This document shows positions 1 through 32,000 of a DNA stretch of 32,000 bases, in pieces. The stretch covers positions 4,260,001-4,292,000 of the forward strand of contig NZ_CP147990.1 in NCBI RefSeq assembly GCF_037902255.1. The letters are read 5' to 3'. Position 1 is the first letter of the stretch. Each line of letters opens with the position of its first letter. Source of the stretch: Candidatus Electrothrix sp. GW3-4 (lineage in GTDB: Bacteria > Desulfobacterota > Desulfobulbia > Desulfobulbales > Desulfobulbaceae). A program made the translations under genes and the position numbers. Under the pieces are notes generated by a model. That model saw nothing but the letters and a program-made list of their open reading frames with translations. It did no database searches and was not told where the DNA came from.

Positions 1-1194
1 TTTCGGGGACCTGCCCAATCGTTTACCACCAAATCGAATACCTTTCTCTTTGAGATATTTACGGTTTTCTCTTGTTCCGTAAATCTGATCAGCCAGTACG
101 ACTGCCGGATAGTAACCATTCCGGCGCTTGTAACTCTCCACTTGCTCACGCAAATCCGTGCCTTCGTTGAAGGCATCCCAACCAATATGATCGACAAAAG
201 CCAAACCATCGACCATGCTCACGCTGAGTTTGGCACCGAACTCCACATTTTTACCTGCTTTCCCACGAACTATCGGTCGTACATGAGGTTGGGCAATGGA
301 AACAATTCGGTCATCGCAGCGTCGTTTTCGTTTTTTATACATCTCATCCTGCTGGCGATACACATGCTGAATGATCCAATACTGTCGTTGTTGCTGATGG
401 GGAAGTGGAAAAGGTGCCGTTTCAACATTGTCAAGCAACTCATCAATATATCGCAGATTTCTTCGGATGTACTGTAATTGCTGCCGAAGTCCGCGCCGCA
501 GAATTTTTCGGCCTGGTTTCTTTTTCTTAGCCAGATTCAGGTAGTTTTTACGGGCAAGTCTCCGATATGTTCTGGGCTTTTTGGCGTAGTCACTCTGTTT
601 GTACAGATCATCAATCAGCTGCTCGGAAATCTCACGAGCTTCGTTGAGTAAACTCAGATCAGTCGGGTAACGAATCGCTTGCTCAGCAACCGTTGCATCG
701 ACAAGCATTTTTCCCTTATTTTCAACGGGCTCTTCCTGACTCTCATCCTCTTTTTCGTCTTCATTTGCCGTACTTTTCTTTGAGAGAGCAAGTTTTTCCA
801 AAATCACTTCTTCAAAAGCAGAAAAAACATCTTTTCCCATGCGCTTGCGAATTTCAACAAACAGGCTGGGAGCTAGAGGTCGCTTGTCTTGAAAACAAGA
901 AAATCCAACAAAATATTGAAGATAGGGATTCTCCTGGATCTGAAGTACGGTTTCTTCATCACTGAGCGTCAACTTGTGCTTAATGATTAACGCGCCGATC
1001 ACCAATCTGGCATCTTTGGCTGGTCGTCCTTGATGCGGGTCCAAAGTTCGATAATATCTGATGGCGAACTCATCCCACGGAATAACTTTATGCCATTTGA
1101 TCCATCTGTTTTCAGGGTTCAGTTTACCTCCAAACGGAAGGCTGAATCCTTCAAGTGTAAGCTGTCTGTCACTGGTGTACCTGATCATGTGCAT
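1..1194 (-). CDS. IS5-family (IS1182-group-like) DDE transposase; the C-terminal end lies outside the window
   Basis: Absent from the supplied ORF track because it is edge-truncated. My own minus-strand translation from the ATG at 1194-1192 stays open for all 398 codons: MHMIRYTSDRQLTLEGFSLPFGGKLNPENRWIKWHKVIPWDEF...GRPAKDARLVIGALIIKHKLTLSDEETV...KMLVDATVAEQAIRYPTDLSLLNEAR...YYPAVVLADQIYGTRENRKYLKEKGIRFGGKRLGRSPK. The N-terminal InsH-like segment and the D(A)T ... ADxxY catalytic-type motifs are typical of IS5-family transposases. Confidence 0.8.
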   Translation of the reverse strand, partial: MHMIRYTSDRQLTLEGFSLPFGGKLNPENRWIKWHKVIPWDEFAIRYYRTLDPHQGRPAKDARLVIGALIIKHKLTLSDEETVLQIQENPYLQYFVGFSCFQDKRPLAPSLFVEIRKRMGKDVFSAFEEVILEKLALSKKSTANEDEKEDESQEEPVENKGKMLVDATVAEQAIRYPTDLSLLNEAREISEQLIDDLYKQSDYAKKPRTYRRLARKNYLNLAKKKKPGRKILRRGLRQQLQYIRRNLRYIDELLDNVETAPFPLPHQQQRQYWIIQHVYRQQDEMYKKRKRRCDDRIVSIAQPHVRPIVRGKAGKNVEFGAKLSVSMVDGLAFVDHIGWDAFNEGTDLREQVESYKRRNGYYPAVVLADQIYGTRENRKYLKEKGIRFGGKRLGRSPK

Positions 1195-1292
1195 GCCTTA
1201 TGAGGGGGTGAACGTCAAAAACATGCATATTTTACAATATTTTTACAACTTTTTCATTTAAAATCAGTGCACTGAGGCTTTTTAAGGGCAAT
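1..1292 (-). mobile_element. Partial insertion sequence. One terminus lies somewhere in 1195-1292 and the other is beyond the window start.
   Basis: It contains the transposase above. The terminal inverted repeat cannot be defined because the second end is not in the window. The upper bound is set by the stop codon of the neighbouring gene at 1293. Confidence 0.5.
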
Positions 1293-2144
1293 CTAAATAT
1301 CAATTAGAAACATCTGATCCCATATCTGCTGAAATTGATCCCCCTTGATAGCTGGGGAATATTGTGCAAGTCTGCTTTCTATCTCTACTTCTGATAAGTT
1401 GGTTTCTTTGGACATACGCGCTCGAAGTCGATCTTTTTGCATATCTTGTTGATCCTTGCGTAGGGAAATAATCAGATGTTCAGCTAAAGATTGATAGGCA
1501 AGAAGAATATACGGTTCCCAATCAAAATATACGCCTCCAGATTCGCGAGATGCACTATCCGTAATTTCAGATAATCGAGGTTCATTGTCCATCCAACGTC
1601 TATAAAATTCTTTAGTGCCAGAGAGCAAATCCCCAGGAGATATTTCAGCATCAGGTCCAACAAGAGCAACAGCAGGTGCTATAGGGCTTCTAGTAAGAGC
1701 TTTAATTCCTGCAAAGCCAATGCATGCAGCAATTACAACAACCAAGTTGCAGTTGGTTGCAAAATTCAATCTTTGAAGAGGATCAGTTAATCGCTCCCAT
1801 GAAAGTAATTCCTCGCCACCCTTCCCATTCGGCCCTCCCAGTCCATCTTTATTGCCATGAGCCTCAATATGAAGTACCGGTATCATACCAGTTCTTTCTG
1901 CAAGGTCAGTAGCATCTTTGATAGAAGCCAGTACCTCGGTGCTGCTTTTACATTCGGAATACTTTGACCAGCGAGACCTTCTCTCCTGCATCCATTCATG
2001 CAAGAGTTGTCCTGTATGTTGCTCATCTGTCGGCAGCCATTCAATGATCCAAATATTGGTTGACTTATTAACCGATTCCACTGGTGGTTTGGGCAGCTCT
2101 TCCAATAGACTCTGTTCGTCGCCAGTCAAGTCGCGTGTATTCAT
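1293..2144 (-). CDS. Hypothetical protein with a caspase/CHAT-like His-Cys dyad
   Basis: ORF 1293..2174. The preferred start is the ATG at 2144 (MNTRDL...), preceded by GAGGGAAAA. A hydrophobic strand followed by HG (PVLHIEAHGN, His codon 1857-1859) and a hydrophobic strand followed by AC (NLVVVIAACIGFAG, Cys codon 1722-1724) match the caspase-fold catalytic dyad layout. No other domain is recognised. Confidence 0.6.
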   Translation of the reverse strand: MNTRDLTGDEQSLLEELPKPPVESVNKSTNIWIIEWLPTDEQHTGQLLHEWMQERRSRWSKYSECKSSTEVLASIKDATDLAERTGMIPVLHIEAHGNKDGLGGPNGKGGEELLSWERLTDPLQRLNFATNCNLVVVIAACIGFAGIKALTRSPIAPAVALVGPDAEISPGDLLSGTKEFYRRWMDNEPRLSEITDSASRESGGVYFDWEPYILLAYQSLAEHLIISLRKDQQDMQKDRLRARMSKETNLSEVEIESRLAQYSPAIKGDQFQQIWDQMFLIDI

Positions 2145-2153
2145 TTTTCCCTC

Positions 2154-2253
2154 ACACATGCCGCATCGCCTCAACAGGTCGATACCGATTGATCTTCAAA
2201 ATCGGATACAGCGTAGACAACACAGAAAGAACAAACATCACCACCATATCACG
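2154..2253. repeat. Direct repeat copy A: an orphan duplicate of the last 33 codons plus stop region of the FtsX-like permease gene
   Basis: Hand alignment of 2154-2253 with 3131-3230 gives 98/100 identical bases. The mismatches are at 2167 (c vs a) and 2191 (g vs a). Weaker similarity extends a few bases beyond both ends. Confidence 0.9.
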
Positions 2254-2370
2254 CAGGATAGCGAGTATATTTAGACACAATTAGGGCCTTTTTAGAGCAT
2301 TGTGCTATGAAAAAGCAGGGGTAGAATTATTCCGTATTGCTGATTCTGAGGCGTACCTTCACTCTTTTCG

Positions 2371-2763
2371 CTAAAACCAATCTTCCAGCGACAAACCAGA
2401 AACTCTTTGAAATTCTTTTGTGTTTCTAGTGACCAATGTGGCATTTACACTCAAAGCTGTTCCTGCAATAAGAGTATCATATGGCCCTATAGGCCTTCCC
2501 TTTTTTTCCAAATCAGCTCTGATCATTGCGGCCACTTCAGCTTCACGAGGGGTAAAGGATTGCACGGTAATTCTTGAAGTAAGTGCTTCAAGTTGTTTTT
2601 TCCGTTTCTTGGGATTGTTTGACTTGGCAATTCCTACTTCAAGCTCATAGAGAACAATTGAGGGAATGGAAATATCTTTCGGCGATTTGGACAGTAGTGT
2701 TTCGGCCACGTTGCCAATGTCTTTGAAAAAATAAATCAAAGTGTTTGTGTCAAGGAGGTACAT
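2371..2763 (-). CDS. vapC: PIN-domain toxin, VapC family
   Basis: 130 aa. It has MYLLDTNTLIYF at the N-terminus (LLDTN acidic site) and later conserved acidic/polar sites YELEVG, PYDTLIAGTA and LVTRNTKEF. It is paired with an upstream antitoxin gene, with the stop and start codons one base apart. Confidence 0.85.
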   Translation of the reverse strand: MYLLDTNTLIYFFKDIGNVAETLLSKSPKDISIPSIVLYELEVGIAKSNNPKKRKKQLEALTSRITVQSFTPREAEVAAMIRADLEKKGRPIGPYDTLIAGTALSVNATLVTRNTKEFQRVSGLSLEDWF

Positions 2764-2764
2764 G

Positions 2765-2998
2765 TTACAGTTCTTCCCTCATGCTGTCGTGACCGGTATT
2801 TGACCTGATTTCTTGAAGAGTTGGGAAATCATCTTTCCAGCTCCCGGCCAACTCCACAACATCTTGAGGCCACTCAGTCATAATTTTTTCCTCAATGACC
2901 CCCGCAATCCATTTACTCACAGATAACTGACTTGATTTCGCAGCTTTTTTGAGTTTATTCTCAATTTCTTTATCAAGGTAGATAGTTACTTGTCCCAT
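2765..2998 (-). CDS. Ribbon-helix-helix type antitoxin (VapB-like)
   Basis: 77 aa. The N-terminal beta-strand/helix pattern VTIYLDKEIENKLKKAAKSSQLSVSKWIAGVIEE is typical of RHH/CopG antitoxins. It lies immediately upstream of the PIN toxin. Confidence 0.7.
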   Translation of the reverse strand: MGQVTIYLDKEIENKLKKAAKSSQLSVSKWIAGVIEEKIMTEWPQDVVELAGSWKDDFPTLQEIRSNTGHDSMREEL

Positions 2999-3037
2999 AA
3001 TCTCGTCTCCGTATGAACAGTTTATAATATAATTGGA

Positions 3038-3066
3038 ATTATAAGTGTCAGTCAGAGGCTTGTCAA
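3038..3066 (-). promoter_or_regulatory. Consensus sigma70 promoter for vapBC with an overlapping palindromic operator candidate
   Basis: The minus strand reads TTGACA (3066-3061), a 17-nt spacer, then TATAAT (3043-3038), about 40 nt upstream of the antitoxin ATG. The palindrome ATAATTggAATTAT at 3029-3042 overlaps the -10 box. Confidence 0.55.
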
Positions 3067-3128
3067 TAATTATTCAACATACTGAACTGATGTATTTTTA
3101 AATAGTAACAAACTGGAAACTTCCCCCT

Positions 3129-4343
3129 CTACACATGCCGCATAGCCTCAACAGGTCGATACCGATTAATCTTCAAAATCGGATACAGCGTAGACAACAC
3201 AGAAAGAACAAACATCACCACCATATCACGGAGAATAACCAGAGGCTGAAAAGCCGTTGGCATTGCCGAAACCGCCAACCCAATACTGCTTAAACTGCTC
3301 TTCAAAGCCGGACATAGGAATAGGGTTGAGGTGAAAATAATAGGCCACAGCTCCCCCGACCAGTCCGCCAAGAACCACGCTCACAACAGCCAGCAGAGCA
3401 CTTTCCAGCATCAGCATCCCAAGAATCTGTTTCGGGGTGGTGCCAATAGCCCGTAGCACCCCAATTTCCCGAATCCGGGAATAGACCGTCAGCAGGGTGT
3501 AGATCATAATTACAAAAAAGATAACAATGAAGAAAACACCCAAGGTGATATAGCCAAAAACCGAGTCCATTTGCATGGCCTTGACCAATTGGCCATGATC
3601 TGCTGCCAGCTCTCTGCCGCGTATTCCGAGCCAATAGCCGTGCTGATTTGTGCTGCCAAGGCCTCAACCTGTTCAGGACGCTCCGGCATAACAATAAAAT
3701 GAGTGGCATAATTGGTGGCCGCCATGATCTCCTCAAAATAGGCCAGATTGAGAAAGGCCGTGGAGGTATCGAATTCGTACAAGCCGGTCTGAAAAATACC
3801 CTTGACCCGCAGGTTATCAGCCGCAAAGGAGTAATCACCCCCGTTGCCCACAAAGGCAATCTCATCCCCGATCCCGACCTTGAGCCGCTTGGCCAGCTCA
3901 TTGCCGATATACACCTGATTGGTATCCTCGGCCGTGAGATATTCCCCCTCCTGTAAGGAGGCACTGATTCGGGACAGGCCAGCCTCTTTTTCCGGTTCGA
4001 TCCCGGTAAGCATCCCACCCACAGCCTTTTCATCAGCAGAATAAAGGACAAAGGATTCAAAACGGGCAGCAAAGATGGCAATACCTTCTATACCAGCCAG
4101 TTTTTCCCGGATGGTGGCACTGTCAAAGATCAGGTGTTCATAACTGGGTTGATCACGGAACTCCTTACCGGTAATCTGGAGATAGCCCGGATAGATTTCC
4201 ACGGCGTTTTTGATCATGGTCTGGTGGGAGCCGTCCAGCCAGGCTGAGGCAAAAACCAGCAGCGCAGTTGTCAGGCTGGTCAACAGCACCGTGACAATGG
4301 TCCGTTTCTTATAGGCTGCTATGTTTCTCAAGGCCATTTTCAT
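3129..4343 (-). pseudogene. FtsX/LolE-family ABC transporter permease interrupted by two frameshifts
   Basis: Three consecutive track ORFs in three frames jointly encode one permease. ORF 3510..4388 gives MKMALRNIAAYKKRTIVTVLL... and the periplasmic domain. ORF 3226..3588 gives the TM segments ...SRIREIGVLRAIGTTPKQILGML.... ORF 3129..3371 gives ...AMPTAFQPLVILRDMVVMFVLSVLSTLYPILKINRYRPVEAMRHV. The frame switches fall near 3583-3597 and 3275-3290. Confidence 0.7.
3131..3230. repeat. Direct repeat copy B: the resident 3' end of the FtsX-like permease gene
   Basis: See copy A. This copy is contiguous with the rest of the permease reading frame. Confidence 0.9.
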
Positions 4344-4416
4344 GGGAAAGTCCCTTGGTGTTCTGTTTTTTCGGTGCGGTAGGGACACGGCACGCCGTGT
4401 CCCTACGAAAAAATTC

Positions 4417-5187
4417 TTAATCAGAATAACGTTTCAGGGCCCTTTTCGTGAAATAAGATGCACTGACCGGACCATCAAAAACCGCGTCAGACACCTTCAT
4501 CACCGTCTGATGCCCTGCTTTTTCCGGCTCTTTGGGGTCCATAATCCATTTGGTGGGATAAAAACGCTCGCCAAAGGGCTGCACCTCGGTGTAGGCCAGT
4601 TCCCGGATCAGCATCCCCTCTTCATCAAAATAGCGAACCTTGCTTGGCAGGTAATACTGCTTTGATATATCCATGACAATCTTTCCCCAGACAACCGTAG
4701 CCTCTTCCTTGGGGAGCAGCTCTGCGGTATACACCTCTTCCGTCTCGTTCAGTAGCCTGACCGTGTAATCCTCACTGATGGAGCTTTCCCGCACCAGATC
4801 ATCATTGCTGAAATCACTGCCCATCCAGCTTTGTAGCATCATGGAGGCCGGAATCTTGATGGTTTTTTCTATGCGGGGCACATACTGCCACATGGAGTTA
4901 TCCATTTTCAAAAAGGTGATGCCCTTGTCCTTGCCCGGATAGAGGATCTTGATAAAGGATTTATCCTTACCCACGGACCAACTTTGCATCTTCATGGTCC
5001 GCTCGGCCCTCTTGGTCTTGACCGTCATAGTGATCTTCATGGTTGCTGTTTTGCCGTTCAGGTTATCCTCAACCTTTTTGATGATCTCTGCGACCTCATC
5101 AGCAAAAGATGATACAGGCAGCAGGGTAAGCAGCATCGCTACTATTGCCAAGTGTGTTGCTCTGTGTCGTCTTCTATGTTGTCCCAT
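4417..5187 (-). CDS. LolA-like outer-membrane lipoprotein-sorting protein (periplasmic)
   Basis: 256 aa with a signal peptide (HLAIVAMLLTLLPVSSFA). The body is typical of the LolA-like family often encoded next to FtsX permeases (KILYPGKDKGITFLKMDNSMWQYVP...SWMGSDFSNDDL). A strong RBS AAGGAGA lies upstream of the ATG at 5187. Confidence 0.75.
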   Translation of the reverse strand: MGQHRRRHRATHLAIVAMLLTLLPVSSFADEVAEIIKKVEDNLNGKTATMKITMTVKTKRAERTMKMQSWSVGKDKSFIKILYPGKDKGITFLKMDNSMWQYVPRIEKTIKIPASMMLQSWMGSDFSNDDLVRESSISEDYTVRLLNETEEVYTAELLPKEEATVVWGKIVMDISKQYYLPSKVRYFDEEGMLIRELAYTEVQPFGERFYPTKWIMDPKEPEKAGHQTVMKVSDAVFDGPVSASYFTKRALKRYSD

Positions 5188-5222
5188 TATTTATTCTCCT
5201 TGAAAAGATGCGTCATTATATC

Positions 5223-5507
5223 TTATGAATACGGGGTTTCTTTCCAGATGCTGTGATTTACCAGTCCGTACTCTTTCAATATCGTTGCTAAGCGGAGTCC
5301 AATCTCACTTCCATAGGGCTCAATGGTTTCTGCCTCATGGAAAAGGTGGATGCTATAATCTGTCTCGATGTGTATGCGGCTATAGGTATGGACATCTTGC
5401 TCTTTGAATTCTTGCCGCAAGTCACTGAGTATTTGTTCTATTTGCGATATCAGTATACCTTTATTTTTTGTCACCGAGCGGAGCTCAATAATTTCCAGAT
5501 ATTTCAT
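5223..5507 (-). CDS. Small hypothetical protein (94 aa), first gene of the minus-strand operon
   Basis: It is an intact ORF in the same orientation as, and 35 nt upstream of, the LolA-like gene. No family is recognised. A sigma54-type promoter candidate lies upstream. Confidence 0.55.
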   Translation of the reverse strand: MKYLEIIELRSVTKNKGILISQIEQILSDLRQEFKEQDVHTYSRIHIETDYSIHLFHEAETIEPYGSEIGLRLATILKEYGLVNHSIWKETPYS

Positions 5508-5590
5508 ATTTAATCTAGGCGTTCAGATACCTCTTATTCCATGGGTCCGATGGATGACTTCTGTAGTCGGAACTATTTTAATTTTGATAT

Positions 5591-5607
5591 AGCACGGAGT
5601 ATGCCAG
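5591..5607 (-). promoter_or_regulatory. Candidate sigma54 (-24/-12) promoter
   Basis: The minus strand reads cTGGCATactccGTGCTata, with the GG and GC separated exactly as in the TGGCAC-N5-TTGC consensus. It sits about 85 nt upstream of the 5507 start and is divergent from a sigma54 activator gene. Confidence 0.45.
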
Positions 5608-5751
5608 AATTTTTAGCAGTATAATAACAAGATGTTGCCTGGAAAGATGTCTGGAGGTTGTCGAATAAGGCAATCTTTGTTACCGTATATGGTAATCTTT
5701 GCGGTGTTTTATCATATACGACAATAGTTGATCAGGGGAATTGGCTAACGA

Positions 5752-7848
5752 ATGGATGAGAATGAATTTTTTCGGGAAGCGACATTGAGGATCTGTGGCA
5801 ATCTGGAGATCGAAAAAGCACTTTTTTTCGCTTTAAAATACATGCGACAGGTAATGCCGGTTGATCATATGTTCTTTCAGTTTTATGACGAGGAACATAA
5901 TGCAATGCATATCCTTGCTGATGCTTCGCCAGAGTGTGGCCGGATCGTTGATCTGCAGGTGAAATTATCTGTCGGAGCCAGACAGGAGTTGATGCAGTTT
6001 CGAGAGGAATTCAGGCACAAAAAGTCAAAATTTGTATGGCTCTTTCGAGACAACCCAAGAAAGCAGAAACTTACAGATGAGATATTTAACTCGCTTGGGT
6101 ATTCAACAACTTCTCTTATGGTGTTCCCTTTAGGCCTTAAATTCCAGGAATTACTTGGGGGCGGCTCACTTATTCTTTCCTCTGAAAGTGAAAGCAAGTT
6201 TAGTCAACAACATGTCGAGCTACTCTCACTGGTCCGAGAACCCTTTGCAATTGCTCTGTCCAATGCCCTCAAACACAGAAGTGAACTTAAACTCTATGAC
6301 AGGGATTTTTTTTGGGAGATTACTACACGAATTTGCGGAAACCTGGAAATTGAAGAAGGACTCCGATCCTGCCTGGAACTCCTCTCCCAATACATGCCAG
6401 CAGACAGCCTTTACCTGGAAAGGCACGAAAGGAACTTTGGCGCGATGCATATGATAGCAAGGGCAACAGCCGACAAGAGTGAAAAAATGGATGTGCTGAT
6501 CCCCTTTACCGAAGAGGGCAAAGCAAAAATGGCAATGTTGGCCCAGGAATGGATAAAGGGAACACTTCCTTCAGTCCTGGTCATCAACAACCCACGAGAA
6601 GAACCTGTTACAAAACATCTGCTCAAGACTCTTGGTGAACCACCTTCATCTGTCATGAGCCTGCCCCTCTTCCTCAAAGAGGAAATCGCCGGAGCATTGG
6701 TCGTTATAGCCGAGGGGGACAACCGATTTACCGAACAACACGCAAAGCTCTATTCCAACCTGAGGATGCCATTTTTTGTGGCCGTGTCAAACACTCTGAA
6801 ACATAGAGAAATAATTAAACTCAAGGACTTGCTTGCCGATGACAATCGCTACCTGCAGGGGGAGCTACGCCGTTTGTCAGGCGACGAAATAGTTGGAGCG
6901 AACTTCGGATTGCGGGATGTCATGTACAAAGTCCAGCAGGTTGCGGCTCTGAACAGCCCGGTTTTGTTGTTAGGAGAGACCGGCGTTGGCAAGGATGTGA
7001 TCGCCCAAACTATTCATTATTCCTCATCCCGCAGTGATGGTCCTTTTGTGAGCGTAAACTGTGGGGCCATCCCAGAGAGCCTGATCGACAGTGAGCTGTT
7101 CGGGCACGAAGAAGGTGCGTTTACTGGAGCGATAACGCAAAAACGTGGTCGCTTTGAGCGGGCCAATAAGGGAACGATTTTTCTTGATGAAATCGGTGAA
7201 CTGCCTCTCCAGGCCCAGGTGCGTTTGCTGCGGGTCTTACAGAGCAAAGAGATTGAGCGGGTTGGAGGCGTAGAAACCATTCCTCTTGATATCCGAATTA
7301 TTGCCGCGACAAATCGCAATTTAGAGAAAATGGTCGCGCAGAATACATTTCGTGAAGATCTCTGGTTTCGCCTCAATGTATTTCCCATCCAGATCCCGCC
7401 GCTTCGCGAGAGAAAAGAAGATATCCCGGCCTTGCTGCAATATTTTATTCGGCAAAAGACCAAAGAACTGAATTTACCCGCAGTGCCCAGTATTTTTCCT
7501 GGAGCTATAGATTTTCTCCTGAGCTACTCTTGGCCAGGTAACGTCAGGGAGTTGGGAAATATTGTAGAGCGGGCTATGATCCTCAATTCGGCAGGGCCGC
7601 TGACGTTTGATCATCTTAATCCGGTAGATACAAAGACAAATACGGAGGAGATCTCATCGCATCAGAAAGAGCAAGCTCTTGACCTGGATAGTGTTATCTC
7701 ACGGCATATTCGTTCTGTCTTATCTCAAACAGATGGTAAGGTGAATGGGGAAGATGGGGCAGCTGCTCTTTTGGGAGTTAATCCCAGCACGCTGAGGAAT
7801 AGAATGAAGAAGCTTGGCATTCCTTATGGGAAACAGCGGTATCTGTAG
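5752..7848 (+). CDS. Sigma54-dependent Fis-family transcriptional activator with two tandem GAF-like sensor modules
   Basis: The AAA+ core has GETGVGKDVIAQ (Walker A), GAFTGA, and RLLRVLQSKEIERVGG through RIIAATNRNL. The C-terminal Fis-type HTH has AAALLGVNPSTLRNRMKKLGI. The N-terminus contains two paralogous modules that each open with FF(R/W)E(A/I)T(L/T)RICGNLEIE. Confidence 0.9.
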   Translation: MDENEFFREATLRICGNLEIEKALFFALKYMRQVMPVDHMFFQFYDEEHNAMHILADASPECGRIVDLQVKLSVGARQELMQFREEFRHKKSKFVWLFRDNPRKQKLTDEIFNSLGYSTTSLMVFPLGLKFQELLGGGSLILSSESESKFSQQHVELLSLVREPFAIALSNALKHRSELKLYDRDFFWEITTRICGNLEIEEGLRSCLELLSQYMPADSLYLERHERNFGAMHMIARATADKSEKMDVLIPFTEEGKAKMAMLAQEWIKGTLPSVLVINNPREEPVTKHLLKTLGEPPSSVMSLPLFLKEEIAGALVVIAEGDNRFTEQHAKLYSNLRMPFFVAVSNTLKHREIIKLKDLLADDNRYLQGELRRLSGDEIVGANFGLRDVMYKVQQVAALNSPVLLLGETGVGKDVIAQTIHYSSSRSDGPFVSVNCGAIPESLIDSELFGHEEGAFTGAITQKRGRFERANKGTIFLDEIGELPLQAQVRLLRVLQSKEIERVGGVETIPLDIRIIAATNRNLEKMVAQNTFREDLWFRLNVFPIQIPPLRERKEDIPALLQYFIRQKTKELNLPAVPSIFPGAIDFLLSYSWPGNVRELGNIVERAMILNSAGPLTFDHLNPVDTKTNTEEISSHQKEQALDLDSVISRHIRSVLSQTDGKVNGEDGAAALLGVNPSTLRNRMKKLGIPYGKQRYL

Positions 7849-7878
7849 AATATTCTGTATTGTCCTGTATCACTTATA

Positions 7879-9573
7879 TCATTCTATAGCCACAGCCTCA
7901 ATCGTACTGCCGTCAGTGAGCAGGAGGTAGGATTTCAGCTTGGGCAGTTTTTTGACCTCTGCAAGCTGCTGATAGGCTTTGATTTGCTCGATTCCTTCTG
8001 TCCGTTTTTCCTCCAAACCACGCTTGCCTGCCTTTTTCTTGCTGTATTTCAGTTCAAAGAGAAACTGATAGCGCACCTCAATAGGGTTGCGCTCCAATAG
8101 AAGAATATCCGGGTAGCGGTTGTTCATCTCAGTCTCACTCTGAATAAAATAGACCTCAGACTGGTACAGCAGAGTCAGGATAACGGCCTTGATGTGTTTT
8201 TCATCCATACGCATGAAATCACGATTGGAAAACAGAGCCAGCACGTTACTGATTTCCTTAATCAGGGGTTTGATATTATTATGTAAAGCTAGTTCAGTCA
8301 CAGCATTTTCAACGGCTCGGCTTGAAACCGTGATCCGACCACGTTGCTCAATCTCTGTTCTGAAGTAATCGTAATATAATTTCTGGACGACATAATTTGG
8401 CACCCTATAGCGATACTGGCTCAGAACGCTGCCGCTGAGGGTGATAAAGCCCATGTAGAGGAGAAGGCTGATGAAGTCGTTGCGTTCAAAGGGTTTGTTT
8501 ATGTCCAGGTCAAGTTTCCCCTTATGTCGCCCGATGATCTCACCTTCGGTGATTAATTCTTCAAGGATCTGAAAATTCTTTTCCCGATCGCCGATGCCGA
8601 AGAGCCGCATGATTTTTCCATAATCCGAGGCGATATTGTCATCCAGCATTTGCTCTGGAAAGCGGCATGTGTCCATGTCAAAATGTCTGAGAAAATAGAG
8701 CACCATGTCCGGGTTGAAGATTTTCTCATCAACGCGGCTGCTGAAACAGTAGCCATTATACCACTTGCTGAGGGTACCCATGATCTCCTGACAGTCAATT
8801 TTGCAGGTTTCAACAATAGGGAGGATCATCTTTTCTGTTTCCTGGGTGGTAAAACCAATGGTCTGGTTAAAATGAGGATGATACGTAATATTATCACCGA
8901 TATTAAAACCACTGGTCATGCTGTCCAAGGTAATGGAGGTCACTCCAGTGATGAAGAGGCGATCAATAATTCCCTCCATCGTGGCGGTCTTGACGGTCTC
9001 ATAGAAGGCCCGGACAAACCCGCCTTTTCCTACGATGGCACAAAAGAGCTCCTGATCCTCGCCAAGCACGGCATTGGCGAAATGATCATATTCGTCAATA
9101 AGCAGATAGATTTTTGCGTCTTTCACGACCCCTAAAAAAGCCTTCATCATGGATGCCGGTGTAGACTGCATCTCCACCCTGTGAATAGCCTCGGCAGGGT
9201 ACTTATACTCTTCGAGGAAATTTCGTAATCTCCTGCTCACCTCAAAAGCGAAGTCGCGCTCAATGCTCTCTTCGTCTTTGATACTGACCCCGCTGAACTC
9301 CATGAACAGAACCTGGTAGCTGTTCCGCAGTGGAGTTGGATTTTTGCCGATGGCAAGCCTGCTGAAAAGTTCCTCGAACGAGTCCTTAAAACGAATATCG
9401 TAATAATGCCAGAGGGTGGAGAGGAAAAGGGTTTTGCCGAAACGGCGGGGGCGGAGCAGGATGTTGTATTTTCCCTGGTTTTCGAGGGTTTCTATAAAGG
9501 GTGTTTTGTCAACGTAGAGGTACCCCTCTGTGATAAGGGACTTGAAGTTGCTGATTCCGTACGGGGTTTTCAT
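7879..9573 (-). CDS. AAA-ATPase-like domain protein with a C-terminal PD-(D/E)XK nuclease-type domain
   Basis: 564 aa. The N-terminus MKTPYGISNFKSLITEGYLYVDKTPFI...LLRPRRFGKTLFLS is characteristic of the predicted AAA-ATPase family. The C-terminus has YPDILLL ... FELKYSKK (D...E-x-K). Confidence 0.8.
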   Translation of the reverse strand: MKTPYGISNFKSLITEGYLYVDKTPFIETLENQGKYNILLRPRRFGKTLFLSTLWHYYDIRFKDSFEELFSRLAIGKNPTPLRNSYQVLFMEFSGVSIKDEESIERDFAFEVSRRLRNFLEEYKYPAEAIHRVEMQSTPASMMKAFLGVVKDAKIYLLIDEYDHFANAVLGEDQELFCAIVGKGGFVRAFYETVKTATMEGIIDRLFITGVTSITLDSMTSGFNIGDNITYHPHFNQTIGFTTQETEKMILPIVETCKIDCQEIMGTLSKWYNGYCFSSRVDEKIFNPDMVLYFLRHFDMDTCRFPEQMLDDNIASDYGKIMRLFGIGDREKNFQILEELITEGEIIGRHKGKLDLDINKPFERNDFISLLLYMGFITLSGSVLSQYRYRVPNYVVQKLYYDYFRTEIEQRGRITVSSRAVENAVTELALHNNIKPLIKEISNVLALFSNRDFMRMDEKHIKAVILTLLYQSEVYFIQSETEMNNRYPDILLLERNPIEVRYQFLFELKYSKKKAGKRGLEEKRTEGIEQIKAYQQLAEVKKLPKLKSYLLLTDGSTIEAVAIE

Positions 9574-9616
9574 GTTTTTAATGATGAATGGGTGGGACAG
9601 TTTGATGTATTTCAGC

Positions 9617-11554
9617 TTAACTTTTTGATTGAGTCCACTCTCCTTTTAGATCCAACGTATATGGCGGCAGGTCATAGGAAGGGCCTACACAGTATTCGGA
9701 GTTATTAAGTTCCTCATCAATGTATGAAGTTGTTAAAATAACTTGATGTGGAATCTTGATTTTTTTTGAATAATCAATCAACAAGTGGTGAAACTTCCTA
9801 AAACGTTCAGGAACCATCCCTTTGTCTTCAATGTTGTCGAGGATAAAAAATTTTGGTAGGCGGCATTGATCATCCTCAATTGCAAATTTGAGGAGGCCTA
9901 AGTAAAAGGAGTTTTTCAAAAATGCTTGTGTGCTTGCAGAAAGGCGGCCTTGACGTACAGATAAAAAATCTTTTTCAAAAGAAAATACCAGCCCAGTAGC
10001 ATCATTCAATGTATCATTATTATTGTCTACAATGTCTTCATGGAGAATCTCAATGGTGAGGTCACCAATGCGTTTTTGGCAATGATTTCTCCTGAACTCC
10101 TGGTCGTCCTTCAACTTTTTTAATTTTTTTTCAATCTTTTTAAGGTCCCGAGCAAGTTGTGTTACTTCATCTTCTAGTTTTATTACCTCTTCTTGAAGAG
10201 ATTCTAATTTCGTGAGGTCTTCAATCTGTCGTGTAAGATATCCATGATCTTTTAGTAGTTGGCTAATTCTTGCATCAAAATGGACAGTTGGAGATATTAT
10301 CGTCTTTAGTTGATCTAAAAGTCGATTACGCGCTGTACGTAGCTTTTTAAAATTTGCTTGTTCTTCAATTACTTTTTGTTTTCTCCTTTCACATATCAGT
10401 TTACTTTCAGATATTTGATGTTTGAGTTCCTGCTCGTAACGAATTCTTCCCCCAGTATTTGCATCCCTTTCATTGTTTGTTTTGCATAAAGGGCAACATC
10501 CTTCCTTTGTTGGGGAAAGGTCAGCAAGGCAAATTGGGCAGAAAGCCAATGTTACGCTACCAATAAGTTCTTGAGTTTTACTTGCGGCTTTGAGATCTCT
10601 AAGATTAGATTCAAGCGAGGTGAGAAAAATTTCAGAATCGGCAATATTAATAGAAAGACTTTCTATCGACCTCCTAGCATCTTCTATTTCTTTATTCTTT
10701 TTTGAAATTTCTTTTTCTAATTGTCTAATTTTTGAGTTTTCTTCTTTTTTTCTTTCGGCCCTTTGTTGCACTTGTTTCGATGCTTCTTCAATTGATTCCT
10801 CGATATCATACTGCTTGCCCTGAGCTTCTTTAAGTAGCTCTTTATAATTAGAGAGGGTAAAATTTGGATCTGTTGTTTCTACTGCTTCTAGCAGGCTTTC
10901 ATAGCGTGATTTTTTAGATGCTAATTGTTTTGTTTTTTCAATTTGTTCAAGACGAAGCTCATGACCTTGAAGATCATCAATCCCCAATAGCATTTCACCA
11001 ACACAGCGTCGTATATCCAGCCGGTCTGCAAATGCTTGTCTTTCTCTACGAAAAATCGATGTACTGTCCGTATTCTGATCGCCATAAAGTAAACGAAGGA
11101 TTTGGTACATCGTCACATTTGCATGCGAGTCGTTTGATTTAGTTTGTGGAAACCCAATACGATCAAACATGAATTGGGAGAATGATTCTTTGTTTGTAGT
11201 TCTTGTTCTTCCATACGAACTCCACCGCATAACGAATTTCGTCGTTTCATCAAGTGGTCCTTCACATATTTCAACTGGAGGAGGAGTTTCTGAAGAAATA
11301 GCCCTTTTGAGACTTATCGTTAACTCTGGAACGTCAAATTCTGCAAAAATATATTCACAGGATTGAGCCTCGTCTGTCCATTCAATATTTTCACCACCAA
11401 GCACATAAAAAATCATATCGCTAATGGTTGATTTACCGCTACTGTTCTCCCCTCTGATGATATTTATCCCTGTATGGAATGGTTGGTCATACACAATACG
11501 ACCATGCCCGGTAACTTGTAAGCGTTTCAAGAGCAGGTAAGGGTTATCCATCAT
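9617..11554 (-). CDS. Rad50/SMC-like ABC ATPase with a long coiled-coil insert and a Cys-rich hook (LmuB / ABC-3C ATPase-like)
   Basis: 645 aa. Motifs are Walker A GENSSGKST (nt 11426-11452), Q-loop LLYGDQ, two ~130-150 aa heptad-rich K/E/L/I segments flanking CPICLADLSPTKEGCCPLCK (nt 10484-10540), signature-like GRLSASTQ, Walker B FFILDNIED and a His in IPHQVIL. The start overlaps the upstream gene by 11 nt and has a GGAG RBS. Confidence 0.85.
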   Translation of the reverse strand: MMDNPYLLLKRLQVTGHGRIVYDQPFHTGINIIRGENSSGKSTISDMIFYVLGGENIEWTDEAQSCEYIFAEFDVPELTISLKRAISSETPPPVEICEGPLDETTKFVMRWSSYGRTRTTNKESFSQFMFDRIGFPQTKSNDSHANVTMYQILRLLYGDQNTDSTSIFRRERQAFADRLDIRRCVGEMLLGIDDLQGHELRLEQIEKTKQLASKKSRYESLLEAVETTDPNFTLSNYKELLKEAQGKQYDIEESIEEASKQVQQRAERKKEENSKIRQLEKEISKKNKEIEDARRSIESLSINIADSEIFLTSLESNLRDLKAASKTQELIGSVTLAFCPICLADLSPTKEGCCPLCKTNNERDANTGGRIRYEQELKHQISESKLICERRKQKVIEEQANFKKLRTARNRLLDQLKTIISPTVHFDARISQLLKDHGYLTRQIEDLTKLESLQEEVIKLEDEVTQLARDLKKIEKKLKKLKDDQEFRRNHCQKRIGDLTIEILHEDIVDNNNDTLNDATGLVFSFEKDFLSVRQGRLSASTQAFLKNSFYLGLLKFAIEDDQCRLPKFFILDNIEDKGMVPERFRKFHHLLIDYSKKIKIPHQVILTTSYIDEELNNSEYCVGPSYDLPPYTLDLKGEWTQSKS

Positions 11555-12056
11555 ATCTAAACTCCAGCAGACCTGTGCGATCTTTCAAACCGCCTCTTCC
11601 GTTTAAAGGTATTGACAATACAACATTTATCAGTTTTTCATGCCATTCCTCATTACGTATTTTCCACTCCTCTGCAACAGAGGTTATAAAATCGTAAGCA
11701 TGGGCTTCCTCAATGTTTAGAATTAAGGTACCTTCTTGGTATTTTTTTCGTTGTATTATTCCACGAGCAACCATATCCATGGTCACCTGCTTATGGATCT
11801 TGGTCATAGGGAGAAATGCTTGCCTGATAGATTGCGGATCTTCATAAGTTTCTGGTAATTGCTTTATTTTTCTTCTTAGCTCTGCGCTATCTTCCCTGGG
11901 TAGCTTGCATTTCCTGATTTCATGTGGGAAGCAGAGTAGAAAGTCTAAAATTCGAATACGGTCAAATTCTGTCCCTTTGTGACCGCATTCACATAGGATA
12001 GAAGCAAATCGCATCCAACAGTGGTAGAAATCAGTTGCGGGATGATAGAGCAGCAT
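11544..12056 (-). CDS. Small helical protein, candidate middle component (LmuC / ABC-3C MC-like) of the ATPase operon
   Basis: 170 aa from the ATG at 12056; the track ORF begins at a TTG at 12071. It overlaps both neighbours (26 nt upstream, 11 nt downstream). The sequence MLLYHPATDFYHCWMRFASIL...FDRIRILDFLLCFPHEI has no enzymatic motif. The function is inferred only from position. Confidence 0.6.
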   Translation of the reverse strand: MLLYHPATDFYHCWMRFASILCECGHKGTEFDRIRILDFLLCFPHEIRKCKLPREDSAELRRKIKQLPETYEDPQSIRQAFLPMTKIHKQVTMDMVARGIIQRKKYQEGTLILNIEEAHAYDFITSVAEEWKIRNEEWHEKLINVVLSIPLNGRGGLKDRTGLLEFRYDG

Positions 12057-12615
12057 TGTAGTCCCAATCAAGGTGGCAGTTTCCTGTTAAATAATATAAC
12101 ATTCCAATAACTTCAGTTATTCCTACCCCAAGGGCAGGGGGCGCGTTAGCAATTTGGCTAGTGATAGAGCGTGCTAGCCCTACAATCTCTTGTTCAATAG
12201 CTCCAACTTCCTTCATTGTAGCAATTTTCGGTTTAATGAGATAATTGAAATGCGAATAAATTTCACCGAGTATGTAGGAATATATTTCCTGAATGGCAGG
12301 ATTAAATGTAGTCCTTTTGAGCTGTTTGGTGAAACGTTCTTTTGCCTCTAACGCATCATAGAGAAGGTAACTTTTATCACAATCTTTTAACTTTTGTTCT
12401 AAATCTCTTTTGATAAGCGTATCTTTAGGAGTCATCCAATCAAGCAATTTTTCAACAAATTTAGCAGCTTCAGGGTCTTGACCTATTTTCTCTTTTAACT
12501 GTTCTATTATTCCAGACAGTTGAGTGTTTGGAGCTTGATATATTATGGTTTTACTTTTGTCTATATCCCTCCCAGCAACATCGCCCTGAGCCGTTATGTT
12601 TTCTTGGGTAGCCAT
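12031..12615 (-). CDS. Helical protein with an N-terminal ITAQGDVAGRDI peptide, candidate effector-adaptor component
   Basis: 194 aa. Its ATG shares a TAATG with the stop of the upstream gene. The N-terminal 20 aa repeat the motif of the upstream protein. The remainder is predicted helical and ends in ...MLYYLTGNCHLDWDYN. No catalytic motif is recognised. Confidence 0.65.
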   Translation of the reverse strand: MATQENITAQGDVAGRDIDKSKTIIYQAPNTQLSGIIEQLKEKIGQDPEAAKFVEKLLDWMTPKDTLIKRDLEQKLKDCDKSYLLYDALEAKERFTKQLKRTTFNPAIQEIYSYILGEIYSHFNYLIKPKIATMKEVGAIEQEIVGLARSITSQIANAPPALGVGITEVIGMLYYLTGNCHLDWDYNAALSSRN

Positions 12616-12950
12616 TATTTTTTCTTGAATATATTTCCACCAGCGACATCGCCGTTAGCAGTTATGTCCTTTTGGATGGTCTTTTTCTTTTCTTTAGTTG
12701 AACCGGCATGTTCCGGTGAATGTTCTTTGTAGGTTTTGATAATATCTCCGCCCGCAACATCACCACCAGCTTTAATCTTCGATTGCTTAGTTTGCTGTTT
12801 TCTAAAATGGTGGACTGTAAGGCCTCCGCCTCCTATGATCAGCGAAATTATAAATATGATCCATCCTGATAAACCAGTTTCAAGTAATTTGTCCATAATT
12901 TTTTGATATTGATTGCTTTTTGTTGATAATGGCCCCCTTCTATCACTCAT
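12615..12950 (-). CDS. Small single-pass membrane protein with two GDVAGG(D/N)I repeats
   Basis: 111 aa. It has a TM helix LSGWIIFIISLIIGGGGLTV (nt 12813-12875), then a Lys-rich tail with GDVAGGDI (12741-12764) and GDVAGGNI (12630-12653). It is the first gene of the four-gene operon. Confidence 0.6.
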   Translation of the reverse strand: MSDRRGPLSTKSNQYQKIMDKLLETGLSGWIIFIISLIIGGGGLTVHHFRKQQTKQSKIKAGGDVAGGDIIKTYKEHSPEHAGSTKEKKKTIQKDITANGDVAGGNIFKKK

Positions 12951-13130
12951 GCATAACTCTCTATATCTTCAAAAGAACATACTGATTTCAACAAGTAAAT
13001 AAAAAATTACCGTTGTTCTGGGAAAGCATGCCTGCCGGTAGCATAGATTCGCCAACCAATAACCGGCCCAGCCTGATACGTAACCCAGGATTTCATTTCT
13101 TTCTCCCTGTATTTCTTTCGCAGTTTTACC

Positions 13131-13159
13131 TTGCACATCTTCGTTATATGGGGTATATA
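13131..13159 (+). promoter_or_regulatory. Possible sigma70 promoter upstream of the EF-G gene
   Basis: TTGCAC (13131-13136), a 17-nt spacer, then TATATA (13154-13159), about 255 nt upstream of the start codon. This is a motif match only. Confidence 0.25.
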
Positions 13160-13414
13160 AACTCTTTTTTAGGGTACAGATACTGACTCCCTCTTTTTAA
13201 CGTGCAGTTTTTTAAGCACTTATTTTATACTGTTTCAGTGTCATCCCGAATACAGGATACGTGTTGAGGGGTTACAGAATTCGCTGTGACTCCTTTTTTA
13301 TTTTTAAATGGTTGTTTGCTCGGCAAACAGCGAGTTTTTTTTATCCGAATTCCAAGGGGATCAACGGGAGCGGATAGAATCAGCGGCCAGGCAGCTGTAA
13401 CAGAGGAATAAGAG

Positions 13415-15499
13415 ATGAACAAAGATCTGGAGAAAGTACGGAATATAGGCATCAGTGCCCATATTGATTCGGGCAAGACAACACTTACCGAGCGAATCCT
13501 TTACTACACACAGCGCATCCACGCTATTCATGAGGTACGCGGTAAGGACGGTGTTGGAGCAACCATGGATTCCATGGAACTGGAAAAAGAGCGCGGTATC
13601 ACTATTCAGTCAGCAGCGACCTACTGCTCATGGAAAGATATTGATATCAATATTATTGATACACCGGGCCATGTGGACTTTACCGTTGAGGTGGAACGTG
13701 CTTTGCGGGTGCTTGATGGCGCTGTCCTGATCCTCTGTTCTGTGGGCGGTGTGCAGTCGCAGTCCATTACGGTTGATCGCCAGATGACCAGGTATAATGT
13801 TCCACGTATTGCCTTTATTAATAAATGTGATCGAACAGGTGCTAATCCAGAACGTGTTGTCAACCAGCTGCGAGAAAAGCTGAACCTTAATGCGGTCATG
13901 ATTCAGCTGCCCATCGGCTTAGAATCAGAGCTGGAAGGGATGGTCGACCTGGTGACCATGAAGGCGATCTATTTTGATGGAGAGCAGGGCGATCAACTTC
14001 GTTATGAAGAGATCCCTGACCACCTGAAAGATGATGCTGAGGAGAAACGGGAAGAGCTGTTGGATGCAGTATCCATGTTCTCAGAAGAGTTGATGGAGGC
14101 CATGCTTGAAGAGGAAGAAATCCCTGAAGAGCTGATTCAGGCCGCTATCCGGAAAGGAACTCTGGATCTGGAACTGGCCCCGGTCATGATCGGTTCTGCC
14201 TATAAAAATAAGGGGGTTCAGCCGCTTTTGGATGCCGTTGAAATGTACCTGCCCTGCCCGACTGATATAGAAAATACCGCCCTTGATCTGGATAAGGATG
14301 AAGAGGAAAAGACTGTCTCTAATAACCCGGATGATCCGCTGGTTGCATTGGCCTTTAAACTGGAGGACGGCCGTTATGGTCAGCTGACCTATGTTCGTAC
14401 CTACCAAGGCGTTTTGAAAAAAGGTGAGAACATTTTCAATACCAGAACCGGCAAGAAGGTCAAGGTTGGCCGTCTCGTTCGTATGCATGCCAATGAGATG
14501 GAGGAAATCGATGAGGCGGGTTCCGGTGACATCGTTGGTCTCTTTGGTGTGGACTGCGCTTCCGGTGATACCTTTTGCGATGGTAAGATTAACTGGTCCA
14601 TGAGTTCCATGCATGTACCGGCACCGGTTATCTCGCTGGCCATTACCCCGAAAGACAATAAGGCCCAGGATAATATGTCCAAGGCCCTGAACCGTTTCAG
14701 CAAGGAAGACCCGACCTTTAAGACCTTTGTTGATCATGAGACCGGCGAGACCATTATTTCCGGTATGGGGGAGCTGCATCTTGAAGTGTACATTGAGCGT
14801 ATGAAACGTGAGTACAAGGCCGAGGTAGAGGTCGGTGCTCCCCGGGTTGCCTATCGCGAGGCTATTACCCAGCGAGCCGAGTTCAACTACACCCATAAGA
14901 AACAGACTGGTGGTTCTGGTCAGTTTGGTCGCGTAGGCGGCTATATGGAGCCGTTAGAAGAGGAAGAGTACGAGTTTGTTGATGAGATCGTGGGTGGTGC
15001 TATCCCCCGTGAATACATCCCATCCTGTGATAAGGGCTTCCAGGCTTCCATGGAAAAGGGGATGCTGATCGGTGCTCCTATTACCGGTGTTCGTTGCCTG
15101 ATTAACGACGGAAGTTACCATGCGGTGGACTCCTCGGATATGGCCTTTCAACAGGCTGCTAAGGGCGCTTTCAAAGAGGGCTACAAGAAGGCTGGAGCGG
15201 TTATTATGGAGCCGATTATGAAGGTGGCTGTGGAAGGTCCCTCTGAGTTTCAGGGTGCGATTATGGGGAGCTTGAATCAGCGACGTGGCATGATTGTCGG
15301 TACCTCTGAAGAGGGCAACTATACTGTGGTAGAGGCGGATATGCCGCTGTCTGAGATGTTCGGCTATTCAACCACCCTACGCTCTCTGACCCAGGGAAAG
15401 GCGGAATTCACAATGGAATTCTCAACGTATAAGCAGGTTCCTAAGAGTGTTTCTGAAGAGCTGATTAAGGAATACGAAGAATCCAGGAAAAACGGATAA
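13415..15499 (+). CDS. fusA: Elongation factor G (stand-alone paralogue, mitochondrial EF-G1-like subtype)
   Basis: 694 aa. It has [17 protein letters not shown] and NKCDR GTPase motifs and full domains II-V. The switch-I region [31 protein letters not shown] resembles the mtEF-G1/spd-type EF-Gs. It is not adjacent to rpsL/rpsG/tuf. Confidence 0.95.
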
Positions 15500-15522
15500 G
15501 GCCCTGGCATTCGGAAAAGACA

Positions 15523-15548
15523 GCAGCCTGCCTGTGCTTGCAGGCTGC
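15523..15548 (+). other. GC-rich stem-loop between EF-G and the next gene
   Basis: A perfect 9-bp stem, GCAGCCTGC (15523-15531) / GCAGGCTGC (15540-15548), with an 8-nt loop. No T-tract follows, so it is not a canonical terminator. Confidence 0.3.
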
Positions 15549-15590
15549 GTGAGCGATACGAACGAGAGACGAAAAATAAGAGGTAGTATC

Positions 15591-16289
15591 ATGGGATATG
15601 AACCGTTGGTGAAAAAAAATCCGTTACGGGTTCTGAACTTAGCCGGAAATAATAAAAAAATGGGCCTGATCATGGCCCGGGCAGGTGTGGGAAAAACCGC
15701 TCTGCTGGTCCAGATAGCCTTGGATTCCATTCTGCGCGGAAAGCGGGTTGTCCATATCAGTATTGATGAAAACCTGGAAAAAACCAAGCTTTGGTATGAT
15801 GATATCCTGGAGGTTATCCTTCAGGAATGCTCTGTAGCTCAACCTCATGAGCTGATTGAGATGGTCCAGCAGCACCGGATGATTATGACCTTTAAGGAAT
15901 CTACCTTTAATCGGGCGCGTCTGGAAGAACGTCTGAACGATCTGATTCTGCAGGATATCTTTAAGCCAGATTGTGTGGTGATTGATGGTTTTGATTTTAC
16001 AAATATGGATCACGATCACCTGGAAGATATCAAAAACCTGATGGAAAATCTACGGTTACAGGTCTGGTTTTCCGCGACCAGCCATCGTGAGGATGACCGC
16101 GTATCTCCCTCTGGAGTACCTGCGCCCTGCCATGAGCTTGATGACCTTTTTGATACGGTTGTCCTGTTGCAACCTGAGCAGGAAAATGTCCAGCTGGAGA
16201 TCATCCGCCATAATAGTGATGTCTGCAGCGGTGATTCATGTCATCTGAGCCTTGATCCGGTGACCATGATGGTTAAGCAGGGTGACTAA
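15591..16289 (+). CDS. RecA/KaiC-superfamily P-loop ATPase, function unknown
   Basis: 232 aa from the ATG at 15591 (RBS AAGAGG 8 nt upstream). It has Walker A MARAGVGKTALLVQ and Walker B DCVVIDGFD. The layout resembles single-domain KaiC/RadA-like proteins. Confidence 0.6.
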   Translation: MGYEPLVKKNPLRVLNLAGNNKKMGLIMARAGVGKTALLVQIALDSILRGKRVVHISIDENLEKTKLWYDDILEVILQECSVAQPHELIEMVQQHRMIMTFKESTFNRARLEERLNDLILQDIFKPDCVVIDGFDFTNMDHDHLEDIKNLMENLRLQVWFSATSHREDDRVSPSGVPAPCHELDDLFDTVVLLQPEQENVQLEIIRHNSDVCSGDSCHLSLDPVTMMVKQGD

Positions 16290-16311
16290 TGTGCCTGCCC
16301 ATCGGTATATA

Positions 16312-16348
16312 AGCAAGATACGATTTTTCGTATCTTGCTTTTTTTTTG
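16312..16348 (+). terminator. Rho-independent terminator
   Basis: A perfect 12-bp stem, AAGCAAGATACG (16312-16323) / CGTATCTTGCTT (16330-16341), with a 6-nt loop, followed by T8 (16341-16348). Confidence 0.8.
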
Positions 16349-16461
16349 CCAAGGAGTTCCTTGAAAAATAAGCTCTGTTTTTGGTGGGGTCTGTCAGGAC
16401 AGACCTGCATCGCTGCCCCGATATGAAAGGGTGAAATATCTAGATTAGTTAATTGTGAAAA

Positions 16462-17235
16462 ATGCGTTTTCGTCCTTGTATTGACCTCCATAATGGTAAG
16501 GTGAAACAGATCGTTGGCTCCACATTGAGCGACGGCGATTCAGCAACCCTGCGAACCAATTTTTCCTCGCAATTTTCATCTGGCCATTACGCCCAGATGT
16601 ACCGACAGGATAACCTTCCTGGTGGACATGTGATCATGCTGGGGCCTGGCAATGAAGAGGCAGCCACCGAGGCCCTGCAGGTCTGGCCGGGCGGGTTGCA
16701 GATCGGTGGCGGAATAACGGCGGAAAACGCTGGGCTCTGGCTGGAGCGGGGGGCTTCCCATGTTATCATCACTTCCCATGTCTTTCATGATGGCCATCTT
16801 GATGCGGAACGACTGGAGAGGCTCTGTCAACTCATCGGTAAGGACCACTTAGTGCTTGATCTGAGTTGCCGCTGGAAGGATGATGGATATTATGTTGTGA
16901 CTGATCGCTGGCAGACGTTTACTGATTTGAAGATGAGTGCTAACCTGTTTGCTGAGCTGGAGAAAAGCTGCGATGAGTTTTTGATCCATGCTGTCGACGT
17001 GGAAGGGAAATGCATGGGCGTTGATGAACGGCTGCTTCAGCTCCTGGCAGCAGCAGAGATCAGTAATCCCATCACCTATGCAGGTGGGGTTACCAATCTG
17101 AACGACTTAAAACTTATTTGCAGGGCTGGGAAATCCAAGCTGGATGCCACTGTGGGGAGTGCCCTGGATATCTTTGGTGGCACAGGGTGTACCTACGAAG
17201 AGGTGGTGGCTTTTCATAGACATGTCGCCGAGTGA
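16462..17235 (+). CDS. hisA: Phosphoribosylformimino-AICAR-P isomerase, HisA (eukaryote/His6-type)
   Basis: 257 aa. MRFRPCIDLHNGKVKQIVG...GGLQIGGGIT...FLIHAVDVEGK...YAGGV are the (beta/alpha)8 HisA/His6 hallmarks. Confidence 0.85.
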   Translation: MRFRPCIDLHNGKVKQIVGSTLSDGDSATLRTNFSSQFSSGHYAQMYRQDNLPGGHVIMLGPGNEEAATEALQVWPGGLQIGGGITAENAGLWLERGASHVIITSHVFHDGHLDAERLERLCQLIGKDHLVLDLSCRWKDDGYYVVTDRWQTFTDLKMSANLFAELEKSCDEFLIHAVDVEGKCMGVDERLLQLLAAAEISNPITYAGGVTNLNDLKLICRAGKSKLDATVGSALDIFGGTGCTYEEVVAFHRHVAE

Positions 17236-17690
17236 CTTCTCTATTGTCTTGATCTGTCGTTGTTCGTGTTTGTTGGAGGCATTGAGGAGACGAAGTGAGC
17301 AATTATTGCTCCTGACGTAAAGAAGGAGCAATAATGCATCACGAAAAAGAAGGGATTGCTGACAGTGACAAAAATGCTTTTGCAACGGACTTGCCAATAG
17401 TTTTTACGCTTTTTTGTTGACAAATACAATCCATCTGTTTAAGTTCGCCAGCTAAATAAGATGATCTGATAAAAAGTCAGGAGTCAGCAAATCGCTCACG
17501 GCAACTCAATGAGTTACGGTGCGATTTTCTGTGAAAATTGGACTTTTTACGAAACCATCAAATACGTAATCAATAAGGTAAAGCGTTGTTGTTTTCCTGA
17601 AAAACACCTGCATACCTGTTGGATTTTCAGTAAGTTTGTACGTTTTTTACGTTTACCTTAATATTATAACATTCTTGAGGAGGAACACCG

Positions 17691-18971
17691 ATGGCAAAGC
17701 ATGATACGCCTTTGTTGGACGAACTGGAAAAAGGCCCTTGGCCAAGTTTCGTTACCGACATGAAGCGCCAGGCAGAGACCCACCCTGAATGCTGGGACAT
17801 TCTCGGTCAGCTGGAGCTTTCGTTCAAAGACAGAATTACACACTGGAAGCATGGCGGTATCGTTGGTGTTTTTGGATATGGCGGCGGTATTGTAGGACGT
17901 TACTCTGACGTTCCTGGTAAATTCCCCGGCGTTGAGCATTTTCATACCGTTCGTATCGCACAGCCTTCTGGTCTGTACTACTCCACCAAGAACCTGCGGG
18001 CTCTGATGGATCTGTGGGATAAGTACGGATCTGGTATGACCAATATGCATGGTTCTACCGGTGACATGATCTTCCTCGGTACCCGTACCGAAAACCTGGA
18101 GCCCCTGTTCTGGGACCTGACCCATGATCTGGATCAGGATCTTGGTGGTTCCGGCTCTAACCTGCGTACTCCCTCCTGCTGTCTGGGTGAGTCTCGTTGT
18201 GAGTGGTCCTGCTACGATGCGCAGGATGTTTGCTACCACCTGACTATGCATTACCAGGATGAGATCCATCGTCCTGCCTTCCCCTATAAGTTTAAATTTA
18301 AGTTCTCCGGTTGCCCGAACGACTGTGTTGCTTCTATCGCTCGTTCTGACTTTGCCGTCATCGGTACCTGGAAAGATGACATCCAGGTTGATCAGGCAGG
18401 TGTTAAAGAGTACATGGCTGGCAACTATCCGGCAAACGGTGGTGCTCATGCCGGTCGTGACTGGGGTGCCTTTGACATCCAGAAAGAGGTCATCGACATC
18501 TGCCCGACCGATTGTATGTGGATGGAAGGCGATGAGCTGAAGATTGACAACTCCGAGTGTACCCGTTGTATGCACTGCATCAACGTTATGCCTCGCGCTC
18601 TGAAACCGGGTAAAGAGAAAGGCGCAACCATCTGCATCGGTGCTAAGGCTCCGATCCTGGACGGTGCCCAGTTCGCTACCATGGTCATCCCCTTTATCGA
18701 AGTCTCCAAAGACAACGAGTACGAGAATCTGATCGACGTTATTGAGCAGGTTTGGGACTGGTGGATGGAAGTTGGTAAGAACCGTGAGCGTGTTGGTGAG
18801 ACCATGCAGCGTATCGGCCTGCCCACCTTCCTGCGCGTTATGGAAGTTGATGCTATGCCGCAGCATGTGAAAGAGCCGCGTTCTAACCCCTATGTCTTCT
18901 GGAAGGAAGAGGAAGTTGAAGGCGGATTTGAGCGTGACGTTGAAGAGTTCCGTAGGAAGCATGCAGCGTAA
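17691..18971 (+). CDS. dsrA: Dissimilatory sulfite reductase alpha subunit
   Basis: 426 aa. The N-terminus [25 protein letters not shown] is typical of DsrA, with siroheme/FeS Cys clusters ([12 protein letters not shown]; CPNDC; CTRCMHC). A strong RBS GAGGAGG is present, and dsrB follows. Confidence 0.95.
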
Positions 18972-19029
18972 GTCGTTGGCCGATTTTGCTTAAAATTTGA
19001 AATATATAACTATATAAGGAGATTGTGCA

Positions 19030-20169
19030 ATGGGTTACGATCCAGCTAATCCCATGGAAGGTCGGATCACCGACTTGGGACCTCGTTCATATACGGAAAT
19101 GCTGCCGCCGGTTATCGCGGCTAATAAAGGAAAATGGGACTACCACGAGATTATTGCTCCCGGTATCCTCCTGCATGTAGGTGAGAGCGGAGATGAGTGC
19201 TACACCGTACGTGTTGGTTCTCCCCGTCTGGTTTCCATCGAATACATCCGTGAGCTGTGTGATATCGCAGATAAGTACTGCGAAGGCTACCTGCGTTTCA
19301 CCACCAGAAATAACGTGGAGTTCATGACTGACTCCAAAGAGAAATGCGATGCCTTGGTTGAAGATCTGAAAGGTCGCGACACCAATCTGCCTGTCGGTGG
19401 TACCGGTGCCTGTGTCACCAATATCGTGCATACTCAGGGTTGGGTTCACTGCCATACCCCGGCTACCGATGCTTCTGGTCCGGTTAAAGCAGTAATGGAT
19501 GACCTGTTTGAGTACTTTGGTTCCATGACCCTGCCTGCGCAGGTGCGTATTGCTTTGGCTTGCTGCCTGAACATGTGTGGTGCTGTTCATGCCTCTGATA
19601 TCGCTATCCTCGGTGTGCATCGTAAGCCGCCGATGATTGATCACGCTCGTATCACCGGTGTTTGTGAGCTGCCTTTGGCTATCTCTGCTTGTCCGCTGGG
19701 TGCTGTAAAGCCAGCTAAGGCAGAGGTCAACGGTGAAGAGATCAAGACCGTTAAGGTCAACGCTGATCGTTGTATGTTCTGCGGTAACTGCTACACCATG
19801 TGTCCGGCTATGCCGCTGGCTGACCCGGAAGGTGACGGTATCGCGATTCTGGTTGGTGGTAAGGTTTCTAATGCCAAGTCTGCTCCGAAATTCTCTAAGC
19901 TGGTTATTCCCTTCCTGCCCAACACCCCGCCGCGTTGGCTGGAGACTGTTGAGGCCGTTCGCAAGATCGTTGAGGTTTACGCTAAGGATGCCAAGAAGTA
20001 CGAGCGCATCGGCGAGTGGGCTGAGCGTATCGGTTGGGAGAAGTTCTTTGAGAAATGTGAGATTCCGTTCACCGATAAGTCCATTGACGATTACCGTCTG
20101 GCTTACGATACATGGCGGACAACCACCCAGTTCAAGTACACCAACGCGACAGACGCTTACACCAAGTAA
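19030..20169 (+). CDS. dsrB: Dissimilatory sulfite reductase beta subunit
   Basis: 379 aa. It has a ferredoxin-like insert [12 protein letters not shown], a siroheme-binding Cys pattern (CHTPATD...[10 protein letters not shown]) and an RBS AAGGAG. Confidence 0.95.
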
Positions 20170-20192
20170 GGATCTTCTGCGTGATCAATTTC

Positions 20193-20224
20193 ACCCGGCT
20201 CTGATTTTTTGGGCCGGGTTTTTA
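20193..20224 (+). terminator. Weak intrinsic terminator or attenuator between dsrB and dsrD
   Basis: A 7-bp stem, ACCCGGC (20193-20199) / GCCGGGT (20213-20219), with a 13-nt loop, followed by TTTTTA. Confidence 0.4.
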
Positions 20225-20250
20225 TCAACTCAGCCAAAGAGGTACACATC

Positions 20251-20496
20251 ATGGCAATGAGTGTTGAAGAAGTAGAAGCTGCGATGATCGACAAGGCGAC
20301 CAAGTCACCCAAGCCCCAGCTGTACGTGAAGGATTTCTACAAATGTGATCCTGATCGTAAACCGCGTGAGATCAAAAAGATCGCCAATGCATTGGTAACC
20401 AAGGGCGAGCTGATGTTCTGGTCCTCTGGATCCACCACCATGTATGCGCGTCCAGACCGTATTAAAAATGAAGAGGGGAGTGAAGGGATTAACTAA
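20251..20496 (+). CDS. dsrD: DsrD, small winged-helix partner of DsrAB
   Basis: 81 aa from the ATG at 20251 (RBS AGAGG); the track ORF starts further upstream at 20209. It has the conserved Lys-rich segment and FWSSGSTTMY, and lies immediately after dsrAB. Confidence 0.85.
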   Translation: MAMSVEEVEAAMIDKATKSPKPQLYVKDFYKCDPDRKPREIKKIANALVTKGELMFWSSGSTTMYARPDRIKNEEGSEGIN

Positions 20497-20527
20497 TCCT
20501 TTTCCTTCTTGATTTGTTGCTGTATAA

Positions 20528-20561
20528 AGCAAAGGCCACCTTGGTCTTTGCTTTTTTTTTT
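20528..20561 (+). terminator. Rho-independent terminator of the dsr operon
   Basis: Stem AGCAAAGGCC (20528-20537) / GGTCTTTGCT (20543-20552) with a 5-nt loop, followed by a run of about 10 T. Confidence 0.8.
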
Positions 20562-20844
20562 CTATCTGTTTTTCCCTGTTGCTCCTGATAATCCAGGAAA
20601 GAGCATGGATGCGCCCCTTGTTTTTGTTATCTCAGGTGATTTTTATGACAGAAATGGACGCTATTCTTTTTTTTACAGCTTGTTGCCAGCAGCGGATGTG
20701 CTCAGCCCTCTGGAGGAAGTAATTTTCTGTTGCAAATTCCTTTGATGCCCACTAAAAGGTGAATACAAAGAATAATCATATAAAATATCCAGCTCACCTT
20801 TAGGGTGGGACAAGAAAATCTTTTCATATAAAGAAAGAGAGAAG

Positions 20845-21405
20845 ATGAGTTTCAGGAAAACGTTACAAGCCTGTCAATGCTGTCTCTATGTCATTGATCC
20901 ACAGGAAAGGCTGATGGCCCATATTCATGAAAGCCGACGAGTGATCAGGAATATGGAGTTGATGATCCGTCTTGCCGATACCCTAGACTTTCCCGTGATC
21001 GCCAATACGCAGTATAAGAAAGGAATCGGTCCTCTTGTGGAAGAGCTTGTCCCGCTGCTTGCCGATTGGCCCTGCATCGATAAAACAGAGTTTAACGGCT
21101 TAGATAATGCTGGGGTGCGATGTATGCTCGGCAAGTTGCCCTCAACGGTTGATACCCTCCTGCTCTGTGGGGTGGAGAGCCATATCTGTGTTTACCAGAC
21201 AGCTATGGGGGCCATGCGGGCTGGTTATGATGTTCGAGTGGTTGCAGATGCGATCTCTTCCCGTACCCCTGAAAATGATGTCTACGGGAGAGAGCGTCTT
21301 CGGGAGATTGGTGCGACCGTGGCCCCGGCGGAAATGATTATTTATGAACTCTTGCAAAAAGCCGGAACGCCAGCTTTCAAAGCCATGCTTCCCTACCTGA
21401 AATAA
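20845..21405 (+). CDS. Isochorismatase-family cysteine hydrolase
   Basis: 186 aa. It has CLYVIDPQE (Asp), a mid-protein Lys, and LLLCGVESHICVYQTA (catalytic Cys context), typical of the family. Confidence 0.8.
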   Translation: MSFRKTLQACQCCLYVIDPQERLMAHIHESRRVIRNMELMIRLADTLDFPVIANTQYKKGIGPLVEELVPLLADWPCIDKTEFNGLDNAGVRCMLGKLPSTVDTLLLCGVESHICVYQTAMGAMRAGYDVRVVADAISSRTPENDVYGRERLREIGATVAPAEMIIYELLQKAGTPAFKAMLPYLK

Positions 21406-21470
21406 GCCTTCAGGTACTCTCCTGCTTTCCTGGTTTTTCAACACCTTAAACGATTTATACAACCAACGTA

Positions 21471-24128
21471 ATGACCGGTAACGAAATACGATCAAAATTT
21501 CTTCAGTATTTTAAAAGTAAAGGGCATACCGTTGTTGAGTCATCATCCCTTGTCCCCCATGATGACCCGACCCTTTTGTTCACCAATGCGGGTATGTTTC
21601 AATTTAAACGAATATTTATGGGGGAAGAGCACCGGGAATATACCAGAGCCGTTTCCTGCCAACGCTGCGTGCGGGCCGGAGGCAAGCATAATGATCTGGA
21701 AAATGTCGGTTACACGGCCCGCCATCATACCTTCTTCGAGATGCTCGGCAATTTTTCTTTTGGTGATTATTTTAAGAAAGAAGCTATTGATTATGCCTGG
21801 GAGTTTCTGACCAAGGAACTAGGGCTCAATCCCGAGCAGCTCTGGGTTTCCGTTTTTCGTGAGGATGATGAGGCCTATGCACTCTGGGAGCAGATAGAAG
21901 ACCTGCCCCTGGGGCGCATTGTTCGTCTTGGTGAGGTGGATAATTTTTGGGCAATGGGGGATACCGGTCCCTGCGGCCCCTGTTCTGAGATCCATATTGA
22001 TCAAGGCCCGGAACATGGCTGTGGCCGTCCTGACTGCGCAGTGGGGTGCGACTGCGATCGTTTTTTGGAGCTGTGGAACCTGGTCTTTATGCAGTTCTAT
22101 CGTGAAAGCGACGGTACCATGACCCCTCTACCCAAACCCTCCATTGATACCGGTATGGGGGTAGAGCGGGTCGCGGCGGTCCTGCAGGGAAAATATAATA
22201 ATTTTGATTGCGATCTCTTTACCCCGCTCATCGAGACCATTGTCCAGCTTTCCGGCAGGGCGTATAACGATAATGCGGCTGATGATGCGGCCATGCGGGT
22301 TATTGCCGACCATGCCCGGGCCACCGCCTTTCTGGTGGCGGACGGGGTGTTGCCCTCCAATGAGGGAAGGGGCTACGTCCTCCGACGCGTTATGCGCCGG
22401 GCCATCCGCTACGGCAGGACCTTAGGGCTGACCGAGGCCTTTTTCGGTGGCATCTGTCGTCAGGTGATTGACTTGATGAAAGATGCCTATCCTCATCTTG
22501 TTGATTCCCGAGAGTTGCTGGATAAGGTGACTGATCATGAGGAGACCCGCTTTGGTGAGACCCTGGATCATGGTCTGGCCATGCTGGATGAGGAAATTGA
22601 CCGTCTGCTGGCAGAGAAACAGGATAAGCCAGTCATCAATGGTGAATTTATCTTTAAGCTCTATGACACCTATGGCTTTCCCAAGGACATCGTCCGTGAC
22701 GTGGCCCTGGAAAAGGGCATCTCGCTTGATGATGCCGGGTTTGAAGCGGCTATGGAGCGCCAGCGGGAACAGTCCAAGCGTTCCTGGAAGGGAAAGGATG
22801 TCGACCATTTCTCTGCTGGTCTGATAGCGTTGTTGGAGCAGGGCAAAACTACCGAGTTCCTTGGCTACTCGACAACCTCAGCCGAATCAGTGGTGGAAGG
22901 AATCATTGATGCCCAGGGGAATTTGGTTCAGGAGGCCAGCGCAGGCGCTGAAGTGCAGCTCTATTGCCCCCAGACCCCTTTTTATGCCGAGTCAGGAGGT
23001 CAAATGGGTGACCGTGGCTTTATTAGTTGGGAAGGCGGTTCTTTTACAGTTCAGGAGACCAAGGCTGCTGCCGAGGGCTTGGTTATGCATTCTGGAACAA
23101 TCAGCGAGGGAACCTTGACAAGCGGACAGCAGGTCAGCTTGGAGGTGGATGAGCGACGCACGGCCACGGCCCTCAACCACACCGCCACCCATCTCCTCCA
23201 AGCGGCCATGAAGGAAATTCTCGGCGACCATGTCAAGCAGGCAGGTTCTCTGGTGCGGGCTGATCGGTTGCGTTTTGACTTCACTCATTTTTCACCGGTG
23301 ACGCCAGAGGAGATCCGGACCATTGAACAGCTGGTGAATCGGGAAATCCGAAGAAACACCCCGGTGAAGACCGAGTTGCTCACCAAAGAGGCTGCCATTG
23401 CCGAAGGGGCGACGGCCCTGTTCGGGGAGAAATATGGCGCAGAGGTCCGAGTGGTCAGTATCCCGGATTTTTCTAAGGAGCTCTGTGGCGGAACCCACAC
23501 CAGCGCTACCGGCAATATTGGCCTGTTTAAGATCATCGCAGAGAGCGGCATTGCTGCCGGGGTGCGCCGTATTGAGGCCGTGACCGGGCAGGTTGCGGTG
23601 GAATGGCTCCAGCACTTGGCGGAGCAGGCAGACGCCCTTGGCCAGCTTCTCTCTGGTTCTTTTGACGATGCCCAGGCCAAGGTGAAGGGCATGTTGCAAC
23701 GGCAAAAGGAGCTGGAAAAAGAGATTGCCGCCCTGAACGCCTCCAAGGCCCTGGGCGGTCTTGACGAGCTGCTGGCTGGAGCTGTGGATGTCGACGGGGT
23801 CCAGCTGATTCATGGTCAGTTGCCCCTGGATTCGCCAAAGACCTTGCGAGAGATCGGTGATAAGGTCAGGGATAAGATGACCAGTGGGGTTGCGGTGCTG
23901 GGGGGTGAGTTTGGCGGCAAGGCAGCTCTGTTGGCCCTGGTGAGCAAGGACTTGACTGGCAGGATCAAGGCCGGACAACTGGTCAAAGAGGTTGCTGCCC
24001 TTGTTGGTGGCAAAGGTGGGGGAAGGCCTGATATGGCCCAGGCTGGCGGTCCTATGGCGGATAAACTCCCAGAGGCCATGCAGGCGGTTCCTGGCTTAGT
24101 ACGCAGCCTGTTAGGGGGAGGAGAGTGA
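21471..24128 (+). CDS. alaS: Alanine--tRNA ligase
   Basis: 885 aa. It has the class II core FTNAGM...RCVRAGGKHNDLENVG, editing-domain HTATHLL...CGGTH motifs and a C-terminal DHHA1-like GGKGGGRPDMAQAGG. Confidence 0.97.
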   Translation: MTGNEIRSKFLQYFKSKGHTVVESSSLVPHDDPTLLFTNAGMFQFKRIFMGEEHREYTRAVSCQRCVRAGGKHNDLENVGYTARHHTFFEMLGNFSFGDYFKKEAIDYAWEFLTKELGLNPEQLWVSVFREDDEAYALWEQIEDLPLGRIVRLGEVDNFWAMGDTGPCGPCSEIHIDQGPEHGCGRPDCAVGCDCDRFLELWNLVFMQFYRESDGTMTPLPKPSIDTGMGVERVAAVLQGKYNNFDCDLFTPLIETIVQLSGRAYNDNAADDAAMRVIADHARATAFLVADGVLPSNEGRGYVLRRVMRRAIRYGRTLGLTEAFFGGICRQVIDLMKDAYPHLVDSRELLDKVTDHEETRFGETLDHGLAMLDEEIDRLLAEKQDKPVINGEFIFKLYDTYGFPKDIVRDVALEKGISLDDAGFEAAMERQREQSKRSWKGKDVDHFSAGLIALLEQGKTTEFLGYSTTSAESVVEGIIDAQGNLVQEASAGAEVQLYCPQTPFYAESGGQMGDRGFISWEGGSFTVQETKAAAEGLVMHSGTISEGTLTSGQQVSLEVDERRTATALNHTATHLLQAAMKEILGDHVKQAGSLVRADRLRFDFTHFSPVTPEEIRTIEQLVNREIRRNTPVKTELLTKEAAIAEGATALFGEKYGAEVRVVSIPDFSKELCGGTHTSATGNIGLFKIIAESGIAAGVRRIEAVTGQVAVEWLQHLAEQADALGQLLSGSFDDAQAKVKGMLQRQKELEKEIAALNASKALGGLDELLAGAVDVDGVQLIHGQLPLDSPKTLREIGDKVRDKMTSGVAVLGGEFGGKAALLALVSKDLTGRIKAGQLVKEVAALVGGKGGGRPDMAQAGGPMADKLPEAMQAVPGLVRSLLGGGE

Positions 24129-25387
24129 TGAGTGATGTCTCTTTGCCAGATGCCCAGCGCATCGTCATAACCGGGGTGGGCCTGACCGCACCCGGAGGCG
24201 CCAATACCCTGGCAGCTTTTCGTGAGCAGGTCCTTGCAGGTCGGAGTGGGATCTCTACCATTGATCTGCGTTATATGGACACTTATCCTGCCGGGATCTG
24301 TGCGTTCCCGGAAACAAAGTATCGCAAAAAAAAGGAAAATAAGCGGGGAACCCGGGCAGGCTGTATTGGGGTCTACTGCGCTGGCGAGGCCTTGGCTGAT
24401 GCTGGCATAGATTTTTCTGAATATGAGCAGAGCCGCACCGGGGTCTATATGGGCCTGACTGAGCACGGTACTGTGGAAACGGAGAATGAGGTCTATAATA
24501 TCAGTAAGTTTGACTATAATGTCGATTACTGGACCCATCATCATAACCCACGCACCGTCCTTAATAACCCGGCGGGTGAAATCACCATGAAGTTCGGCAT
24601 CACCGGCCCGCATTACTCGGTTGGGGCTGCCTGTGCCGCTGGCAATGCCGCCTTGATCCAAGGGAGCCAGATGCTTCGTCTCGGCGAGGTTGATTTTGCC
24701 CTCTGCGGCGGGCTCTCCGAGTGCGTTGGCTCTTTTGGGATTTTTGCCAGCTTTCGAGCGCAGGGGGCCTTAGCTGAGCATGAAGACCCTGCTAAAGCCA
24801 GTCGGCCCCTGGATCAGGACAGAAACGGGATCGTTATCTCCGAAGGCGGCTGTGTCTTCACCCTGGAGCGGTTGGATAATGCCCTTGCCCGGGGAGCAAA
24901 GATCTACGGGGAAGTTGCTGGCTATGCCATGAACTCCGATGCCCGTGATTTTGTCCTGCCCTATGGTCCGCGTCAGGCCGAGTGTATCCGCCTGGCCCTT
25001 GAGCGAGCTGGCTTGGGCCCGGAGGATATCAGTATTATCAACACCCATGCCACCGGCACCCGGCAGGGCGACGTGGAGGAGTGTAAGGCCATTGCTGAGG
25101 TCTTTGCTGGCTGTTCTGCTGTCAGGAGCAATAACACCAAGTCCATCATCGGGCACGCTATGGGCGCAGCCGGTGTCTTGGAATTGGCTGCCAACCTCTC
25201 TGCTTTTGAAGATAACCTTGTTCACCCGACCATTAATCTGGATAATCCAGATCCAGCCTGTGTCCTGCCGGGATTGGTGGCCGGAAAGGCCGAAAAGGTA
25301 GAACAGGTGAAGACGATTCTTAATAATTCTTTCGGCATGGTAGGGATAAATTCAGTTGTCATTATCAAGAGATTTATGGCAGACTAA
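24128..25387 (+). CDS. Beta-ketoacyl-ACP synthase (KAS I/II, FabF-like)
   Basis: It has the active-site Cys in VGAACAAGNAAL and His residues in NTHATGT and GHAMGAAG. The ATG at 24128 overlaps the alaS TGA (gTGATG) with a GGAGGAG RBS; the track ORF begins at the GTG at 24125. Confidence 0.9.
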   Translation: MSDVSLPDAQRIVITGVGLTAPGGANTLAAFREQVLAGRSGISTIDLRYMDTYPAGICAFPETKYRKKKENKRGTRAGCIGVYCAGEALADAGIDFSEYEQSRTGVYMGLTEHGTVETENEVYNISKFDYNVDYWTHHHNPRTVLNNPAGEITMKFGITGPHYSVGAACAAGNAALIQGSQMLRLGEVDFALCGGLSECVGSFGIFASFRAQGALAEHEDPAKASRPLDQDRNGIVISEGGCVFTLERLDNALARGAKIYGEVAGYAMNSDARDFVLPYGPRQAECIRLALERAGLGPEDISIINTHATGTRQGDVEECKAIAEVFAGCSAVRSNNTKSIIGHAMGAAGVLELAANLSAFEDNLVHPTINLDNPDPACVLPGLVAGKAEKVEQVKTILNNSFGMVGINSVVIIKRFMAD

Positions 25388-25504
25388 AGGTTTTTATGGT
25401 ACTGTTATTCCCTTTTGCCAAAAAAGTCTGGCAGATACTGTCAGCAGAAAGGGTTGAAAGAAGAGTGAACGAATATTAAAGAGTATTTATATTGAGGAAC
25501 CGGC

Positions 25505-25756
25505 ATGACCCGTGATGAAATCAAGGATATCATCCTTGAAATTATTGAAGATATAGATGAGGATGCAGATTTTGATGATTTGGATGCGGATCAGCCTCTC
25601 CGAGATCAATTAGACCTTGATTCTATGGATTTTCTTGATATTGTGATGGAGCTGCGGAAACGCTATAAGTTGCAGATCCCGGAGGAGGATTATCCAGAGC
25701 TCGCCACCTTGACCAGCTGCGTCAACTACCTAGAGCCGAAACTGCAAGATGTTTGA
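25505..25756 (+). CDS. Acyl carrier protein (dedicated, non-AcpP-like)
   Basis: 83 aa and acidic, with the phosphopantetheine-site context LDLDSMDFLDIVMEL. Confidence 0.8.
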   Translation: MTRDEIKDIILEIIEDIDEDADFDDLDADQPLRDQLDLDSMDFLDIVMELRKRYKLQIPEEDYPELATLTSCVNYLEPKLQDV

Positions 25757-25841
25757 TCGAGCAAAACATTCCGTTGCAGAGTAAGCGGGGAGGGCGGTTT
25801 CATAACAACGCATAATACATCTTTCTGCCCGCATTTCCATT

Positions 25842-27230
25842 ATGGCTGATTACCAGCTCATTATTATCGGCGGCGGCCTTTCCGGCTTGGCCGCCGGTAT
25901 CCGTTCAGTCCGTTTCGGGCAGAAAACCTTGATTGTTGAGCAGCATAGCCTTCCTGGTGGTTTAAATTCCTATTACTACCGTCAGGGGTTTCTGTTAGAG
26001 ACCGGTCTCCATGCGATGACCAACTTTGCTGCGCAGGGGAACAAGCATGCGCCCTTAAACAGGCTCTTCCGGCAACTGAAACTTCCCCGCAAAAAGTTTA
26101 TCACCCATGAGCAACTCGGCTCCGAGGTGATTTTTCCCCAGGCATCGCTCCAATTTTCCAACGACGTTGAGCTCCTCTGTGAGGAAATAGCTCGCTCTTT
26201 TCCGGCGAGCATTGACCGATTTCGGGCAATGGCCCGGGAGCTTGCTGCTTATGATCCCTTTGCCGATCGGCCTTGGCAATCGGCCCGCGCATTTCTCCAT
26301 GAGCGTCTTGCTGACCCCCTGCTGGAGGATATGCTCCTGCTTCCGCTTATGGTGTACGGTAATGCGGAAGAGCGTGACATGGACTTGGGACAGTTTGCCA
26401 TCATGTTTCGGGCTGTCTTTCTGGAGGGATTTTTTCGTCCTCAAGGAACGATTAAGGACCTCATCGATATGCTGCTGGAGCAATATGCGCAGTTTGGAGG
26501 AGAGATCCGTTTCCGCGCCCCGGTTGCAGCTATTCTCCGCAAGGACGATAGGGTGCAAGGCATTCGCTTGCAGAATGGGGAAGAGATCACTGCCGATGCG
26601 GTCCTGTCCACGGTGGGGATCCCAGGGACCGCGAAATTGAGTGGCTGGCCCTTGGAGATTGACCGCTATATTGGTCAAATGACCTTTATGGAGTCTATCT
26701 CCATGGTACCGTACCTGCATCTGCCACCAGAGCGAGCAGGGCGCACCATCCTGTTTTACAGCCTCAATGAAAAGCTCCGCTATCATCGGCCTGCTGAGCC
26801 CATTGATCCTTCCTGGGGGGTGATCTGTTTCCCGGATAATTTTCAGGGGCTTGCTAATAAGAACGCTGCACCGACCCAGGTTCGGGTGACCAATGCGGCC
26901 AATTATCAGCTTTGGCGGCAGGCAGCGGCTGACAGGGAGAAGTACCGGCAGGTCAAAGAAGAATGCGGGCGCCAGTCAGCAGCAGCGGTGAGCCAGATCC
27001 TTGGCGAGTATAATCAGGGCGCAGTCTTCCTGGACAGCTTCACGCCCATGACCATTGAGCGCTTTACGGAAAAACGGGGCGGAGCGGTGTACGGTAGTCC
27101 GATCAAGATCAAGAGCGGCAGAACCCCGTGGGAGAATCTCTTTATCGCTGGCACGGATCAGGGCTATCTGGGAATTGTTGGCTCCATGCTCAGTGGCGTG
27201 ACGATTGTCAATCAGCATCTTTTGACCTAA
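25842..27230 (+). CDS. FAD-dependent oxidoreductase, phytoene desaturase (CrtI)-like family
   Basis: 462 aa. It has an N-terminal Rossmann motif IIIGGGLSGLAAG...VEQHSLPGGLNSYY and a C-terminal FIAGTDQGYLGIVGSMLSG. Confidence 0.8.
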   Translation: MADYQLIIIGGGLSGLAAGIRSVRFGQKTLIVEQHSLPGGLNSYYYRQGFLLETGLHAMTNFAAQGNKHAPLNRLFRQLKLPRKKFITHEQLGSEVIFPQASLQFSNDVELLCEEIARSFPASIDRFRAMARELAAYDPFADRPWQSARAFLHERLADPLLEDMLLLPLMVYGNAEERDMDLGQFAIMFRAVFLEGFFRPQGTIKDLIDMLLEQYAQFGGEIRFRAPVAAILRKDDRVQGIRLQNGEEITADAVLSTVGIPGTAKLSGWPLEIDRYIGQMTFMESISMVPYLHLPPERAGRTILFYSLNEKLRYHRPAEPIDPSWGVICFPDNFQGLANKNAAPTQVRVTNAANYQLWRQAAADREKYRQVKEECGRQSAAAVSQILGEYNQGAVFLDSFTPMTIERFTEKRGGAVYGSPIKIKSGRTPWENLFIAGTDQGYLGIVGSMLSGVTIVNQHLLT

Positions 27231-27250
27231 CCTCTTACAGCGAATGGGAT

Positions 27251-27883
27251 ATGCCTTGCAAAGGAAAATTAACCTCTTGGGATGATGAAAAGGGATTCGG
27301 TTTTATTACGCCTGAAGGTGGTGGAAAACGGATTTTTGTCCATATTAATTCCTTTACACATCGCAGCCAACGCCCTAAGGTCAATCAGCTGCTGAGTTAT
27401 AAATTATCATCGGATAAGCAAGGGCGCCCTTGTGCAGTCCAAGTCGCCTCATCGCATAGACGACGTAAGTTAAAGAAAGGTACCTGCTCCTATGCAATCG
27501 CTTTCTTCTTTCTTGCAATTGTCACCGGTTCATTTTTTGCCGGGAAAATACCGTTTCTGATTATTGGCTTGTATTTTATTATCAGTTTGTTGACCTTTCT
27601 CGTTTATGCGAAAGATAAAGCAGCAGCAAAGAAAGGGGTCTGGCGGACACCGGAATCTACACTCCATTTGTTTTCGCTCTTCGGAGGCTGGCCGGGTGCG
27701 CTTGTTGCGCAACAAAGATTACGGCATAAGTCGAAAAAAAAATCTTTCCGTTTTGTGTTCTGGCTGACTGTACTCTTGAATTGCGCTGGATTTGGGTGGC
27801 TGTTCACATCGACCGGAGCGGCTCAACTTAACCTGCTAATAGGCAAGGGGCGTAATTTTACTCTGCTGAAAGATATTCTGTAG
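27251..27883 (+). CDS. Cold-shock-domain protein fused to a DUF1294 membrane domain
   Basis: Starts at the ATG at 27251 (MPCKGKLTSWDDEKGFGFITPEGGGKRIFVHINSF = CSD). TM helices follow, then WRTPESTLHLFSLFGGWPGALVAQQRLRHKSKK (a DUF1294-type motif). Confidence 0.8.
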   Translation: MPCKGKLTSWDDEKGFGFITPEGGGKRIFVHINSFTHRSQRPKVNQLLSYKLSSDKQGRPCAVQVASSHRRRKLKKGTCSYAIAFFFLAIVTGSFFAGKIPFLIIGLYFIISLLTFLVYAKDKAAAKKGVWRTPESTLHLFSLFGGWPGALVAQQRLRHKSKKKSFRFVFWLTVLLNCAGFGWLFTSTGAAQLNLLIGKGRNFTLLKDIL

Positions 27884-27930
27884 CGTATTGATGTTTATTT
27901 CTCCTTTACCCTAAACCTGCCTCTAACGCC

Positions 27931-28545
27931 ATGAAAGGAAATTCTATATTGAGGGAGGTCTTTGACGCCCTGCCTTCTATGGTCTTTGTTGTTGATCAGG
28001 ATGTGCGGATTCAGGAGTATAATGCCGCTGCCACGAGCGTCATGATAACAGCTGAACGAGAGGCTATTCTCCAACGGCGGGCTGGTGAGATACTCAACTG
28101 TATCCATTCAAGAGAATCGCCCGATGGCTGTGGAAGGTCATCCGTTTGTTCCGGCTGCATTGTCAGAAATGCAGTGACCAAGGCCCTGCAAGGAGGAGCG
28201 CGGGTCATTCGGCATCGGACAAGAATGCAAATCGTCCAGAATGAGCAGATTGTTCAGATCTACGTCCTTGTCACGGCTTCCCCGTTCTCCTTTCGTGGCA
28301 ATCAGCATGTGCTGTTGGTGATTGAAGATATCACTGAAATCGCCGAGCTCTATCGGATGATTTTTATCTGCCCGGTTTGCGGCAAGATGCAGAGCGAGGA
28401 AAAGACCTGGATGCGGGTCGAATCCTATTTCAAAAACAACTGGAACGTTGAGTGCTCACATGGTTATTGTCCTGACTGCTTTCAGCATGAGATGGAAAAA
28501 ATACGATCCAACCCCAAAAAAGAGCAAGACCCGTCCCGATCATAA
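27931..28545 (+). CDS. PAS-like sensor domain protein with a 4-Cys insert and a C-terminal zinc-ribbon-like motif
   Basis: 204 aa. It has a PAS-type opening LPSMVFVVDQDVRIQEYNAAA and close LLVIEDITE. The Cys cluster is C57/C67/C73/C76 (nt 28099-28158). The C-terminal motif is CPVC...CSHGYCPDC (nt 28369-28479). Confidence 0.65.
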   Translation: MKGNSILREVFDALPSMVFVVDQDVRIQEYNAAATSVMITAEREAILQRRAGEILNCIHSRESPDGCGRSSVCSGCIVRNAVTKALQGGARVIRHRTRMQIVQNEQIVQIYVLVTASPFSFRGNQHVLLVIEDITEIAELYRMIFICPVCGKMQSEEKTWMRVESYFKNNWNVECSHGYCPDCFQHEMEKIRSNPKKEQDPSRS

Positions 28546-28620
28546 AATAACAACACGATCCCCAAAGAGAAATCCGAGTTCCTGAAACCAGCCAAGGTAA
28601 CCAGGAAAGAGTATACTGTT

Positions 28621-30027
28621 ATGTCCTTTACGCCCCTTGACACGATTAAAAAAAACTACGACGTTATTGTTATTGGCTCCGGTCTCGGTGGCCTGACCTG
28701 TGCCAAACGTCTTGCCAAGTCTGGCCATACCGTCCTTCTGCTGGAGCACCATCTCCAATTAGGTGGGTTGGCGACCTGGTTCAAGCGGGGAGGGCATATC
28801 TTTGACGTCTCTCTGCATGGCTTCCCGCACGGGATGGTCAAGACCTGCAAGAAATACTGGTCCAGGGAAATCAAAGACTCTATTGTCCAACTGAAAAACA
28901 TCGTCTTTGATAACCCTCAGTTCTCCCTGACCACCACCTTTTCCAAGGATGATTTTACCCGCATCCTGCATGAGGATTTTAAGGTTGATCGGAGTACTGT
29001 GGATGATTTTTTCACCACAGTCAGGGCGATGAATTTTTATGATGATCAGGGCATGACCACCCGGGAGCTCTTTGAGCAGTTCTTTCCTGGCCGGTCCGAT
29101 GTCCATCGTCTCCTTATGGAGCCCATCACCTATGCCAACGGCTCTACGCTGGACGAACCAGCTATCACCTACGGGATTGTTTTTTCCAATTTCATGAGCA
29201 AAGGTGTGTTCACCTTTGAGGGCGGTACGGATAAACTCATTGGTATGATGGCGGATGATCTGCAAAAGAACGGGGTGACCCTCTGTACCGGGGCCAAGGT
29301 CGAACGAATCCTGGTTGATAACGGGAAGACCAGGGGCGTCCTTGTTGGAGGCAGGGAGATTACGGCCAAGGCTGTGGTCTCCAATTCAGGCATCACCAAT
29401 ACCATTGATAACCTAGCTGGTCGGGAGGCCTTTAGTGATGATTTCCTCTCCCGTTTCAATACGGTGGTGGTGAACAACTCTTCCTGCCAGGTCTATTTCG
29501 GTATCCGCAAGGGGGAGTCCTTCTCTGATGTAGGGGATCTGCTCTTCACCTCAACCGCCGAGGAGTTCTCCTCAGAAGAGATGCGGCGTATGGACACCAA
29601 GAGTCGTACCTTCTCGGTCTACTACCCCAAGACCCGGCCTGAGAAGCCGGATTACACGGTGGTAGCCTCTATGAACGGCAATTACGATGATTGGGCAGGC
29701 CTGGATGATGTGGCCTATAAAGCGGCCAAGGAGGCCATGGTAGAGCGTTGTTTGGTCGATCTGGAGCGATACATCCCTGGCATTCGTGACAAGGTGGATA
29801 CCATTTCTTCCGCCACACCCAAGACCTTTAATCGCTACACCCTCCATACCAAGGGCACCTCCTTTGGCACCAAGTTCGAGGGGCTGGATATCTCCCGCTC
29901 TATCTTTAAAGAGGTAGGGGGCCTGTTTCACGTCGGCTCCGTGGGGATTATCATGAGCGGCTGGCTGGGGGCGATCAACTATGGGGTGATTGTGGCCAAT
30001 GATGTGGATGCCTATGTGCGGGGATGA
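28621..30027 (+). CDS. Second FAD-dependent oxidoreductase, phytoene desaturase (CrtI)-like family
   Basis: 468 aa. It has a Rossmann motif VIVIGSGLGGLTCA...LEHHLQLGGLATWF and a C-terminal GLFHVGSVGIIMSGWLGA. Confidence 0.8.
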   Translation: MSFTPLDTIKKNYDVIVIGSGLGGLTCAKRLAKSGHTVLLLEHHLQLGGLATWFKRGGHIFDVSLHGFPHGMVKTCKKYWSREIKDSIVQLKNIVFDNPQFSLTTTFSKDDFTRILHEDFKVDRSTVDDFFTTVRAMNFYDDQGMTTRELFEQFFPGRSDVHRLLMEPITYANGSTLDEPAITYGIVFSNFMSKGVFTFEGGTDKLIGMMADDLQKNGVTLCTGAKVERILVDNGKTRGVLVGGREITAKAVVSNSGITNTIDNLAGREAFSDDFLSRFNTVVVNNSSCQVYFGIRKGESFSDVGDLLFTSTAEEFSSEEMRRMDTKSRTFSVYYPKTRPEKPDYTVVASMNGNYDDWAGLDDVAYKAAKEAMVERCLVDLERYIPGIRDKVDTISSATPKTFNRYTLHTKGTSFGTKFEGLDISRSIFKEVGGLFHVGSVGIIMSGWLGAINYGVIVANDVDAYVRG

Positions 30028-30284
30028 TCCTTTCCTGAGAGGCAAAGGTCAATCAGAGGGCCTTAATTGAGGGCAGCGCTTCATGTCGCAGATTATGACA
30101 GCTCATACCGTAGCAACGGGATGGGCTGTTTTTGTTTGAACACGCTGATCAGCAAAAGAACGTTTTGAGTTCTTCGTAATAACCGCCCATCCCTCCCCTT
30201 CTGGGAAGGGACAACAAAGCATGAAAGGTGATCGGACGACTCCAAGGAGTTGTCGGTATTTTTATATAAACCGGGAGAGTAGGG

Positions 30285-30869
30285 ATGAAGAAAATGATCT
30301 TGATAATGGTAATAATCTTATTACCGGTACAGGGATATGCACTTGAGTTTGATCTGTGGAGAACAGGTGAAACAAAGGAGAAGGTTGTCGCTAAGGCGAA
30401 AAAAAACAAGATAGAGCTTAATACACACAAGGTGTCCAGAAGTGACGGTGATGTTATCGCAAATGAGATCCACTATAGCGATGTTCTTTTTCAGGAAGAG
30501 GCACAGGTGAGTTTAGTCTTCACCCAAAAAACGAATATGCTCTATGGGATAATCATAGATTGGAGAGATATTGCAATAACAGCAAGGGGGGAAGCGCTGT
30601 ATGAAAGGATAGCGAACACACTTGGAGAAAAATATATACAAGATGAAGAGGTTGCAGGGAAGGGGATGATACGGAATAACAAAGAAATTTTTAAAGACTG
30701 CACCACAACCATAACCAAATACAAGGGTGGGATCAGCTCGACTCTTTTTCGCTGCAATGAGAAACGCTTTATGAGCGTGAGGTACATAGATAGTAAACTT
30801 GAACAGCAAAACGCCTTTGAAGGAAAAAAGACGGTAAGAAAGCGGGATAGTGATAGTGGTAAATTTTAA
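30285..30869 (+). CDS. Secreted hypothetical protein
   Basis: 194 aa with an N-terminal signal peptide MKKMILIMVIILLPVQGYA and a GGGAG-type RBS region upstream. No family is recognised. Confidence 0.55.
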   Translation: MKKMILIMVIILLPVQGYALEFDLWRTGETKEKVVAKAKKNKIELNTHKVSRSDGDVIANEIHYSDVLFQEEAQVSLVFTQKTNMLYGIIIDWRDIAITARGEALYERIANTLGEKYIQDEEVAGKGMIRNNKEIFKDCTTTITKYKGGISSTLFRCNEKRFMSVRYIDSKLEQQNAFEGKKTVRKRDSDSGKF

Positions 30870-30995
30870 GGAAAAGTTGATGCTGGAGACTTTTTTATAT
30901 CCCGTTATCCCAGGAAATTGATCGTGAGAAGCTGAACTTCTTTCTCACGTAATTTTTCGATGTGGGCAATCAATGATAAAAAAGGAGACAGAAAA

Positions 30996-31169
30996 ATGAA
31001 GGAAAGAACAGCTGATTTTTTGCGGATAATCCTGTCCCTGATAATTCCTCCCGTGGGGGTATTTTTTCAGGAAGGCTTTGGGATGCATTTCTGGATCAAT
31101 ATTATTCTGACCTTGTTGGGCTATATTCCAGGGGTACTCCATGCGGTTTGGATTATTTTGAAAAAATAA
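30996..31169 (+). CDS. Pmp3/YqaE-family small membrane proteolipid
   Basis: 57 aa from the ATG at 30996 (RBS AAGGAG). It has two TM helices and the family pattern LRIILSLIIPPVGVF...INIILTLLGYIPGVLHAVWII. Confidence 0.8.
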   Translation: MKERTADFLRIILSLIIPPVGVFFQEGFGMHFWINIILTLLGYIPGVLHAVWIILKK

Positions 31170-31321
31170 AGCAGGACGACGTATTGAAAAGGAAAAAGAG
31201 CGACGACCGTGAGATGAGGAGACACGGTCGCCGCAGAGGAAGCTTGGGAGACGGAGATGATCTATCTGATCAGCACCCGTTTGTTCTATATAATCAAGGA
31301 AGAGCGTTGCATTTAATCGAC

Positions 31322-31558
31322 CTAATTTTCAAGGCGGCCCTGCTCTCTAATGGTCGAATACAGACAACATTTTTTCCAATCAACTGTATAACTCATCCCA
31401 TAGATAATCTCGACAACGCTACAGCCGCATTCCCCGATATTTGAGCAGACCTCAGGCTCTCTGCCGACAGCGTGGGTGTTTTTCTTGAGCTGTACCTGTA
31501 CATGCTTTTGGGTCAGAGGGCAGTCATACGCTTTACTGGTTGTATGTCGGGCTTGCAT
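31322..31558 (-). CDS. Cys-rich small hypothetical protein
   Basis: 78 aa with a good RBS (AAAGGAG 6 nt upstream of the ATG at 31558). No family is recognised. It competes with the overlapping plus-strand ORF 31148..31444, which lacks an RBS. Confidence 0.4.
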   Translation of the reverse strand: MQARHTTSKAYDCPLTQKHVQVQLKKNTHAVGREPEVCSNIGECGCSVVEIIYGMSYTVDWKKCCLYSTIREQGRLEN

Positions 31559-31751
31559 GAAAAACTCCTTTCGGTCGATTGATACTGCTCTATGCTATCG
31601 TACTTTTGGGCTGCAACTGAAACAATTGATTATGTCTTTAATAAAACACGTTGATCCAGCCCTTGCAATAAGGCGAACGCCTCATTTTGGTCGGGTAAAT
31701 TGCCCGAGTCCTTTGGGCAGCTTTTTGAAGAGCTTAAAATATAGCGGAGTT

Positions 31752-32000
31752 TTAGGCCCTATCAGGTCTGTCAGGAGTATGATACCAGAGGAGTTTCAGG
31801 CCCAGCAAGATGAATAGGGCGGGGATAAGCCATATGAGATAAAAAGATGCAGGTTCAATAAGATCTTGCCTTGTGCCCGCAGCGGCATACTTATCAGCAA
31901 ATCGTATTCTCGTGTTATCTGCCTGGGTGCTGAATGCCTGGACAAAGGCCGCTGCCTGCTTCTCTGTTGCTCCGTGCTGTATGTATGTTGTATACAGAAA
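31752..32000 (-). CDS. C-terminal fragment of a hypothetical membrane-anchored protein; the start lies outside the window
   Basis: Not in the track because it is edge-truncated. My own translation from the window end is open for 82 codons to the TAA at 31754-31752: ...FVQAFSTQADNTRIRFADKYAAAGTRQDLIEPASFYLIWLIPALFILLGLKLLWYHTPDRPDRA, with one C-terminal TM helix. Confidence 0.35.
   Translation of the reverse strand, partial: FLYTTYIQHGATEKQAAAFVQAFSTQADNTRIRFADKYAAAGTRQDLIEPASFYLIWLIPALFILLGLKLLWYHTPDRPDRA

Follow-up and report, generated by a model that had tools for sequence, protein, structure and literature searches.

The four-gene operon and its family

Positions 9617 to 12950 of the window (the whole 32,000-nucleotide stretch of the Candidatus Electrothrix sp. 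GW3-4 genome analyzed here) hold four mutually overlapping minus-strand genes (Table 1). An earlier note on this DNA had described them as a chain, and an ORF check recovered all four, with the coordinates and junctions given there: genes 1 and 2 have one base in common at 12615 within the sequence TAATG, genes 2 and 3 overlap by 26 nt (12031-12056), and genes 3 and 4 overlap by 11 nt (11544-11554), with a GGAG sequence 8 to 11 nt upstream of the gene 4 ATG. The 26-nt overlap holds if gene 3 starts at ATG 12056 (170 aa) and not at TTG 12071, the first start in the ORF (175 aa); we favor the ATG because position 1 of the Pfam MC5 profile falls on residue 7 of the longer, TTG-initiated form and because the same overlap recurs in homologous loci. 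The patch is AT-rich, as had been proposed, with a GC content of 0.379 over 9617-12950 versus 0.46 to 0.50 in neighboring genes and 0.472 in the whole window. Of the two core genes said to flank the operon, EF-G does so, but the sigma54 activator is not a direct neighbor, since a gene with PF09820 and PDDEXK_9 intervenes.

TABLE 1 Genes and sequence features of the operon and its surroundings (window coordinates)
Feature	Position	Strand	Remarks
Sigma54 activator	5752-7848		Not directly adjacent to operon
PF09820 + PDDEXK_9 gene	7879-9573		Between sigma54 activator and operon
Gene 4	9617..11554	(-)	645 aa; LmuB-type SMC/Rad50-like ABC ATPase with coiled-coil insert
Signature-like LSAST (aa 538-542) and atypical Walker B/D-loop FFILD573-N-I-E576-DKG	9815..9943	(-)	S.S and D..E..G at least 90% conserved
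Cys4 zinc-hook-like cluster, coiled-coil apex (C339, C342, C354, C357)	10484..10540	(-)	CP.C...C.LC at least 90% conserved
Walker A of LmuB, G35-ENSSGKST-43 (K41)	11426..11452	(-)	G.N..GK at least 90% conserved, 36 family members
Gene 3	11544..12056	(-)	170 aa from ATG 12056; MC5 middle component, LmuC equivalent
Gene 2	12031..12615	(-)	194 aa; LmuA-type without effector domain; N-terminal motif, helical linker, CTD9
CTD9 domain of gene 2, aa 71-184	12064..12405	(-)	Presumed docking/oligomerization; invariant C-terminal LTGNC..W
Single N-terminal motif copy of gene 2, aa 4-20	12556..12606	(-)	QENITAQGDVAGRDIDK; conserved down to 30% overall identity
Gene 1	12615..12950	(-)	111 aa annotated; small single-pass membrane protein, probable effector
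Gene 1 motif repeat 2, aa 93-109	12624..12674	(-)	QKDITANGDVAGGNIFK; alignment and AF2
Gene 1 motif repeat 1, aa 56-72	12735..12785	(-)	QSKIKAGGDVAGGDIIK; alignment and AF2
Gene 1 transmembrane helix, aa 26-46 (111-aa form)	12813..12875	(-)	GLSGWIIFIISLIIGGGGLTV; GLSGW invariant in family
EF-G	13415-15499		Other flank of operon

The operon almost certainly belongs to Lamassu/ABC-3C. Profile searches confirm the class proposed earlier, Lamassu type II/ABC-3C: gene 4 matches the PADLOC LmuB profile PDLC03862 (E = 3.1e-49, aa 3-575) and phrog_1637 (1.3e-85); gene 3 matches Pfam MC5 ("ABC-3C middle component 5"; E = 4.5e-37), phrog_13252 (8e-32), and PADLOC LmuC (3.3e-4); and gene 2 matches Pfam CTD9 ("C-terminal domain 9 of ABC-3C systems"; E = 3.8e-25, aa 71-184), its sole Pfam family above the curated cutoff, and phrog_13193 (aa 5-185). 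In NCBI, the gene 2 product is already called "ABC-three component system protein." The comparison set comprised 137 unique related loci that could be evaluated, drawn from at least a dozen phyla, and yielded 133 short CTD9 proteins. Synteny, which the earlier note had proposed to check, is conserved: the order CTD9, MC5, ABC is kept in 83/85 loci, and the intact set of four genes occurs in more than 100 lineages. The E. coli version of this four-gene set lies in a documented antiviral hotspot, flanked by int and psu of a P4-like satellite, and related loci adjoin type I/II restriction-modification and HipA genes. Together with the AT-rich patch, these neighborhoods fit a defense context.

The ATPase had been credited with every ABC motif. 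It does have Walker A (K41), a Gln in the Q-loop, an SxS signature (LSAST), and the Asp of Walker B, but the sequence and its family (conservation was gauged across 36 members) have no canonical D-E in Walker B and no evident H-loop His. Asn follows the Walker B Asp in a conserved D-N-I-E; this and the lack of an H-loop His agree with published descriptions of LmuB/DdmC, whose Walker B is atypical. The Cys hook is likewise present and is actually a conserved Cys4 cluster (C339-P-x-C342 ... C354-x-L-C357). Weak matches to SMC heads, confined to the P-loop, are what one would expect of a housekeeping repair protein of the SbcC/RecN/RecF/SMC type with incidental neighbors. We rejected this identity as exceedingly improbable, because the LmuB profiles match from end to end, the NCBIfam SMC, Rad50, and SbcC equivalogs score 9 to 52 bits against cutoffs of 300 to 1087, and synteny with MC5 and CTD9 is fixed; the AT-rich patch and the P4 satellite hotspot also speak against it.

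A motif shared by genes 1 and 2

The gene 2 protein contains no effector domain by profile searches or AF2, and the earlier remark that the operon has no recognizable enzymatic effector holds in Pfam, NCBIfam, PADLOC, and PHROGs searches as well as in the AF2 model. In this model, aa 1-34 are disordered (pLDDT ~33) and aa 32-178 are helical. All homologues (n = 71) are of similar length, about 183 to 203 aa. In published Lamassu structures, LmuB2-LmuC holds the LmuA CTD sequestered until its release, after which the CTD oligomerizes, the N-terminal part of LmuA makes no contacts to LmuB/LmuC, and an AF3 remark in the same study predicts cyclic oligomers for CTD9 proteins (bioRxiv 10.1101/2025.03.14.643221). 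Fold comparison of CTD9 with the solved LmuA CTD7 gave TM scores of 0.30 to 0.44 (E 3-9), so oligomerization of CTD9 rests on that group's AF3 remark.

Gene 1 has no match in Pfam, NCBIfam, PHROGs, or PADLOC. Its homologues (n = 47) are about 90 to 98 aa long and begin at Met19 (ATG 12896), so the product is probably 93 aa and not 111. AF2 places a helix at residues 2-22 (93-aa numbering), and a 19-aa Kyte-Doolittle window of at least 1.6 is found in 74/78 equivalent upstream ORFs. A basic stretch follows the transmembrane helix, which places the tail in the cytoplasm.

The two proteins share the motif QxNIxAxGDVAGRDIxK, found once in the first ~20 residues of gene 2 and twice in the tail of gene 1. 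A GDVAG motif had been seen in both proteins before; the repeats assigned to the 194-aa protein, however, belong to the 111-aa protein. This arrangement is not peculiar to the Electrothrix genome. An adjacent upstream ORF with the motif in its last 32 aa accompanies 128/133 (96%) unique short CTD9 proteins, ending a median of 2 nt upstream of the CTD9 gene, and 120 of these 128 ORFs encode at most 130 aa with a transmembrane helix. Pairing of a small membrane protein with the adaptor is thus the rule of the subfamily. If the effector had truly been lost, leaving a three-gene remnant that is inactive or merely binds DNA next to an unrelated or spurious small ORF, the lack of protection by an effector-less P4 Lamassu (PMC13586616) would be explained. 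This account is very improbable and is contradicted by conservation of the small ORF, which is kept across many phyla at translational-coupling distances with a conserved transmembrane helix and a motif maintained at the peptide level; all four genes are, moreover, intact. The three motif copies in the window encode identical residues with different codons in 4 to 7 of 11 cases, indicating selection on the peptide and not a recent DNA repeat.

The motifs of partner proteins also covary. Mean scores were 58.3 for cognate pairs, 36.1 for non-cognate pairs, and 21.3 for shuffled sequences (permutation p ≤ 1e-4), and in a larger set the cognate partner ranked best of 51 in 15 cases (about 1 expected). 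Divergent motif types match within a locus: QQNNGNNSVNYQAE in L058, NIQSGxDTN in L077, and NVxxNGDYxGRDK in E. coli. We consider it likely that the motif functionally couples genes 1 and 2. Covariation would also be expected if both motifs tracked one co-evolving receptor in the operon, for example an LmuB/MC5 pocket, or if a host protease or chaperone recognized both, with competition or processing at one site. Such a common third party is improbable: no candidate site is known, published structures show no contact of the N-terminal part of LmuA with LmuB/LmuC, AF2 predicts the motif region to be disordered and exposed, and direct pairing more easily explains an in-frame fusion of transmembrane helix, motif, and CTD9 found in one locus.

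Further exceptions to the usual layout are consistent with an effector-adaptor pattern, as is that fusion. In one locus, the motif stands at the end of a Metallophos phosphoesterase, and in four others, an alpha/beta-hydrolase, a Cap4 nuclease, or an HNH-like N-terminal region (called by eye, without a Pfam match) is fused to CTD9 at the position of the motif. Because the motif sits where sister proteins carry nuclease, lipase, or HNH-like domains and also tags a Metallophos enzyme, its partner can be argued to be the effector. Gene 1 is therefore probably the membrane effector, and of the two possibilities left by the earlier note, a membrane-acting, nonenzymatic variant or a distinct system, the evidence favors the former.

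A proposed route from DNA sensing to the membrane

We propose, with a probability of roughly 0.6, that the operon is a Lamassu with a relocated membrane effector and motif-triggered killing. It is of the MC5/CTD9 subtype (ABC-3C) and would be an abortive-infection system whose effector has been split from LmuA. LmuB and MC5/LmuC would form an SMC-like DNA sensor. As published Lamassu structures suggest, the LmuB dimer and LmuC may sequester CTD9 at rest; aberrant or foreign DNA (ends, replication structures) and ATP-driven head engagement would release the adaptor, and self-association of CTD9 could then bring the N-terminal motifs together. By analogy to NWD2/HET-S and Bab/Agp, and in keeping with an AF2 model, the clustered motifs might act as a beta-arch template that recruits and converts the membrane-peptide tails by homotypic amyloid-like stacking, and the resulting array of transmembrane helices would breach the membrane and kill the infected cell.

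Several features bear on the stacking step. N, G, Q, V, and I are overrepresented in the shared segment (median 19 aa, 59% identity), and P and L fall to 0.01x and 0.16x of their background levels, respectively. In gene 1, a 14-aa loop containing P and G separates two pseudorepeats; the sensor side has one copy. The AF2 monomer model folds the gene 1 repeats as two in-register beta-arch rungs, with strands at 33-43, 47-48, and 52-55 in repeat 1 and at 70-80, 84-85, and 89-92 in repeat 2, an exact offset of +37; block-mean pLDDT is about 71 to 88 over the repeats. A Foldseek search of the PDB returned only three matches, all of them amyloids (HELLF, FapC, and HET-s) and none significant (E 2.8-8.3, probability ≤0.08). 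From these predictions and the analogies above, amyloid or prion-like coupling of genes 1 and 2 is a tentative reading, somewhat short of even odds.

The motif is also enriched in D and K, 114/128 effectors have a single repeat only, the transmembrane helix is bare, and the fold matches lack significance; we counted these four observations against amyloid coupling. The charge, the single copy in most partners, and the nonsignificance of the fold matches would suit an ordinary stoichiometric beta-strand contact with no templated polymerization, as would adjacency and covariation, which any specific heteromeric contact explains just as well. The small membrane protein would then be an anchor or regulator that tethers Lamassu to the inner membrane (e.g., near DNA entry) or restrains the adaptor, with killing by another route. 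We regard this as rather unlikely: it would leave the system without any effector, it does not account for the motif replacing enzymatic domains and appearing on the Metallophos enzyme, and the two-repeat/one-repeat layout with in-register rungs is typical of templating systems.

Relation to known systems

V. cholerae DdmABC and Salmonella LmuACB (Cap4-CTD7, MC3, and LmuB) have the same order of CTD protein, small middle component, and coiled-coil ABC ATPase, with overlapping genes, a family-specific CTD, and an ATPase of LmuB type whose Walker B is atypical; CTD sequestration and release are presumed to be common to both. The Electrothrix operon differs in that LmuA has a ~19-aa motif in place of the N-terminal enzyme, a fourth gene encodes the motif-bearing membrane peptide, the subfamilies are MC5/CTD9, and LmuB has a Cys4 hook. 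Solved Lamassu chains have no sequence match to the operon proteins.

Small membrane proteins also serve as effectors in CBASS and other abortive-infection systems, where they are thought to kill by oligomerization-driven membrane disruption after a cytoplasmic signal. They are activated when they bind nucleotide second messengers, whereas the presumed trigger here is a protein-protein motif match.

The Bab/Agp system (BASS11) defends E. coli against phages by amyloid signaling whose target, a ~109-aa protein, has a hydrophobic helix at its N terminus (bioRxiv 10.1101/2024.11.07.622273). It resembles the present pair in architecture: two adjacent genes, an executioner of ~100 aa that combines an N-terminal helix of hydrophobic character with a short C-terminal motif that recurs at the N terminus of the sensor-side protein, a prophage/defense hotspot location, and the membrane as target. 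Where gene 1 has a bare transmembrane helix, Bab has a folded domain of four helices ("Babybell"); the same contrast holds with Bell/HeLo-type effectors. The fungal NWD2/HET-S and the bacterial NLR/Bell pairs BASS1-10 (bioRxiv 10.1101/2020.01.06.895854) likewise combine adjacent collinear genes with a short G/N/Q/V/I-rich, P/L-poor motif at the effector C terminus and receptor N terminus, and they include "all-in-one" fusions as well as alternative effector domains. In HET-s/NWD2 and BASS1/6, as in this operon, the effector carries two pseudorepeats and a flexible loop, and the sensor side carries a single repeat. In contrast to these systems, the receptor here is not a NACHT/NB-ARC STAND protein, and Asp and Lys are more frequent in the motif than in the Lys-depleted BASS motifs described. 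BASS1-10 are confined to multicellular bacteria, whereas the MC5/CTD9 motif pair is widespread in unicellular Bacteroidota, Gammaproteobacteria, and others.

Effector-less Lamassu systems have also been described. A "Lamassu missing a known effector" from a P4 hotspot, likened here by description only, gave no protection against 28 phages (PMC13586616). In published surveys, one short-Lamassu clade is said to have apparently lost its effector. The paper on clade O reports this loss and makes no mention of a membrane protein or common motif, and its description, on which our comparison is based, fits the CTD9 short form. Where the survey account reports effector loss, the effector here appears to have moved to a separate tiny gene, and a relocated membrane effector of this kind may explain the short-Lamassu clade said to have lost its own.

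An ABC-three-component operon with a fourth gene

All four minus-strand genes that the earlier note had linked by overlaps are present as ORFs (see the table), and their junctions are confirmed in the sequence, with TAATG at 12615 and a GGAG 5' of the 11-nt overlap at 11544-11554. The 26-nt overlap at 12031-12056 holds if gene 3 begins at ATG 12056. This is the better start because the Pfam MC5 model opens at residue 7 of the TTG form and because homologous loci keep the same 26-nt overlap. The true start of gene 1 is probably ATG 12896 (93 aa instead of 111 aa), because 47 homologues start there.

Features of the window, with positions and strands
Feature	Position	Strand	Remark
Gene 1, small transmembrane (TM) protein	12615-12950	-	Overlap-chained with gene 2
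Gene 2, LmuA-type CTD9 adaptor, 194 aa	12031-12615	-	Overlap-chained with genes 1 and 3
L-T-G-N-C-x-x-x-W of gene 2 (aa 176-184)	12064-12100	-
Gene 3, MC5 middle component, 170 aa from the ATG	11544-12071 (TTG start) or 12056 (ATG start)	-	Overlap-chained with genes 2 and 4
Gene 4, LmuB-type ATPase, 645 aa	9617-11554	-	Overlap-chained with gene 3
PF09820 (predicted AAA-ATPase) and PDDEXK_9 nuclease protein, 564 aa	7879-9573	-	Directly downstream of the operon
Terminator-like hairpins with T-runs	13266-13335	+	Inside the 460-nt gap between operon start and EF-G
251-aa ORF	15534-16289	+	Just past EF-G
PIN-domain protein, 130 aa	2371-2763	-
432-aa ORF	17664-18962	-	Antisense to, and nearly co-extensive with, the NIR_SIR gene
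NIR_SIR (dsrA-like) gene	17691-18971	+

The operon lies in the genome of a cable bacterium, Candidatus Electrothrix sp. GW3-4, and is AT-rich as described, with a GC content of 0.379 against 0.46-0.50 in adjoining genes. One flank had been misread: the sigma54 activator is not the direct neighbor, since the PF09820/PDDEXK_9 gene lies in between. That gene has a GC content of 0.464, is thus outside the AT-rich patch, and may be a separate defense-type or mobile gene. No tRNA, Rfam family, or flanking repeat was found at the borders of the patch, and a promoter scan performed no better than on shuffled sequence. The hairpins in the gap before EF-G have no plus-strand gene upstream and no Rfam match. 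Elsewhere in the window, the 251-aa ORF weakly matches AAA_22 and nSTAND3 (novel STAND NTPase 3); STAND proteins are generally longer than this, and the ORF may be only a piece of one. The PIN-domain protein (E = 1.2e-17) is probably the toxin of a toxin-antitoxin pair, and the antisense ORF is most likely a shadow ORF of the GC-rich NIR_SIR gene.

Matches to PADLOC LmuB, Pfam MC5, and Pfam CTD9 bear out the proposed membership of the operon in the Lamassu type II/ABC-three-component (ABC-3C) class. Gene 4 matches PADLOC LmuB model PDLC03862 across aa 3-575 (E = 3.1e-49), eight PADLOC LmuB models below 1e-9, and phrog_1637 in PHROGs (1.3e-85). The earlier note had credited it with every ABC ATPase motif; Walker A, the Q-loop, the SxS signature, and the Walker B Asp are indeed conserved, but the canonical Walker B Glu and the H-loop His are absent, the region reading D573-N-I-E576. 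The Cys hook was recovered as a conserved Cys4 hook. A housekeeping SMC/Rad50/SbcC/RecN identity was ruled out, as all NCBIfam equivalog scores fall far under their cutoffs (best bits against cutoff: ASRP, 52 versus 300; SMC, 36 versus 729; Rad50, 29 versus 700; SbcC, 9 versus 920). Gene 3 matches Pfam PF20291 (MC5, ABC-3C middle component 5) over its full length (E = 4.5e-37) and PADLOC LmuC at 3.3e-4. Gene 2 matches Pfam PF20285 (CTD9) at aa 71-184 (E = 3.8e-25; score, 89 against a cutoff of 27.9 bits), and NCBI names its product "ABC-three component system protein." The CTD9 → MC5 → ABC order, with the middle component between the CTD protein and the ATPase, is kept in 83 of 85 loci.

The CTD9/MC5/LmuB family is already known, and PHROGs families exist for three of the four proteins; gene 1 had no match in Pfam, NCBIfam, PHROGs, or PADLOC. 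When the ATPase, MC5, and a CTD9 profile were searched against PDB sequences, only P-loop matches to SMC heads or noise came back, and the 194-aa protein had no tblastn match in 50,697 phage records.

LmuA usually has an enzyme at its N terminus and a docking domain at its C terminus (PMC10586767). As anticipated, gene 2 has no recognizable enzymatic effector: Pfam, PADLOC, NCBIfam, and PHROGs place no domain N-terminal to CTD9, where there are only about 70 residues. In the AlphaFold2 model, aa 1-34 are disordered (pLDDT of ~33) and the remainder is helical. Its close homologues (n = 71) range from 134 to 203 aa, mostly about 183-203 aa, and gene 2 homologues keep an N-terminal Q-x-N-[IV]-x-A-x-G-D-V-A-G-[RG]-[DN]-I-x-K even at an overall identity of 30%. 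A Foldseek search of PDB with the CTD9 model yielded no significant match, LmuA chains appearing just at E values of 3-9. At the other end of the protein, L-T-G-N-C-x-x-x-W is invariant at the extreme C terminus of all CTD9 proteins; it may bind metal or serve as a contact surface, perhaps toward the Cys4 hook of LmuB.

A motif shared by the small membrane protein and the adaptor

The product of gene 1 carries a conserved GLSGW-TM helix, then a basic stretch, and then, twice in its tail, the short motif also found at the N terminus of gene 2. Reading the hydrophobic helix as a signal peptide was rejected, as the basic residues come after the helix and not before it. We collected related loci from GTDB species genomes (80), IMG/VR viral contigs (4), metagenomes (80), and exact-protein look-ups. 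They hold 148 unique CTD9 proteins, 137 of them evaluable (4 long "all-in-one" forms and 133 short ones). With motif sharing scored in the last 32 residues of the upstream ORF, such an ORF precedes 128 of the 133 short CTD9 genes (96%) at a median gap of 2 nt, and 120 of these 128 ORFs encode at most 130 aa with a strongly hydrophobic helix. The lineages include Bacteroidota, Gamma- and Alphaproteobacteria, Desulfobacterota, Verrucomicrobiota, Acidobacteriota, Gemmatimonadota, Myxococcota, Elusimicrobia, Chlorobi, and Cyanobacteria. Searching 1.84 billion representatives with a profile of the small protein gave just 39 matches; synteny is the effective route because sequence profiles poorly recover short divergent peptides.

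The same profile also matches two tail-fibre-like phage proteins (P0124 and P0125; 1889 and 745 aa), which carry 8-16 tandem TATGN[VI]SGGN[IL]TT units, and a relation in form between the motif and beta-helical fibre repeats is possible. In two Desulfocapsa-like loci, a Zn-dependent phospholipase C gene (L001, 3481-4965; L002, 1751-3235) lies near the small TM gene. It and a gene for a 147-aa Cys-rich protein are on the same strand just upstream of that gene, with HipBA in front and type I restriction-modification genes behind the operon. Both extra genes are absent from the window and are therefore probably separate island cargo.

The motif varies between loci and does so jointly in the two partners. 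Both read GGDVVGRDK in Shewanella-type loci, NGDYxGRDK in E. coli and Pantoea, GGDQAGRDI in many Bacteroidota loci, QQNNGNNSVNYQAE in a cyanobacterium (L058), and NIQSGxDTN in a further locus (L077). Among 39 representatives sharing <60% CTD9 identity, the mean pair score was 58.3 for cognate pairs, 36.1 for noncognate pairs, and 21.3 for shuffled tails (permutation P ≤ 1e-4). The cognate protein was the best partner for 15 of 51 representatives, against about one expected. Had the copies drifted independently from a common ancestor, cognate pairs would not be favored, which argues that the two motif copies coevolve. At the DNA level, the three copies in the window use different codons at 4-7 of 11 identical-residue positions, and their likeness is thus kept up at the level of the peptide; the same finding led us to reject recent DNA duplication as the origin of the repeats. 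We consider direct, specific motif-motif coupling of genes 1 and 2 likely, with a probability of roughly 0.8.

The same four genes occur in 9 of 5,426 complete E. coli genomes. In strain NIPH17_0036 (L169, NZ_AP024561.1, 2933530-2936652), the operon (WP_001472782.1 for the small ORF, WP_001472783.1, WP_024203853.1, and WP_001472787.1) sits beside tRNA-Leu in the integrase-ogr/psu interval of a P4-like satellite; the int-psu interval of such satellites is a documented antiviral hotspot (PMC9122126). Related loci adjoin type I/II restriction-modification and HipA genes, and four IMG/VR viral contigs carry the system. RefSeq labels the 56-aa small ORF of E. coli "hypothetical protein" in eight of the nine records; in the other it is missing under the match, which shows how easily the small ORF is missed.

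Alternative architectures and amyloid-like features of the motif

A minority of loci are built differently. In a Riflebacteria MAG (L003, 4689-6008), a 439-aa calcineurin-like phosphoesterase (Metallophos) is encoded upstream of the CTD9 gene and ends in two motif copies, GDLAGNNI and GDLAGGSV. This locus also has a Peptidase_U49 gene after the operon and MmeI-type restriction-modification and HNH genes before it. Four other loci have a domain fused to CTD9 at the motif's place, namely, an alpha/beta-hydrolase or serine esterase (L064 and L080), a Cap4 nuclease (L132), and an HNH-like region judged by eye that has no Pfam hit (L084); in all four, the upstream small ORF is absent. Finally, a Polaribacter MAG (L036, 5857-6528) encodes a TM helix, one motif, and CTD9 in a single 223-aa ORF resembling a deletion of the sequence between both motif copies, which may represent a natural "Rosetta stone" or a deletion that inactivated the system. 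Taken together, these loci show the motif in the place of an effector domain on LmuA and as the tag of effectors that are encoded separately. Such split and "all-in-one" forms follow the logic of adaptor/amyloid-signaling modules (criteria in 10.1101/2020.01.06.895854).

The motifs might pair by amyloid or prion-like coupling or, as the rival account has it, in soluble 1:1 complexes. The shared segment (median, 19 aa; 59% identity) is enriched in N (2.9x), G (2.1x), Q (1.5x), V (1.5x), and I (1.3x) and depleted in P (0.01x) and L (0.16x). Amyloid signaling motifs are likewise enriched in Q/N/G/V/I and depleted in P and L (and K) (10.1101/2020.01.06.895854), so these figures favor amyloid coupling; against it, the segment is unusually rich in Lys (1.6x) and Asp (2.0x), off the amyloid-motif pattern. 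Repeat number also points both ways. In the window, the effector carries a pair of pseudorepeats spaced by 37 aa, with a P/G-containing loop, and the adaptor a single copy, the same two-on-effector, one-on-receptor arrangement as in HET-s/NWD2 and BASS1/6, the latter being bacterial amyloid signaling motif families; however, two copies occur in only 14 of 128 effectors and most have a single repeat.

The AlphaFold2 model of gene 1 (46 homologues, 93-aa form) has a helix at 2-22 and predicted strands at 33-43/47-48/52-55 and 70-80/84-85/89-92. Each repeat would thereby form three strands, giving two equivalent rungs in exact +37 register (block-mean pLDDT of about 71-88). The in-register rungs of this model speak for amyloid coupling, and the motif is predicted to have beta-arch/cross-beta propensity. 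Foldseek of the model against PDB returned three matches only, to the HELLF prion, FapC, and HET-s; that these are the sole fold matches is suggestive, but at E values of 2.8-8.3 none is significant. On balance, we hold amyloid or prion-like coupling only tentatively, at somewhat less than an even chance.

Proposed mechanism and relation to known systems

Cryo-EM of the Cap4-CTD7 Lamassu identified the LmuA CTD as an oligomerization domain sequestered by the LmuB dimer and LmuC; DNA ends and ATP free LmuA, which oligomerizes into the active form (10.1101/2025.03.14.643221). In the CTD9/MC5 subtype, adaptor release and CTD9 oligomerization would cluster the disordered N-terminal motifs of gene 2. 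Clustering in NLR oligomers is a condition for amyloid template nucleation. The clustered motifs would recruit the cytoplasmic tails of the gene 1 membrane peptide, whose TM helices could be packed into a membrane-breaching array. If the coupling is amyloid, the released and oligomerized effector-less LmuA would nucleate a beta-solenoid seed that polymerizes the tails of a ~50- to 100-aa transmembrane protein.

In E. coli Bab/Agp antiphage defense, amyloid signaling acts on a protein of ~109 aa that has a hydrophobic helix at its N terminus (10.1101/2024.11.07.622273), a direct precedent for amyloid signaling to a small hydrophobic-helix protein. By analogy, gene 1 may kill at the membrane. 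The complete chain, from an SMC/Rad50-type DNA sensor through prion-like amyloid templating to a membrane-killing peptide, is a possibility that we would rate below even odds. As to its parts, the small membrane protein appears to be joined to the sensor via a matched, coevolving short motif, and the effector of the CTD9/MC5 subtype is probably a tiny, easily missed membrane-protein gene. These observations suggest that the effector has moved to a tiny upstream gene and was not lost.

Roughly 10-15% of prokaryotic genomes encode Lamassu, and one whole clade is reported to have "seemingly lost" its effector, its function being unexplained. Our literature search found no paper combining Lamassu or ABC-3C with amyloid and nothing relevant on LmuA together with a membrane effector, a fourth gene, or CTD9; the words "membrane" and "transmembrane" are absent from both versions of the paper on the effector-less clade. 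If the proposed mechanism is true and that clade (clade O, of short Lamassu) is the CTD9/MC5 subtype, the clade's missing effector may be explained. The failure of a Lamassu without a known effector in one test (PMC13586616) might likewise be explained, if that system was of this subtype and its small ORF had been left out. Under the proposed mechanism, defense systems would swap effectors by a portable peptide tag and not by domain fusion, and oligomerization-gated SMC immunity would be joined with amyloid-type signaling. Bacterial amyloid signaling has so far been reported with NLR-like receptors and the TPR protein Agp; it would gain a sensor type other than NLR and TPR and reach bacteria that are not multicellular. 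The subtype would be a common Lamassu form of four components, so far overlooked and found even in the P4 satellites of E. coli, with the P4-satellite operon of NIPH17_0036 as a tractable model in that species. The small ORF should be part of DefenseFinder/PADLOC-style models and of annotation pipelines.

Among known systems, HRAM/BASS pairs have the motif on the effector C terminus and the sensor-side N terminus, in adjacent collinear genes, as seen here. They also carry it on alternative effector domains, here represented by Metallophos in the Riflebacteria locus, together with all-in-one forms, here the hydrolase, Cap4, and HNH-like fusions to CTD9 (L064, L080, L132, and L084) and the single chain of the Polaribacter locus. 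The two differ on the sensor side, where the HRAM/BASS receptor is an NLR/STAND NTPase (NACHT or NB-ARC) and ours is the CTD9 adaptor of an SMC-like complex, and on the effector side, where HRAM/BASS effectors have a Bell/HeLo-type domain and gene 1 has only a TM helix and no Pfam domain.
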